Assembly: GCA_048882045.1 (NCBI GenBank)
Contig: JBHLRZ010000024.1
Coordinates: 1-51,893 of the forward strand
Length of the DNA stretch: 51,893 nucleotides
Direction: 5' to 3'
From: Candidatus Thorarchaeota archaeon
GTDB taxonomy: Archaea > Asgardarchaeota > Thorarchaeia > Thorarchaeales > Thorarchaeaceae
Part shown: one piece after another, positions 1-51,893 of the stretch
Layout of the letters: each line of letters opens with the position of its first letter
How positions within the stretch are numbered: position 1 is the first letter of the stretch
The notes under the pieces: model-generated
What the model was told of the DNA's origin: nothing
What the model saw: only the letters and a program-made list of their open reading frames with translations
Database searches by the model: none
Made by a program: the position numbers and the translations under genes

Positions 1-2
1 AT

Positions 3-212
3 ATGACGTTGATCAACAGTACAATGATGCCTCAGATAGTTGTGTTGTCTATCATCTTCTTGGCTGAGCCTTTGGATATTCTCGATTGGATAGGCTTGAT
101 TCTGTTCGCTTTCTCGGTTGCAGCTGTACAGGTCATTCAAGCTTCGAAAGCAAACAACAAGAAAGAGCAGGTAAGTGCTATTCCGCAGAAGGTAGAGTTA
201 CAACAGAGTTAG
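3..212 (+). CDS. C-terminal part of an EamA/DMT family transporter (5'-truncated by window edge)
   Basis: Pattern P-x-IVVLSIIFLAE-x-L...WIGLILF is typical of EamA repeat ends. Confidence 0.7.
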   Translation: MTLINSTMMPQIVVLSIIFLAEPLDILDWIGLILFAFSVAAVQVIQASKANNKKEQVSAIPQKVELQQS

Positions 213-300
213 AGGGATGATTTCCTGTCCAACTACTATTGGGAAAGGCTAATCAGTCTAGAAGTTGTATACGTTTCCCATTGAAGGAGGATTGTTCTTG

Positions 301-828
301 TTGAGCTACGATGAGCTTCGAAAGACTGACTTGTTCGAATTCTTCAATTTCTCAGAGAGCGGAAGAAGGCGAATAAGTGGAGATATGCAAGAGATACACC
401 TCAAGCCTGGAGGATTTCAGGAATTCATAGACCTCAAAATGATAGTGGATAGGTCTCAGACAGTTCATGAAGGGGTCCTCTACCTTGACAGGGATTGGAT
501 TGGAGGTCCGATGACGATCAGCCCCTTCGGAAAAGATCTTGCGAAGAGTTTCATTGCAGCAGTGACTCCCGAAACTGACAAAGAGAAAGCCGAGCGAGTC
601 ATCTCTACAATATGGAACATTCAGGGCTCAAGTGACCATGTCATCTCGATTCAACCACACAGTCCTGAAGACCTCATTGATGAACCTCCAATTGAGAAAC
701 TAGAAAATGTATACCTGGGAGTCGAGACGAAGTTCGAGCTCGCACTTGAAAAATCTTGCATCAAAATTGAGAATGTAGTAGATGTTGGAAGGAACCGATT
801 GAAGATCACGGTGGAATCAGTCGAGTAA
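301..828 (+). CDS. Hypothetical acidic soluble protein (~175 aa)
   Basis: Long ORF with normal composition; GGAGGG SD upstream of TTG at 301 (track start 265); no motif recognised. Confidence 0.65.
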   Translation: MSYDELRKTDLFEFFNFSESGRRRISGDMQEIHLKPGGFQEFIDLKMIVDRSQTVHEGVLYLDRDWIGGPMTISPFGKDLAKSFIAAVTPETDKEKAERVISTIWNIQGSSDHVISIQPHSPEDLIDEPPIEKLENVYLGVETKFELALEKSCIKIENVVDVGRNRLKITVESVE

Positions 829-831
829 GGT

Positions 832-1119
832 TCATTGAGAGTTCCGAGCCATCATAATTGCTTTTACCAAGTCTTCAGCAGATGCTCCGATGAATGTGGC
901 TTTTGTCTTTTCAAGTACATTAGATACAGTTGTCAGTAATATATCGGCTTCTATTTTCATCCCAATAAGAGAGTTCTCAATTACTTCAATTACTTCTTCT
1001 GGATGGAGGAAAAAGTCACCAAGAATAGTGATGCTTTGAACTTTCCCAGAATCTACCCACAGCTTGATCTTGACAAGTTTTCCTCCTGGAATCTTGTAAC
1101 TTGAACTGAGCAAAAACAT
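832..1119 (-). CDS. lplB: Lipoate-protein ligase accessory (C-terminal) subunit LplB
   Basis: K-x-PGGKLV...I-x-GDFF-x-HPE motif; ATG overlaps the lplA stop (TGATG). Confidence 0.85.
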   Translation of the reverse strand: MFLLSSSYKIPGGKLVKIKLWVDSGKVQSITILGDFFLHPEEVIEVIENSLIGMKIEADILLTTVSNVLEKTKATFIGASAEDLVKAIMMARNSQ

Positions 1120-1886
1120 CACCTCGAGAAATTCCATTTCTTGGTTGCATACTTTTTCACTGCAAGTTGTTTCGCTAGCCTTTGTTCATCAGAAGTAAGG
1201 GTTCCACTTTTCAGTTTGATATCTAGTGCCTTTGAGAATCCATGCTTCAATGCATCCCGTAACTCAATCACCTCAACCTTGCGACCCAGAATATCTCGGA
1301 TTGAAGTAACACGTTCTTTAACATCTGATATCATTTTGTCAGATATTTTCTCTTGGGGGACTTTGAGAATTGAAAACATGAGCGTGACATCGAGATCTAA
1401 CAGAGTTGTTCCGTGTTGGAGGATGCATCCATGTCGTCGTGTCATCGCGTTGCCTGAGACCTTCTTTCCTCCTGCATTCACATCGTTGATCGGTTTAAAC
1501 TCAGATTCTATTCCAAGGTGATCAAGTGCTTCAATAATCCCCCCGCAAAGAAAACGATATGATTCTAGTATGTCATCATAGGCAAGCTTGTGTTGCTTTG
1601 GCATAATGATACTATATGTCACTTCTCCATCATAGTCATGAAAGACCGCTCCGCCACCGGTAATTCTCCTGATTGCATCAATTCCATTCTTCTCGCAGAA
1701 CTCAACATCAACCTCATCCGACATACTCTGGAAGGTCCCAATTGAAACAGCTGAAGGATTCCATCTGTAGAGTCTCAGTGTAGGAGGTGATTTTCCTTCT
1801 TTCATCGACAGCATGATCGCTTCATCTACCGCCATATTTGTGAATGCATCATACGTTTCCAGATCGATGAATCGAAACTCTTCCAC
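1119..1886 (-). CDS. lplA: Lipoate-protein ligase catalytic subunit LplA
   Basis: NMAVDEA, RRITGGGAVFHD, ND..GKKVSGNA, LQHGT motifs. Confidence 0.95.
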   Translation of the reverse strand: MEEFRFIDLETYDAFTNMAVDEAIMLSMKEGKSPPTLRLYRWNPSAVSIGTFQSMSDEVDVEFCEKNGIDAIRRITGGGAVFHDYDGEVTYSIIMPKQHKLAYDDILESYRFLCGGIIEALDHLGIESEFKPINDVNAGGKKVSGNAMTRRHGCILQHGTTLLDLDVTLMFSILKVPQEKISDKMISDVKERVTSIRDILGRKVEVIELRDALKHGFSKALDIKLKSGTLTSDEQRLAKQLAVKKYATKKWNFSR

Positions 1887-2876
1887 TCACTTCACCAGCT
1901 GGGTCTCCTCAATTGACTGTATAATCTGCTCTTCAGTCAGATTTGATGGATAGTTATACATCGGACCACGAGGTCTCTCATTATAGTAGGGTCGGTTGCA
2001 GCCTTTGCAACCTGTTACTTGAAAGGCTTCTCCAGATGATAAGACTTGTCGAAGCTGGTCTTTGTCAATGCTGATTGAGATTGTCCCATCCTCAGCTTCT
2101 TGAACTTGATCTCGTTTGAGAAGTCTTTTCGATACCAGCTGTCTAACTGCCTGTATCCGTCTATAGGATGATAGACTTGGGGCTTCTCTATTTTCGAGAG
2201 ATGTTCCTTTGATACGGGTGAATGCAAAAAGACCGACACTGACTCCCATTTCATACATGCTCATGATGAACTCGACTGCTTCGATTTCGGTTTCTCCCAG
2301 ACCAATGATGAGGTGAGTTGTCACACGTCCTTTGCCAAAGACGTCCAAAGCATCATTCAAACCCTCAGTATGGTTCTCCCATCGATAGGGCGAACTCCTC
2401 TTCCTGCCCTTTATTTCTTCAAACAAGCCAGGAGTACTCGCATCCAGAGCGATTCCAATATTGGAAACTCCAACTTCTTTTAGACGAACCATATCTTCTT
2501 TCGAAATGGGATGAATTGCCACTGAGATTGGGAGTTTGGAAACCTTGCGAATAGCGACCAAGATTTGTATAACATCATCCACAACTTCGGGGTAACATAG
2601 TGTCTGAACACAAATCCTTCTCAAGTGATGAAATGTCGCGAGATTTTTGATAACTTGGTCTAGATCATACTCAGGCCACGACAATCGTGATAGTCTATCC
2701 GAGGGTGATGTACTCTCTTGCGCCTGAGGACAGAAGGCACAGTTGGCGTCACACTTTCCTTCTCGATAGGTCATGAGAAAGGCGGTTGTAAAATTCGGGT
2801 CCTGATCTCCAGTTTCTAGTCCAAGCTGAATTGCGGTTCCAATAGACAGACGGACCTTATCGACCAAGACAATCAA
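1887..2876 (-). CDS. lipS2: Radical SAM protein, LipS2-type lipoyl synthase subunit
   Basis: CxxxCxxC (CDANCAFC) plus C-terminal TGCKGCNRP, close to the TxGCxxC(N/D)RP LipS2 signature; adjacent to lplAB. Confidence 0.75.
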   Translation of the reverse strand: MIVLVDKVRLSIGTAIQLGLETGDQDPNFTTAFLMTYREGKCDANCAFCPQAQESTSPSDRLSRLSWPEYDLDQVIKNLATFHHLRRICVQTLCYPEVVDDVIQILVAIRKVSKLPISVAIHPISKEDMVRLKEVGVSNIGIALDASTPGLFEEIKGRKRSSPYRWENHTEGLNDALDVFGKGRVTTHLIIGLGETEIEAVEFIMSMYEMGVSVGLFAFTRIKGTSLENREAPSLSSYRRIQAVRQLVSKRLLKRDQVQEAEDGTISISIDKDQLRQVLSSGEAFQVTGCKGCNRPYYNERPRGPMYNYPSNLTEEQIIQSIEETQLVK

Positions 2877-2902
2877 ACACCTTAGAATTCATTTGGCTTT
2901 AA

Positions 2903-3847
2903 TCATGTTGTTCTGGTTTTTATCTCAAGCTGACAAAGGTCTCCCTCTTGTATTATTCCTGTGAACTGGTCATATTCTTTGGGAACCAGTACGAGGGGAG
3001 GTACAGCCTTCTTTGTGTACAGTTCTGGGTAGATGAAACAAGAGAGACCTCGTAAGCTGCTCCCGTCAAGTGAAGATGTTATTGCAGGGACAGTGAGAAA
3101 ATGATTCGATTCTGTTATTGTGCCAACGGGATTTCTTGCAAGGTACACCTGTGTATTCGCCTTGATATCTAGTCCTCCTACAACCCCTCCCTGTTTATAG
3201 TGCGATATACCTCCATCCAGAATTCCCAGTTTCATGTCTTTTCGATTCTTCGCCGCAAGACCGATGAGACCAGAAATTGAAACATGCTCTATGTTTTTTG
3301 GGAATCCCTTGACAAAGTCCTTTGTCACCTGAATGACCTCGAACTCAATTTCCGCTGACGGTTTGGTTCCTTCACTTGAAGAGTAATGGAAAATCTGCTT
3401 GAAAGTATACGATTGACTTGACCTTTCAAACGATTCTAAAGGCATCACCTCTACATGATAGTGGGGACCTGTCCAGTAGTTGAAGAAACGAGAGCGTAAT
3501 GTTTCACCTATTTCATCTCCAGCTTCGACTAGATCTCCGACAACTACTGTTGGTTTGCAATGTAGGATACGGACAATGTCAGTAAGTGAATGCTCGGGTT
3601 GGATTGCAATACCGAAGTCATGGTCTTCAGTAGGGAACTCTTTTGGGTGACCCATCTTCATCTTTTTGATCTTGACTACTTTCCCAGTAGCTGGAGAAGC
3701 AACAATGTCTGCCCATGACTGATGATATGGGTAGATGTCAACAGAAGATCCCTGTCCATGGCTAATGTAGGGGCTATTGTAGAATGAGAAGTAGGAATTG
3801 TCTGGAGCGTAGATTTCAGTTTCAGATGCAATTCCCACTACTCGCAT
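2903..3847 (-). CDS. M23/LytM-like (duplicated hybrid motif) putative Zn-metallohydrolase
   Basis: H(GQGSSV)D, SPATGKV, V-x-VGD-x-V-x-AGD-x-IG and GPHYH (HxH); no signal peptide. Confidence 0.55.
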   Translation of the reverse strand: MRVVGIASETEIYAPDNSYFSFYNSPYISHGQGSSVDIYPYHQSWADIVASPATGKVVKIKKMKMGHPKEFPTEDHDFGIAIQPEHSLTDIVRILHCKPTVVVGDLVEAGDEIGETLRSRFFNYWTGPHYHVEVMPLESFERSSQSYTFKQIFHYSSSEGTKPSAEIEFEVIQVTKDFVKGFPKNIEHVSISGLIGLAAKNRKDMKLGILDGGISHYKQGGVVGGLDIKANTQVYLARNPVGTITESNHFLTVPAITSSLDGSSLRGLSCFIYPELYTKKAVPPLVLVPKEYDQFTGIIQEGDLCQLEIKTRTT

Positions 3848-3893
3848 TTCCTACACCTTCCTCCTTATGGAGTTGAAGGAGCAGTTGTTAACT

Positions 3894-5264
3894 CTATGCT
3901 TCCTTTGCTGCAGCGTAAATCGGAACAAGCTTTGCCTTCCAAGCATCTAAGCCCTTCGGTGAGTTGGGATACTCGCTATAGACAGCCCGAATATCATTCA
4001 TGAGGTCCGCAACTTTGGACACACGTCGGAGAAGAGGTATATTCCCGAACCCAGATAGCAGTCTCATGAACTTCTCGCCAATTCCAAACCTGACCTCTCC
4101 AGTCATTGATGTGTCGAGAAGATCACTAGCCTTTATGACCTGCTTCCTAAAAGCAAAGTCAATGTCCTCGTTTGTAACATTGAGTAGGAACCATCTGAAG
4201 ACATCAAGTGCTGCTTGTTTTGTTCCATAGCTCTTGTGATATCGTGGGTTGTAGTCCCAAAGTGCTTCGATTGATGTGTCATTCTTTTCGAGTGCTTCTG
4301 AAGCTACGATTCCCGCGTGAGCACCACCGAGAAGTGAAGAGCCAATGCCTCCACCATGAATTGGATTCACCTGGCAGGCTGCATCGCCTACAAGCATGAA
4401 GTTGTCGTCAACCATCGTGTCAATGGGTCTACGAATTGGAGCAACTCCTCCGCTGCTATCAAGGACTTTGACTTCTCCCCATTTGTCAATCCAGGTCTTC
4501 TTCACAAAGTCATACTGGATGTCCTTTGGGTTTCGATGGCCCTCAATCGTCATGACTCCATTTCCAACATTGACCCTGTTCTTGCCCTGTGGGAAGACCC
4601 AGGTATATCCTCCAAGAGTTTCGTCCTGATTCCAAAAGATCTCAAGAATATCAGGGGTTTCAAAGTCGAAATCTGGGGTCTCGTAGATGTCACGCCAAGC
4701 AACCATCCTGTCCTCACTTGCAACCTGACGCTCTACAGGCGAAGTTTCAGGGAGTTGCATTCTAAGCATTCCAGTAGCACCTGTAGCATCAACCACAATA
4801 CGACCTGTAACGTCTTTTTCTGTGCTACCTTCCTCAGCGAGCCTGACTCCTGCTACTTTTCCACCATCAAATACTAGCTTTTTGACACGAGTTGATGCCA
4901 TGACCTCCGCGCCAGCAGACTCCGCAAGTCCAACAAACCACTGACCCATCTTGAGTCTATTGAATGACATTCCTGTTGTTGTTGGACCTTGCATTCTTAG
5001 TCTGTGCTCACGGTCTGGAGCTATCAGATCAATCCCATTGACCGTATACTCAACAATACCCTTTGGCATTTGAGGTATTCCAACCAGTTCTCTCAACTCT
5101 TCAACATGGTGTGACCCAAGTGCGTCTCCACAGGTCTTGTTCCCAATGTTGTCTCTTTCCTTTCTGTCTATGAGAAGTACTGAATGACCTCTCTTAGCAA
5201 GTGTGTACGCAGTGGTTGCTCCTCCTGTTCCAGCACCTGCAACAATAACATCATAGTCAGTCAT
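3894..5264 (-). CDS. Geranylgeranyl reductase family FAD oxidoreductase (DGGGPL reductase-like or LipT-like)
   Basis: GAGTGG Rossmann motif, K-x-CGD, GGYTWVFP (YxWxFP), VGDAA..VNP..GGGI. Confidence 0.9.
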   Translation of the reverse strand: MTDYDVIVAGAGTGGATTAYTLAKRGHSVLLIDRKERDNIGNKTCGDALGSHHVEELRELVGIPQMPKGIVEYTVNGIDLIAPDREHRLRMQGPTTTGMSFNRLKMGQWFVGLAESAGAEVMASTRVKKLVFDGGKVAGVRLAEEGSTEKDVTGRIVVDATGATGMLRMQLPETSPVERQVASEDRMVAWRDIYETPDFDFETPDILEIFWNQDETLGGYTWVFPQGKNRVNVGNGVMTIEGHRNPKDIQYDFVKKTWIDKWGEVKVLDSSGGVAPIRRPIDTMVDDNFMLVGDAACQVNPIHGGGIGSSLLGGAHAGIVASEALEKNDTSIEALWDYNPRYHKSYGTKQAALDVFRWFLLNVTNEDIDFAFRKQVIKASDLLDTSMTGEVRFGIGEKFMRLLSGFGNIPLLRRVSKVADLMNDIRAVYSEYPNSPKGLDAWKAKLVPIYAAAKEA

Positions 5265-5267
5265 GAA

Positions 5268-6002
5268 TCAAACCTTCCTTGACATCTCCCAAGTCTGTTC
5301 TAGAAAACCTTCCAGCTGCATCGATATAAGCGGATTGTCTGCCCAACCACACACGCTGAGGTCTGGCATCGAAATCAATGCTTCAACTGAATCAATCACT
5401 AAGTCAATAGCTAGTGTTTCCTCCTTGACACGCTGTTGGAATTTTGGAATCTTGAGATCACTCTTCACTGCAAGAATGGACTTGATCTCGATCCCTCTCT
5501 GTCCTGCTTCTTTCAGAGCCTCAATGATTGAGTCCTCGAAGTCACTGAGGTCAGGTGCTACAAGAAGTATTGTCGAGGCGGCTCTCTCAATCATTGACTG
5601 CATTTTCGCAGTCACATCAGCACTTCCTCGTATGGTATAGATGAGAGAAGGAACTGCACTCTTGGACTCCCTTGCTTCTTGGAGCTTCATAAGATCCTCC
5701 AGCAGATTCTTGAGCTTTGCAGTCAACATCTCCTTGAGATGGTCCAGAGGTGCAAACTGGTAGACCTTTGGGCGCCCCTGGTGTACAACGACATAGCCTT
5801 TTCCAACAAGTGTATCAAGCACTGCATAGAGATTCGCATGGTGTATGCCAGTCTCGTCTGAGAGAACCGCTACTGTTGCAGACTCGATTCTATTTAGAGC
5901 GAGAATAACAGCAGACTCATGCGCACCAAATCCGAGCTCACGTAGTGTCGTACCAGCTCGTATACTGATCTCATCTGCAGGTTTAACACTTGAAAGACCC
6001 AT
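5268..6002 (-). CDS. TrmB family transcriptional regulator
   Basis: L..LG...E, HTH, LY..L..L..KG..GRPKVY; C-terminal effector domain (A..RG, IVD-like). Confidence 0.9.
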   Translation of the reverse strand: MGLSSVKPADEISIRAGTTLRELGFGAHESAVILALNRIESATVAVLSDETGIHHANLYAVLDTLVGKGYVVVHQGRPKVYQFAPLDHLKEMLTAKLKNLLEDLMKLQEARESKSAVPSLIYTIRGSADVTAKMQSMIERAASTILLVAPDLSDFEDSIIEALKEAGQRGIEIKSILAVKSDLKIPKFQQRVKEETLAIDLVIDSVEALISMPDLSVCGWADNPLISMQLEGFLEQTWEMSRKV

Positions 6003-6041
6003 TTTGTTCAGAAAATTATGTGCAATTACTACTTAAAAGCA

Positions 6042-6962
6042 CTACGGTGCGAACCCGGTCAGAATCTCTTTAGTGACGTCCCGTGCTGCAGTGGCTGTCA
6101 GATCGGTTTTGTCTATCAAAGGGTTCAACTCGACGATGTCGACGAATCTTACCTTTCCTGTGGAAAAGGCTGCTCGAAGTGCTTTGACGAGATCGATAAT
6201 AGATAGACCACCTGATTCAGGATGACTGACACCGGGAGCTATCTCAGGTGATAGTACATCCAAGTCTATGGACATGTATAGTTCATCAACATTTTTCCCG
6301 ATGGTCTTTATCCTAGTAGCAAATCCATCAAGCGAGAGCTTAGGAAGCGCACTCCCTGTGAGTTCATTTCGTTGTTCTGGAAGAGCCGATCTCAGGTCAT
6401 ATGCTGCAATATCTTCTATTCTCACTAGTCCATCATCCACGATTCGTCTAACTGTCGTTGCGTGTGAGAGCTGGTATCCTCCCATGTCAGAATAGAGGTC
6501 TGCATGTGCGTCAAGATAGACAAGGCCATATCGACCCTGCCGACCTCTTGTGAGACCTTTAAGAATCGGATAGGTAATGAAGTGGTCACCTCCAAGGAAT
6601 AACAATCTACTATCCTTTTTTGCCAATTTGGCAGCGGCTTCGGAGATGTCTATTGAAGCAGCCTCAGGAAGTCGCATCATGACCTCGAGGTCTCCTACAT
6701 CCTCCAGTGTCATTCTCTTGGAAAGAGGCATTTCTTCAGCAGTCTTTCTATCAAGTGAAAGAGGATAGCTGTGAGACCTCTCACTGTCAGTTGCCTTGCG
6801 TATAGTATCGGGACCGAACCTTGCACCTGGCATATAGCTGGAGGTCAAATCATATGGAACTCCAACTACACCTACATCAGGCAGACCTGATTCAGGTTCA
6901 GGTATTCCAAAGAAGGTTCTCGGCAACCTGAGATACCCATTGAGTTCATCCTTGAGAGGCAT
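6042..6962 (-). CDS. speB: Agmatinase/ureohydrolase family protein
   Basis: GVPYD, PGARFGP, GGDH, DAHAD, SIDLDVL, APG, DIVE-x-NP motifs. Confidence 0.85.
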   Translation of the reverse strand: MPLKDELNGYLRLPRTFFGIPEPESGLPDVGVVGVPYDLTSSYMPGARFGPDTIRKATDSERSHSYPLSLDRKTAEEMPLSKRMTLEDVGDLEVMMRLPEAASIDISEAAAKLAKKDSRLLFLGGDHFITYPILKGLTRGRQGRYGLVYLDAHADLYSDMGGYQLSHATTVRRIVDDGLVRIEDIAAYDLRSALPEQRNELTGSALPKLSLDGFATRIKTIGKNVDELYMSIDLDVLSPEIAPGVSHPESGGLSIIDLVKALRAAFSTGKVRFVDIVELNPLIDKTDLTATAARDVTKEILTGFAP

Positions 6963-7017
6963 GAGGTTTTGTGGTCTTCAGTTCAAGATAAAGATGATGT
7001 AGAAAAAGAAGAGAGAG

Positions 7018-7047
7018 GATCCCTGCTGAGAGAACTCAACAGAGATC
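7018..7047 (-). terminator. 13-bp stem hairpin followed by pyrimidine/U tract
   Basis: Minus strand GATCTCTGTTGAG-TTCT-CTCAGCAGGGATC (two G-U pairs, viable only on minus strand), then CTCTCTCTTCTTTTT; directly downstream of the 562-aa gene. Confidence 0.7.
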
Positions 7048-7057
7048 TTGTCATTGA

Positions 7058-8746
7058 TTAGACTTGATAGGTTCCGCCACCACGACCTCGAGCCATCATT
7101 ACAATGTTCACGATAGTACCTATCCCGACAACACCAATGATTAGGCCTGTGAAAGGCATTCCATCGTTGATTATCTGTTGTAGCAATGCAAGTGGGTCTG
7201 AAGTCACTGTGTATCCATCGATGTGAGTATGCTTGTAGTACGTAGTTCCATTGTAGTCGTATGACCCCTCTGCAGGTGCAAACGCGTATACTCCTTCATT
7301 CGGAAAGGTGACAGTATACGTAATTGTAAGCGTTGCATCAGCTGCAAGAACTGTGGAATTGTCATACTGATCCCCGATAACATCGACAGTCTGGTAGGTC
7401 GTGCCTATCATCAGATCTTGAACACTCACATTGTAGATTGGTACGAGTCCCTCATTATGAACTGTCACTGTGATGTCTGCTGTTCCACCAGCGGCTAAAA
7501 TATCAGGGTCAATCCCTGTAGGATCGAACGACCTCGTAATGGTCACTAACGGTGGGAAGCTTCCTTCATCGAAGTTCAAAATGTAGTCTGGTTCGTTAGT
7601 GAACTGTGTTGCATTCCAGAAGACTAAGCTAGCATTAGCGTCGTAGTAAGATGCATTCACACCCACAGGTGAGTATCCAGTCACGTTCACACCAGGTACA
7701 AATGCAGCGACCAGTGATTGTCCTGTAGCTAGACCATTCACAGTAACACTTGGACTTTTGCCTAGCAGGTCTTCGAATATTTTCAATTCGACGTCTGATG
7801 TCGATAAGACTTGATCTCCTAGGTACCCTGCGGCTGCGATAGCCATTGGTCCATCCAGAACTGGCATTTGCGACAGGAGGAACGAGGAAACACTTGTTGG
7901 GTTTGAACCACCACCTCCACCAAAACCGCCGATCAGATCCATTAGGTTACCCATGTCAGGTACAGCCAAGATTCCAGCGCCGGATGCCCTTGCGGTGTAG
8001 AATACTGACCTGTCTATTGATGCAAGAAAACCTGTTTGATCCATGACATCCAGGACACTATCTACTGCATCTTCGAACTCGTTTGTTACCTGATAGATGA
8101 AGAGGTTGATGCTTGTGAATGGAAGGTCAACAGGTTCACCTACCATACTCTGAATAAGCTCCTCAGTAATTTCTAGATTCACTAGTTCTGCAAACGAGAA
8201 ATCGAAACTATTGTGTAGATGAGTTCTGATTTCAGCCATTTTGGCTTGAGCATCATCTACATTAATGAAGACATCAATGAGCAGATTGAAGTCTGTTCCC
8301 AACATATCGAAGATTGACTGGAATCCTCCTTCACCACCACCAAATGGAAATTGATTGATCATGAAGTCCTCATCTGCGAAATTCATTCCTGAGAAGTTGA
8401 AGAGGTTCGCTCCAAAGACGTCCATCATGTAGTCTAAGAGTTCTCCTTGGGTAGCAATCAGTGCGGTGACAACACATCCTTCATACATTTCACCAGGACC
8501 TGAGTACTGTAATCCTAATGCTCCGGATGGTATTCCAAGTTGTCCATAGACTACAGCAGGCTCACCATCGGGGCTTATCATAGCCGCGACTACCTCTGCA
8601 CCTTCATCAAGTAGATTGAAGAAGAAATCTGGTCCACCATCCTGTGCTATTACTGCACTACCAGTATTCAATGCAGACACAGGAAGTGCTGAAAGTAGGA
8701 AACCAAGTGCGATTACAATGAATGCGTGCTTTTTGTTGAGTTTCAT
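7058..8746 (-). CDS. Secreted, C-terminally anchored surface glycoprotein with CARDB/DUF11-like Ig domain
   Basis: Signal peptide (MKLNKKH + hydrophobic + VSA), acidic body, ITVTVHNEG...NVSVQD Ig-like motif, many N-x-S/T sequons, C-terminal TM. Confidence 0.75.
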   Translation of the reverse strand: MKLNKKHAFIVIALGFLLSALPVSALNTGSAVIAQDGGPDFFFNLLDEGAEVVAAMISPDGEPAVVYGQLGIPSGALGLQYSGPGEMYEGCVVTALIATQGELLDYMMDVFGANLFNFSGMNFADEDFMINQFPFGGGEGGFQSIFDMLGTDFNLLIDVFINVDDAQAKMAEIRTHLHNSFDFSFAELVNLEITEELIQSMVGEPVDLPFTSINLFIYQVTNEFEDAVDSVLDVMDQTGFLASIDRSVFYTARASGAGILAVPDMGNLMDLIGGFGGGGGSNPTSVSSFLLSQMPVLDGPMAIAAAGYLGDQVLSTSDVELKIFEDLLGKSPSVTVNGLATGQSLVAAFVPGVNVTGYSPVGVNASYYDANASLVFWNATQFTNEPDYILNFDEGSFPPLVTITRSFDPTGIDPDILAAGGTADITVTVHNEGLVPIYNVSVQDLMIGTTYQTVDVIGDQYDNSTVLAADATLTITYTVTFPNEGVYAFAPAEGSYDYNGTTYYKHTHIDGYTVTSDPLALLQQIINDGMPFTGLIIGVVGIGTIVNIVMMARGRGGGTYQV

Positions 8747-8747
8747 T

Positions 8748-9335
8748 TTAGAAGTCCTCCTTTGGTCGGATTACTGCTCCAACGATAGCAGCCACTATTA
8801 CAATGATAGCTGGTGTAAGGAACCAAATTATGAGTGGTGTGGCAAGTGCCAATAATACATTCATATCGAGTCCACCGCCGCCAGAGAAGATCCCAGATAT
8901 CATTGGAACCATATCCGAAATCAATCCTTGGATTAATGGTATCGAAAGAATGTCAACGATTGAAGATCCAGGTGGTATGACAAACGAGCCTAGTGTAAGA
9001 GCTCCTTGAAATACTAGATAGATACACAGGATTAATAGTCCAATACTGGACAACCAAGTCACAAGACCAACAACAAATGCACCTTTTTTGGTCCCAGCCA
9101 TAATCCCTCCGACAAAGCCAGCTCCTGCCCATACAGCGACCATGGTGAAGTTACTCATCGGATTGACAAGTATCAGATTGACCATGACTGCAGTTGGCCT
9201 CACATAGTTTCCGAAATGAGGTGCGAAGATGGCAATTACCGATTCATAACCATCCGGCAGTAGGAACCAACCTCCAATTAGGACTATAACCATGGCAATT
9301 AGCCATCCAAACCATTTGCTAGAAAATGATGACGT
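8748..9335 (-). CDS. Multi-pass membrane protein, hypothetical (start uncertain: ATG 9293 or upstream non-canonical)
   Basis: ~4 hydrophobic segments; frame stays open upstream to a strong AGGAGGT SD; 1 nt from the downstream gene. Confidence 0.7.
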   Translation of the reverse strand, partial: TSSFSSKWFGWLIAMVIVLIGGWFLLPDGYESVIAIFAPHFGNYVRPTAVMVNLILVNPMSNFTMVAVWAGAGFVGGIMAGTKKGAFVVGLVTWLSSIGLLILCIYLVFQGALTLGSFVIPPGSSIVDILSIPLIQGLISDMVPMISGIFSGGGGLDMNVLLALATPLIIWFLTPAIIVIVAAIVGAVIRPKEDF

Positions 9336-9533
9336 AGCATATACCTCCTAAAGAGTAGGTTCTGACTCTCATCAATTGTTTATACATTAATAACGGTTTG
9401 TCCTATGTCACCCTTCGGAAAATCGGAACCTCTGTAGCTAGGGATTCGCAACAGAGATATAGTCCTGAATCCAATGTTCTGCTGTCTAAAAGCGCAAAAA
9501 TGATGTGTTCAACAGGACACAAACAAGGTAATA

Positions 9534-9902
9534 GTGGGTTTGCGGAAAGTGGAGAGAGACACCAACGACGCATCAGTGTATGAGCTGGTACAACTGATGG
9601 CTTCCCTTAATGACACAAGGAGGGCCATTTTGTTAGCACTTGCTCATATTTACCCTCGAAGTGTCAGTGGTGTTCAACTCAGCCGACTCATCGGCTACAG
9701 CGGAAAATCAAGAAGTCTGTACAGGGGCGTGATCTCACACCTCATGGAAAACGAGATGATACAGATAGATCAGCTCACACCGAAACTTTACGCCATTCGG
9801 GTGAACAATGAGCATCCACTTCTGTCTGTTCTCGTCAACCTCTGCAAGGTGCACGGGGGTCACGCAAAAAAGGTGTATCTGAAAGCGTTGGAGGAAGAGT
9901 GA
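9534..9902 (+). CDS. Winged helix-turn-helix protein
   Basis: L...RRAIL..L, SG.QLSRLIG, L....I, KLY wing pattern. Confidence 0.7.
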   Translation: MGLRKVERDTNDASVYELVQLMASLNDTRRAILLALAHIYPRSVSGVQLSRLIGYSGKSRSLYRGVISHLMENEMIQIDQLTPKLYAIRVNNEHPLLSVLVNLCKVHGGHAKKVYLKALEEE

Positions 9903-10513
9903 TGGACAAACTCCTGCAAGAGGCAAAGGCTCTCTACAAAGACAGGATACGAATTGTACTCTCAGCTCTTATCATAGTATTTTCTATCACATTCTTTCTC
10001 TATTATACCTCTGGACTTGCAAGGCTTGGAATAGGTGAAGGCCCAGAGCGAACTGAACCCCTTGCGCCTTCAACCTCAGGGCTCATGCTCATGACGTCTT
10101 TCAACAATGTAGGTTTAATTGTCGCGGTTGGTTTACTCGTTGTTGTATACAAATTCTGGTCGTGGGCTTTCCTGCCTGGTCCTGCAACTCTTTACACACT
10201 CTCAGTCTTGAAAGGCATTCTTGGTCCGAAAGCTGTAGTTAAGCAGACGATTGGAAAACGGTTTAAGATCACACTTGAGAACGGAATGACCTTTGGAATT
10301 AACTGTCAGATTCAGATTGAGGGCACAGACGAATGGTTCTCCTATAGACTCGTGTCCGCGGAGATAGAGAATGCTGATCTAAGGAATATTGCACTCCGTC
10401 ATGGCTTCAGTACAAGTAAGAAAAGGATCGTTGGCAACGTCAGTAACGATGAACTCCACCACCGCACTCTTCTTCTCGCAAAAGCGATGATGATGGCTGC
10501 GCCAGCTGCGTAG
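9899..10513 (+). CDS. Two-TM membrane protein with soluble C-terminal domain, hypothetical
   Basis: Two hydrophobic helices; start overlaps the wHTH stop. Confidence 0.7.
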   Translation: MMDKLLQEAKALYKDRIRIVLSALIIVFSITFFLYYTSGLARLGIGEGPERTEPLAPSTSGLMLMTSFNNVGLIVAVGLLVVVYKFWSWAFLPGPATLYTLSVLKGILGPKAVVKQTIGKRFKITLENGMTFGINCQIQIEGTDEWFSYRLVSAEIENADLRNIALRHGFSTSKKRIVGNVSNDELHHRTLLLAKAMMMAAPAA

Positions 10514-10574
10514 AGTAGCAATACAATCAGGATACTCCTTTTAGCAGAGAGTTGATAGTCCATTTGATTCTACA

Positions 10575-10967
10575 ATGGTGATGCGCATCAAAAGAACCAT
10601 AGACATCGCGATGAGTAACTACACAGAGATCACGGGATTTACTGTCTTCAACTGCGAGGGGAAGGTTGCCTATGCAAGTGATAACATGGACATTGCCCAC
10701 GAGCTCGCTGCAATCATTCAGGCTTGGAATGGACATCAACCCAACTTCATGTTGAAGAACCTCTCCTTCATTACTGCCCTATCTACTGAGAAGGAGTTTG
10801 TTGCAATCAATCCAGAAGGAGCAGTGAGCCTCATTGTAGGGACCAATAAGGGAGTGTGGTTTGTTGCGGTGTTTGCTCCAATGGATGTCGACAAAGATGG
10901 AATTTTGAGGGAGTGTATTCAAGCTGCGAAAAACCTAGAGGTTTCGGTGTCCATATTTGATGTGTGA
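10575..10967 (+). CDS. Profilin-like protein (divergent Asgard profilin)
   Basis: 130 aa; N-terminal helix, G-F-T-V-F-x-x-x-G-K-V-x-Y-x-S-D-N-M-D-I, W, TEK-x-F-V-A-I-N-x-x-G, C-terminal helix ending AKNL; follows the Asgard profilin layout as recalled. Confidence 0.65.
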   Translation: MVMRIKRTIDIAMSNYTEITGFTVFNCEGKVAYASDNMDIAHELAAIIQAWNGHQPNFMLKNLSFITALSTEKEFVAINPEGAVSLIVGTNKGVWFVAVFAPMDVDKDGILRECIQAAKNLEVSVSIFDV

Positions 10968-11429
10968 CTACTCAGGATCAAGGATGGGCTTTTGTTCAGC
11001 TATGATTCTCCCAATGTATGCCATTATCGCACCGACCCACCCAACAGACTGCTGTAGCTGTTCGAACATGCCCATAACAAATGTACCAGTTGTTGCCATT
11101 TGAACAAGTGTCATCAATAGACCCACTACTCCTACGGTCACACCTGCAAGTATGACCATTCGACCTAATCGAACTTTCTCGGTAGTGAGAATGATTCCTC
11201 CTAGGATTACAACAAAACCCCCAAGACCCGCCCACATCGCTAGTCCCTCCATGAAGCTCTCGAATGTATTGAAAAACTCCAATCCAAAGAAGTACTGTAA
11301 TGTGTCGGAGAGCTCGCCAATCACCCCAATTGCTCCGCTCACTCCTGCTAAAATCATCAAAGAACCTCCTGCAAGACTAAGGAGTAGGGAATTCTTATTG
11401 TGAATTGGCATGTTGGTTGCTTTCGACAA
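10968..11429 (-). CDS. Small 4-TM glycine-rich membrane protein, hypothetical
   Basis: Four Gly-rich hydrophobic segments. Confidence 0.7.
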   Translation of the reverse strand: MSKATNMPIHNKNSLLLSLAGGSLMILAGVSGAIGVIGELSDTLQYFFGLEFFNTFESFMEGLAMWAGLGGFVVILGGIILTTEKVRLGRMVILAGVTVGVVGLLMTLVQMATTGTFVMGMFEQLQQSVGWVGAIMAYIGRIIAEQKPILDPE

Positions 11430-11495
11430 TGTTGCTTTTTTAAAGATAGCTTCTCTGTATTCTAAAGGTGTAAAACTATGGACTTGCTGTCTATT

Positions 11496-12053
11496 TCATC
11501 TCACCTTTTCTGCTAACTCTTTTGACCACTGTCGAATTATCTCCCAATTACGAGTGTCATATACTCCAGGTTCGAGTTCTTCAATACCAATTTCTTCTAG
11601 TTTGATCTTAAATGGGACCAGAGTCTTTCGAAATAAGAAACCCATCTTGTTGTAATCCCACACACCTCCGAACATAACATAATCTACAGGATTGAGAGAA
11701 TATTCTTCCCCTTTTTCAACAAGATACTTCTGCCAATCATTTTCCATTTCTTCAACTTGTTTGTCGTGTTCTAATATGACTCGTGCACCTGATGATACGA
11801 AAATTACAGTCTTTTTATTTCGAAGTTCTTCTTGGAACCTTTCTAAAAACTTCTCTGACTCTTTGCACCAATTCCCCATCTTCATACCAGAACCGATGAG
11901 AACAAGGTCATACTCTGATATGTCCTTCAATTTTTCCTTCTTGAGATTGACAACACGTACATCAAATCCTTCTTTTGTAAGAATTTTGGCAATTTCTTTA
12001 GATGTTGATTCGGTTGCTCCATATCGTGTAGAAAATGCAATGAGAGTTTTCAA
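11496..12053 (-). CDS. Flavodoxin-domain protein (Flavodoxin_5/HemG-like)
   Basis: STRYGAT FMN loop, YDLVLIGSG, FGG, D-x-RNW..I..W; TTG at 12053 fits the SD (track start 12059). Confidence 0.85.
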   Translation of the reverse strand: MKTLIAFSTRYGATESTSKEIAKILTKEGFDVRVVNLKKEKLKDISEYDLVLIGSGMKMGNWCKESEKFLERFQEELRNKKTVIFVSSGARVILEHDKQVEEMENDWQKYLVEKGEEYSLNPVDYVMFGGVWDYNKMGFLFRKTLVPFKIKLEEIGIEELEPGVYDTRNWEIIRQWSKELAEKVR

Positions 12054-12120
12054 GATCATACCTCTGAGGTGCGCGAAATCAAACCTCCTAATAAGTAGAA
12101 TCTCAGAGAAAGAAAATGAA

Positions 12121-12139
12121 GGAGCGCATGTAGCGCTCC
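12121..12139 (-). terminator. GC-rich hairpin plus U tract after the Kelch gene
   Basis: GGAGCGC-N5-GCGCTCC perfect 7-bp stem, then TTCATTTTCTTTCTCT on minus strand. Confidence 0.7.
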
Positions 12140-12147
12140 AATAATGG

Positions 12148-13392
12148 TTACCTTCTCCTTACGAAGATGACAGCCAGTATGAGGATTACAGCAATCCCAC
12201 CGACAGCAACATACACCAGAGTCCAATCAACTCCATTACCTGTCGGAGTAGCTGGAGTAGTTGGAGTTGTAGTTGTGGGTGTTGTTGTAGGTCCCATTTC
12301 CTCCCACGTATTTGCATTTACATCATATGCCCAAATCATACCGTCAGTTTCAGTTATCAGAACAGTGCTAGAGAATCCCAATCGTGTGCCTCCAAAAATG
12401 ACCACTCTGTCTGACTCCCAGTCGTATGCTGAACCGTGACGACTACGGGTGTCTGGATGAATGGACGGACTCATCTCTGTCCAAGTCACTGTATTATAAT
12501 CAAACACCCATGTGTCAGAATAAGCAGTACCACCAGCCGAACCCCCAAACAGTATAATCTTGTCACTCTCGCTGTCATAGGTGAGAGAAGGAACACCTCG
12601 GACAGATGGACTAGTTGAGGGTGTAATGTTGCTCCAGGTGTCAGTGTTGAAATCATACGCCCAAGTATCTCCGAAGTAGTTACTTAGCTGATTTGCTCCA
12701 GTGCCATCATATCCTCCAAACATTATCACTCTGTCACTCTCTGAGTCATATACCATCTTGTGAGCGAATCTTGATGGTGGTGCAACTGAAGGATTCATCT
12801 CTGTCCACACATTTGTCCCTGCATCGTAAGACCAGGTTTCGTTGAGCACATTACCATCTTCTCCACCGAATACAATGAAACGATCACTCTCTGAATCATA
12901 CACCATATCGTGAGCTCGTCGCTCTGAAGGAGCTGATGTAGGAAAGACCTCAGTCCATGTGTCCGAATTTGTATCGTATAGCCAAGTGTCATTTAGTCTA
13001 TCATTGATGTTTATATCTCTCATACCACCAAACAGGACTATATTGTCTCTTGAGGAATCATATGCAAGACCGGGTTCAGCTCTCCCATCTGGAGCGGGAG
13101 AAGGACTCGTTCGTACAGAAGCATCATTATTGTAATCATATGTCCAGACATCCTTCTTGGCTGCAGTTGTGGGCGTATTGTTCCATCCTCCGAATATTAC
13201 AATACGGTCTGATTCGTTGTCATATGCCATCCCAGGATTTCCTCGAGTTGGAAGGTTTTCGTCTTCCGAAATGGTGAACGTATAGGGAGTAGCCCTAGGA
13301 GTTGAATATGCAATGGGCACCAATCCGAATGTCATCACAATCAGAATAGTTCCTGCAAAAATTTCACGTTTATATTCCTTCAAATCTGGCAA
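12148..13392 (-). CDS. Cell-surface 6-bladed Kelch beta-propeller protein
   Basis: Six R...YD.ESD....FGG...DTW.YD....W repeats; signal peptide, Thr/Pro linker, C-terminal TM + RRR; TTG 13392 preceded by GAGGAGGT (track start 13470 lies in the promoter). Confidence 0.9.
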   Translation of the reverse strand: MPDLKEYKREIFAGTILIVMTFGLVPIAYSTPRATPYTFTISEDENLPTRGNPGMAYDNESDRIVIFGGWNNTPTTAAKKDVWTYDYNNDASVRTSPSPAPDGRAEPGLAYDSSRDNIVLFGGMRDININDRLNDTWLYDTNSDTWTEVFPTSAPSERRAHDMVYDSESDRFIVFGGEDGNVLNETWSYDAGTNVWTEMNPSVAPPSRFAHKMVYDSESDRVIMFGGYDGTGANQLSNYFGDTWAYDFNTDTWSNITPSTSPSVRGVPSLTYDSESDKIILFGGSAGGTAYSDTWVFDYNTVTWTEMSPSIHPDTRSRHGSAYDWESDRVVIFGGTRLGFSSTVLITETDGMIWAYDVNANTWEEMGPTTTPTTTTPTTPATPTGNGVDWTLVYVAVGGIAVILILAVIFVRRR

Positions 13393-13475
13393 ATTAGATT
13401 TACCTCCTCTCCAAATTTCATTGTAGTTTTCATACAACAACAATTTGCAGTGTCTACAACGAGATTCCAAGTAGG

Positions 13476-13550
13476 TATATAATCGTTCTATTCAAATTCG
13501 ATAGAATTGTAACCTCGAGAGTTCTCGAAGTCAGATTGAGAACACTCGAA
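13476..13550 (-). promoter_or_regulatory. Promoter/operator cassette copy 1
   Basis: TATA (minus TTATATA) 13476-13482; TTC-N10-GAA 13491-13506; CTCGAGA-GT-TCTCGAA 13514-13529; extra degenerate site ATTGAGA-AC-ACTCGAA 13535-13550. Confidence 0.85.
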
Positions 13551-13572
13551 CTAAAACCCGTGAATCCTTAAT

Positions 13573-14700
13573 TCACACACTTCTCGAATTCCTTTTGCCA
13601 TTGGCTCTCTTCTCTAGTATGATGATGATAACGATTACAGCAAAGCTGACTGCACCTGCAGCCAATACAAGTTGAGTGTAATCTATCGGTGGGGGAGTCG
13701 GGGAAGTTGGTGATGAAGGTATAGAAGGTGATGGCAGAATATCTGTAGGGATTGTCCCAGAAGGTATCGTTGTATTCATACCAAACGTTGCATCAAATTC
13801 TAACATTTCATTACCAAAGTTCTTAAACGAGATAAAGACTAATTCAGATGTAAGATTTCCCGGAGTATGGTCATAGAATGGATTCGTGGCGGAACTTGAA
13901 CCTTCCACCTGAATCTGACCAATAGTAGTTGAAGCAGTTGATGAGTACTCCATCCATGCGTCACCATAGTCAAATCTATTTCCTACATGACTGACATTCC
14001 AATTTAGAAATTCATCGTGACCTCCAGAGATTGGATTTACAGTATAGACGTAGTTATACACAATGAAGATGAACACAAGAAGAGAGTCACTGAACGTCCA
14101 GTCCCATCCTGTGACTTTAATTCTGAGGTCGAATTGGTCTAGTGAACTAATGTTGAATTGAGCATCAACATCGAGTGCGAGATCCATATAGTTTGCATGA
14201 CCAGGAATACTAGTCCATCCGCTCACAGTTGGTATCATGTTAGGGTCTTGATGTGCGATTTGAGCTTCGTTTGAATATTCCAGTTCTACAAATTCGTATA
14301 GATACTCGGTGACTTCCCAAGGTAATGGAATTTCATTTACCCACTCTCCTATTCCCCACGTTGGCATTATTGAACCCACAAGCTGGTCTTCTTCAGGATT
14401 GAACATATCATCATTGTTTATATCATTCGCTTCGAATATTCCCGAAAAGTCAAAGGAATAGTGACTTGTGTTGTTATCAAACCATAGATCACTAGAATTT
14501 GAAATTGAGAAACTTGGTAACCAAACTCCGTATGCACCAGCTCTAACATTTATTGCTCCGGTACTGATCGTATAACTACACATATCATAATCACATATGT
14601 AGATACGAATTCCGATTGATTGCTGGGCTTCAGTATATGGCAATGCTGCTACTAGACCCAAAACAGCAAGTGCAATTATTACTCGCCTTTTTGTGGTCAT
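13573..14700 (-). CDS. Secreted, C-terminally anchored beta-rich surface protein, hypothetical
   Basis: Signal peptide, D-x-N-x-D Ca-loop-like motif (EANDINNDDMF), Pro/Ser/Thr linker, C-terminal TM + basic tail; AGGTGA SD. Confidence 0.8.
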   Translation of the reverse strand: MTTKRRVIIALAVLGLVAALPYTEAQQSIGIRIYICDYDMCSYTISTGAINVRAGAYGVWLPSFSISNSSDLWFDNNTSHYSFDFSGIFEANDINNDDMFNPEEDQLVGSIMPTWGIGEWVNEIPLPWEVTEYLYEFVELEYSNEAQIAHQDPNMIPTVSGWTSIPGHANYMDLALDVDAQFNISSLDQFDLRIKVTGWDWTFSDSLLVFIFIVYNYVYTVNPISGGHDEFLNWNVSHVGNRFDYGDAWMEYSSTASTTIGQIQVEGSSSATNPFYDHTPGNLTSELVFISFKNFGNEMLEFDATFGMNTTIPSGTIPTDILPSPSIPSSPTSPTPPPIDYTQLVLAAGAVSFAVIVIIIILEKRANGKRNSRSV

Positions 14701-14733
14701 TGATAGTCACCTGTGTGTACGAAGCGATTTAGG

Positions 14734-14787
14734 TATATAATCGTTCTATTCCAATTCAGTTGAAATGCCATTTCGATACTTCTCGAA
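14734..14787 (-). promoter_or_regulatory. Promoter/operator cassette copy 2
   Basis: TATA 14734-14740; TTCCAATTCAGTTGAA 14749-14764; TTCGATA-CT-TCTCGAA 14772-14787; 14734-14766 is 33/33 identical to copy 3. Confidence 0.85.
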
Positions 14788-14801
14788 CTCATTCGAACAC
14801 C

Positions 14802-15629
14802 TCAGACCAATGCAACACTTATGACAGCGAGAAGGAGAAGATTCAGATTTGTGACTATCAGAGTTACAATTACTGCACGCGATTTCCTCACTGTCTTTGC
14901 TCTAGCAAGAGCTATTGTTAGAATTCCTGTACTCCAAGCGATAATGCAAGTCAAGATTATCGTAAGCAACCAGCCACTAAGAACGTTCAAAGTGGGAATA
15001 AAGTACCACATGAGCTCGATGAGGATATGAGGTATAAAAGCCATGGGCACTGATGCAAGGAGTTCTCTTGAAAGACCCGGCTTCTTCAGAATAGGAACTG
15101 ACAAACCCTCAACGAATAAGTATGTACTCAACCATGCAACCAAAGCTGCAAGTATCGTAATTCCTGTATCGAAGGTTCCTTGCAGAAAGAATAGGAAGAC
15201 CGGTAGGAAACCCACCTCTGAAGCAAAGTAGCCATATAGCCCGAGAAATACTACAATCTCAAAAAAGAACCTAAATGGATCCGCTTGAATTCGTTTAATT
15301 ATCGGTTCCATGCTCAGCGCTTTTTGAATGAGGTATGTAGCTGTGCGTTCTCCCTCTTCTGCAGGTGAAACTCCCTCAACCTGATCCTCACTATGCTGGA
15401 TTATTGTGTATGCTGCCTGTCCCAAGTCTGTAAGTGAATATAGCTTGTCTCCGGGTCGTAACACTAAGGGATTATCCGATTTGGAAAGGTTATCCAGATG
15501 GAAATATAATGTACCAGGTTCTAATCCTAACTCTGAAAGGTCAGTGTATGAGACTGCTCCTTGATCTCCAATCATCATGATGATCTGGCGTCTAATCTTG
15601 TGTGATATTGCGCTCAGTACATCATCCAT
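14802..15629 (-). CDS. Membrane-tethered ArsR-like wHTH transcriptional regulator with ~5-TM (Yip1-like) C-terminal domain
   Basis: AISHKIRRQII, VSYTDL, GTLYFHL..L, YSLTDLG wHTH motifs, then ~5 TM helices; last hairpin W...IL..AL...K.V..SRA resembles Yip1. Confidence 0.85.
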   Translation of the reverse strand: MDDVLSAISHKIRRQIIMMIGDQGAVSYTDLSELGLEPGTLYFHLDNLSKSDNPLVLRPGDKLYSLTDLGQAAYTIIQHSEDQVEGVSPAEEGERTATYLIQKALSMEPIIKRIQADPFRFFFEIVVFLGLYGYFASEVGFLPVFLFFLQGTFDTGITILAALVAWLSTYLFVEGLSVPILKKPGLSRELLASVPMAFIPHILIELMWYFIPTLNVLSGWLLTIILTCIIAWSTGILTIALARAKTVRKSRAVIVTLIVTNLNLLLLAVISVALV

Positions 15630-15754
15630 TGTGGAGTCTTTTTCTTTCAGAATAATCCCCCATCAAAGTTCCTTATCCTAGATATTGTTGGTTTGATCGC
15701 GATACTTTCCTCATGCATTCATAAAATCGCATAGTTTGCAGTTGTTCAAAAGAC

Positions 15755-15808
15755 TATATAATCGTTCTATTCCAATTCAGTTGAAATCGGACTTCGAGAA
15801 ATCTCGAA
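15755..15808 (-). promoter_or_regulatory. Promoter/operator cassette copy 3 (upstream of the regulator)
   Basis: TATA 15755-15761; TTCCAATTCAGTTGAA 15770-15785; perfect palindrome TTCGAGA-AA-TCTCGAA 15793-15808. Confidence 0.85.
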
Positions 15809-15862
15809 ATAAATGCATTAAGAGAACGAAGTTCATTAGAGCTTTTGTACCTCTGTGGAGCC

Positions 15863-16600
15863 ATGTCTGTGAACTTTGAAGAAGCTGGAAATCCACAGAA
15901 GAGAACTGTCATTTTTGTACATGGAGCTGGCGGTTCAGCCGCTACCTGGTTCATGCAGCTTCGAGGTCTCTCGAATTATTTTCACATTGTAGCCATTGAA
16001 TTGAATGGCCATGGAAAGACCTCTGACCGCGGCGAGGGAGATCTTCTACACTCGTACCTGCATGATATCCACGAAGTAATGTCCAAGTATGAAAAGCCAA
16101 TATTGGCAGGTCATAGCATGGGGGGTGCCTTGACACAACTATACGCACTGAATCACCCCGAACATCTTACTGGAATCATTCTCGTTGGCACTGGCGCTAG
16201 GCTCAGAGTGACTCCATTGGTCTTCGAGAGTCTTGACAATGATCTTGAAACATACGTGAATCTTACTGATCAGTTTATGTTTCATGAGAGCACATCAGAT
16301 GAAATTCGAGAGGCTTCGAAGCATGAAGTTAGAAAGTGTTCAGTTCATATAATCCGAAGAGACTTCGAACTCTGTGATAGGTTCGATATAATGGACAAAG
16401 TTTCCGGTATCAGGATTCCTACTCTGATATTGGTTGGAATTAGTGATATCATGACTCCAATCAAATATTCCTCATTCCTGAAGGACAAGATTGATGGCTC
16501 AACCATGAAAGTGATTGAGGGTGCAGGTCATGCAGTCATGCTAGAGAAGTCTAAAACCTTCAACAAACTCATTGTAGAATGGATAAACACATTGGACTAG
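15863..16600 (+). CDS. Alpha/beta hydrolase
   Basis: FVHGAGG, GHG, GHSMGG nucleophile elbow, G..D, AGH. Confidence 0.93.
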   Translation: MSVNFEEAGNPQKRTVIFVHGAGGSAATWFMQLRGLSNYFHIVAIELNGHGKTSDRGEGDLLHSYLHDIHEVMSKYEKPILAGHSMGGALTQLYALNHPEHLTGIILVGTGARLRVTPLVFESLDNDLETYVNLTDQFMFHESTSDEIREASKHEVRKCSVHIIRRDFELCDRFDIMDKVSGIRIPTLILVGISDIMTPIKYSSFLKDKIDGSTMKVIEGAGHAVMLEKSKTFNKLIVEWINTLD

Positions 16601-16998
16601 CGATTTTTTAGTCGTTTTCTCCTTTCGACTGCAGCTAGGAGTTTAGCCCTGTCGAAATAGACTTCATTTCTCTTTATCTTCCCATTCTGAATCTCAACGA
16701 TGTCTAACCCTACTTCCTCGATGACTTCTTGGTCCACGGGAATGGAACACTCCCACTTCAAGACAGTTCCTCTTTCTATAGGAAATACTTCAATCGGAGT
16801 CCACACCCAATCATGATAGACATCCAAGAGACGCTCAAAATATCTGCCAATTTCCTTATGTCCCCTGAGCCCTCCCCTCTTTTCTGGATCAACGTAGAGA
16901 GCGTCTTCATGATAGAACGATAGCAGTTTCTTAGGATTGTTGCCAGTCCATGCCTCTAACCATTCTCTGCAAAATTCCAACAACTCGTCCTTGTTCAT
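16597..16998 (-). CDS. SnoaL/NTF2-like protein
   Basis: W.EAW, YHEDALYVDP, GH.EI..Y, G.D......GKI....YFD; GGAGGAG SD before ATG 16998. Confidence 0.85.
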   Translation of the reverse strand: MNKDELLEFCREWLEAWTGNNPKKLLSFYHEDALYVDPEKRGGLRGHKEIGRYFERLLDVYHDWVWTPIEVFPIERGTVLKWECSIPVDQEVIEEVGLDIVEIQNGKIKRNEVYFDRAKLLAAVERRKRLKNR

Positions 16999-17129
16999 TG
17001 TGATAGACTCCTCCAGATACAAGTACCGACACCCGTTCTTAATCCTTCCCACAAATAGACTTCCCTCATTGTTAAATATCGGCAATGGTCAATGACTCTG
17101 TCTTTCAAACTTCAATTGGAGAGAAACGA

Positions 17130-18533
17130 ATGACAGAATCAGAAGTTGTTCCAACTGATAGAAAAGAACGATTTGGTTGGTATTTGTATGATCTAGCAAA
17201 CACTAGCTTTACAGTTCTTATAGTAACAGCATTGTTTCCACTATATTTCAGAGTACTTGTCTGGAATGAAACTCTTGGAGATGCTTTGTGGGGCTACGCC
17301 GGTAGCGTGACAATGCTGATAATAGCACTTACAGCTCCAATACTTGGAGCGATTGCTGACTTTGGAGGAACAAAGAAGAAGTTTGTAATCTTCTATACAT
17401 CTGTATGTATTGCTCTAACTTCATTCATGGTGTTCCTTCCAGGTCTCACGCAGTCACAAATTGACACAATTCCAGATATACGACCTCCTAGCCCATTACC
17501 TCTTTTCGACTTTCCACCCTTCCTAGGTTTGGACATCTGGGTCTGGGCTTGGATCATTTTCATTGTCGCAAACGTTGGATTCCAAGGTGCATTACCCTTT
17601 TACAACGCTTGGTTGCCAGAGATTAGCACTGAGGAGAACATCGGTAGAATAGGGGGCTATGGCTTTGCAGCTGGATATGTTGGAGCTATGGCTACAATTG
17701 TCATTGCTCTAGGAGTTATCCTAGCTGATCTTCCTTACACATACGCATTCTTTGCAAGTGCAATATTCTTTCTTGTCTTTGCTATACCAAGTATCAAATG
17801 GTTAAAGAACAGACCTCCGAAAGTATTTCCAGGAGAAGAAGGTAAATCTCTAGTCAGTTTAGGCTATGGAAGAGTGCGTAACACTCTACGGCACATCCGA
17901 GATTACAAAGGGCTGCCTCTCTTTCTAGTTGCATACTTTCTCTTTAGCGACGCAATCACTACCGTGATTTACTATGCCGCGATTTTTGGACAAGCTGTGT
18001 ACATGTTCAGTACAACAATGATACTTGTTTTCTTCGCTGTGACTCAACTCGCTGCAATACCTGGGGCTTTCGTCTTTGGGGTCGTGGCTGATCGAATTGG
18101 AACAAAGAAGACACTGATTATCACACTTTTCATCTGGGTGATTGCATTAGCACTTGCCTACTTGTTTGTCGCATATGGAGCACTTGTGTGGTGGACAGTT
18201 GGTATGATTGCTGGTGTGGGTATGGGCTCATCCCAGAGCACTGCTCGTAGCATGTATGGACAGTTTATACCAGAGGACAAAAAATCAGAGATGTACGGGT
18301 TCTATGCACTGACTGGAAAGTTTGCAGCCATTTTAGGACCATTCGTGTATGCTAGCGTACTCTTGCTTGCCAATCCGACCCAGAGTGCTGCACTGGTAGC
18401 TCAGTCACATCTAACGGCTATGCTGGTCATTCTGTTATTCTTCGTAGTTGCAATTCTCCTTCTATTGAAAGTACGACAACCAGTAAAGGGAGAAGCGAAG
18501 GTCTACTTGGAAGACGATCAACCATTTGTCTAA
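17130..18533 (+). CDS. MFS transporter, UMF1/Atg22-like family
   Basis: WYLYDLANT, P.LGAIAD..G.KK, FYNA.LP, G...GY.G, ~12 TM. Confidence 0.9.
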   Translation: MTESEVVPTDRKERFGWYLYDLANTSFTVLIVTALFPLYFRVLVWNETLGDALWGYAGSVTMLIIALTAPILGAIADFGGTKKKFVIFYTSVCIALTSFMVFLPGLTQSQIDTIPDIRPPSPLPLFDFPPFLGLDIWVWAWIIFIVANVGFQGALPFYNAWLPEISTEENIGRIGGYGFAAGYVGAMATIVIALGVILADLPYTYAFFASAIFFLVFAIPSIKWLKNRPPKVFPGEEGKSLVSLGYGRVRNTLRHIRDYKGLPLFLVAYFLFSDAITTVIYYAAIFGQAVYMFSTTMILVFFAVTQLAAIPGAFVFGVVADRIGTKKTLIITLFIWVIALALAYLFVAYGALVWWTVGMIAGVGMGSSQSTARSMYGQFIPEDKKSEMYGFYALTGKFAAILGPFVYASVLLLANPTQSAALVAQSHLTAMLVILLFFVVAILLLLKVRQPVKGEAKVYLEDDQPFV

Positions 18534-18543
18534 TAGATAAACG

Positions 18544-18574
18544 GATTCCCCCTCTGATTCCAGAGGTGGGAATC
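18544..18574. terminator. Hairpin between convergent genes
   Basis: GATTCCC-CCTCTG-ATTC-CAGAGG-T-GGGAATC. Confidence 0.65.
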
Positions 18575-18623
18575 TTCGGATTTTTCTCGAATCATTGCGA
18601 CTGATTGTCGGGGCGTTGTCCAA

Positions 18624-19568
18624 CTAGAGTAGTGGAACGACTTTCTCACCAAACATCTTGATTTGCTGTCGTTCTTCATCGTATGGAAACATCAGGATTA
18701 TGTCAGACACTCCCTGGTCCTGATACTTGCCAAGCTGGTCAGCAATCATTTCGGGAGTTCCCCAGAGTGAAGTCTTTATTCTCTTGCGATAAGCCTCCTC
18801 AGTGATTCCACGTGACGCTGCACCTCTCTTGATTTGATCATTCATCTCAGATTCCGACTCTAGAATACGTGTCCAGCAACCAACCGATTTCAGAATTTTC
18901 TCAGGATTTCTTCCTTTCTTATCAGCAAACTCAGCCAATTGCTTGAATATTTCATCAGTCTTCTCCGGGTCGAATCCCCAGGCAACATTGATACCATCGC
19001 CATACTGCGCAGCTAGTTCAATCATGCGAGGTCCTCCCATATTTGAACCGACCCAAATAGTGGGATGAGGTTTCTGTACGGGTTTTGGATATGATACTAG
19101 CTCTTCAACAGAATAGTAGTCCCCTTTGAAAGTAAATTTCTCCTCAGTCCATGCACCTCGGATGATTTGAATAGCCTCCGTTAATTGCTTCATCCTGATT
19201 GGAAACTCAGGGAAATCATATCCATATGCCTTATACTCAAGCTCTTTCCATCCAGCACCAATTCCGAACTCAAGTCGTCCATTTGAGAGGACATCGATTG
19301 TTGCACCCATCTTTGCCAGAAGAGCAGGATTTCGATAGCTATTACAAAATACCAGACTACCTACTCGTATCTTGCTATTATCTCGCACCAATGTCGTCAT
19401 AATCAACCATGGATCCAGCAGAACTTTGTCGGTAGCATCAGCATCCAACATGAAGTGGTCCGAGAACCAAGTCACCTCAAATCCATTTTCTAGTGCCTTC
19501 TCAGATACATCTAGTACATCGTTGTACTCAAAGCCAAACTGTGGTTCAATCTGAACTCCAAATCTCAA
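18624..19568 (-). CDS. LLM-class (probably F420-dependent) oxidoreductase
   Basis: W.SDH, DPW, YRNPALLAKM..T.D..S.GR...G.GAGW, PKPVQKPHP. Confidence 0.92.
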   Translation of the reverse strand: MRFGVQIEPQFGFEYNDVLDVSEKALENGFEVTWFSDHFMLDADATDKVLLDPWLIMTTLVRDNSKIRVGSLVFCNSYRNPALLAKMGATIDVLSNGRLEFGIGAGWKELEYKAYGYDFPEFPIRMKQLTEAIQIIRGAWTEEKFTFKGDYYSVEELVSYPKPVQKPHPTIWVGSNMGGPRMIELAAQYGDGINVAWGFDPEKTDEIFKQLAEFADKKGRNPEKILKSVGCWTRILESESEMNDQIKRGAASRGITEEAYRKRIKTSLWGTPEMIADQLGKYQDQGVSDIILMFPYDEERQQIKMFGEKVVPLL

Positions 19569-19573
19569 ATCAT

Positions 19574-20032
19574 CTACTCCGACCTAGCCTTATCCTCCAT
19601 ATCAACTACGATTCTAACTGCATCCTCAACAAACTGAGGGCAAACCTTATGGAAATGACCCTTTTCTATAGCATCATCCCGTGCTTCTTTGTCAGCCATT
19701 GTCACACCTGTAAGAGAATCACAGATGATGGTGTCATGTTTTTTCTTGAATTTGTACATGAATTTGATTGCAGATGTATAGGTTGCTTCTTTGTGTTCTT
19801 TCACATCAACGATTCTCTGTTTGTTTAGAACACCAAACGCTGCTACTGCGCCTACGACAGCACCACAAACATTACCTTGTAGACCTATACCTCCACCCAT
19901 TCCAGCGATAGTGTATACAGCGTCATCAAAATACAGACCATAGTTCTCTAATACAGAGTGAAGAACAGCCTGTGCACAGTTGTGGTCTTCATCGAAATAT
20001 CCCATTGCATTTGCTACTGTTACTTCAATCAT
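19574..20032 (-). CDS. C-GCAxxG-C-C family putative redox protein
   Basis: NCAQAV, GGG.G....VCGAV.G, IC..L, C motifs. Confidence 0.9.
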   Translation of the reverse strand: MIEVTVANAMGYFDEDHNCAQAVLHSVLENYGLYFDDAVYTIAGMGGGIGLQGNVCGAVVGAVAAFGVLNKQRIVDVKEHKEATYTSAIKFMYKFKKKHDTIICDSLTGVTMADKEARDDAIEKGHFHKVCPQFVEDAVRIVVDMEDKARSE

Positions 20033-20152
20033 TGTTAATCTCCCAGCTTGCAGTGGATGAGAAGGACCATATCAATTCTTTCTATAGCGTGATATCTCTC
20101 CAACCGAAAGAATTACACTGGTTCACGTAAGGGTGTGGTTGTTGGGATTCAA

Positions 20153-20857
20153 ATGGACAACGATTCTTTCCGCGACTTTTTAACTAAGAAGAAGAAGAAA
20201 TCGAAGTCTGCTGCGGAATCTATCATAGAGATTTTGGACGAGTATGACTCGTATCTTGTTGAGGAAGGAATTGCGATTGATGTAGCTCTACCCAATGATT
20301 TGGATCAATTCGTTCTTTGGGTTGAAAACGATCTTGGGGAGAAAGCAAACAGACGCCTCTGGGGAATCTCTGTCTTGTATGAATTCTTGGAACAATCAGA
20401 AATGGCAAGATATGCTAGATCATTACGAGGAAAGAGAATAAAACCAACACCCTTCCTTCTCGCAAAGTTTCGCGGCGTAAACAAAGAGTATGTTAATCGA
20501 CTAGAACAACTTGGTATCTTGAATGTTAATCAAATGATTGAGAGAGGAAATACCCCTGCGAAAAGGAGGGTGATTTCAAAAGAATCTGGAATCCCTCTTG
20601 ACTCAGTGCTTGAATTCGTCAAATTGTCTGATCTGACTCGAATAGGGGCTGTAAGGGCAGTCAGAGCTAGACTCTATCATGATTCCGGAGTTGACACCAT
20701 TGATAAAATGGCGCGGTATGATCCGATTGAACTCAGGTCGTATCTACAGAAGTGGATTGAGAACACCAGATTCGATGGAATCGCTCCATTACCGAAGGAA
20801 GCAGCAAATGCTGTGAAAGCTGCAAAAAGGCTGCCTAGGTTAGTGGAGTATGAATGA
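20153..20857 (+). CDS. DUF4332 domain protein with N-terminal helical domain
   Basis: L...GI....M, SDL.RI..V....ARL..DSGVDT...A. Confidence 0.75.
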   Translation: MDNDSFRDFLTKKKKKSKSAAESIIEILDEYDSYLVEEGIAIDVALPNDLDQFVLWVENDLGEKANRRLWGISVLYEFLEQSEMARYARSLRGKRIKPTPFLLAKFRGVNKEYVNRLEQLGILNVNQMIERGNTPAKRRVISKESGIPLDSVLEFVKLSDLTRIGAVRAVRARLYHDSGVDTIDKMARYDPIELRSYLQKWIENTRFDGIAPLPKEAANAVKAAKRLPRLVEYE

Positions 20858-21337
20858 TCAGGCAAGAGGACTATTACTGGTTGGCGGGTTCAGTCTACTG
20901 AACAACGAAACACCAACGATAAGTACTGCTAGACCGATCATGATGATTCCAAACCCTATATTTTGCATAGATTCGCCCATTATTGTGAATCCTCTGAGGA
21001 TATAGCCTGCAATGATGAGGATGAAACCAGCTAATGCGACAGTCTTGGAAGCTTTTGTGTCTTTTACAATAATCTCTGGACCAGTATCTGCAGGAGCCAT
21101 AATTGGTGCGTCAGAAACCTTAACATCTGAAAGGTAGAAGCGTGAACCATCATCAGAGAACTTCCCTTCAAGAGAACCCTCTGAAACTAGTTCTTGCAGC
21201 GCTATTCTAGCCTCTTCTTCTTCCATTCCTGTCAATTGGGAGATTGTTTCAATTGAGCTAATCTTATCCTCCAAGACGACCCGTGATAGTCTAGTCTTCA
21301 TTTCTGCAGGAATTTGCTTGGAGCTCTCAATGATCAT
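20858..21337 (-). CDS. PCI-like winged-helix domain plus two C-terminal TM helices
   Basis: I..ISQ.TGM....A...L.ELV.EG.L.G.F..DG..F pattern; 2 TM. Confidence 0.6.
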   Translation of the reverse strand: MIIESSKQIPAEMKTRLSRVVLEDKISSIETISQLTGMEEEEARIALQELVSEGSLEGKFSDDGSRFYLSDVKVSDAPIMAPADTGPEIIVKDTKASKTVALAGFILIIAGYILRGFTIMGESMQNIGFGIIMIGLAVLIVGVSLFSRLNPPTSNSPLA

Positions 21338-21616
21338 CGTAATATCACGTCTAGAAACAGTAATGATTACTATATAACCTAAAGGCACTACGCAGGCTCA
21401 CAATAGAGGGTCCTATACAGAGTACACTCGATTTTACTTTTACTATCGTTTGAGTAAAAACATCGTTGTTTGCAGTAATGAATTTCGCTAATTCTGAAGC
21501 TAAATTCCACGAATCTTTTAAGGAGATGGTTGCTATTTGGATTGAACTACGGGACTTGATTTTCAAGTGCCTTTGGTTTTGGTTCATTATTCGAACCTTT
21601 GCAAGGAGACGAAATA

Positions 21617-22714
21617 ATGGTAAGTAAAGGAACAATGGCCGCCATTGTTGTTGTCATCATTATTATTGGTGGCGCAGGGGCTTACATCATCATGTTTAAC
21701 CCCTTCGGTCCCCAACCAAACCCATATGATGTAGCAGTCGTATTTGCTACTGGTGGACTTGGTGACAAGAGCTTCAATGACGGAGTAATGCGAGGCATGG
21801 AGAATGCTGCTGACGATTTAGGCATCACATTCACCTGGGCCGAACCGACAGCAATTTCTGACTATGAACCGTTTCTCAGAGGATTTGCGCAACATGCTCA
21901 ATATATCGAACCATACGATCTAATCATTGGTATAGGATTTGACCAAGAGGTCCCAATGCAGACTGTTGCCAACGAATCAACTGATCAGAAGTTCGCTATT
22001 CTGGACATGTTCATCGATCCTATAGTCTATCCGAACGTTGCATCACTGCTGTTCGATGAGCATGAAGGCTCTGCGCTTGTTGGAGCAATTGCAGGTTTGA
22101 CAACCACAACTGACAAGATTGGTTTTGTTGGTGGAATGGATATTCCATTGATCAACAAATTTGCCGCTGGTTACTTCTTTGGCGCAAATTACACCAACCC
22201 AATGATTGATGGTAGTAACATCACCATTGCATACACAAATGATTGGGTTGACACTACAGCAGGTCAGACTCTAGCTGACGGTATGTACGATGCAGGTGCA
22301 GATATTGTATTTGGAGCAGCTGGTCGTGCAGGCCTAGGAGTGTTTGACAGTGTCAAAGATAAGAACGCTACCTCAAGTGTTCCACTCTGGTGTATTGGTG
22401 TTGATGATGCGCAGATGTACCTAGGTACAGCTGATCCAACAGATCCACAACCTCCAACTCTATGTCTCACTTCAATGTTGAAGAAGGTCTGGGTTGCAGT
22501 CTATACAGTCATTGAAGACTGGGTTATTGATGGTACATGGAATACCGGTTTCGACCTACTATATGCATTCAACCTAGCAAACGATGGTGTTGGATACGAA
22601 GTTAACACTGATCTGTTGACACTGGATCCATCAATCATTTCTGCAGTTGAAGCTTTGAAGGCTGATATCATCGCTGGCACGATTACCGTACCCGATGCAA
22701 TCTACTGGACATAA
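21617..22714 (+). CDS. BMP family ABC transporter substrate-binding protein (nucleoside-type)
   Basis: GGLGDKSFN, F.EHEGS.LVG, KIGFVGG, GADIVF.AAG..G.G, IGVD.., TSMLK. Confidence 0.95.
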   Translation: MVSKGTMAAIVVVIIIIGGAGAYIIMFNPFGPQPNPYDVAVVFATGGLGDKSFNDGVMRGMENAADDLGITFTWAEPTAISDYEPFLRGFAQHAQYIEPYDLIIGIGFDQEVPMQTVANESTDQKFAILDMFIDPIVYPNVASLLFDEHEGSALVGAIAGLTTTTDKIGFVGGMDIPLINKFAAGYFFGANYTNPMIDGSNITIAYTNDWVDTTAGQTLADGMYDAGADIVFGAAGRAGLGVFDSVKDKNATSSVPLWCIGVDDAQMYLGTADPTDPQPPTLCLTSMLKKVWVAVYTVIEDWVIDGTWNTGFDLLYAFNLANDGVGYEVNTDLLTLDPSIISAVEALKADIIAGTITVPDAIYWT

Positions 22715-22723
22715 AGTAAAATG

Positions 22724-22760
22724 AGAGGGGCTCGCCCCTCTTCCTCTTCTTTTTCTCATT
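22724..22760 (+). terminator. Hairpin plus U-rich tract after the BMP gene
   Basis: AGAGGGG-CTCG-CCCCTCT followed by TCCTCTTCTTTTTCTC. Confidence 0.65.
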
Positions 22761-22864
22761 TTCTGTTAACCGTAGCGTTAATTAGTATGACATACACGCC
22801 CTATCGAAATGGGGAATCTATTTGCATCCCGGTGGATTGAACTTCAAAATGAGAGGTCGTCTTC

Positions 22865-24466
22865 ATGAGTAGCGAGTATGCCGTAGAACTTGAAGGAATC
22901 TTCAAAACATTTCCTGGTGGTGTTGAAGCAAATAAGGACATAACAATCAAAGTTCGCAAAGGCGAGGTGATGGGGCTTCTTGGAGAAAATGGTGCTGGTA
23001 AGAGTACACTGATGAACATACTCTATGGGTTACTAAAGCCAGACGCTGGACGGATCGTCATCAATGGTGAAGAGGTTGAACTCGAATCCCCACAAGATGC
23101 TATTGTTCGAGGGGTCGGTATGGTTCACCAACACTTCAAACTAATACCAGTATTGACAGTGACTGAAAATGTTGTGCTAGGTATGGAACCCATACTGAGG
23201 AGAATGGATCCTCTAAGTATGCCTGGTGGTAGGACAATAGGTAGAGTAATGCCCATTGATTTTTGGAAAGCTGCAAAAAGAATCAAAGAGATAGGGGATG
23301 AAAATGGATTACCTGTGGACCCCAAGGCAAAGATACGAGATTTGTCAGTTGGTCTCCAACAAAGGGTAGAAATCATCAAGATGCTCTATCGTGAGGCGGA
23401 TATCCTCATTCTGGATGAACCAACCTCGGTTCTTACTCCACATGAGGTTGATGAGCTATTCGTCACACTCAAAGAATTTGTAGATGCTGGAAAGACGATA
23501 ATTCTGATTACTCACAAATTAAGGGAAACTATGGCTCTTTGTGATAGAATCGCTGTTCTCCGTGATGGAGAACTAGTTGGAGTTGTAAAAAAGGAAGACA
23601 CATCTCGAGCGCAGCTTGCTCAGATGATGGTTGGACGTCCAGTTGTCTTTACGACTGAAAAGGAGCCAAAACAACCAGGGGATGTTGTTCTCTCAGTAAA
23701 CAACCTCGTTGTGCTTGATAATAGACGGATTGAGAAAGTAAAGGGCATGAGTTTCGAGGTTCGAGCTGGTGAGATTTTCGGGATAGCAGGTGTGCAAGGT
23801 AATGGACAGACAGAACTAGTTGAAGCCCTTACTGGGTTGAGAAAGACTGAATCTGGTCAAGTCACCATGATTGGCAAGGACATTACGGGGAAAAAACCAA
23901 GAGTCGTCAGGGAGGCAGGCATCAGCCATATTCCTGAGGACAGACACAAGAGGGGTATCATCCTTCCATTCTCGATCGAGGAGAATATCGCACTAGGGAC
24001 TCACTATCGCGACCCTTTTGCGGGAGGTCCCGGACATCTAGTGTTGGAAATGGATAGCATCCACGAAGTTACCAAGGACCTTGTTAAGGATTATTCAATC
24101 AAGTTGTCAAGTGTTGAGGCTTTGGCATCGACCTTGTCTGGTGGGAATCAACAAAAGGTAGTAGTGGCAAGAGAATTAGCTACAAATCCCCTACTTGTCA
24201 TTGCGTCTCAACCCACCAGAGGTCTTGATGTTGGAGCAACTGAATACATTCACAAAGTTCTGATTGGGTTGAGAGATGCAGGTGTGGCTGTGCTTCTTGT
24301 TTCAGCTGAACTAGATGAGATTCTCAACCTAGCTGACCGTATAGGTGTAATCTATGATGGCCAAATGGCAGCAATCAAAATGCCTGGAGAAGCGACGCCA
24401 ACTGAACTTGGACTTCTAATGGCGGGTCAGGCTGAAGGTGAATCAGAGGAGGAGGTGCCTGCATAA
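22865..24466 (+). CDS. ABC transporter ATP-binding protein with two NBDs (CUT2/nucleoside)
   Basis: GENGAGKST, VHQHF, LSVG..QRVEI, LDEPT, LSGGNQQK, QPTRGLD. Confidence 0.95.
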   Translation: MSSEYAVELEGIFKTFPGGVEANKDITIKVRKGEVMGLLGENGAGKSTLMNILYGLLKPDAGRIVINGEEVELESPQDAIVRGVGMVHQHFKLIPVLTVTENVVLGMEPILRRMDPLSMPGGRTIGRVMPIDFWKAAKRIKEIGDENGLPVDPKAKIRDLSVGLQQRVEIIKMLYREADILILDEPTSVLTPHEVDELFVTLKEFVDAGKTIILITHKLRETMALCDRIAVLRDGELVGVVKKEDTSRAQLAQMMVGRPVVFTTEKEPKQPGDVVLSVNNLVVLDNRRIEKVKGMSFEVRAGEIFGIAGVQGNGQTELVEALTGLRKTESGQVTMIGKDITGKKPRVVREAGISHIPEDRHKRGIILPFSIEENIALGTHYRDPFAGGPGHLVLEMDSIHEVTKDLVKDYSIKLSSVEALASTLSGGNQQKVVVARELATNPLLVIASQPTRGLDVGATEYIHKVLIGLRDAGVAVLLVSAELDEILNLADRIGVIYDGQMAAIKMPGEATPTELGLLMAGQAEGESEEEVPA

Positions 24467-25965
24467 TGGGTGAAATATCTGAAGAGCTGGCTGTTGAAGC
24501 TGGAGAGAGTTCGAGAGTAGAAGCTGTATTCCAGGGACTTATTGACAATCTGACAAGTAAAGAATTCAGAAACCAAGTCATCTGGTCAATTGGTTCTGTT
24601 GTTCTAGCTTTGATTGTTGCAGCGGTGATTATGACCATGGGTGGATACAATCCAGGTGCTGCTTTTTTGTGGTTGGCAGTTGGAGCATTCAGCCAATTTG
24701 ATTTGGTTCTATGGTATGCTTCTCCGTTGATCATCGCAGGATTGTCTGTTGCACTGGCATTTCGATGCGGGCTCTTTAACATAGGAGCAGAGGGACAATT
24801 GTACATCGGCGCTATGGCAGCAGCATTGATGGCATATCTCTTCACAATGCCATATGTGATTCATCCAATAGTATGTCTCGCGGTAGGTGTTCTCGCTGGA
24901 GCACTGTGGGGATTCGTTCCCGGTCTATTGAAGGCTTACCGTGGAGCTCATGAGGTTGTAACCACAATGATGTTGAGTTACACTGCTATCCTGTTCACAA
25001 GTTGGCTGGTTGGTCCCAATGGCCCATTTTGGGATGGGAGTATGGTTCCACAGACTCCCAAGTTTGAAGACACTGCTCTACTTCCAGTACTCTTTGGGTA
25101 CAATCTCCACTTTGGATTCATCATCGCGCTAATGGCTGTCTTTGTTATCGATTACTTCATCAATCGTACTGTACTCGGTTTTGAACTCAGAGCTGTAGGT
25201 CATAATATTGACGCTGCAGAGTTTGCAGGCATTGATAGCAAAAAGAAAGTAGCGACAACCTTGGCAATCAGCGGAGGTCTCTCTGGACTTGCGGGTTCAA
25301 CAGAGATCATTGGTACGTATGATAGATTCATTGCCAACTGGAGCGCGGGAATTGGCTGGGATGGAATCACTGTCGCAGTCCTAGGCAACAATAATCCATG
25401 GGGAGTTCTGGTTGGTGGAATATTCTTTGGTGCATTGAAAGCAGGCGGCAACACTATGCAAGTAATTGCACGGGTACCAGTTGAAATGGTTCAGGTAATT
25501 CAGGGACTCATAGTACTCTTCGTTGCCGCTCCAAGAATCATCTCTTGGCTTAAGGACCATACAGTCGATGTTCAGGAAGATGCACAGAAAGAGCCAGTAA
25601 AGGTCATTCCAAGGTTATTGGTGTCCATCTTTGGATTAGCATCAGTATTCTTGGGACTTGGTGTGTCACGCATAATCCTAATCACAGCTGTTCTGACTCC
25701 TGTAGTAGCATTCGCGGCTTTCACACTCATGATCGTTGCAGTGACTGGAGTACTCGTTTTCATCGCGGCATATTCTAAGAATCCACGAGGTGAATTGCTT
25801 CTTCTGCTAACAGCAATAGGATGGGTCATTGGTGGGGTTACGTTCTACATAGGTTCTGGAACCCTTGACGTGACCTCATTCCTAATGGGTGGACTGTCCT
25901 TTGTATTCTGGGTTTTCATGAGAATGCTTGCCAAGACTAATCAAGAGGGAGGTGTTGTTCAATGA
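24466..25965 (+). CDS. ABC transporter permease 1 (nucleoside-type) with extra C-terminal TM extension
   Basis: GLFNIGAEGQ, EVVTTMM, G.ELRA.G.N..AA..AGI, G.GWDGI.VA.LG. Confidence 0.93.
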   Translation: MGEISEELAVEAGESSRVEAVFQGLIDNLTSKEFRNQVIWSIGSVVLALIVAAVIMTMGGYNPGAAFLWLAVGAFSQFDLVLWYASPLIIAGLSVALAFRCGLFNIGAEGQLYIGAMAAALMAYLFTMPYVIHPIVCLAVGVLAGALWGFVPGLLKAYRGAHEVVTTMMLSYTAILFTSWLVGPNGPFWDGSMVPQTPKFEDTALLPVLFGYNLHFGFIIALMAVFVIDYFINRTVLGFELRAVGHNIDAAEFAGIDSKKKVATTLAISGGLSGLAGSTEIIGTYDRFIANWSAGIGWDGITVAVLGNNNPWGVLVGGIFFGALKAGGNTMQVIARVPVEMVQVIQGLIVLFVAAPRIISWLKDHTVDVQEDAQKEPVKVIPRLLVSIFGLASVFLGLGVSRIILITAVLTPVVAFAAFTLMIVAVTGVLVFIAAYSKNPRGELLLLLTAIGWVIGGVTFYIGSGTLDVTSFLMGGLSFVFWVFMRMLAKTNQEGGVVQ

Positions 25966-27014
25966 GCAAAACTTTCATCTCGAAACTTCTGGACTGGTTC
26001 AAAGCACACCTGAGATATGTGATCATCCTCCTAGTCATTTTGATTGGTGTTTCAGCAATACTCACATTCCCAGAGGATCAACAGAACGTTTTGGGGTGGC
26101 TAGTCTCAATAACCATGCAGATGGCAACTCCACTTGTTCTTACAGGACTTGGCGGCATGTTCAGTGAGCGTGGTGGAGTCGTTAACATTGGGCTCGAGGG
26201 CATGATGCTTATGGGAGCATACACTGGAGCTGCTGTGGCATGGTATATCGGAGATCCATTTCTGGGTGTCTTGGCAGCCTGTACTGCAGGTGCACTTCTG
26301 GCAGCAGTTCATGGAGTGATTTGTGTCAAGTTTAAAGGAGACCACATTGTTAGCGGGACTGGAGTGATCCTCTTCGGAACGGGTTTCTCCACAATCATGC
26401 TTGAACTGACTTGGAAACAGAAAGGCCAAGGAGAGCTTGTGACGAATACGATTCCTGACATTATCATTCCACCGATACAAGACCATCCATTCTTCGGACC
26501 AGCATTCAGTGTGATATCGCCAGTTGTGATTTTCATGTTCGTTATAACCATCATCAGCTGGTATGTTCTGTATCGAACCCCATTTGGACTTCGACTACGA
26601 GCAGCAGGCGAGGATCCAAGTACTCTTGATTCAGCTGGAGCTAGTGTAGAGTGGACCCGAATGATTGGAGTCATCATCAGTGGGGCTTTTGCAGGTTTGG
26701 GAGGGGCATATCTGTCAATAGGATTTGGTTCAGCATTTGCTAAACAAATGACTTCAGGGAGAGGATTCATTGCACTGGCTGCGATGATCTTTGGAAATTG
26801 GACACCTACTGGCGTTCTCGGAGCAGGCCTGTTCTTCGGATTTCTAGACGGACTAAACTACTTCATCCAAATCTACTTCCCCTCACTACTCCCATTCTCG
26901 AATTTCATTGCAATGCTGCCATTCGTATTGGTCGTAGTAGCACTCGGATTGATTCGAAGATCAGTTCCACCGAAAGCAATCGCTGTTCCCTACGAGAAAG
27001 AGAAGAAGGGTTAG
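25962..27014 (+). CDS. ABC transporter permease 2
   Basis: SERGGVVNIGLEG, GLRLRAAGE, GRGFIALAA.IFG.W. Confidence 0.95.
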   Translation: MSKTFISKLLDWFKAHLRYVIILLVILIGVSAILTFPEDQQNVLGWLVSITMQMATPLVLTGLGGMFSERGGVVNIGLEGMMLMGAYTGAAVAWYIGDPFLGVLAACTAGALLAAVHGVICVKFKGDHIVSGTGVILFGTGFSTIMLELTWKQKGQGELVTNTIPDIIIPPIQDHPFFGPAFSVISPVVIFMFVITIISWYVLYRTPFGLRLRAAGEDPSTLDSAGASVEWTRMIGVIISGAFAGLGGAYLSIGFGSAFAKQMTSGRGFIALAAMIFGNWTPTGVLGAGLFFGFLDGLNYFIQIYFPSLLPFSNFIAMLPFVLVVVALGLIRRSVPPKAIAVPYEKEKKG

Positions 27015-27016
27015 GA

Positions 27017-27035
27017 ATCCTCCACTACGGAGGAT
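27017..27035 (+). terminator. Hairpin after the ABC operon
   Basis: ATCCTCC-ACTAC-GGAGGAT. Confidence 0.5.
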
Positions 27036-27095
27036 CCTCCCTCTCATCTGTGCTACAATTTATGTAGGATTGGACGTAATCACGCTCGGATTGAA

Positions 27096-27575
27096 ATGAC
27101 AGTTCTAGCTAACTCATTGCTGAATCAATATCTTCGTGCTCTCGATATGACCAAAGACGCAGTGGAGATGGTTCCTGATTCACGATGGCATGATGGACCA
27201 GAGAAGTGGTTCTACTCTCTTACAACATACCATATAGTAGAAACAATCGAGTTCTATTTGCGTGACGACCACGAAGGGATGGTCTGGGGAGAAAGGGCTG
27301 GTTACTCATGGAGTGAAGATATCAAGATCAAGGATGAAATACTTCCGAAAATCACGAAAACAATGGTCTTGAGTTACGTTTCTGAGGTTGAAGAAGCGCT
27401 ACATCAATTCTTTTCGAACATATCTGATGATGCACTCCTCCAGAAGGATAGGTTCCATTGGTTCTCCTGTGTTCTAGAAAAGCTTCAATATGCTCTAAGA
27501 CATTCAGCCCATCACTGTGGTGAGCTATCTGTCATGCTTCGTAATTGGGGCGTTCCACATTTCAAGTGGAAGTAA
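27096..27575 (+). CDS. DinB family protein
   Basis: YH near the N-terminus and RH..HH.G.L metal-binding His pattern. Confidence 0.85.
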   Translation: MTVLANSLLNQYLRALDMTKDAVEMVPDSRWHDGPEKWFYSLTTYHIVETIEFYLRDDHEGMVWGERAGYSWSEDIKIKDEILPKITKTMVLSYVSEVEEALHQFFSNISDDALLQKDRFHWFSCVLEKLQYALRHSAHHCGELSVMLRNWGVPHFKWK

Positions 27576-27577
27576 CA

Positions 27578-28777
27578 TCAGAACCTCTGATAGGAAACGA
27601 ATGAGTCCTCAGGGAACATCGCTTCAAGATTTCTTGCTGTATCTACCGAACACTCCAGTCTTCGAAGATTACGTAGCGTGAGTGCAGGTGTCAGACCTCC
27701 TATGATCTCCGAGAGACCCAAGGCATCGACCGAAACATCCGGTTCGGTTTTGTCCTCAAGTCGAATGCATTCAAGCCTTCCATTAGTAGGTGATAATAGG
27801 TAGATTCCTCTATTCCAAGGACACATAGAATCATCCAACTTTAGAGTCACTGTTTCTGTTGCAGTTGCTGGAATCGAGATCGACTCGCAGTAGGTTTCAA
27901 AATCGACCACGCGCATCATCATCCCACCCCAATCAACACTGTTCCAATTCTGTAGATCATCCATATAGTACCGTACAGGAACCTCTGGATCACAATACCA
28001 TCTGATTGTAGTTGCATTTGCTGCATAATGGCCTACAAGTTCAACGATGGATGGAAATACATCATCAGATGTATAAGCAGTAGCATAGACAGAGAGGTCT
28101 AGGTGCTCATCTTTCACCTGTGTAAAGTGAAACTTTACAGTGCCGACGGGTCTTGAATTCCATTCAAAGAGATGAAAATGATTCTCCTTTATCATTCGTT
28201 CAAGAGTTGACAATGTATGGAAGTTTCGAGAACCAAAACGACTCATAGTCCACTCCACTTCTTGGGCAACCTTAGCCTCAGTTGGATCTGTCAGTTCCCG
28301 ATTTGAGATATTCTCCTCTCCTTTCACTAGTCGTAGCAGGGGTCGCGGGAATTCGTGTTTCAGTCTTTTTTCAGCGAGGGAATAACCAAATTTCTCGTAG
28401 TACGCTTTGTAGAATGGAGCCAATATGGAGAGTGAGAGACCTAACTCCTTCATCTTCTTGAAAGATTCGATGAAGAGTTTTCGAATCAATCCCTTTCTCC
28501 TATGTTGCGGCAGAGTCGCAACTCCCCACACCGCTGAGAAGGGAACAGATTTTCCTCTGATGACATTCGCTTTGTCCTCAAAGAAAGAAACGTTGGCTAC
28601 AACCTCGTCACGATCAACAGCAACAAATGACCAGTCCCTCTTTTCTGGTCGATGCCATCCCTGAGCCCAGTCTTCCTTCCTGACATTGTCTAATGGATCT
28701 GTAACGCTGTGAGCTTTCCAAAGAAGACGAATGGCAGAGTCTCTGTCTTCATCTTTTGCCTCTCTTATGTCGTACAT
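27578..28777 (-). CDS. Eis-like GNAT acetyltransferase with SCP2-like C-terminus
   Basis: GVATLP.HRRKG, S.L.PF...YEKFGY, M.RVVD, D..CPWN.G. Confidence 0.9.
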   Translation of the reverse strand: MYDIREAKDEDRDSAIRLLWKAHSVTDPLDNVRKEDWAQGWHRPEKRDWSFVAVDRDEVVANVSFFEDKANVIRGKSVPFSAVWGVATLPQHRRKGLIRKLFIESFKKMKELGLSLSILAPFYKAYYEKFGYSLAEKRLKHEFPRPLLRLVKGEENISNRELTDPTEAKVAQEVEWTMSRFGSRNFHTLSTLERMIKENHFHLFEWNSRPVGTVKFHFTQVKDEHLDLSVYATAYTSDDVFPSIVELVGHYAANATTIRWYCDPEVPVRYYMDDLQNWNSVDWGGMMMRVVDFETYCESISIPATATETVTLKLDDSMCPWNRGIYLLSPTNGRLECIRLEDKTEPDVSVDALGLSEIIGGLTPALTLRNLRRLECSVDTARNLEAMFPEDSFVSYQRF

Positions 28778-28831
28778 TGCGCACTAGCAAAACTTTGAGG
28801 GCTACTTCTTTCTTTCCCTTAGCGTAGAATC

Positions 28832-29695
28832 TCACATGTCAAAGATATCGTAATCAAGGTTTGTCCGCATATCGCAATATCCCAAGGTAATTGGAATCTC
28901 AACAGACCTGTCTGTTCGCCAAGGGATGTTCAATGTGACCTTTACTATCACTGTGTTTTTTATGAGAGGTCGGTCAAAGGATGGCTCCATGGACTCATCG
29001 GTTTCTAGTGTCACATCCATCCATCGGTCTCTCTGGACATATTCGACATCAAGTTTCTTCTTCATGAGAGTCTTCTTCGACCTTCTCGTGTGTCCTTGAG
29101 CATGAACTTCTTCTTTGGAATAAATCTCTGCACGCACTTCACGAATGGGAACATCATGTGCTACACGGAACCTAAGAGGTATTGAATCACCAATGCAGAA
29201 TATTGTATCTTCTATCTCTACATCCAGAGCAATGGACTCATCTCTCTCTGCGTAGAGACGTTGAGGTTGTGGAGCTGGTTTGACCATCCCCTGTCTGAAA
29301 TCAAGATGCACTTTCTCCTTTGGATCTAATCGTAGTGATCTCTCAACCACAGCTTCGAGAGTATACTCTATCCAACCTCCGCGTCCATCATAGCTGGTCA
29401 GGATTGCCTCGATGTCATCCGGAAATAGGAATCGAAAGTCAAGGTGCTTCTCACCTGGCTGCATGACTCCTGCTTCCTCAAGATACACTGTTTCATCAAA
29501 GTAGACATATTCCTCAGTATATGTTGTTGAATGCTTTCCATGACTCACAACGACTCGAGTATGTTCTCTTCCCTTGAAGGTGATACGTATTCCATTGTGT
29601 TTGTAGTCATCATCACTTCGAATGATGACAGTGCCTTCGACTGAATCTCCTGCCCTATACTGAGTCTGAGTCGTGAAAATCTCTACATCTCTCAA
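28832..29695 (-). CDS. Arrestin-domain protein (alpha-arrestin/SpoOM-like, N and C domains)
   Basis: Y.AGD.V.G.V, I.I.F.G.E.T, PG....F.F.FP...SY.G..G.I.Y.LEA, C-domain F..GD.I and V.IPI.LG; TTG 29695 (track start 29776). Confidence 0.8.
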   Translation of the reverse strand: MRDVEIFTTQTQYRAGDSVEGTVIIRSDDDYKHNGIRITFKGREHTRVVVSHGKHSTTYTEEYVYFDETVYLEEAGVMQPGEKHLDFRFLFPDDIEAILTSYDGRGGWIEYTLEAVVERSLRLDPKEKVHLDFRQGMVKPAPQPQRLYAERDESIALDVEIEDTIFCIGDSIPLRFRVAHDVPIREVRAEIYSKEEVHAQGHTRRSKKTLMKKKLDVEYVQRDRWMDVTLETDESMEPSFDRPLIKNTVIVKVTLNIPWRTDRSVEIPITLGYCDMRTNLDYDIFDM

Positions 29696-29819
29696 TTGGG
29701 ACTTCTCTCCATCCTTGTTTGAGGATTCATTTGAGTACTTTTGATGTTTACGAATTTTGAGCTTCCGAACATTCATTAGAAGGATAATGTATCAGTGCAC
29801 TTTACTTGGAGGTGGAGCT

Positions 29820-31103
29820 GTGTCTGATAAGAGACTAATCTTACATCACACTTCTTACTTCGATTCAAATGCTGGAAAATTCGAAGACGGAAAGAGTATT
29901 GTTCTCAAGAACGGAAAGATAGAATGGATTGGGGATGAGTCAGAATTTGAGAGAGAAGAGAATGATACAGTCATTGATTTAGAAAAAAAGTTCGTACTCC
30001 CTGGTCTGATTGACTGTCATGTTCATTTGGAAGCGCGTCAAGAAAAGAGTGTCAATCCTTGGGAAGAATGGGCAACAACATCACCATACATCGCAGGGTT
30101 TCGGGCTTTGAAAAGTGCAGAAGACCATATTAGATCCGGTTTTACTACTGTCAGAGATTGTGGTGGCGATTACTGGGGACAATCACTAAACAGGGCGATA
30201 TCTTCTGGGCTGTATCGTGGACCACGAGTGCTGTCAGCGCAATGGGCGATAACTCAGTACGGAAGTTTCACCTATGATTTTTCATCAGATCTCGATCTTG
30301 CTTTTCAATGGTTGCAGCATCAAAAATTAGCGGGTATTGCATATCCAACCGGAATCGATGAAATGATACTCACTGTCAGGGAAAGAAGAATGAAGGGATC
30401 AGATTTCATCAAGGTAATGAATACAGGATCAGTATACGGTATGGTCCTAGGTTCAAATATCGAGAATACCTTTTTCCGACCCGAAGAAATGGAGATACTA
30501 GTTGATGAGGCTCACAGAAATGGCATGCATGTAGCCTGCCACTCACATGCAGATAAGGGTATCAATGAAGCATTAGATGCAGGAGTAGACACAATAGAAC
30601 ATGGTTCGCTCATGTCTGAGGAAACAGCCAAGAGGATGTCAAAGACCAAGTCTTACTTAATTCCAACTCATATGGTATCTGATTCTCGTCACAGTCCTGA
30701 AAAGTTTGAAGATAGACCCGGTTTTGTTGAGTTGATGAATAAGGTAGCTGAAATAGAAATTGAAAACCACAAGGTTGCATTTGAGAAAGGAGTCAAATTC
30801 GCTTTGGGAACTGATTCAGGACCTGTAGATGCCCCTCACGGAACATCTGCAAAGGAATTAGTCTACATGGTGAAGAATGTGGGAATGACCTCTACACAGT
30901 CACTCCAATGTGCAACGATTCACGCGGCAAGAGCCATCAAGTTGGAAGACCAGATAGGTTCGGTCGAAGTTGGGAAGGAAGCAGACTTGGTCGTTGTAGG
31001 AGTTAACCCAGTCGAATCACTAGAAAGTCTTCGGAATCTGAGTAATATCGAGTATGTTGTCAAGGATGGGGAGATAGTTTCAAAGAAGGGCATTCTGACT
31101 TGA
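29820..31103 (+). CDS. Amidohydrolase (Xaa-Pro dipeptidase-like, Amidohydro_1)
   Basis: PGLIDCHVH, GFTTVRD, G.DFIK, ACH, TIEHG, GTDSG, G..E.GK.AD; GGAGGTG SD before GTG 29820. Confidence 0.92.
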   Translation: MSDKRLILHHTSYFDSNAGKFEDGKSIVLKNGKIEWIGDESEFEREENDTVIDLEKKFVLPGLIDCHVHLEARQEKSVNPWEEWATTSPYIAGFRALKSAEDHIRSGFTTVRDCGGDYWGQSLNRAISSGLYRGPRVLSAQWAITQYGSFTYDFSSDLDLAFQWLQHQKLAGIAYPTGIDEMILTVRERRMKGSDFIKVMNTGSVYGMVLGSNIENTFFRPEEMEILVDEAHRNGMHVACHSHADKGINEALDAGVDTIEHGSLMSEETAKRMSKTKSYLIPTHMVSDSRHSPEKFEDRPGFVELMNKVAEIEIENHKVAFEKGVKFALGTDSGPVDAPHGTSAKELVYMVKNVGMTSTQSLQCATIHAARAIKLEDQIGSVEVGKEADLVVVGVNPVESLESLRNLSNIEYVVKDGEIVSKKGILT

Positions 31104-31154
31104 TCATCCTTTTCATCGATGGTTTTAGATAGGACATAGCTTTTGTAGACACAA

Positions 31155-31613
31155 ATGGTCTTTCCGAACGTACGCCCAATAGCACTCTGCATTGTCAGGA
31201 ATGGTTCCAAGTTCCTTGTAGAGTACTATGAATGGCCCACGCCAAAAGATAGGTTCTATCGTCCTCTAGGTGGAGAGATAGAATATGGAGAGTCCGGTAA
31301 GGATGCTATCAAGCGTGAGTTTCGAGAAGAGATTTTTGCGGAGATTAAAGATGTGCAATACCTCGGAACAATAGAGAACATCTTCAAGGTCCAAGGTCAG
31401 ATAGGTCATGAGCTTGTCTTGTTATATGACGCTGATTTTGTTGATCGGACCTTCTATTCCAAGGATGTGATTGAAGGTGTTGATGGCCTCGAATCAAAAA
31501 GGAAGGTGTTGGCCTATTGGAAGACGCTCGAGGATATTGAGGAGGAAGGTCTTCCTCTGTATCCTGACAGACTAGAGGAATTCTTGGAGGAGATTGGATG
31601 GTGGAACAGGTAG
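31155..31613 (+). CDS. NUDIX hydrolase
   Basis: GGEIEYGE....AIKREFREE Nudix box. Confidence 0.9.
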   Translation: MVFPNVRPIALCIVRNGSKFLVEYYEWPTPKDRFYRPLGGEIEYGESGKDAIKREFREEIFAEIKDVQYLGTIENIFKVQGQIGHELVLLYDADFVDRTFYSKDVIEGVDGLESKRKVLAYWKTLEDIEEEGLPLYPDRLEEFLEEIGWWNR

Positions 31614-33232
31614 ACATACTAATTCGAAACGGGATTGTACATGATGGCTCTGGGACAAATCCCTCACGACAGGACATTGCTATTAGTAACGGGAGAATAA
31701 GTCACATTAGAGAAGAGCTCAAGACAGAAGCTTCGTTTGAGATAGATGCTCAAGACCTTATTGTCTGTCCGGGATTTATTGACATGCACAGTCACTCAGA
31801 CATGTCCCTCCCATTTGACAATAGACTTGAGTCAACCATACGACAAGGAATAACGACTTCAGTAATTGGCAACTGTGGCTTTTCAATGGCTCCGGTCAAT
31901 GAAGAGCGTATTGATATGCTCCGGAAAGAGTTTGAGATCTTCACACCACCAGGAGCTGAGATTGATATCTCATGGAGATCGTTTGGAGAGTATCTTGATA
32001 GACTCGAGAAAAACCGGATTTCATCCAACATTGCAAACCTGGTTGGATTTGGTGCTATCCGGATTGCTGGTGGTCCAGCATATGACAACAGACCTCCGAC
32101 ATCTTTAGAATTAGAAGAAATGAAACGATACACACAAGAGGCATTGGAAGCTGGAGCCTTCGGTCTGAGTACTGGACTCATTTATCCTCCTCAGGTCTAT
32201 GCGACAACTGAGGAGATTATTGAACTAGCAAAAGTTGTAGCTGAGTATAGGGGACTCTACTTTTCTCATATCAGAGGAGAGGGTGAGACCGTAGTGAAGG
32301 CAGTGCAGGAAGTTATAGACATCGTAGAGGCTTCGGGGTGCGTTGGAGGCCAGATTGGTCATCACAAGGTTGCAGGAAAGAAGTTTTGGGGAACAAGCAT
32401 AGACACTCTCCAATTGATAGAGGATGCGAATGAACGAGGACTGAATATCAGATGTGACCAGTATCCATACAACAGGAGCTCAACTTCTCTGATATCGTTG
32501 CTCCCACCTTGGGTCCACGAGGGTGGAATTGAGAAACTCCTTGAACGAATATCAGAACCTGAGATTCAAGAAAAAATACAACGAGATATCGAAGAAGATC
32601 GAGGATGGGAGAATCTCAAGGAAGAAGCTGGGTGGGACAAGGTCTTCATCGCGTCGGTTAAGACCGAGAAGTGGAAAGATATCGAAGGTCTCAGTCTCAA
32701 AGAGATCACAAAGCAACGAGGATTCGTTAGCGAGTATGTAACTCTCTTTGAGATACTCATCGATGAAAAGGCTGAGGTCACCATGACGATTGAGAGCATG
32801 GGCGACGAGGACATTGAACGAATCATGAAGGGAAGATACACCATGGTAGGCACTGATGGCGCTGGTGTAGCACCCACAGGGATTCTCAGTCATGGTAAAC
32901 CCCATCCAAGACACTATGGTACTTTCCCAAGAATCCTAGGACACTATGTGAGGGAGAGAGGAGTGTTGACACTTGAGGAAGCCATCTACAAAATGACCGG
33001 CTTTCCTGCTCAACGACTAGGGTTCCAAGATAGAGGACTCTTGAAACCAGGATACTGGGCCGACATCGTCATCTTCAATCCTGAAACTGTGATCGACAGA
33101 TCAACATTCATGAATCCCCATCAGTTTCCAATTGGGATAGATTATGTAATAGTAAACGGAGTTCTTGTTGTTACTGATGAAGGTCAGAATGAAAAAATGC
33201 CTGGGAAGGTGTTAAGATACAGAATTGGTTAG
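31598..33232 (+). CDS. N-acyl-D-amino acid deacylase (D-aminoacylase)
   Basis: PGFIDMHSHSD, GNCG, STGLIYPP, HIR.E, DQYPY, HPR.YGTFPR. Confidence 0.93.
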   Translation: MVEQVDILIRNGIVHDGSGTNPSRQDIAISNGRISHIREELKTEASFEIDAQDLIVCPGFIDMHSHSDMSLPFDNRLESTIRQGITTSVIGNCGFSMAPVNEERIDMLRKEFEIFTPPGAEIDISWRSFGEYLDRLEKNRISSNIANLVGFGAIRIAGGPAYDNRPPTSLELEEMKRYTQEALEAGAFGLSTGLIYPPQVYATTEEIIELAKVVAEYRGLYFSHIRGEGETVVKAVQEVIDIVEASGCVGGQIGHHKVAGKKFWGTSIDTLQLIEDANERGLNIRCDQYPYNRSSTSLISLLPPWVHEGGIEKLLERISEPEIQEKIQRDIEEDRGWENLKEEAGWDKVFIASVKTEKWKDIEGLSLKEITKQRGFVSEYVTLFEILIDEKAEVTMTIESMGDEDIERIMKGRYTMVGTDGAGVAPTGILSHGKPHPRHYGTFPRILGHYVRERGVLTLEEAIYKMTGFPAQRLGFQDRGLLKPGYWADIVIFNPETVIDRSTFMNPHQFPIGIDYVIVNGVLVVTDEGQNEKMPGKVLRYRIG

Positions 33233-33255
33233 ATAGACTATTCGAATCAAAAAAG

Positions 33256-33289
33256 AAGAGGGGATAACTCACATGAGTCATCTCCTCTT
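33256..33289. terminator. Hairpin between convergent genes, A tract on the left
   Basis: AAGAGGGGATAACTC-ACAT-GAGTCATCTCCTCTT preceded by AAAAAAG. Confidence 0.65.
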
Positions 33290-33354
33290 TGTACCCAAAT
33301 CATAGACGCTTCGAGTAAAGCCAGCAGACTAACTGGATAAGTATGATCGCTTCC

Positions 33355-35607
33355 TCACCTTCTTGCCCTTACCACTATCACAGCGAGTACAACAATCACT
33401 ATTCCACCAACTACAATGGCTATTAGCTCAAGGGGTAATTGTGAAGGTTCGGTAGGTGAAGTCGGTGATGTGGGAGTGGTTGTTGTGGTTGTCGGTGGGA
33501 GTGACGGTTCTGGTATTTCTGACATTTTTGTCCAAGTGTCTGTATTCACATCATACGACCACGTTGTGTCAGTACTGATGTCATTGTCGGGTCCATTCCA
33601 AGCTCCGTTGATTCCACCAAAGATGATCACAGTGTCCGATTTACTGTCGTATACTGCTTTGTGTCGGAATCTTGCACTTGGATGTGTGCTTGGCGTTGCT
33701 TGAGTCCATGTATCTGAGTTGTAATCATACAACCAAGTGTCATCCAGGTTTACACCTGACTCTCCAAACCCTCCGAATAATACAATGGTGTCTGATTCGT
33801 TATCATATGCCATGGATGTTATAGCACGAGAGGGCGGTGCGGTAGTTGGACTCATTTCTTGCCAAGTATCTGTATCATAGTCATACGCCCAAGTATCATT
33901 TGTCTGACCTAGAGAGATTGTAGTTTGACCTCCAAAAAGGATAACTCTGTCACTCTCCCAGTCATAGGTCATCATATGATCTACACGCCCATCCGGTGAA
34001 AGAGTTGGACTCATCTCTTCCCATGTGTTGGATTCAACATCATAAGCCCATGTGTCGCCTAAGAGCAGACTGCCGTCATATCCTCCAAAGAGGATTGTTC
34101 TATCGCTTTTACTGTCATATGCCATCCTGTTGACATAACGAACCGGAGGTGCGGCTGATGGAGATGCATTTGTCCATGTGTTGCTATTGAAATCATACAA
34201 CCATGTTTCTGCTGTAGGAGTAGCAGCCATCGGATCTTCAAGACCACCAAACATCACACATACATCACTCTGAGAGTCATATACCATATCTCCCATCGAC
34301 TTGATTGCTGGAGTTACAATAGGTGACATATTGAAGTATGAATCTGTACTTGCGTCGTATGCCCATGTGTCCATCTTCGATAGTCTCACTGATGGTGTCA
34401 TGTCTCTTCCGCCGAAGATGATCGTCATGTTGCTTTCTGAATCAAAAGCCATCATGACCTCATTTCCCTCGGTCTGCGTTATTGGTGACATTTGCCTCCA
34501 GTGGTTTGCATTCATATCGTATGCCCATGTCACGTCATCATCAATCATTGGGCCATTTTCATATGTCACTTCAGTCCCACCAAACGAGATAATCACATCT
34601 GATTCAGAATCATATACCATGCTGTGACGGAGCCTAGCTGTTGGTTGATATGATGAATACTTCCTCTCCCACGTTAGGGAATTGAAGTCAAAGGTCCAGA
34701 TGTCATCTAAAGCCAAGCTATTGCCACCAGCACCTCCAAACATCACAACTCTATCAGACTCGTCATCATATGTCATTGCATGTGCTTTGCGTCCAACTGG
34801 ATTCGTTCCTGGTGATAGCTCAACCCACGTGTCCGTGTTGTAATCGTAAGCCCATGTGTCATCACCCAAACCTCCTTGAAATACTCCTCCAAAGAGAATA
34901 ACTCTATCACTCTCTTCGTCATATGCCATACCTGGGAAGTATCTTTCACTGGGAGCTGTAGCAGGATTCATCTCCTCCCATGTATTCGATTCCAAGTCAT
35001 AGGCCCAGGTGTCGTTTAAAGTTACATGGTGAGCACTATCATATCCGCCAAAGATGATAATTCGATCGCTCTCTGAGTCATAGACCATCCCGAATGCATC
35101 TCGAACGTCGGGTGCAAGAATCGGGTTCATATTGGTCCATGTATTAGTGTTATAATCGTAGGCCCATGTATCATTTCGATCAAGGCGCGTTGCATAATCC
35201 TCAATCCCTCCAAACATTACTATCCTATCACTCTGAGAGTCGTACGCCATTGCACCAACTTCCCTGACAGGTGGTGCAGAAGCGGGCGACATATCTACGA
35301 ACTTGTTTGTATTGTAGTCGTAAGACCAAGTATCTCCGAGTTCATAAGGTAGTGGTTCATTCCAGCCTCCGTAGATGATAACAACATCGGATTCATTGTC
35401 ATATGCCATCATGAGATTGGCTCTTCCAGCTGGTTCAGCGAAAGTACTGGCGGCTAGTGCTGCACCATTTGGATCATTCAGCATTAGTGAATTATCATGA
35501 CTGGTTGATGTTGTGTTTGTGTTGGTTAAGGGTATAATTCCCATCAAAAAGACAGAAAACAAGCACAACATCAGAAGACAGGATTTCATCTTCTCAAATT
35601 TTTTCAC
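33355..35607 (-). CDS. Cell-surface double Kelch beta-propeller protein (12 repeats)
   Basis: Twelve YD.ESD....FGG...DTW.YD repeats; signal peptide, Thr/Pro linker, C-terminal TM + RARR; AGGAGG SD before GTG. Confidence 0.92.
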   Translation of the reverse strand: MKKFEKMKSCLLMLCLFSVFLMGIIPLTNTNTTSTSHDNSLMLNDPNGAALAASTFAEPAGRANLMMAYDNESDVVIIYGGWNEPLPYELGDTWSYDYNTNKFVDMSPASAPPVREVGAMAYDSQSDRIVMFGGIEDYATRLDRNDTWAYDYNTNTWTNMNPILAPDVRDAFGMVYDSESDRIIIFGGYDSAHHVTLNDTWAYDLESNTWEEMNPATAPSERYFPGMAYDEESDRVILFGGVFQGGLGDDTWAYDYNTDTWVELSPGTNPVGRKAHAMTYDDESDRVVMFGGAGGNSLALDDIWTFDFNSLTWERKYSSYQPTARLRHSMVYDSESDVIISFGGTEVTYENGPMIDDDVTWAYDMNANHWRQMSPITQTEGNEVMMAFDSESNMTIIFGGRDMTPSVRLSKMDTWAYDASTDSYFNMSPIVTPAIKSMGDMVYDSQSDVCVMFGGLEDPMAATPTAETWLYDFNSNTWTNASPSAAPPVRYVNRMAYDSKSDRTILFGGYDGSLLLGDTWAYDVESNTWEEMSPTLSPDGRVDHMMTYDWESDRVILFGGQTTISLGQTNDTWAYDYDTDTWQEMSPTTAPPSRAITSMAYDNESDTIVLFGGFGESGVNLDDTWLYDYNSDTWTQATPSTHPSARFRHKAVYDSKSDTVIIFGGINGAWNGPDNDISTDTTWSYDVNTDTWTKMSEIPEPSLPPTTTTTTPTSPTSPTEPSQLPLELIAIVVGGIVIVVLAVIVVRARR

Positions 35608-35732
35608 TTTTTTTCCTCCTACGCTTCTCTGAATTCAAGGTGTAGTTATTGAATCGTGTAGAAGTCAGTTGAAGCTCTAATGGATTATCGCTCAACATAG
35701 GATATCGTATTAATAAGCGGCTATCAGAATTC

Positions 35733-35760
35733 GACTATTGTTCCAAAGTGACTATAGTTC
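35733..35760. promoter_or_regulatory. Direct repeat GACTA(T/T)(T/A)GTTC between divergent TATA-like boxes
   Basis: GACTATTGTTC 35733-35743 and GACTATAGTTC 35750-35760; TTTATAT at 35763 (+) and TTATTAA near 35710-35716 (-). Confidence 0.5.
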
Positions 35761-35797
35761 GGTTTATATTGTACGATAATATCCAGAAAAAAAGGAT

Positions 35798-36676
35798 TTG
35801 AATCTAATGAGAACTAAGGAAGTGCAGCAATTCATCCTTAGCTCTTTTGGACGTGGTGAGTTCTATGGATATGAGGTCCACAAAGCGTTAGAGCTCCACG
35901 GAGAGAGTATTGGCGTAAGTCGACTCTACCGTATCTTGGATGAGATGAAGCAGTCGGGATTGCTTAAAGATCGGTGGGAAAAGAGCACCTCAGGACCCCA
36001 AAAACGAATCTATGTATTGACTAGAAAAGGAATAACTGAACGCAACAAATTACTTTTTGAAGCCATCGATGTCGTACATGACTTCTACTTGGAATATCTC
36101 CTGAGTTTGCCTCCTAAAGAAGATGTTTTCAAAAAGACAAGCAGATTGATGTCGAACGGTTTAGGCAAAAACGGCGTAGCTGCATGTATTGCTCGCAAAC
36201 CATCAGTACAACTCAAACAGATATTGAGCGACCTCAGGTCCAAGATTTCCAATGGTAATACCTTCTTGATTCATCCCTTTTACTCAGAGAGAGAATTCTC
36301 AATTGAAGATTGGCAGAATCTTGACGGTTCTCAGGGAAACATTCCTTTGAAAGATGACTATCTTGATTTGCTTCTCGTTGTAGACCTTCCACCAAAAGAG
36401 GAAGCAGACCACTGTTTCAATGAGTGGCGAAGAGCCATCAAACCAAATGGTAAGCTTGCTATTATCATCCCAACGATTCTCATAACGGACTATCCAAATC
36501 CACTCTTGATCGGAATGTTTATGGAAAAAATGGAGCATGGGGAAAATATAGATGAAAAGCGAATGAATGTAGATTCGATTCGAGTAAATCTGGGTAACTA
36601 TTTCGGTAAGATTGAGGAGCATAACATAGTACACATGACATTATTCATCGTTTCAGAACCCATATATTCTAGCTAA
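35798..36676 (+). CDS. PadR-family regulator fused to a degenerate class I methyltransferase-like domain
   Basis: YGYEV, LYRIL, W..S.SGP.KR.Y.LT.KG (PadR); IPL.DD.LD, E..R.IKPNGKL (MTase-like). Confidence 0.85.
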   Translation: MNLMRTKEVQQFILSSFGRGEFYGYEVHKALELHGESIGVSRLYRILDEMKQSGLLKDRWEKSTSGPQKRIYVLTRKGITERNKLLFEAIDVVHDFYLEYLLSLPPKEDVFKKTSRLMSNGLGKNGVAACIARKPSVQLKQILSDLRSKISNGNTFLIHPFYSEREFSIEDWQNLDGSQGNIPLKDDYLDLLLVVDLPPKEEADHCFNEWRRAIKPNGKLAIIIPTILITDYPNPLLIGMFMEKMEHGENIDEKRMNVDSIRVNLGNYFGKIEEHNIVHMTLFIVSEPIYSS

Positions 36677-36684
36677 AGAGGTGC

Positions 36685-36708
36685 GGAAGGAGTTCTCATA
36701 CTCCTTCC
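36685..36708. terminator. Hairpin between convergent genes
   Basis: GGAAGGAGT-N6-ACTCCTTCC perfect 9-bp stem. Confidence 0.65.
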
Positions 36709-36716
36709 ATGACGTT

Positions 36717-38501
36717 TTACAAAGTTTCTTCGAAGAGATCGATAAACTCTGAGAATTGGTCGATTCCCTTCTGCCAGAACTCCTCGGTTGTGATGTCAAA
36801 ACCTATCTCAGCCGCCAGCTCACGTGGACTCTTGCTTGAACCTGCTGCGAGGAATGCTTTGAACTTGGGTACGAATGCCTCGCCCTGCTCTTTGTATAGT
36901 TTATACATCGCATAGACAAAGAGACCCGCAAAAACGTACGGATAGTTGTAGTACCTATAATTCGCCATGTAGAAGTGAAGTTTGAATGTCCACCACCAGC
37001 GCATGATTGGTAACCATTCGACTGCATCACCATACATCTTGGTCCTTGCTTCTACCCAAAGGTCTGAGATTGATTTCCCATCAAGATACTTTCCTTTCTC
37101 GAGAGCTTCATAGAGAGCAGTTTCAAACCAGACACGAGTTGAAACTTGGAATGCCCCTTCTGCAAAGCTGTCTAGTACCGATGCTAGTATTGTCTTTCTC
37201 ATTTCCTTTGAGTCAATCTGACTCAGGAGAGTTTCTGTGAGGAGCAGCTCTCCAAAGTTTGAACCACATTCAGCGATACAACTCCCAATCTCGTAATTCG
37301 TTGGTTTCTGAGCCCGAGTTCCCAGATAGGCATGAAGAGCATGTCCTAACTCATGAGCAGAGGTATAGACATCACCGATTGTTCCGTTGAAGCTCTGAAG
37401 GATATATGCACTCTCTCCAGCATGCCAAGTAGCACAATACGCACCAGACCTCTTACCTTCACGTACCAGGGCATCCATGTGACGCCTCTCATACATTTCA
37501 TTTATCCATCCACCGCTTTGGTTGTCAAACTTCGCGTATGAGTCGACATTCAGCTTTCTTGCTTCATCCCATGTGAATTTCTTCGTAGACTCAGTAGGCA
37601 TTGGTGCATAAATGTCCCAGTTGCCAAGGACATCGAGACCCAATGCTTTGGCCTTCAATTTGAGAAACCTTCGATACTCGCTAACATTCTTCTCAATAGT
37701 ATTCATTAGAGCGGTGATAGTTTCGTCATCCACATCGTTCGTGATGAAGCTCTGAGTCATTGGTGAATCCCATTTCCTCATCTTAACCATTGTGAGATGA
37801 TCAGTAAAGATAGCTCGAAGAGCTGAGGCCCAAACAATGTCATCTTTTGCAAGACCTCCATATACTACTTCATGAGCACGTTTCCTCAAGTCACGGTCTG
37901 GATGCTCATAGAGACTTATTATTTCGCCATATGGAAGCGTTTTCATCTCGCCGTCAATCTCAATTCCGTAGGTACGAGAAGCTAACCAGTCTCCTTGAAG
38001 TATTGACCAAGCGCGTACACCGTTCTCGTCTTTCGCAATGATGGCTTGTTCCACTTCTTCTGAAAGCATATGAGGAATTTCACGTTGAATCTTCTCGAGC
38101 TTATGTTTGTATTCTCCAACTGCTGGATCGTTCACGATTTCGGGATTCTTGCTCAGAAGTGCTCCAAGTTCAAGGTCCACAAATGCAACGCTCTGCAGGT
38201 ATGCAGTTGCAACAGTTCTGAACACACCGAACAGATGTTTATTGACATCATTGTTCATGTCTGCATCGTAAGCAAGCTGAGCATAGACAAAGGGTCCTTC
38301 ATATTCAAGTTCCAATCGATCCAACTCGTCGAGCATCTCATGGAGCTGCTTTGCATCCAAGGAAACTACCTTACCACGGTACCTGTCCCGGAAATCTTCC
38401 ATCTCCTTGACAGCTGCTTTCATTCGTTCCTCGATGTAGCCTGGATCATCAACCTTAACGAGCTGAGAGAGATCCCAGCTCATATTCTCGGACTCAGTCA
38501 T
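36717..38501 (-). CDS. pepF: Oligoendopeptidase F (M3B)
   Basis: WDLS, GKRSGAYC, HELGH, AE, H-F-Y...YYNYPY; ATG 38501 (track start 38582). Confidence 0.93.
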   Translation of the reverse strand: MTESENMSWDLSQLVKVDDPGYIEERMKAAVKEMEDFRDRYRGKVVSLDAKQLHEMLDELDRLELEYEGPFVYAQLAYDADMNNDVNKHLFGVFRTVATAYLQSVAFVDLELGALLSKNPEIVNDPAVGEYKHKLEKIQREIPHMLSEEVEQAIIAKDENGVRAWSILQGDWLASRTYGIEIDGEMKTLPYGEIISLYEHPDRDLRKRAHEVVYGGLAKDDIVWASALRAIFTDHLTMVKMRKWDSPMTQSFITNDVDDETITALMNTIEKNVSEYRRFLKLKAKALGLDVLGNWDIYAPMPTESTKKFTWDEARKLNVDSYAKFDNQSGGWINEMYERRHMDALVREGKRSGAYCATWHAGESAYILQSFNGTIGDVYTSAHELGHALHAYLGTRAQKPTNYEIGSCIAECGSNFGELLLTETLLSQIDSKEMRKTILASVLDSFAEGAFQVSTRVWFETALYEALEKGKYLDGKSISDLWVEARTKMYGDAVEWLPIMRWWWTFKLHFYMANYRYYNYPYVFAGLFVYAMYKLYKEQGEAFVPKFKAFLAAGSSKSPRELAAEIGFDITTEEFWQKGIDQFSEFIDLFEETL

Positions 38502-38578
38502 TGTTTTCGAACCTAAGAATTCGCTATAGTTACATCTTATGAGTGCTATGACAGAGGCATCAATGCCTTCCAAACCAC

Positions 38579-39724
38579 TCATGTAGATGTGTTCTCAAAC
38601 CATGCGATTTCCGCTGGGTGGTGGGTGATACTGAGAATATCCAAATCACCATCTCCGTCTATATCGGCAATTCTGAATGAAGCCGCAGCAAAACCAGTGA
38701 TGTTGTGCTTTCGATATGTGTTTCCTCCCAGATTTTCCCAGATAGCAATCTCCTCACATTCAGAGGCACTCGCAATAATATCAATGTCGCCATCGAAATC
38801 AAAATCCATACTTGAGATATAGTTTGCACCTTCGAAATCTATTGTCAAATAATGCATTTCGAAGTAGATCATTCCTTCATCTTCTGAATATTCAAGCCAA
38901 AAGACAGAACCATCTCCACTTATCGTGCATCCTGCAACATCAATATCAGAATCACCATCTAGGTCTGCTGGTGAAACTCCATGCACCATTTCAGGAACAA
39001 TATATAGCACATGTGAGCTGAAGGTCTGACTTCCATCATTTTCATAGAACATAATCTCTCCAGTGGTCAATCCTTGCGCTACAATATCCAAGTCGCCATC
39101 AAGATCAAAATCCACCACGCAAGCTCGATTCGACATTCCAAGATCGTCGGCAATAATCCTTTCAGTGAAGGTGAGGTTTTGATTGTTCTCAAACCAACAA
39201 ACTTTGTCATCCTCATAGGCGCAAGCTACAATGTCAGGATAGGTGTCTCCATTGATATCTCCAAAGCTGATGCTTAAACCACCGTTAAAGGAATTAGATA
39301 TTGTCTGATTTGAGAAGGATTGTGAACCATCATTGACGAAGATGATTAGCTGATGGGTATCAAATGTATTCCCAACTAAATCAATGTCATTATCTAAATC
39401 GAGGTCAATACCTTCCAAGAAGAAAGCAGATGGAATGTCATCAGCGATAATATGATATTCAAAATCTGCACCACCTAGATTTTCCCACCAACAAAAAATA
39501 CTATCAGCAACACCCAAAATATCAATATCAGAATCTCCATCTAGATCAACATATGATATTGATGAGGCATGCTCGGGTTCTGCTAGTGTGTGCTTTGTAA
39601 ATGTGAGTTCTGTTGGACTTTCAGTACCTCCACTTCCCAAGAAGTAGATAGCTATCACTCCTGTTGAAATAATCACAATAAACACGATACTAAGCAATAT
39701 CTTCTTGTTTGAAAATACAACCAT
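38579..39724 (-). CDS. Membrane-anchored FG-GAP/VCBS repeat (integrin-alpha-like) 7-bladed propeller
   Basis: Seven D-x-D-x-D-G/x-D-x-D-I repeats mostly followed by W/FxEN; N-terminal TM. Confidence 0.88.
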   Translation of the reverse strand: MVVFSNKKILLSIVFIVIISTGVIAIYFLGSGGTESPTELTFTKHTLAEPEHASSISYVDLDGDSDIDILGVADSIFCWWENLGGADFEYHIIADDIPSAFFLEGIDLDLDNDIDLVGNTFDTHQLIIFVNDGSQSFSNQTISNSFNGGLSISFGDINGDTYPDIVACAYEDDKVCWFENNQNLTFTERIIADDLGMSNRACVVDFDLDGDLDIVAQGLTTGEIMFYENDGSQTFSSHVLYIVPEMVHGVSPADLDGDSDIDVAGCTISGDGSVFWLEYSEDEGMIYFEMHYLTIDFEGANYISSMDFDFDGDIDIIASASECEEIAIWENLGGNTYRKHNITGFAAASFRIADIDGDGDLDILSITHHPAEIAWFENTST

Positions 39725-39883
39725 ATCTTCATCCCCTACGTGTCCTTTGGCCTAAATGGTTGCTAGATTAACCTTCCAGTCATAGCAACAATTATGCAAG
39801 AGAACCTAACTAGTTCCTGATTTTCTTCAATGATCAAAATAGCAGCGGTGAATCCATAATGAGGATTTGCTAGAGCGGATGGT

Positions 39884-41737
39884 TCACAAGATTTCTCTTA
39901 GCCATGCGACAACTTCACTGTACGCTTTAATCCGATTCTTAAGTTTTGCAAGACCATGACCTTCATCTGCGAACCGAAGCATCTTCACTGGAAGTCCTTT
40001 CTCCCGCAGCTTGTCATGCATCTGTACAGATTCTGAGAGAGGGACTCTTTCGTCATTGTCTCCCTGAATGATGAAAAGTGGAGCTGAAATCCTGTCAATT
40101 TTGTGAATGGGACTTATCTTGATCAGGGTGTCCATATCATGCTCGAGACTTCCATACTCTGCTTCTCGAAGAGACCTACGCCACGCTGCCGTGTTTTGAA
40201 GGAACGTGACAAAATTAGAGATACCGACGATGTCTACTCCAGCCTTCCATAGTTCAGGATGTTCAGTCATTGCAGATAGTACTGCAAACCCTCCGTATGA
40301 ACTACCATAGACAACAAGACGGTCTCCATTTATCTCATTGTCTTCACTCTTGAGATGAAGAGCCAGATGTTTGATGTCCATTATTGAGTCCAGCCTTTTC
40401 TCAACATTGTCCAGGTCTAAATAGGTGCGACCATATCCTAGGCTCCCACGGATATTGGGCGTAACCACTGCAAATCCTGCTGATAGGAAGAATTGAATCT
40501 CAGGAATGAAGTTAGGTCGAATCTGAGCCTCTGGGCCACCATGAATCAATAGTAATGTTGGCCAACCTCCTTCAGGCATCGCTTCCATGGGAATGTATTG
40601 AAAGTAAGGAACACTCAATCCATCATAACTATCAAACCGATGGAGTGTAGACTCAACAAATGTAGACGGATCCAGACCAGCCATGCTGGTTTCGATTGCT
40701 TTCCAGTATGTCATCTCATTGATGTTCATTATCCAAACATTAGTTGGTTGAACACCTGAGCTGATTGTGATAGCTAACAAGTGTTCGTTTTTGGAAAGTC
40801 GAAGGCCCGATGACCACGAACGGGCATCGCCTTCTACTATGACTCCTCTGAGTGGGAATTGAAGAGTTTCGAGGTCAGTAGCTCCCTCTGCTGTGAACTT
40901 CACACGGTGAAGGGTACTATATCCTTCCTGATTCTCTGCAAAATAGGTCCAAACTGAGTCATCTGCATAGGCGTACGTTTCAATACCAAAATTGAGTATT
41001 TCTGTAATCTCATCCAATGGTATGAATTTTCCAGAGGTCGAAATGATGGCGGGTTGTTTGAAATCCCTTTTGAAATCTGTGAGGACTAGGATGTTTGTAT
41101 GGTCCAACCAGCGCACTATCTCCCAACGCACCTGTTGAGTTCCACTGATCTCCTTCGTGAGATTTGAAATGTTTCTGCTATTCAAGTCTAGAAGTAGGAC
41201 ATGTTGATCCATGTTCCCAAGATAGAGATTCATTAGCACCTGTGACTCATCAGGTGAACTTCTCATCTGATAGACTAGACCAGCATTAGGCATATAGACC
41301 AGTTCTGGCTCATTGTCTTGGAGAGGTATCTTCCATCTATAACAGTCGAGTCGTGCTCTATCAATCAGGTTAGCTACAAAGTAGAGATACTCCTTGGATA
41401 TACCAACGATTCGATGTTTCGCTTCAAGCTCTGAGGTCAACCAGTACAGAGAACCTGCTTCATCAATAAGACCAAATTGGAAGTTCTCATCTCCACCACG
41501 ATCTCGAGTGAATATCAAAGAGCCATCTGAGAGATACCTAGGATCTGTGCATCTGTCTTCTTCATTTGTTAGTTGATTACGCGGCATTGCCCTGTCTCTC
41601 TCAACATCACAGGTGTATATCTGATAGACACCGGTAGCATTTGATGCAAAGGCTATCTGTTTCCCGCTAGGATGCCAAGTAGCACCTCCTGCTGATTCAA
41701 TAGCAAGATAGTCTTCAAATCTAGTAGCAGAAGTCAT
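39884..41737 (-). CDS. S9 family peptidase (acylaminoacyl/dipeptidyl peptidase)
   Basis: N-terminal propeller, HGGPE, PN.RGS.GYG, GSSYGG, G.NDERVP, EGH. Confidence 0.95.
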   Translation of the reverse strand: MTSATRFEDYLAIESAGGATWHPSGKQIAFASNATGVYQIYTCDVERDRAMPRNQLTNEEDRCTDPRYLSDGSLIFTRDRGGDENFQFGLIDEAGSLYWLTSELEAKHRIVGISKEYLYFVANLIDRARLDCYRWKIPLQDNEPELVYMPNAGLVYQMRSSPDESQVLMNLYLGNMDQHVLLLDLNSRNISNLTKEISGTQQVRWEIVRWLDHTNILVLTDFKRDFKQPAIISTSGKFIPLDEITEILNFGIETYAYADDSVWTYFAENQEGYSTLHRVKFTAEGATDLETLQFPLRGVIVEGDARSWSSGLRLSKNEHLLAITISSGVQPTNVWIMNINEMTYWKAIETSMAGLDPSTFVESTLHRFDSYDGLSVPYFQYIPMEAMPEGGWPTLLLIHGGPEAQIRPNFIPEIQFFLSAGFAVVTPNIRGSLGYGRTYLDLDNVEKRLDSIMDIKHLALHLKSEDNEINGDRLVVYGSSYGGFAVLSAMTEHPELWKAGVDIVGISNFVTFLQNTAAWRRSLREAEYGSLEHDMDTLIKISPIHKIDRISAPLFIIQGDNDERVPLSESVQMHDKLREKGLPVKMLRFADEGHGLAKLKNRIKAYSEVVAWLREIL

Positions 41738-41917
41738 GTTCCTAAAGAAATTCCTCCATGTTTTGAGTATTTCTTTATCTCCATCCTACCATGAAGAAAT
41801 ACTCACTCTGGTTCATACTTTTGAAGTGCTGTTTCCATGACTTAACAATTCCAAACTACTGGTTACAATGTGCCGGTTAAGTTAAGTACCAGTTATCTTA
41901 GTGTGCTACAGTTGATT

Positions 41918-43354
41918 ATGATGAAAACCAGAGATGAATATCTAAAGAAATTGTATGAGATGAAACCTAACGTTATCATCAATGGTAAAACTATTGGTCG
42001 AGATGATCCTCGATTGCAATCGGTTGCAAAAACTATGGCTCTGACTTTGGACAAGGTTGATGACCCGGATTTCAAAGACCTTCTCACAGTGAAGTCTGAA
42101 GAGTTTGGCACGATTAATCGATATACCCACATTCATCAAAGTGTTGATGATTTATTAAAGAAGCAAGAACTAACTAGAAACATATGCCGCCTATCTGGAG
42201 GGTGTATTTTCCGTTGCATGGGAATTGATGCCATGAATGCTTTGTCCGTCATCACACATCGAGCCGAAGCGATGACCGGACAACCCTATAATCAGAGATT
42301 CAAGGAATATCTGAAATTCTGGCAAAAGAACGATATTATTGGTTGTTGCGCTCAGACTGATGTCAAAGGTAATAGAGCATTGAGACCTCATCAACAAGCT
42401 GATCCAGACCTGTATTTGCATGTTATCGAGCGTCGAGACGATGGTATAGTGGTCCGTGGTGCGAAGAATCATATTACTGCAGCAGCTGTGGCAGAGGAAA
42501 TCATTGTTGTACCTACAAGATTTCTGACTCCAGAAGAGGATGAGTATGCTGTAGCCTTTGCAATTCCGGGAGATTGGGATGGCGTGAAGCTTGTGACTCG
42601 TGCATCTAGCCATAAACGCGACAATTATGAATGTCCATCTGGTGATATGGGGGATGTGGAAAATTACATCATCTTTGATGATGTCTTTGTACCAAATGAT
42701 CGCGTCTTTCTTAGCGGAGGCAAGGGTGAACATACATTTGGAGGGTGGGCTGCACTCTTATTTGCGTTGTATCACAGACACAGCTACACAGGATGCAAAC
42801 CAGCTAGCTCTGAAATTATCATGGGTTTCAGTGCATTGGTTAGTGAGTACAGTGGAATCGAAGATGCAAAACATGTTCAATCTAAACTTGCTGATTTAAT
42901 CAGTGTGACTGAACTTGTATTTGCAGCTGGTATTGCTGCTGCCTATAAGGCGACCAAGGATGACTCGGGAACAATGATTCCTGATACTGTCTTCTGCAAT
43001 GTTGGTCGAAAACATGCAGGAAAGAGCTACTACCACGAGCTTGAGATTCTTGCAGACCTATCTGGTGGTCTACCTGCAACACTCCCTCATGAAGCAGATT
43101 TCTATGATGAAACAATCGGACCATTTCTTCAGAAATATATCAGCCGAAAAGAGGACGTACCATCTGAAAATATCTACAAACTCTATCGTACCCTATCAGA
43201 TTGGTTGTGTTCCTCGATTGGAGGAGTAGCAGCAGTCGCTGGTATTCATGGTGGAGGAAGTCCTGCGATGGAAGATGTAGCTATCTTGAAACAGTATGAT
43301 CTCGAATCGAGGAAGAAAATTGCGAAATACCTCGCTGGAATTGGCGACGATTAG
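41918..43354 (+). CDS. 4-hydroxybutyryl-CoA dehydratase (AbfD)/HpaB family protein
   Basis: C-x3-C (CIFRC), QTDVKG.R, RGAK.H, H-R-x-S-Y-x-G-C (Fe-S ligand pattern), HGGGSP. Confidence 0.85.
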   Translation: MMKTRDEYLKKLYEMKPNVIINGKTIGRDDPRLQSVAKTMALTLDKVDDPDFKDLLTVKSEEFGTINRYTHIHQSVDDLLKKQELTRNICRLSGGCIFRCMGIDAMNALSVITHRAEAMTGQPYNQRFKEYLKFWQKNDIIGCCAQTDVKGNRALRPHQQADPDLYLHVIERRDDGIVVRGAKNHITAAAVAEEIIVVPTRFLTPEEDEYAVAFAIPGDWDGVKLVTRASSHKRDNYECPSGDMGDVENYIIFDDVFVPNDRVFLSGGKGEHTFGGWAALLFALYHRHSYTGCKPASSEIIMGFSALVSEYSGIEDAKHVQSKLADLISVTELVFAAGIAAAYKATKDDSGTMIPDTVFCNVGRKHAGKSYYHELEILADLSGGLPATLPHEADFYDETIGPFLQKYISRKEDVPSENIYKLYRTLSDWLCSSIGGVAAVAGIHGGGSPAMEDVAILKQYDLESRKKIAKYLAGIGDD

Positions 43355-43549
43355 ATAGATTGCAGCTGAATTCCTACATTGGCTAAGCAACTACCAAAAA
43401 AAAGAATGTCCGAATAGCAAAGGATACGATATGAAAGTTGATTATTCTTATGAGGTTAAAAAGCAAAAATTAACCAATACTTAAATATCGGCTAATATGT
43501 CAATTCTGAACACATCTCACATGTGAGGAGAGATGAAGGAGAGAAATCT

Positions 43550-44932
43550 ATGGAAAGCAGACAGATTGTCGCCGTAGTTCTCATCATTGTCATTATCGCA
43601 GGTGCAGCTGTTGGATTATACCTGTTCTTACCATCTGCCTATGGCGCAGTGGTTATTGGACAGTTAGTAACTCCAGGTGCTCCTGCTGGAACGGCAAGCG
43701 ATCACATCATCGTTATAGGAATATTGGATCCTATGACGGAGATTCAAGGTGAAGGAGCTTGGTATGGATCCTATTTGGCATGCGATGAGATTAACACCGC
43801 TGGTGGTATTACAGTCGGCGGCGAAACATATTACTTCGGACTTATCTCAGAAGATACGTCTGAAGCTGACACAGAACTTGACCTATCAAAAGGGATTGCA
43901 GCTGCAACGAAAATAATCACGGAAGATAACGCCCAATTCCTTCTCGGTGGATTCAGAACTGAAGCGCTTACAGCTTACGTTGAAACCGTGATGGACGAGG
44001 ATATGATGTTCATTGATACAGGAGCTTCTACTGATATCTTCTGTCAGAATGTGATTGATAACTATGCTAGGTACAAGTACTTCTTCCGTGCGATGCCAAT
44101 CAACTCAACATCTTTGGCAAGATCACTATTGAGGTATATCCTTTATCTGGACGGCTACCTGACAGCAGTAACTGGCGCAAACATCTCGAAAGTCGCTATC
44201 ATTCGGGAAGATCTTAGCTGGACTGCTGGCATGGATGCATTCCTAAATGGGTACTTGCCCTTATACAACCTGAGTGTCGTGGCAGATGTGGGTTATCCTA
44301 TCACAGCTGAAGCTACAGACTTTGCAACATATTGGTCACAGATCGATGCTGCCGGAGCGCAGATAACGATTCCAATCATATCTGCTCAGGGTGGAATTGT
44401 GATGATGACGCAATATGCGGATGCTCAACCAGGGACTGTACTCGCTGGAATAGATGTGATGTCACAACTCGACTCCTATTGGACCGAGACTGGTGGCAAA
44501 TGCGCGTACGAAGTGATTCTTCAGTCAACACTGCGTACAAACAAGACAGCGAGGACGATAGCATTCTGGGATGCATTCCGAAGCCATTACAACTCAGATC
44601 CTCTCTACACTGCAGTTGGAAGCTATGATGCTATGTATATGTATGCACAAGCTATTGAGGATGCTCAGTCATTCCTTTCTGATGACGTTGTAGCGGCTAT
44701 GGAAGGATTTACCCGTGCATCTCCATTTATCGGTGCAGGTGGTAGAGTTGCATGGACCTTGGGTCATGACCTGCTGGAATCCCCATCCTATAGCTACACA
44801 TTGTTCACTCAGTGGCAGTCCGATGGTACGAAGCAATGTGTGTCAAGTGGTGGTCTGATCTATCCTGACTCTATTGTAACTGCTCCATTCGAAATGCCGC
44901 AGTGGATAGTAGATAATGGAATCAACCCGTGA
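43550..44932 (+). CDS. Liv-type (PBP1) ABC substrate-binding protein
   Basis: N-terminal TM, A.DEIN..GGI, ED, GGFRTE, Y.FR, YDA. Confidence 0.9.
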   Translation: MESRQIVAVVLIIVIIAGAAVGLYLFLPSAYGAVVIGQLVTPGAPAGTASDHIIVIGILDPMTEIQGEGAWYGSYLACDEINTAGGITVGGETYYFGLISEDTSEADTELDLSKGIAAATKIITEDNAQFLLGGFRTEALTAYVETVMDEDMMFIDTGASTDIFCQNVIDNYARYKYFFRAMPINSTSLARSLLRYILYLDGYLTAVTGANISKVAIIREDLSWTAGMDAFLNGYLPLYNLSVVADVGYPITAEATDFATYWSQIDAAGAQITIPIISAQGGIVMMTQYADAQPGTVLAGIDVMSQLDSYWTETGGKCAYEVILQSTLRTNKTARTIAFWDAFRSHYNSDPLYTAVGSYDAMYMYAQAIEDAQSFLSDDVVAAMEGFTRASPFIGAGGRVAWTLGHDLLESPSYSYTLFTQWQSDGTKQCVSSGGLIYPDSIVTAPFEMPQWIVDNGINP

Positions 44933-44961
44933 ATTGCGAAAACACAGAAATCAGTTGATTA

Positions 44962-45003
44962 AAACTTCCCCCCCTTTTTTTAAGGGGGGATGTTTCTTCT
45001 TTT
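44962..45003 (+). terminator. C7/G6 hairpin plus U tract between the SBP and permease genes
   Basis: AAACTTCCCCCCCTT-TTTTT-AAGGGGGGATGTTT then CTTCTTTT. Confidence 0.6.
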
Positions 45004-45036
45004 GAAACAAGTCTTAGTCTACTGGTAACAAAAAAG

Positions 45037-45897
45037 GTGGACAAATTGATAGAAGAAATACTAATCTTCGGAACGGTGCAGGGAGCACTACTAGCTCTCC
45101 TAGCAATAGGCTTCTCTTTGGTCTATGGTGTAGGTGGAATATTGAACCTGTCTCATGGGGCATTCTATGTCATTTCCATCTACATTGTCTATTGGACTAT
45201 TCCCATCATCGGATTTTGGCCAGCTGCTGCATTAGGTTTAGCTTCAGTAGTTGGAATCGCTGCCATTACATATCTGGGTCTAATTAAGCCGTTGCAAGAA
45301 TCGCATATTGGTGTAGTTTTGGTGACATTTGCTTTAGCATTCTTCTTCGAACAGTTCGTGAAGTTTGTAGGAGATCCGAAAACGCACTATATCGTACCAT
45401 TTGTCCCGGGCTCTGTAAGATTTCTTGGAAACAATATCCCTGCACAGTTAATTGCCCTGGTAGCTGCGTCTCTGATTCTTGTCACAGTCGTTACTGTGTT
45501 CATCAATAAATCAAAGATGGGAAAGTCAATTCGAGCAGTTTCACAAGACTTCGAGGCAGCACAACTAGTTGGAATAAATACGGATCTAGTTTTAATGACA
45601 ACTCTGATAATATCCTCATTACTTGTCGGCGCTGCTGCTCTCTTTTACGCTCCAGGGAATGCCATCTGGCCAAGCATGGGATGGAGATATCTACTTCTTG
45701 CATTCTCAGTGACAATCTTTGGGGGGATGGGTAGTACCACAGGAAGCGTCCTTGGTGCATTCATCATGGGATATACAACAACATTCACAGACTTTTTCAT
45801 CAGTACTTCTTTCTCTGTGATAATCCCCATTATTGTGATACTTGTGATGCTTTTAGTCAGACCTCAAGGACTGCTAGGGAAGAAGGAGCTGTATTAG
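45037..45897 (+). CDS. livH: Liv-type ABC permease (LivH-like)
   Basis: G.SLVYG....LNL.HG, G..IRA.SQ....A.L.GIN, GG.GS, RPQGL.G. Confidence 0.9.
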   Translation: MDKLIEEILIFGTVQGALLALLAIGFSLVYGVGGILNLSHGAFYVISIYIVYWTIPIIGFWPAAALGLASVVGIAAITYLGLIKPLQESHIGVVLVTFALAFFFEQFVKFVGDPKTHYIVPFVPGSVRFLGNNIPAQLIALVAASLILVTVVTVFINKSKMGKSIRAVSQDFEAAQLVGINTDLVLMTTLIISSLLVGAAALFYAPGNAIWPSMGWRYLLLAFSVTIFGGMGSTTGSVLGAFIMGYTTTFTDFFISTSFSVIIPIIVILVMLLVRPQGLLGKKELY

Positions 45898-45900
45898 CTA

Positions 45901-46881
45901 ATGATTGACATTCGATTCTATCTACTTGTCTACATGGATCGTTTCAAAGCATGGGCACGAACATTTCGAGGAGGACTGACTCTTGTCTGTCTCGTGGGAT
46001 TGATGTTTTTTCCCCTGACCGGGAGTGAGTATTGGACACAGGTTCTTGTCACAGCAATGATTCTCACAATCTTTGCTGCAAGCTGGGACCTCATAGCAGG
46101 ATTCGCAGGACAGGTCAGTTTTGGACATGCAGCCTTTTTTGGTATATCAGGATACTTTGCAGCAGCATCAGTCAAATTTGGTGGTTTTCACTGGTTAATT
46201 GCATTATTTGTCGGTGCTGGATGGGCAGTTGTGTTTAGTCTATTGATTGGGATTCCATGTTTAAGATTGAAAGGACCATATTTGGCACTAGGTACGCTAG
46301 CTTTTGCCTTGATTCTTCTGAATCTATTTGCGACCGGTACGTGGCTCGGAGGAAACGAAGGCATCTCGGGACTACCAACGAGTGTAGATGTCTTTGTTTC
46401 GTTCTATATCGTAGCAGTATTCATGATAGGCTCATTAGTGATTATGCGTGCTACTGTTGATTCAAGACTTGGTACAATCTTGAAGTCAATTCGAGATGAT
46501 GAGACATGTGCAGATGCATCAGGAATTGACACTACAATCTACAAACTCATCGCTTTCATGATCAGTGGATTCTTCGCTGGGATTTCAGGAGCTCTCTTGG
46601 CCCTGGACTCGACGGCAGTGAATCCTGCATTTTTTGGGACCCTGTATTCTTTCTATGCAATAATAATGGCTGCAATTGGTGGAATGGCGACAATATACGG
46701 TGCAATCATTGGAGCATTTCTGTTTGTAATACTCAGTGAGCTTCTTAGACCGTTGGCTGCGGCTGCACTATTGATCTTTGCGACACTCCTAATTCTAATT
46801 GTACGATTCGCTGAGGAAGGAGTCATGAATCCAGTCCTCGATAGAGTGCATGATCTATGGGATATCATAAGGAGGAGGTAA
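45901..46881 (+). CDS. livM: Liv-type ABC permease (LivM-like)
   Basis: G..GQVSFGHAAF, LRLKG.Y.AL.TL, IRDDE..A...GI. Confidence 0.9.
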   Translation: MIDIRFYLLVYMDRFKAWARTFRGGLTLVCLVGLMFFPLTGSEYWTQVLVTAMILTIFAASWDLIAGFAGQVSFGHAAFFGISGYFAAASVKFGGFHWLIALFVGAGWAVVFSLLIGIPCLRLKGPYLALGTLAFALILLNLFATGTWLGGNEGISGLPTSVDVFVSFYIVAVFMIGSLVIMRATVDSRLGTILKSIRDDETCADASGIDTTIYKLIAFMISGFFAGISGALLALDSTAVNPAFFGTLYSFYAIIMAAIGGMATIYGAIIGAFLFVILSELLRPLAAAALLIFATLLILIVRFAEEGVMNPVLDRVHDLWDIIRRR

Positions 46882-46882
46882 G

Positions 46883-47623
46883 ATGGGTCTAATATTGGAA
46901 GTCAAGAATCTAACTAAGAAATTTGGCGGATTGACTGCTGTCAATGATGCTAATTTCGAGATTCAGAGAGGCGAAATGGTAGGTTTGATTGGTCCAAACG
47001 GTGCTGGCAAAACAACACTGTTCCACCTGATATCCGGATTCGAGAAACCCAATTCTGGTTCAATCTTCTTTGACGGAATCGACATTACAGGAATGAAACC
47101 TTTCAAAATTGTGAATCATGGGATGTCAAGAACTTTCCAGCTTGTAAGGTCATTTCGTTATCTGAGTCTCCTTGACAACATTGCAGTAGCGTGTCTGTCG
47201 CCCAGGGGAAAGGATGCTTTCGGAAAGGAAGGGATAGATGCTGCTGCAAGCTCTATACTGACCTCAGTTGGACTCATTGACAAAGCAAGACTACCCCCCG
47301 TTATACTTCCGCATGGAGACCTCAGGAAGCTTGAGATTGGGAAAGCTCTGGGCACAAATCCTGAAATGCTTCTTCTCGATGAGCCTTTTAGTGGATTGGC
47401 TTATGAAGAAAAAGAAGGGATACATAGGCTAATCAGACGATTGAGTAGCGAAGGAGTTACGATATTCATAACGGGACATGTTCTACGTGAACTGATGACC
47501 TTGGTTCCAAGAGTAATTGCTATGCATCAGGGCAGACTCATTGCTGAAGGTTCTCCACAGGAGGTTGCTAACAACAAAATCGTGCTTGAAGCATATCTCG
47601 GTCGAGGTGAAGGATTTGCTTGA
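46883..47623 (+). CDS. livG: Liv-type ABC ATPase (LivG-like)
   Basis: FGGLTAV, GPNGAGKTT, RTFQ, LDEP, EAYLG. Confidence 0.92.
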   Translation: MGLILEVKNLTKKFGGLTAVNDANFEIQRGEMVGLIGPNGAGKTTLFHLISGFEKPNSGSIFFDGIDITGMKPFKIVNHGMSRTFQLVRSFRYLSLLDNIAVACLSPRGKDAFGKEGIDAAASSILTSVGLIDKARLPPVILPHGDLRKLEIGKALGTNPEMLLLDEPFSGLAYEEKEGIHRLIRRLSSEGVTIFITGHVLRELMTLVPRVIAMHQGRLIAEGSPQEVANNKIVLEAYLGRGEGFA

Positions 47624-48320
47624 ATTAAGAAAAGTCTATCATTACTATGAAAAAGCAAAGGCTTTGGAAGAGGTAAACCTGACAGTTGAAGCAGGGTCTC
47701 TTGATGCGGTTATAGGACCTAATGGTGCAGGAAAATCCACGCTCCTTCGATGTATCTCTGCATTGGAAGAAATCGACAGAGGAAGAATCACCTTCTTGGG
47801 AGAGAGAATTGATGATCTCGAACCTCATGAAATAGCAAGAAGGGGCATCGCACACTGCCCAGAACGTCGACGACTGTTCTATGATATGACTGTCATGGAG
47901 AACATAGAGCTTGGTGCGTATTCACTGGAAGACAAGTCGAAATATCCAGACCTCTTAGATTTTGTATTCGCTATTTTTCCCCGATTAGATGAACGGAGAA
48001 AACAAAGAGCAGGAACTCTTAGTGGTGGAGAACAGCAAATGCTAGCGATAGCTCGCTCCCTAATGTCCAAACCAAAACTGCTGTTACTCGATGAACCGTC
48101 GCTTGGACTCGCTCCTAAGGTCAAGTTCAAAATCTTTGAAGCCATTGAACAGATCAAACACGAAGGCACAACGACTCTCCTAGTTGAACAGGATGCAGTT
48201 TTAGCTATGGAAGTTGCCGATACCATATATGTTCTTGAAGAGGGAAAGATTGAGATGAGTGGAACAAAAGAGGAGCTCGAGAGAGAACCTCGAATAAAGA
48301 AAGTATACTTAGGAATATAG
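47616..48320 (+). CDS. livF: Liv-type ABC ATPase (LivF-like)
   Basis: GPNGAGKST, PE.RRLF, LSGGEQQML, LDEPSLGLAP, VEQ; GAGGTGA SD before TTG 47616. Confidence 0.92.
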   Translation: MLELRKVYHYYEKAKALEEVNLTVEAGSLDAVIGPNGAGKSTLLRCISALEEIDRGRITFLGERIDDLEPHEIARRGIAHCPERRRLFYDMTVMENIELGAYSLEDKSKYPDLLDFVFAIFPRLDERRKQRAGTLSGGEQQMLAIARSLMSKPKLLLLDEPSLGLAPKVKFKIFEAIEQIKHEGTTTLLVEQDAVLAMEVADTIYVLEEGKIEMSGTKEELEREPRIKKVYLGI

Positions 48321-48331
48321 GAGGAATCAAA

Positions 48332-49669
48332 ATCTCAGCTACTCTTGAACAACTTTTACGCGATGCGAAGGTAGAACTTGCTGTCGCCCGAGGTGAGAAG
48401 GATCCAGCGATTATTAAGGAGTTGATTGGCCATCTGAACAATGAAATCCGGACAATACGGTTCAATGCAGCTATGGTTTTGGGTGAGTTGGGTGAAAGGG
48501 CTGCTGAAGGCGTGTCTAGTCTGATTACTTGTCTGGAAGACGAAGACTGGAGTATATGCAGAGAGGCTACCAAGTCGCTTGGGAAAATCGGAGATTCAGC
48601 AGTTGATGCAATTCCACAGTTGGCTAAGTTGTTAACTGATGATGAATGTTCTATTAGGAAAGAAGCCGCAATTGCCCTTGGTAAAATTGGCGTGGCATCT
48701 GATGTTGCTGTGTCCAGTCTTATTGCTGCTCTTGAAGATGAGGACGAGGACGTTCGAACGGAGGTTGTCAATACACTCGGTATGATGGGTAAAGGCGCTA
48801 ATGCTGCAATTCCAAATCTGATTGAATGTTTCAAAGATCCTAGTTGGTTGGTAAGAACTGCTGCAGCTCAAGCAATTGATGGAATTGGCAAGGATTCTAC
48901 TGATGCAATTCCAGCTCTTGTATATGCTCTTGAGGATAGGGACTGGAGAGTCCGTCAACGATCCATAAACACACTTGTCACACTTGGAGAGCCCTCGATA
49001 GCTCCCCTTCTAGAAGTTCTGAATCATCAAAATCCGATTGTACGACAGGGTGTAGTTGATGCCCTCGGAGAGATGAAGGTCAAAGACCCTGAAATAATCA
49101 GATCAGTGGCACTCTTATTGATGGACAGAGATGAGAAAGTACGTGGAAAAACTGCAGATGCTTTGAGAAGTATAGGAAAGGAGGCTATCCCAGCAATGAT
49201 TGATTCCTATGCTTCAGCAAACACAAAGATGAAGGTTTTACTTCTCTCAGCGTTGGGTGGTATTGGTCAAGATGCAGAACCAGCCCTTCCGCACATTTTT
49301 GAAAATCTCAAGATGGGGCCAACGGAGGTAAGAATAGAATCTGCACGATCACTAGGGAAGATTGGTTTGACAGACGAGTCTGTAATCCGTTCACTCATAG
49401 AAGCGTTAGAGGATGCAAAAGGTCCGGTTCGTCGAGAGGCTGCTCTGAGTCTCGGAAAACTGGGCCCCGGTGCATCAAGTGCAGTTCCTTCTCTACTGAG
49501 TGCTTTATTTGATAAGAAGCCAGACGTGAGATGGAGAGCATCAGAAGCTCTTGGGAATATCGGCGTAGCAAGCGTCGAAGTGATTGAGAATTTAGAGATA
49601 TTAGCACACGATGAGAAAGACTTCGTCGCAGAAGCAGCTCAAGAGGCACTCGATTTAATAGGTGGTTAA
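48332..49669 (+). CDS. HEAT-repeat (PBS-lyase/HEAT_2) solenoid protein
   Basis: ~12 repeats of L.D.D..VR..AA.ALG.IG; frame open from an ATC at 48332 behind GGAGGA (track start 48422). Confidence 0.88.
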   Translation: MSATLEQLLRDAKVELAVARGEKDPAIIKELIGHLNNEIRTIRFNAAMVLGELGERAAEGVSSLITCLEDEDWSICREATKSLGKIGDSAVDAIPQLAKLLTDDECSIRKEAAIALGKIGVASDVAVSSLIAALEDEDEDVRTEVVNTLGMMGKGANAAIPNLIECFKDPSWLVRTAAAQAIDGIGKDSTDAIPALVYALEDRDWRVRQRSINTLVTLGEPSIAPLLEVLNHQNPIVRQGVVDALGEMKVKDPEIIRSVALLLMDRDEKVRGKTADALRSIGKEAIPAMIDSYASANTKMKVLLLSALGGIGQDAEPALPHIFENLKMGPTEVRIESARSLGKIGLTDESVIRSLIEALEDAKGPVRREAALSLGKLGPGASSAVPSLLSALFDKKPDVRWRASEALGNIGVASVEVIENLEILAHDEKDFVAEAAQEALDLIGG

Positions 49670-49691
49670 TAAACGCACAGAGAGAAGTACG

Positions 49692-51368
49692 ATGTCCGAA
49701 GATCCATATGCAGCCAAACCTTGGCTCAAGTTCTATGATGAAGGTGTACCCGAGAGTATAGATTATCCTGAGATCAATCTCTATGAGTTTCTGGATAATA
49801 CAGCAAAAGAGTTTGGGAAGCAGACAGCAATCTGGTTCCAGAAACGAAAGATCTCTTACAATGAGTTCAAAGATATTGCGGAAAGGCTCGCGACTGCTCT
49901 GAGGGATTTAGGTGTAAAGAAAGGTGACACTGTCGCTATTATGATACCCAATTTCCCACAGTTTCTGTTTAGCTTCTACGGAATTTTGAAGGCTGGTGGA
50001 GTTGTCACAGCTTGCAGTGTCTTATTGACAGAGCCAGAGCTCGCCTATCAGTTGAATGACTCGGGAGCTGAAACCATCATCGCTTGGGATGCCCAACTTG
50101 ACAAAATCAATAACATCAAGGACAGAACAAGACTTCGGAACATAATCATCACTAGTGTTATGGATTACATACCAAATGCTCCAAGAGATCCCCCTGAGAT
50201 TTCAGGTACAATGCAATTCCTCAATCTGATAAGTAAGACAAAACCAGATCCTCCACAATTTGAAATCAATCCCAAGGAGCAGATTGCAGTGCTCCAGTAT
50301 ACTGGTGGGACTTCTGGACTTCCGAAAGGTGCGATGCTTACCCACTATAACCTGGTATCAAATGCTATTGCTGTCTATAGTTTTGTGGCTTCTGAAATGA
50401 GCCGAGGAAAGCAAACGGGTCTAACCAATCTTCCGTTATTCCACATCTACGGAATGACAGTTTGCATGAATCTCTGGATATACAATGGTTCTCGAATTGC
50501 ACTGAATCCTGACGCACGAGATCAGAAATCATTGTTTGAGATAATTCGCGATACAAAACCAGCAATGTTTCCTGGTGTACCAACAATGTACATGCGACTC
50601 CTAGAGCGCGATGACCTTGAAGACTACGCAAAGGATTTGAAATCAATACGTTTCTGCAACACGGGTGCAGCGGCTATGCCTCCTGAAGTTTTACACGAGT
50701 TTGAAAAAAGAACTGGCTGCATCGTAGTCGAGGGTTACGGACTGACCGAGTGTTCGCCGGTCACTCATACCAATCCTCTCGGTGGAACAAGGAAAATTGG
50801 GTCTATCGGATTACCACTTCCTGACACTAAAGTCAGAATCGTAGACGTTGAGGACTATACAAAGATTTTACCTATTGGAGAAACAGGTGAAATTATCATC
50901 CAAGGTCCACAGAGGATGATGGGATATTGGAACAAGCCTGAAGCTTCTGCCGACCAGATCAAGGATGGGTGGCTATTGACAGGTGACATTGGTAGAATGG
51001 ATGAAGATGGCTACTTCTACATCATGGACCGAAAGAAGGACATGATCAATGTCAGCGGCTTTAAGGTCTATCCGCGAGAGGTTGAGGATGTACTATTCGA
51101 ACATGAGGCTGTAGAGAATGCTTCCGTTGTTGGACTTCCAGATCCAAAGATAATGGGTAGCGATATTGTCAAGGCGTATATTGTTCTCAAGGACGGATAC
51201 AAAGAAAGTGATGAACTCAAAGCTGAAATCAAGGAGTTTTGCCGAACAAATCTATCCCCATACAAAATACCAAGACAAGTAGACTTTAGAAAAGAGCTTC
51301 CTGAAACTCTCGTAGGAAAAGTGCTTCGAAGAGAACTGAAGGAACAAGAGATGGGTCCTGAAGAGTAG
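49692..51368 (+). CDS. fadD: Long-chain-fatty-acid--CoA ligase (ANL family)
   Basis: LQYTGGTSGLPKG, LPLFH.YG, EGYGLTE, TGD, DRKKD, VGK. Confidence 0.92.
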   Translation: MSEDPYAAKPWLKFYDEGVPESIDYPEINLYEFLDNTAKEFGKQTAIWFQKRKISYNEFKDIAERLATALRDLGVKKGDTVAIMIPNFPQFLFSFYGILKAGGVVTACSVLLTEPELAYQLNDSGAETIIAWDAQLDKINNIKDRTRLRNIIITSVMDYIPNAPRDPPEISGTMQFLNLISKTKPDPPQFEINPKEQIAVLQYTGGTSGLPKGAMLTHYNLVSNAIAVYSFVASEMSRGKQTGLTNLPLFHIYGMTVCMNLWIYNGSRIALNPDARDQKSLFEIIRDTKPAMFPGVPTMYMRLLERDDLEDYAKDLKSIRFCNTGAAAMPPEVLHEFEKRTGCIVVEGYGLTECSPVTHTNPLGGTRKIGSIGLPLPDTKVRIVDVEDYTKILPIGETGEIIIQGPQRMMGYWNKPEASADQIKDGWLLTGDIGRMDEDGYFYIMDRKKDMINVSGFKVYPREVEDVLFEHEAVENASVVGLPDPKIMGSDIVKAYIVLKDGYKESDELKAEIKEFCRTNLSPYKIPRQVDFRKELPETLVGKVLRRELKEQEMGPEE

Positions 51369-51668
51369 ATTACTAATCCTATATCGCATGTCAATAGACT
51401 TGTTTCTAGGACTGGATCATATCTCTTTGAATCTGTGTCAATTTGGGTTTAGTCATTGTGATTAAACAGTCAAATATTTTGAGCATAAGTTACATAATAC
51501 AACTCCGCGTCGTATTTTGCTTTGATTATATCGATTTTATTTCTGTGCACACGCTCATTAACTTGCATAATGTAAAACTAATTGAAATTATTATTAAAAA
51601 TTGAAACAATTTAAATAGAAGTTCAGAAATAGAGGGTTTTCAATTTCGCGTGTTTAGGGGTGAAATTA

Positions 51669-51893
51669 TTGGGTAAAGATTCAACTAGTAATATCTTGTA
51701 TATTCTTGGAATCATTGGAGCTATCATGGTGATCATAGACGTAGCCTATGGTCTCATGTTTATAGATACGATACTTGCTGAAGGTCCTTCTTTGATCGGA
51801 AGATTCCTTACGGGTGGAGGATATGTTCTTGTTGGAGTCGGATTCATTGGACTATACCGTGACCACCAAAGCTACATTCCACTTACAGTACCA
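51669..51893 (+). CDS. Membrane protein, 3'-truncated by window edge (not in ORF track)
   Basis: GGGGTGA SD, TTG start, 75 open codons (MGKDSTSNILYILGIIGAIMVII...) with two hydrophobic segments. Confidence 0.7.
   Translation, partial: MGKDSTSNILYILGIIGAIMVIIDVAYGLMFIDTILAEGPSLIGRFLTGGGYVLVGVGFIGLYRDHQSYIPLTVP

Follow-up and report, generated by a model that had tools for sequence, protein, structure and literature searches.

A conserved operator-promoter cassette beside a candidate membrane-anchored regulator gene in Thorarchaeota

The locus and its three promoter cassettes

The window analyzed here, a stretch of 51,893 nucleotides from a Candidatus Thorarchaeota archaeon, carries on its minus strand a candidate regulator gene (P0001) and genes for two surface proteins, P0002 and a Kelch protein, each preceded by a copy of the same promoter, ~75 bp in length and carrying two or three palindromic sites at even spacing (Table 1). 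A repeat finder returned one such family in the window, 62 nt long and present at 13472-13533, 14730-14791 and 15751-15812. The 18-mer TATATAATCGTTCTATTC, with an expected count of 0.01 in the window, is found there 3 times and is absent from the rest of the 3.63-Mb genome; the whole cassette is likewise confined to the three tabulated positions in these 3.6 Mb.

Table 1. Coordinates of the cassettes, genes and related elements in the window
Feature	Position	Strand	Description
Kelch surface protein	12148-13392	minus	six-blade, Thr/Pro stalk, TM anchor; likely start TTG 13392 after GGAGG
Cassette copy 1	13476-13550	minus	upstream of Kelch gene; third degenerate dyad 13535-13550, distal 13514-13529, proximal 13491-13506, BRE-like 13483-13490, TATA 13476-13482
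P0002	13573-14700	minus	375 aa; signal peptide, beta-sandwich ectodomain, C-terminal TM anchor
Cassette copy 2	14734-14797	minus	upstream of P0002; extra TTCGAA half-site 14792-14797, distal 14772-14787, proximal 14749-14764, BRE-like 14741-14748, TATA 14734-14740
P0001	14802-15629	minus	275 aa, candidate regulator; predicted N-terminal ArsR/PadR-like winged helix, ~35-aa linker, conserved five-helix membrane domain
uORF (MRF...)	15673-15732	minus	19 codons; ATG exactly 22 nt past copy 3 TATA
Cassette copy 3	15755-15808	minus	upstream of regulator gene P0001; distal 15793-15808, spacer 15786-15792, proximal 15770-15785, BRE-like 15762-15769, TATA 15755-15761
Operator-like palindrome TTCGAGGTCTCTCGAA	15960-15975		inside divergent alpha/beta-hydrolase gene
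Second operator-like palindrome TTCGAGAGGCTTCGAA	16305-16320		inside the same alpha/beta-hydrolase gene

The copies are ungapped and share a core operator-promoter of 54 bp that reads, on the minus strand, distal 16-bp dyad, 7-bp spacer, proximal TTC-N10-GAA 16-mer, TAGAACGA and TTATATA, with the distal and proximal dyads starting 23 bp apart in all three. Parts, order and spacing are those described in an earlier sequence-only reading. The dyads are 16-20 bp long and of the form ACTTCGAG-N4-CTCGAAGT. The distal palindrome, previously written as TTCGAGA-N2-TCTCGAA, is present but is better given as TTCGAG-N4-CTCGAA, which becomes a 20-bp palindrome when its conserved AC/GT flanks are included; this strong dyad, (AC)TTCGAG-N4-CTCGAA(GT), lies at about -77 to -62 relative to the inferred start site. 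The proximal dyad, TTCyATnnAnnTnGAA, is a degenerate copy of the distal one at about -54 to -39, where it abuts the BRE. One alternative, a proximal dyad of 21 bp with the form TTCCAT-N9-ATGGAA, was dropped when its arms proved to vary independently of each other. The third, degenerate site noted earlier in copy 1 is TTCGAGTGTTCTCAAT, 21 bp beyond the distal dyad, and the module generally has a weaker dyad or half-site at this distance. Copies 2 and 3 do share the reported run of 33 identical bp (14734-14766 and 15755-15787).

All dyads lie just upstream of BRE/TATA, with none on the TATA box or past it, in agreement with the placement claimed earlier. Across relatives the TTATATA box is preceded by a BRE-like T-R-GAA-(C/A)-N-A, and the sequence features of an archaeal BRE/TATA promoter, in which an A/T-rich TATA box some 25-30 bp before the start site adjoins a purine-rich BRE, are present; the TAGAACGA block that had been called invariant is so within this genome, but relatives follow the broader consensus. 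In most copies a start codon stands 31-35 nt past TATA behind GGTGA, as in copy 2 (ATG at 33 nt). The exception is the regulator's own copy, where the distance is 125 nt; the short MRF... uORF behind it, which recurs in the relative G009 at the matching distance from TATA, may be leaderless. TATA hexamers are rare upstream of 275 genes of this genome that are led by a ribosome-binding site, TTATATA stands upstream of ORFs at only 21 sites, and no general promoter/BRE consensus by which to grade core-promoter strength could be derived for this genome.

The P0002 family, type-I surface proteins, is the conserved cassette target in all lineages. The modeled P0002 fold matches GLMP (6nyq_C) with Z 19.3 and rmsd 3.7 over 239 aligned residues, the next unrelated entry reaching Z 13.6, and P0002 has the type-I topology of GLMP (NCU-G1), with signal peptide and C-terminal TM segment. 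By this structural comparison the family is GLMP-like in fold, its best match being a lysosomal membrane protein; identity to GLMP is ~10%, and none of the 22 family members gave a Pfam match. The Kelch gene, whose reading frame is open up to 13470, is a lineage-specific regulon addition that G002 has too. In a genome-wide scan with the single-dyad matrix, every hit beyond the locus is intragenic, and the 37 hits at threshold are close in number to the 29 of a reversed-matrix control.

Conservation of the module among Asgard archaea

All Thorarchaeota loci that encode an orthologue of P0001, the predicted protein with winged helix and five TM helices, and in which the downstream flank is preserved, have the cassette with 23-bp phasing. 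The 44 unique Thorarchaeota copies align without gaps, although the compared loci are interrelated and this count overstates their independence. Non-conservation of the spacing in relatives would have spoken against the sequence-only reading, and 23 bp separates the dyad starts in these 44 copies and in Odinarchaeum. Among the 44, pairwise identity is 0.97 in TATA, 0.84-0.90 in the dyad arms and 0.78 in the BRE-like block, but only 0.32 in the spacer center and 0.26-0.38 in the flanks, which bears out the earlier suggestion of selective conservation (arms at 84-90% against flanks at 26-38%). The spacer, said to diverge, is free only in its central 3 bp; its first two and last bases are conserved. 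Changes in the dyad arms are not compensatory, as expected of protein recognition rather than of a hairpin.

The association with the regulator gene is close. In 30 of 32 orthologous loci the cassette starts within ~70 nt after the regulator stop codon; of the two exceptions, one is cut off by the end of its contig and the other is a homologue of 30% identity with a 24-bp variant. At family level the cassette is found in 24/24 loci; within the genus the regulator occurs in 3 of 28 species, and the cassette in the same three and in one further genome that is 71% complete. On the Thorarchaeote chromosome CP070658, which is complete, there are exactly two cassettes, and both flank the regulator gene. 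Odinarchaeum yellowstonii, with 23-bp phasing, and a third Asgard lineage, with 24-bp phasing, retain all three elements: regulator, cassette and P0002-family gene. More distant regulator homologues (L007, L009, L011, L014 and L102-L106) have no recognizable cassette in their 1.5-kb flanks, and L013 shows partial resemblance only, on the opposite strand. The nearest metagenomic relatives stand at 77-80% identity.

The cassette is very probably a selectively conserved cis-regulatory element, a regulated promoter module. Thorarchaeota and Odinarchaeum both have this module, identically spaced, alongside the regulator gene, which very probably makes it a genuine genetic switch of ancient origin. 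Positive autoregulation, which had been proposed for the system, loses ground as a general property: a cassette precedes the regulator gene only here and, in degenerate form, in G009, and in none of the other orthologous loci, so that autoregulation would be confined to this lineage.

The candidate binder and the direction of control

Winged-helix signals in the P0001 family are weak but consistent. The assignment falls below Pfam thresholds (for P0001, HTH_20 reaches 15.3 bits, the cut-off being 27); HTH_20 is nevertheless seen in 9 of 16 family members (best E 0.003) and PadR in 3 of 16 (E 0.089), PadR-like PDB entries match at E ~0.08, and some orthologues are labeled ArsR or wHTH by their sources. 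In the AlphaFold model the wHTH domain has pLDDT <50, and the five TM helices (residues 118-274) have pLDDT ~80. The likely binder is not of the Lrp/Ptr2 type with which the earlier reading drew its comparison; the adjacent candidate is a predicted membrane-anchored ArsR/PadR-like protein with no Pfam match to HTH_AsnC or RAM/AsnC_trans_reg up to E = 1-10. No Pfam HAMP or cytoplasmic sensor domain was found between HTH and TM segments, where the linker is just ~35 residues. Structure searches with the regulator model gave nothing at E <= 0.001 in Foldseek, nothing meaningful in a VIA-wide fold search (best Z 6.9, to a helical domain) and sub-0.8 leads only in the Atlas. A "Yip1-like" identity was rejected, since only 2 of the 16 members gave such a match, at E 0.1.

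P0001 is nonetheless the probable binder of the dyads. Dimers of this membrane-anchored wHTH protein would bind neighboring dyads cooperatively, roughly on one face of the DNA, as proposed because 21 and 23 bp are each about two helical turns; dimers on the site next to the BRE would control TFB/TBP recruitment. Tethering to the membrane would limit P0001 to DNA beside its own gene, and such local action would account for the restriction of the cassette to this locus. The core output of the switch would be the GLMP-like type-I surface protein, and in this genome the module would have been copied to the front of the Kelch gene and of the regulator gene itself.

A non-regulatory repeat, whether left by recent duplication or gene conversion or, in the case of the palindrome, serving the gene upstream as an RNA hairpin or terminator, is highly improbable. 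The 33-bp identity of copies 2 and 3 would suit conversion, and the distal palindrome does lie just 15-40 nt past the point where the preceding gene stops. Yet position-specific conservation persists down to regulator identities of 26-30%, with the flanks randomized, and this cross-lineage footprint effectively refutes the idea; the cassette is also found between divergent genes, where no transcript ends, the dyad arms do not covary, and no Rfam family matches. A different binder, with P0001 a mere conserved neighbor, is somewhat less improbable but still unlikely. It could be a small MarR-like protein, since many Thorarchaeota loci encode a 96-aa member of that family beside the divergent P0002 paralogue, or else a specialized TFB/TBP paralogue that reads an extended BRE-like block, and the weakness of the wHTH assignment lends it some room. 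The MarR-like family, however, has 8 paralogues in this genome, none of them (0/8) on the contig of the window, and the cassette follows P0001 through Thorarchaeota, Odinarchaeum and the third lineage despite changes in gene order. Its absence elsewhere in two genomes also fits a tethered, local binder.

If P0001 binds, activation is slightly favored by analogy, because all sites lie upstream of BRE/TATA as they do with ArnR, TrmBL1, Ptr2 and GvpE. The same regulator on the same sites could act in the opposite direction, its dimers oligomerizing over three phased dyads up to the BRE and blocking TFB/TBP at a strong promoter until a membrane signal releases them. We regard such repression as possible but rather doubtful. 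The near-consensus and extremely conserved core promoter speaks mildly for it and against activation, being more typical of a strong promoter in need of repression: TTATATA is perfect and 97% conserved, and canonical TATA hexamers are otherwise rare before genes of this genome. Moreover, only 8 bp separate the proximal site from TATA; the conserved T-R-GAAC in this gap could belong to the footprint, and as part of the operator it would imply occlusion of TFB. Negative autoregulation is also the commoner logic for wHTH repressors that carry their own cassette, a further point for repression. Against it, no site lies on or downstream of TATA, the usual place for characterized archaeal repressors (PMC4706686), and ArnR, the closest architectural analogue, is an activator (PMC6396743).

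The full model, a local regulon run by membrane-tethered P0001 through cooperative upstream binding and activation, stands in our estimate at an even chance. A broader scenario is offered more tentatively: an ancient one-component switch of Asgard archaea, older than the divergence of Thor and Odin lineages, in which a tethered wHTH protein would act strictly in cis on a GLMP-like target through a frozen grammar of dyad, 7 bp, dyad and BRE/TATA, and which would here have spread by promoter copying to the regulator itself and to the Kelch gene and have seeded palindromes in the hydrolase gene.

Comparison with characterized regulators

A literature search found no characterized transcription factor-operator pair in Asgard archaea, and we know of none. 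The module is a sharply defined test case, with a 54-bp operator-promoter, known critical positions and a single obvious candidate binder, and natural variants in spacing (23 versus 24 bp) and half-site sequence are available across classes. The module also draws attention to a surface protein with a lysosomal membrane protein as its best fold match.

The arrangement of P0001 resembles that of bacterial ToxR and CadC, in which a membrane-anchored DNA-binding domain acts on adjacent or few promoters and couples signal directly to promoter; those proteins differ in using an OmpR-type winged helix, direct repeats and the bacterial sigma-70 machinery. Tandem upstream sites by the core promoter recall the Ptr2 and Lrp-type activators, which work by TBP/TFB recruitment, but here the neighboring regulator lacks Lrp/AsnC features and the half-site sequence is unrelated. 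TrmBL1, which has the TGM palindrome as its site, and SurR, both dual-function wHTH regulators from Thermococcales, share the use of a palindromic site, here predicted to be for a wHTH dimer, and a TrmBL1 site upstream of BRE/TATA leads to activation (PMC4706686). Those regulators, however, are soluble and control genome-wide regulons through single sites, in contrast to a tethered regulator with a strictly local regulon and a phased array.

The closest likeness is to ArnR of Sulfolobus acidocaldarius, a membrane-bound activator that binds two 15-bp inverted repeats, TCGAC-N5-GTCGA, at -43 to -84 of the flaB promoter (PMC6396743). Like ArnR and ArnR1, P0001 is a candidate membrane-bound one-component regulator with an N-terminal HTH. 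Its putative sites are likewise two inverted repeats of ~15-16 bp with a TCGA core (here TTCGAG-N4-CTCGAA), immediately upstream of BRE/TATA (about -39 to -77 here), and the targets in both cases are cell-surface structures. ArnR has the order HTH-HAMP-sensor-2 TM, whereas P0001 joins a predicted wHTH through a short linker to a conserved 5-TM domain and has no HAMP; the two belong to different phyla and have different targets, and the likeness is one of architecture.

The cassette and its conservation

Each member of the three-copy, 62-nt family returned by the repeat finder reads, on the minus strand, as a distal 16-bp dyad, 7 bp, a TTC-N10-GAA 16-mer, TAGAACGA and TTATATA. The 18-mer TATATAATCGTTCTATTC, expected 0.01 times in the window, is found there three times and is absent elsewhere in the 3.63-Mb assembly; a full-cassette matrix recovered the three copies and no others from this genome, and none with a reversed control. 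A complete Thorarchaeote chromosome has exactly two cassettes, both flanking the regulator gene. The sequence-only reading had described such a repeated cassette, with dyads starting 23 bp apart in all three copies, copies 2 and 3 identical over a run of 33 bp, and a third degenerate dyad 21 bp further in copy 1, and these features are borne out.

Loci of orthologues of P0001, the candidate regulator, were taken from species genomes and metagenomes and scanned with a 54-bp pattern of fixed spacing that tolerated up to 7 mismatches. The pattern was matched in 30 of 32 loci, so that the 23-bp spacing is kept in relatives, and in every matching locus it starts no more than ~70 nt past the regulator stop codon; the remaining two are a contig end and a homologue with 30% identity. 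Eight loci have a second cassette on the opposite strand, ~1.75 kb upstream (2.7 kb in two), that drives a divergent gene. Further family-level loci also have the cassette (24 of 24).

The 44 unique copies align without gaps over more than 75 bp, with the consensus (c)TCGAA - 5 bp - AC TTCGAG N4 CTCGAA GT - nnn - aTTTCyATAgAnnTnGAAT - rGAAcnA - TTATATAC. Since the compared loci are related to one another, copy counts are not independent events, and the stronger argument is provided by conserved blocks set against flanks at random level in the same alignments. Changes in the dyad arms are not compensatory (e.g., TTCGAGC...CCCCGAG), which points to recognition of the dyads as sequence by a protein, rather than as a hairpin. 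The proximal 16-mer of most lineages (TTCCATAGATATCGAA) shares 11 of 14 specified positions with the distal dyad, which makes it a degenerate second putative operator, and the upstream TCGAA corresponds to the right-hand arm of one more site, offset by 21 bp from the distal dyad.

By profile search, 175 of 301 Asgard genomes encode a member of the regulator family. P0001 orthologues (E < 1e-100) are confined to the window's own GTDB family (25 of 76 genomes), and the module is still present beside distant regulator homologues at 26-31% identity. That of Candidatus Odinarchaeum yellowstonii, TTCGGT-N4-CTCGAA / 7 bp / TTCTATAAATATAGAA / CTGAACA / TTTATAAATA, is phased at 23 bp and drives a homologue of the surface protein P0002, itself encoded directly upstream of the regulator. 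In a third lineage, which is GC-rich (L010, L063), the parts follow one another in this order too, the phase is 24 bp and the cassette diverges from the regulator gene; here as well it drives a P0002 homologue. Despite the changed gene order, regulator, cassette and P0002-family gene remain one trio.

Features of the cassette locus. Coordinates are on the forward strand; signed positions are counted from the inferred start site; identities are mean pairwise values among the aligned unique copies (n=44).
Feature	Position	Strand	Identity	Description
Copy 1	13476-13550	-
Copy 2	14734-14797	-
Copy 3	15755-15808	-
Third dyad of copy 1	13535-13550	-
Kelch surface protein	12148-13392	-		six-blade; behind copy 1
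P0002	13573-14700	-		375 aa, secreted, C-terminal anchor, no Pfam match; behind copy 2
P0001	14802-15629	-		275 aa, putative N-terminal ArsR/PadR-like winged helix, polytopic membrane domain; behind copy 3
Short ORF	15673-15732	-		19 codons, MRF...
Alpha/beta-hydrolase gene	15845-16600	+		divergent
Hydrolase palindromes	15960-15975, 16305-16320			operator-like
Third site	about -98..-83
Distal dyad	about -77..-62
Proximal dyad	about -54..-39
BRE-like block	about -38..-31		0.78
Proximal element, left half			0.78
Proximal element, right half			0.70
Dyad arms			0.84-0.90
TATA			0.97
Spacer centre			0.32
Dyad centre			0.40
Flanks >12 bp away			0.26-0.38

Probable targets of the cassette

The genes downstream of all three cassettes lie on the minus strand. 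The conserved target is no orphan but a type-I surface-protein family: P0002-family members account for 34 of the 40 genes called behind cassettes, and their proteins occur in Thorarchaeota, in Odinarchaeum and in one more Asgard lineage (alignment A2). The best fold match of the P0002 model (pLDDT 77) is the luminal domain of GLMP, an animal lysosomal membrane protein (6nyq_C; Z 19.3 over 239 residues of the predicted ectodomain, rmsd 3.7), and type-I topology is common to both. The next fold class, generic galactose-mutarotase-like domains, is well below this match (Z <= 13.6). No sequence-profile support was found for P0002-GLMP kinship, and a literature search found nothing linking GLMP and Asgard.

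Two other targets are lineage-specific recruits to the regulon: the Kelch protein, shared by this genome and G002, and, in G021 only, a polytopic membrane protein of 178 aa without Pfam match (L027 339-956), which a cassette drives in place of the Kelch gene. The G021 intergenic region contains two distal-type palindromes, 138 bp apart. The second cassette of L037 (7195 onward) has a near-identical leader, yet is followed by a called ORF that bears no relation to the protein of G021. In one Thorarchaeota clade (L056, L058, L061) the cassette drives only a 62-codon P0002-family remnant, comprising the signal peptide and first strands, after which come a double stop and the gene of a different secreted protein.

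Two operator-like palindromes are also found inside the divergent hydrolase gene, where they rank 5th and 12th among the genome's single-dyad matches. When the hydrolase codons are aligned with those of 11 orthologues, both palindromes prove unique to this genome, having arisen via synonymous codon choices and amino-acid changes (S to N; MI to IR). The hydrolase gene does not adjoin the regulator gene in the other genomes.

The candidate regulator and its own promoter

P0001 is the obvious candidate binder, because cassettes occur at its locus only. At genus level the regulator is in 3 of 28 species, and the cassette in the same 3 plus one 71%-complete genome, on a 1.9-kb contig. Membrane tethering would limit a DNA-binding P0001 to DNA near its insertion site, which would give a strictly local regulon. 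The winged-helix assignment is weak: the HTH_20 score of P0001 is below threshold (9 of 16 family members match), PadR-like PDB chains match at E ~0.08, and the structure model is poor over this part. A small MarR-like gene often adjoins other Thorarchaeota loci; it has eight paralogues in this genome, none on the window's contig.

Autoregulation, as previously proposed, is consistent with copy 3 (matrix score 67) but does not hold as a general trait, as a cassette precedes the regulator gene elsewhere only in G009 (degenerate, score 42). This distribution suggests that autoregulation by a dedicated cassette is a recent, lineage-specific addition. In most Thorarchaeota the regulator gene follows SDR and methyltransferase genes in a unit divergent from the second cassette, and in Odinarchaeum it is preceded by a T-run and a separate TATA-like box. 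In G002 (L025 7778-10720) a 980-aa Kelch/TSP3-repeat surface-protein gene abuts the regulator gene upstream, with no cassette between, an arrangement that ties large Kelch proteins to the regulator locus in a second way.

The copy-3 promoter is atypical, with the regulator ATG 125 nt downstream. A short ORF starts exactly 22 nt past its TATA, as does a G009 counterpart (L005 351-464, +) after the self-cassette TATA; both products start with MRF and carry YLG at or close to the C-terminus. Within the long 5' region of the regulator mRNA, the short ORF may act as a leaderless uORF or encode a small protein.

Two further motifs were observed. A conserved CCTTGAAAGGG lies ~45 bp beyond the distal dyad (L032 ~3290-3305; same place in L034-L052), towards the divergent SDR-methyltransferase-regulator unit, with no TATA-like box visible near it in these loci. 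A regulator paralogue (G000:C39:6990-7448, L024; 33% identity over the N-terminal 160 residues) has in its upstream region TTCGAATAGAAG together with a palindrome, CGAAA-AA-TTTCG; a related dialect of the operator may be represented here.

Direction of regulation

In most copies the distance from TATA to ATG is constant at 31-35 nt with GGTGA in between, which sets the inferred start site 23-25 nt past the TATA box. Counted from there, no site overlaps the TATA box and none is downstream of it. Such upstream-only placement is what characterised archaeal activators show, and weighs against the cassette being a target of repression. The promoter itself can be read the other way: its TTATATA core is perfect and almost invariant, few other genes of this genome are preceded by TATA hexamers, and the conserved block between proximal dyad and TATA may belong to the footprint, all of which would suit a repressor. 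Given binding, these considerations leave activation, as the sequence-only reading held, slightly favored by analogy, and repression nearly as probable.

Activation has precedent in TrmBL1, an activator when bound upstream of BRE/TATA and a repressor when bound downstream (PMC4706686). The membrane-bound ArnR/ArnR1 require two 15-bp inverted repeats, TCGAC-N5-GTCGA, at -43..-84 (PMC6396743), and these boxes are strikingly close to the cassette dyads in geometry and half-site core.

Follow-up and report, generated by a model that had tools for sequence, protein, structure and literature searches.

A winged-helix protein with a Yip1-like membrane domain and its conserved single-pass neighbour: a candidate surface-to-gene switch in Asgard archaea

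A gene on a contig of a Candidatus Thorarchaeota archaeon raises the question of what a protein does that joins a winged helix to a bundle of membrane helices, and from where it could take a signal. The gene lies in the window, by which we mean the whole 51,893-nt stretch of DNA analyzed here. According to the ORF list it starts with ATG and encodes 275 amino acids, and we read no alternative start between this ATG and the upstream in-frame stop. Close homologues form 59 clusters with 52–80% identity, and an exhaustive phmmer search returned 225 representative clusters at E ≤ 0.001 (21–32% identity), mostly full-length proteins of 265–300 residues whose alignment extends from the winged helix through the final TM helix. 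With homologues in such numbers, the gene, hereafter the regulator gene, is not a chance ORF. Its close homologues come from Thorarchaeota and related Asgard bins, judging from their source names, and their annotations go no further than "winged helix-turn-helix domain-containing protein", "ArsR family regulator" or "hypothetical". DNA of the locus is present in runs from sediment or other metagenomes; all listed runs that contain the regulator locus are DNA runs, with no RNA run among them. An alignment of 25 orthologues showed 64% identity per column and many invariant positions in both halves of the protein, and the AlphaFold2 model built from this 25-row alignment reached a mean pLDDT of 80.9 and a pTM of 0.63. 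Together, the ORF and the model bore out the architecture described in the initial annotation, namely a winged helix-turn-helix (wHTH) domain, an acidic linker, an amphipathic segment and about five transmembrane (TM) helices. The coordinates of all features are collected in Table 1.

Table 1. Features of the regulator locus, with strand and supporting evidence.
Feature	Position	Strand	Evidence and remarks
Terminator-like hairpin and T-run right after the Kelch stop codon	12121–12139	-	consensus scan only
Kelch gene (third in the unit): type-I surface protein with six Kelch blades	12148–13392	-	Kelch Pfam matches, 1e-49
Cassette copy 1 (62 nt), before the Kelch gene	13472–13533	-	reference copy of repeat D1; TATA 13476–13482
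Palindrome, one mismatch, upstream of the Kelch gene	13514–13529	.	sequence scan
Partner or target gene: 375-aa type-I membrane protein	13573–14700	-	
Cassette copy 2 (62 nt), before the GLMP-like gene	14730–14791	-	D1, 81% identity; TATA 14734–14740
Palindrome, one mismatch, upstream of the GLMP-like gene	14772–14787	.	sequence scan
Regulator gene: wHTH-Yip1-like membrane protein	14802–15629	-	ORF, homologues, structure model; stop codon 14802–14804
Five-TM Yip1-like domain, N-in/C-out (residues 118–275)	14805–15278	-	model, hhalign, Pfam on relatives, positive-inside count
End of acidic linker (82–94) and two amphipathic helices (95–116), residues 88–117	15279–15368	-	model, alignment, hhalign
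ArsR/HTH_20-type wHTH, cytoplasmic, without cysteines (residues 1–87)	15369–15629	-	
Cassette copy 3 (62 nt), before the regulator gene	15751–15812	-	repeat D1, 73% identity; TATA 15755–15761
Palindrome, perfect (TTCGAGAAATCTCGAA), upstream of the regulator gene	15793–15808	.	within cassette 15751–15812

The N-terminal part had been read initially as an ArsR-type wHTH spanning residues ~1–80. In the model, the helices and strands of a winged helix occupy residues 2–87, and the fold is of the ArsR/SmtB type, even though the sequence scores of the regulator itself fall below the curated cut-offs (15.3 against 27 bits for HTH_20 and 16.9 against 55 bits for NF033788). Of 71 full-length relatives, 66 match HTH_20, with a best E-value of 2.2e-11, and 68 match DUF7347; across HTH_20, HTH_5 and DUF7347, the matches of relatives reach down to 1e-11. 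The recognition-helix region carries the ArsR/HTH_20 signature GTLYFHLDxL, which is invariant among the 25 orthologues. A search of PDB sequences with the orthologue profile gave only marginal matches to PadR and PH1932; over all searches, PadR matches had E-values of 0.07–2. The matches listed in Foldseek and VIA searches of the PDB with the whole regulator model were all winged-helix entries. Residues 1–95 contain no cysteine, and the regulator is thus not a thiol-based metalloregulator.

The winged helix runs into an acidic stretch, residues 82–94 (EDQVEGVSPAEEGE), which is disordered (pLDDT below 50) and poorly conserved. Two short amphipathic helices follow in the model at residues 95–105 and 108–116, and in the segment before TM1 residues R113, Q115, D117 and P118 are invariant among the 25 orthologues. 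A linker of this kind would be an accessible site for a protease, and both bacteria and eukaryotes are known to process tethered factors by regulated intramembrane proteolysis. The membrane domain might accordingly hold the winged helix inactive until a signal-dependent cut in the linker frees the DNA binder. We regard such a release as very improbable, given that no conserved protease gene was found near the regulator in the orthologous or distant loci examined, and that ToxR, CadC and ArnR all act while membrane-bound (PMC6396743 for ArnR).

The remainder of the protein is modeled as five long helices (residues 118–139, 155–181, 188–210, 220–245 and 249–274) with a hydrophobic hairpin at residues 141–150. 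Three Lys/Arg residues precede TM1 (IKRIQADPFR), three lie in the TM2-3 loop (KKPGLSR) and five in the TM4-5 loop (RAKTVRKSR), while the two remaining loops have none; this distribution locates the wHTH on the cytoplasmic side and the C-terminus on the exterior. The model and the Lys/Arg count together give the five TM helices and the cytoplasmic N-terminus expected of a Yip1 protein. All or nearly all of the 25 orthologues share P195 and P200 (MAFIPH), W232, S233, K245, R251 and A252. The two motifs singled out in the initial annotation, the MAFIPH proline and the W...L..AL...K...SRA hairpin, are thus real and conserved. Conserved polar residues, E174, N261 and N263, also lie within the TM helices.

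How clearly a relation of this membrane domain to Yip1 could be seen depended on the level of comparison. The Pfam Yip1 model (PF04893, gathering cut-off 28.6 bits) gave no match to the regulator itself at E ≤ 1 and matched only two of the 25 orthologues, at E ~0.1; because the threshold is not reached, we do not file the regulator as a Pfam Yip1 member. Among the 71 full-length relatives, 26 matched PF04893 at E ≤ 1 and in register, with scores of 18–28.6 bits over nearly the whole model, one of them exactly at the gathering cut-off. As a canonical set we took 26 Asgard Yip1 proteins that score 29–82 bits against PF04893, many of them with an N-terminal zinc ribbon. Aligned by hhalign to this set, the membrane part of the 71 relatives gave a probability of 95.3% (E 2.3e-8) over 166 columns, end to end across both domains, against 0.5% for the reversed Yip1 alignment and 0.6% for the winged-helix part. 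The amphipathic segment before TM1, the MAFIPH proline and the W...K...RA hairpin were all aligned with conserved Yip1 positions. An HMM of the canonical Asgard Yip1 proteins matched single family members weakly (best 18.9 bits), and the reciprocal search matched one of the 26, so the link to Yip1 needs profile-profile comparison. In the ESM Atlas, the best score for residues 96–275 was 0.81, for an archaeal cluster without a name, while a cluster with 13% DUF6574 members scored 0.75; both values are below 0.9 and are taken as leads only. The hhalign result and the Pfam matches of relatives support the view that the membrane domain is a distant homologue of Yip1, a remote branch of the superfamily, and the Yip1-like five-helix reading proposed at the outset held in this form.

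We then asked how widely the fusion occurs. A profile of the 71 sequences was run against 151 genomes that span the Asgard phylum; 132 of them had matches at E ≤ 1e-8, and about 90 of these at E ≤ 1e-30, figures that hold within Asgard. Genomes often have two to seven matches, some of which cover the winged helix only. Every named member is from Asgard (Thor-, Sif-, Hod-, Heimdall-, Hermod-, Odin-, Ran- or Promethearchaeota). The genome of the window (G000) encodes a second full-length paralogue (G000:C39:6681-7559), and the close orthologue is patchy in the window's own genus, where three of 25 genomes have it. Sequence comparison thus places the regulator in an Asgard-wide protein family. 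The initial annotation had called for a survey of the taxonomic range and would have given up its reading if the architecture proved to be a widespread, characterized family; the family is indeed widespread across Asgard, but we found no paper on a wHTH-Yip1 fusion and no characterization of the family in the literature.

If the membrane domain receives a signal, the neighbouring genes may indicate its source. For the comparison we took ~12 kb of sequence at each of 11 orthologous loci, all from other genera of the family, and at each of nine loci of distant relatives from other Asgard families. In all 11 orthologous loci, a gene of one family, hereafter the partner family, lies directly downstream of the regulator on the same strand, ~100–150 bp on. 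The partner homologues are 20–33% identical, compared with 46–73% for the regulators, and several loci have a second partner copy in tandem or divergently upstream. An adjacent type-I protein with signal peptide, C-terminal TM anchor and basic tail was present in eight of the nine distant loci, against a background of 130 of 3155 ORFs (4.1%) in the window's genome by the same crude criteria. In five of the nine, the neighbour belongs to the window's own partner family (HMM E 1e-10 to 1e-60, hhalign 95.5–99.8%), one of them as a tandem-duplicated 692-aa form. The regulators beside these five partners have an identity of only ~27%, and the pairing of regulator and partner has survived divergence to this level. 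No type-I neighbour was found at one distant locus (L061) or beside the paralogue on contig C39. The partner family has one to five copies per genome in 79 of the 151 genomes, and cross-reading of coordinates showed that in at least 38 genomes, from nine GTDB families, members of the two families are separated by no more than ~1.5 kb, a count that includes related genomes and hence non-independent samples.

The partner protein consists of a signal peptide, a beta-sandwich ectodomain, a disordered Pro/Ser/Thr stalk, a TM anchor and a basic tail. Its structure model (pLDDT 78.8) shows the ectodomain as a galactose-mutarotase/GLMP-like beta-sandwich with a D-x-N-x-D-type loop. A QVPHFxWWN motif, a loop that resembles an EF-hand (FEAxDTNxDGxFxPxxD) and SGWxW are conserved in the family. 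The partner matched nothing in Pfam or NCBIfam at E ≤ 1, and its structural alignments have about 10% identity. It shares with GLMP the type-I topology and the mutarotase-like beta-sandwich but lacks a match at the level of sequence, and its predicted likeness to GLMP is one of fold and topology only. Our literature search found no paper on GLMP-like proteins in Asgard. An MFS gene at 17085–18533 was considered as a GLMP-type partner and rejected, as it is syntenic in no other locus.

Next in the unit comes the Kelch gene, which in this position is shared only with the sister species G002. Its start is most likely the TTG at 13392, behind GGAGGAGG, rather than position 13470, which adjoins the TATA box. 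The hairpin that follows its stop codon is the probable end of the unit.

A 16-bp palindrome, TTCGAGA-N2-TCTCGAA, precedes the regulator, GLMP-like and Kelch genes alike. Each copy sits in a promoter cassette, and the three cassettes form a 62-nt direct repeat with 73–81% identity in which, read in the sense of the gene, the palindrome is followed exactly 31 bp on by a shared GAATAGAACGATTATATA stretch with the TATA box. At up to one mismatch, the palindrome occurs seven times in the 3.6-Mb genome. Four of these copies fall in the 2.5 kb of this locus, and the copy before the regulator gene is the sole perfect one genome-wide; by our own arithmetic, ~0.6 matches to its 14 fixed bases would be expected genome-wide by chance. 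At up to two mismatches it was found in the regulator/partner intergenic region of nine of the 11 orthologous loci, whereas ~0.04 matches per 12.5-kb locus would be expected. All matches in the orthologous loci are intergenic and lie directly before a partner-type or Kelch gene, including a perfect copy at the matching Kelch place in G002 (L045 position 4645). At the same tolerance, only the window's genome has the palindrome before the regulator gene itself. A partner paralogue that stands alone (G000:C66:1943-2884), with no regulator alongside, has no palindrome within three mismatches. Under a strict criterion (arms of 6–7 nt, spacer 0–10), the intergenic DNA of the nine distant loci contained no repeated perfect palindromes. 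From adjacency and co-conservation we infer that the palindrome is a candidate operator of the regulator. It lies upstream of the BRE/TATA, a position with which activation would fit.

These data also bear on the possibility that the protein is no transcription factor at all. Its winged helix could be a protein-protein module, of a kind present in some eukaryote-like Asgard proteins, and the whole a Yip1-type membrane factor for the insertion, sorting or turnover of neighbouring surface proteins, with the palindrome bound by another protein. The cytoplasmic N-termini of eukaryotic YIPF proteins do make protein contacts in trafficking (PMC6682643), the best 50 VIA matches include winged-helix proteins other than transcription factors, Rio2 kinase for one, and the subthreshold HTH scores of the regulator are consistent with this reading. 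We nevertheless think it improbable, because the GTLYFHLDxL motif is invariant, relatives match HTH_20, HTH_5 and DUF7347 at the E-values given above, and a palindrome of a size suited to a dimer co-occurs with the regulator gene and is absent at the stand-alone paralogue.

A more substantial challenge is that the regulator binds the palindrome and controls the surface-protein genes, while its neighbour is only a target and forms no complex with it. The Yip1-like domain would then sense the lipid state, a small solute or another membrane protein, or would simply be an anchor. The operator stands before the partner gene in most of the orthologous loci, as described above, which would explain the synteny by itself. 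The partner family also exists without the regulator and could therefore be only a regulated output, and some regulators adjoin other kinds of type-I protein or none. The polar residues E174, N261 and N263 in the TM helices would suit a sensing role of the membrane domain's own, and a channel or receptor role has been raised for Yip1 domains (PMC6682643). Against this, conservation in the partner family extends to the juxtamembrane IDYxQL motif and the AGG motif of the anchor but not to the stalk, which suggests constraint at the level of the membrane.

The other argument for contact comes from complex prediction with residues 96–275 of the regulator and residues 26–375 of the partner, both supplied as alignments. 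The pair passed the mark with a score of 0.47 (0.46–0.49 between runs), as opposed to 0.00 for all three controls; the runs agreed in at least 82% of contacts and the pLDDT of the partner was at least 69. In calibration, the mark was passed by 58 of 80 solved complexes and two of 110 mismatched pairs, and only seven of the 80 solved complexes passed with scores of 0.60 or below, where both passing mismatches were also found, so that a value such as 0.47 shifts the odds of physical contact between regulator and partner slightly. For the initial suggestion that the single-pass neighbours are partners of the membrane domain, synteny and the common operator cassette thus offer indirect support, to which the complex prediction adds weakly. 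On balance, we consider it unlikely that the neighbour is a target and nothing else.

The reading that we favour, with somewhat better than even confidence, is that the regulator is a membrane-tethered one-component regulator in which the Yip1-like domain serves as input and perhaps reads the partner. A dimer of the winged-helix domain would bind the palindrome and, when bound, would probably activate the three promoters of the regulator, GLMP-like and Kelch genes. The Yip1-like domain, as the signal input, would most likely contact the co-encoded GLMP-like protein at its TM or juxtamembrane segment. The outward-facing beta-sandwich of that protein, possibly Ca- and glycan-binding, would be the real sensor. 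In this way, information on the state of the surface could arrive at the promoter with no kinase involved, much like in ToxR-ToxS or ArnR. Taken together, regulator and partner look like an undescribed surface-to-gene switch. The family is present in most Asgard genomes searched, often in several copies, and may therefore be a main route from surface proteins to gene expression.

The pair may also bear on the Yip1 domain in general. Prokaryotic Yip1 members have no reported function, and for the eukaryotic YIPF proteins a role as channel, transporter or receptor has only been speculated (PMC6682643). A Yip1-like domain that is fused to a DNA-binding domain offers a simple read-out of what the former senses, and here the partner gene is conserved and the 16-bp site defined. 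We further entertain the idea, in our estimation an unlikely one, that at its root the Yip1 domain is a transmembrane receiver that docks a single-pass anchor and informs a fused N-terminal module, which would be DNA-binding in Asgard and the Rab/GTPase-binding region in eukaryotic YIPF proteins. Were this true, the Asgard pair would give prokaryotes their first Yip1 system in which both input (the partner) and output (a defined operator) can be read and directly assayed. The likeness of the partner to GLMP, a lysosomal transporter accessory subunit, provides a lead for eukaryote-like membrane biology at the level of fold only.

Several known systems resemble parts of this arrangement. In ToxR-ToxS and CadC, an OmpR-type winged helix is joined through one TM helix to a periplasmic sensor, and ToxR works with a co-encoded membrane partner. 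The regulator shares with them a tethered DNA-binding winged helix that operates without phosphotransfer and, with ToxR, a co-encoded membrane partner, but its winged helix is of the ArsR type, its membrane part is polytopic and the outward domain is on a separate protein. Within archaea, ArnR and ArnR1 of Sulfolobus acidocaldarius are membrane-bound one-component activators of surface-structure genes and the only archaeal pair of membrane-bound transcription factors studied biochemically; ArnR consists of an HTH, a HAMP and a sensor domain followed by two C-terminal TM helices (PMC6396743). ArnR, too, is an archaeal one-component protein with an N-terminal HTH and C-terminal membrane anchoring, and it binds boxes upstream of surface-structure promoters and activates them. 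It belongs to the Sulfolobales and Desulfurococcales, and its HAMP-like domain and sensor come with two TM helices. The regulator is from a different lineage; its membrane part is a five-TM Yip1-like domain, the model shows neither a HAMP nor a soluble sensor domain, and a gene for a single-pass partner is conserved beside it.

HAAS-PadR dyads combine a winged-helix factor with a membrane-linked module of Pfam's Yip1 clan (DUF1700, DUF1129) in bacterial envelope signalling and have been proposed as an alternative to two-component systems (PMC11237479). The HAAS domain itself is cytoplasmic, has three helices and belongs to a separate protein that accompanies a stand-alone PadR gene, mostly in bacteria; the regulator is no such dyad but a single polypeptide that directly joins an ArsR-type domain to a complete five-TM Yip1-like domain. 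The MFSD1-GLMP complex (PDB 8r8q) likewise differs, in that our partner has no sequence-level match to GLMP and the candidate polytopic subunit is the Yip1-like regulator rather than an MFS transporter.

Yip1 is counted among the Asgard eukaryotic signature proteins, yet it occurs in all three domains (bioRxiv 10.64898/2026.10.28.762692). With the canonical prokaryotic members (PF04893) the regulator has in common the five TM helices, the amphipathic segment before TM1, the TM3 proline, the W...K...A hairpin and a length of ~275 aa. Unlike the regulator, these proteins pass the Pfam cut-off, and they have a zinc ribbon or no N-terminal domain; a canonical zinc-ribbon-Yip1 protein is encoded in the window's genome as well (G000:C46:8124-8951, 72.6 bits against PF04893). 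The eukaryotic YIPF proteins (Yip1p, Yif1p) act in ER-Golgi traffic and bind Rab GTPases, whereas the regulator shows no pointer to a GTPase and its homology to them is remote; what it shares with them is the five-TM topology and an N-terminal effector-binding region on the cytoplasmic side.

The winged helix of the regulator family, the Asgard-wide relatives of the winged helix plus Yip1-like regulator, also has matches outside that architecture. In several Asgard genomes, open frames of ~850 aa carry at their N-terminus a match to the family's winged helix (E about 1e-23; examples are listed in the table), so this DNA-binding module may also form the N-terminal end of far larger proteins. 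Within the family itself, the window's genome encodes a second winged-helix, multi-TM paralogue (family profile E 2e-17), whose C-terminus is an acidic tail on the cytoplasmic side and next to which no type-I protein is encoded. Some family members contain in-frame stop codons, either TGA and TAA or one TAA only (three are listed in the table); these may be pseudogenes or assembly errors.

The GLMP-like partner, the type-I surface protein encoded directly downstream of the regulator, also has relatives elsewhere. By both language-model features and structure, its ESM Atlas neighbours are unnamed Bathyarchaeota and Thermoplasmatota clusters (0.93-0.94), and the partner family may therefore extend past Asgard. 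A paralogue standing alone in the window's genome is the family copy that almost every genome of the genus retains; its locus, when checked, held neither an adjoining regulator nor the palindrome TTCGAGA-N2-TCTCGAA, the putative operator. In another genome, a type-I protein with two GLMP-like domains in tandem is encoded divergently from a distant regulator-family member. An MFS transporter gene ~2.4 kb from the GLMP-like gene in the window is reminiscent of the MFSD1-GLMP pair; we rejected such a pairing, as the synteny was found in none of the other loci examined.

The alpha/beta-hydrolase ORF, which is divergent, contains near its 5′ end a fourth copy of the palindrome with one mismatch; a terminator scan also marks this copy as a hairpin followed by a T-run. 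For the Kelch gene, the third of the unit, the mechanical ORF start falls directly against the TATA box. A second TTG, preceded by GGAGGAGG, yields a normal signal peptide and, judged from the sequence, is the likely start.

Coordinates of the features discussed (G###:C##, genome and contig in the Asgard set, G000 being the window's own genome; L###, fetched locus)
Feature	Source	Position	Length
Winged-helix, multi-TM paralogue	G000:C39	6681-7559	292 aa
Family member with in-frame stop	G038:C91	6047-6874	
Family member with in-frame stop	G066:C7	193009-193809	
Family member with in-frame stop	G083:C91	15115-15915	
Winged-helix match, ~850-aa frame	G152:C67	11846-12151	
Winged-helix match, ~850-aa frame	G149:C72	5519-5782	
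Winged-helix match, ~850-aa frame	G090:C121	5327-5626	
Partner protein, ESM Atlas query	window	13576-14700	
Lone partner paralogue	G000:C66	1943-2884	313 aa
Tandem GLMP-like protein	L059 (G073:C28)	6969-9047	692 aa
MFS transporter gene	window	17085-18533	
Palindrome copy 4	window	15960-15975	
Kelch gene, mechanical start (TTG)	window	13470	
Kelch gene, likely start (TTG)	window	13392	
Canonical Yip1 protein	G000:C46 (= L013 1339-2166)	8124-8951	275 aa

The window's genome also encodes a canonical Yip1 protein of the regulator's length, in which the winged helix is replaced by an N-terminal zinc ribbon (CxxC...CxxC), and this zinc-ribbon-Yip1 form is kept across Asgard families.
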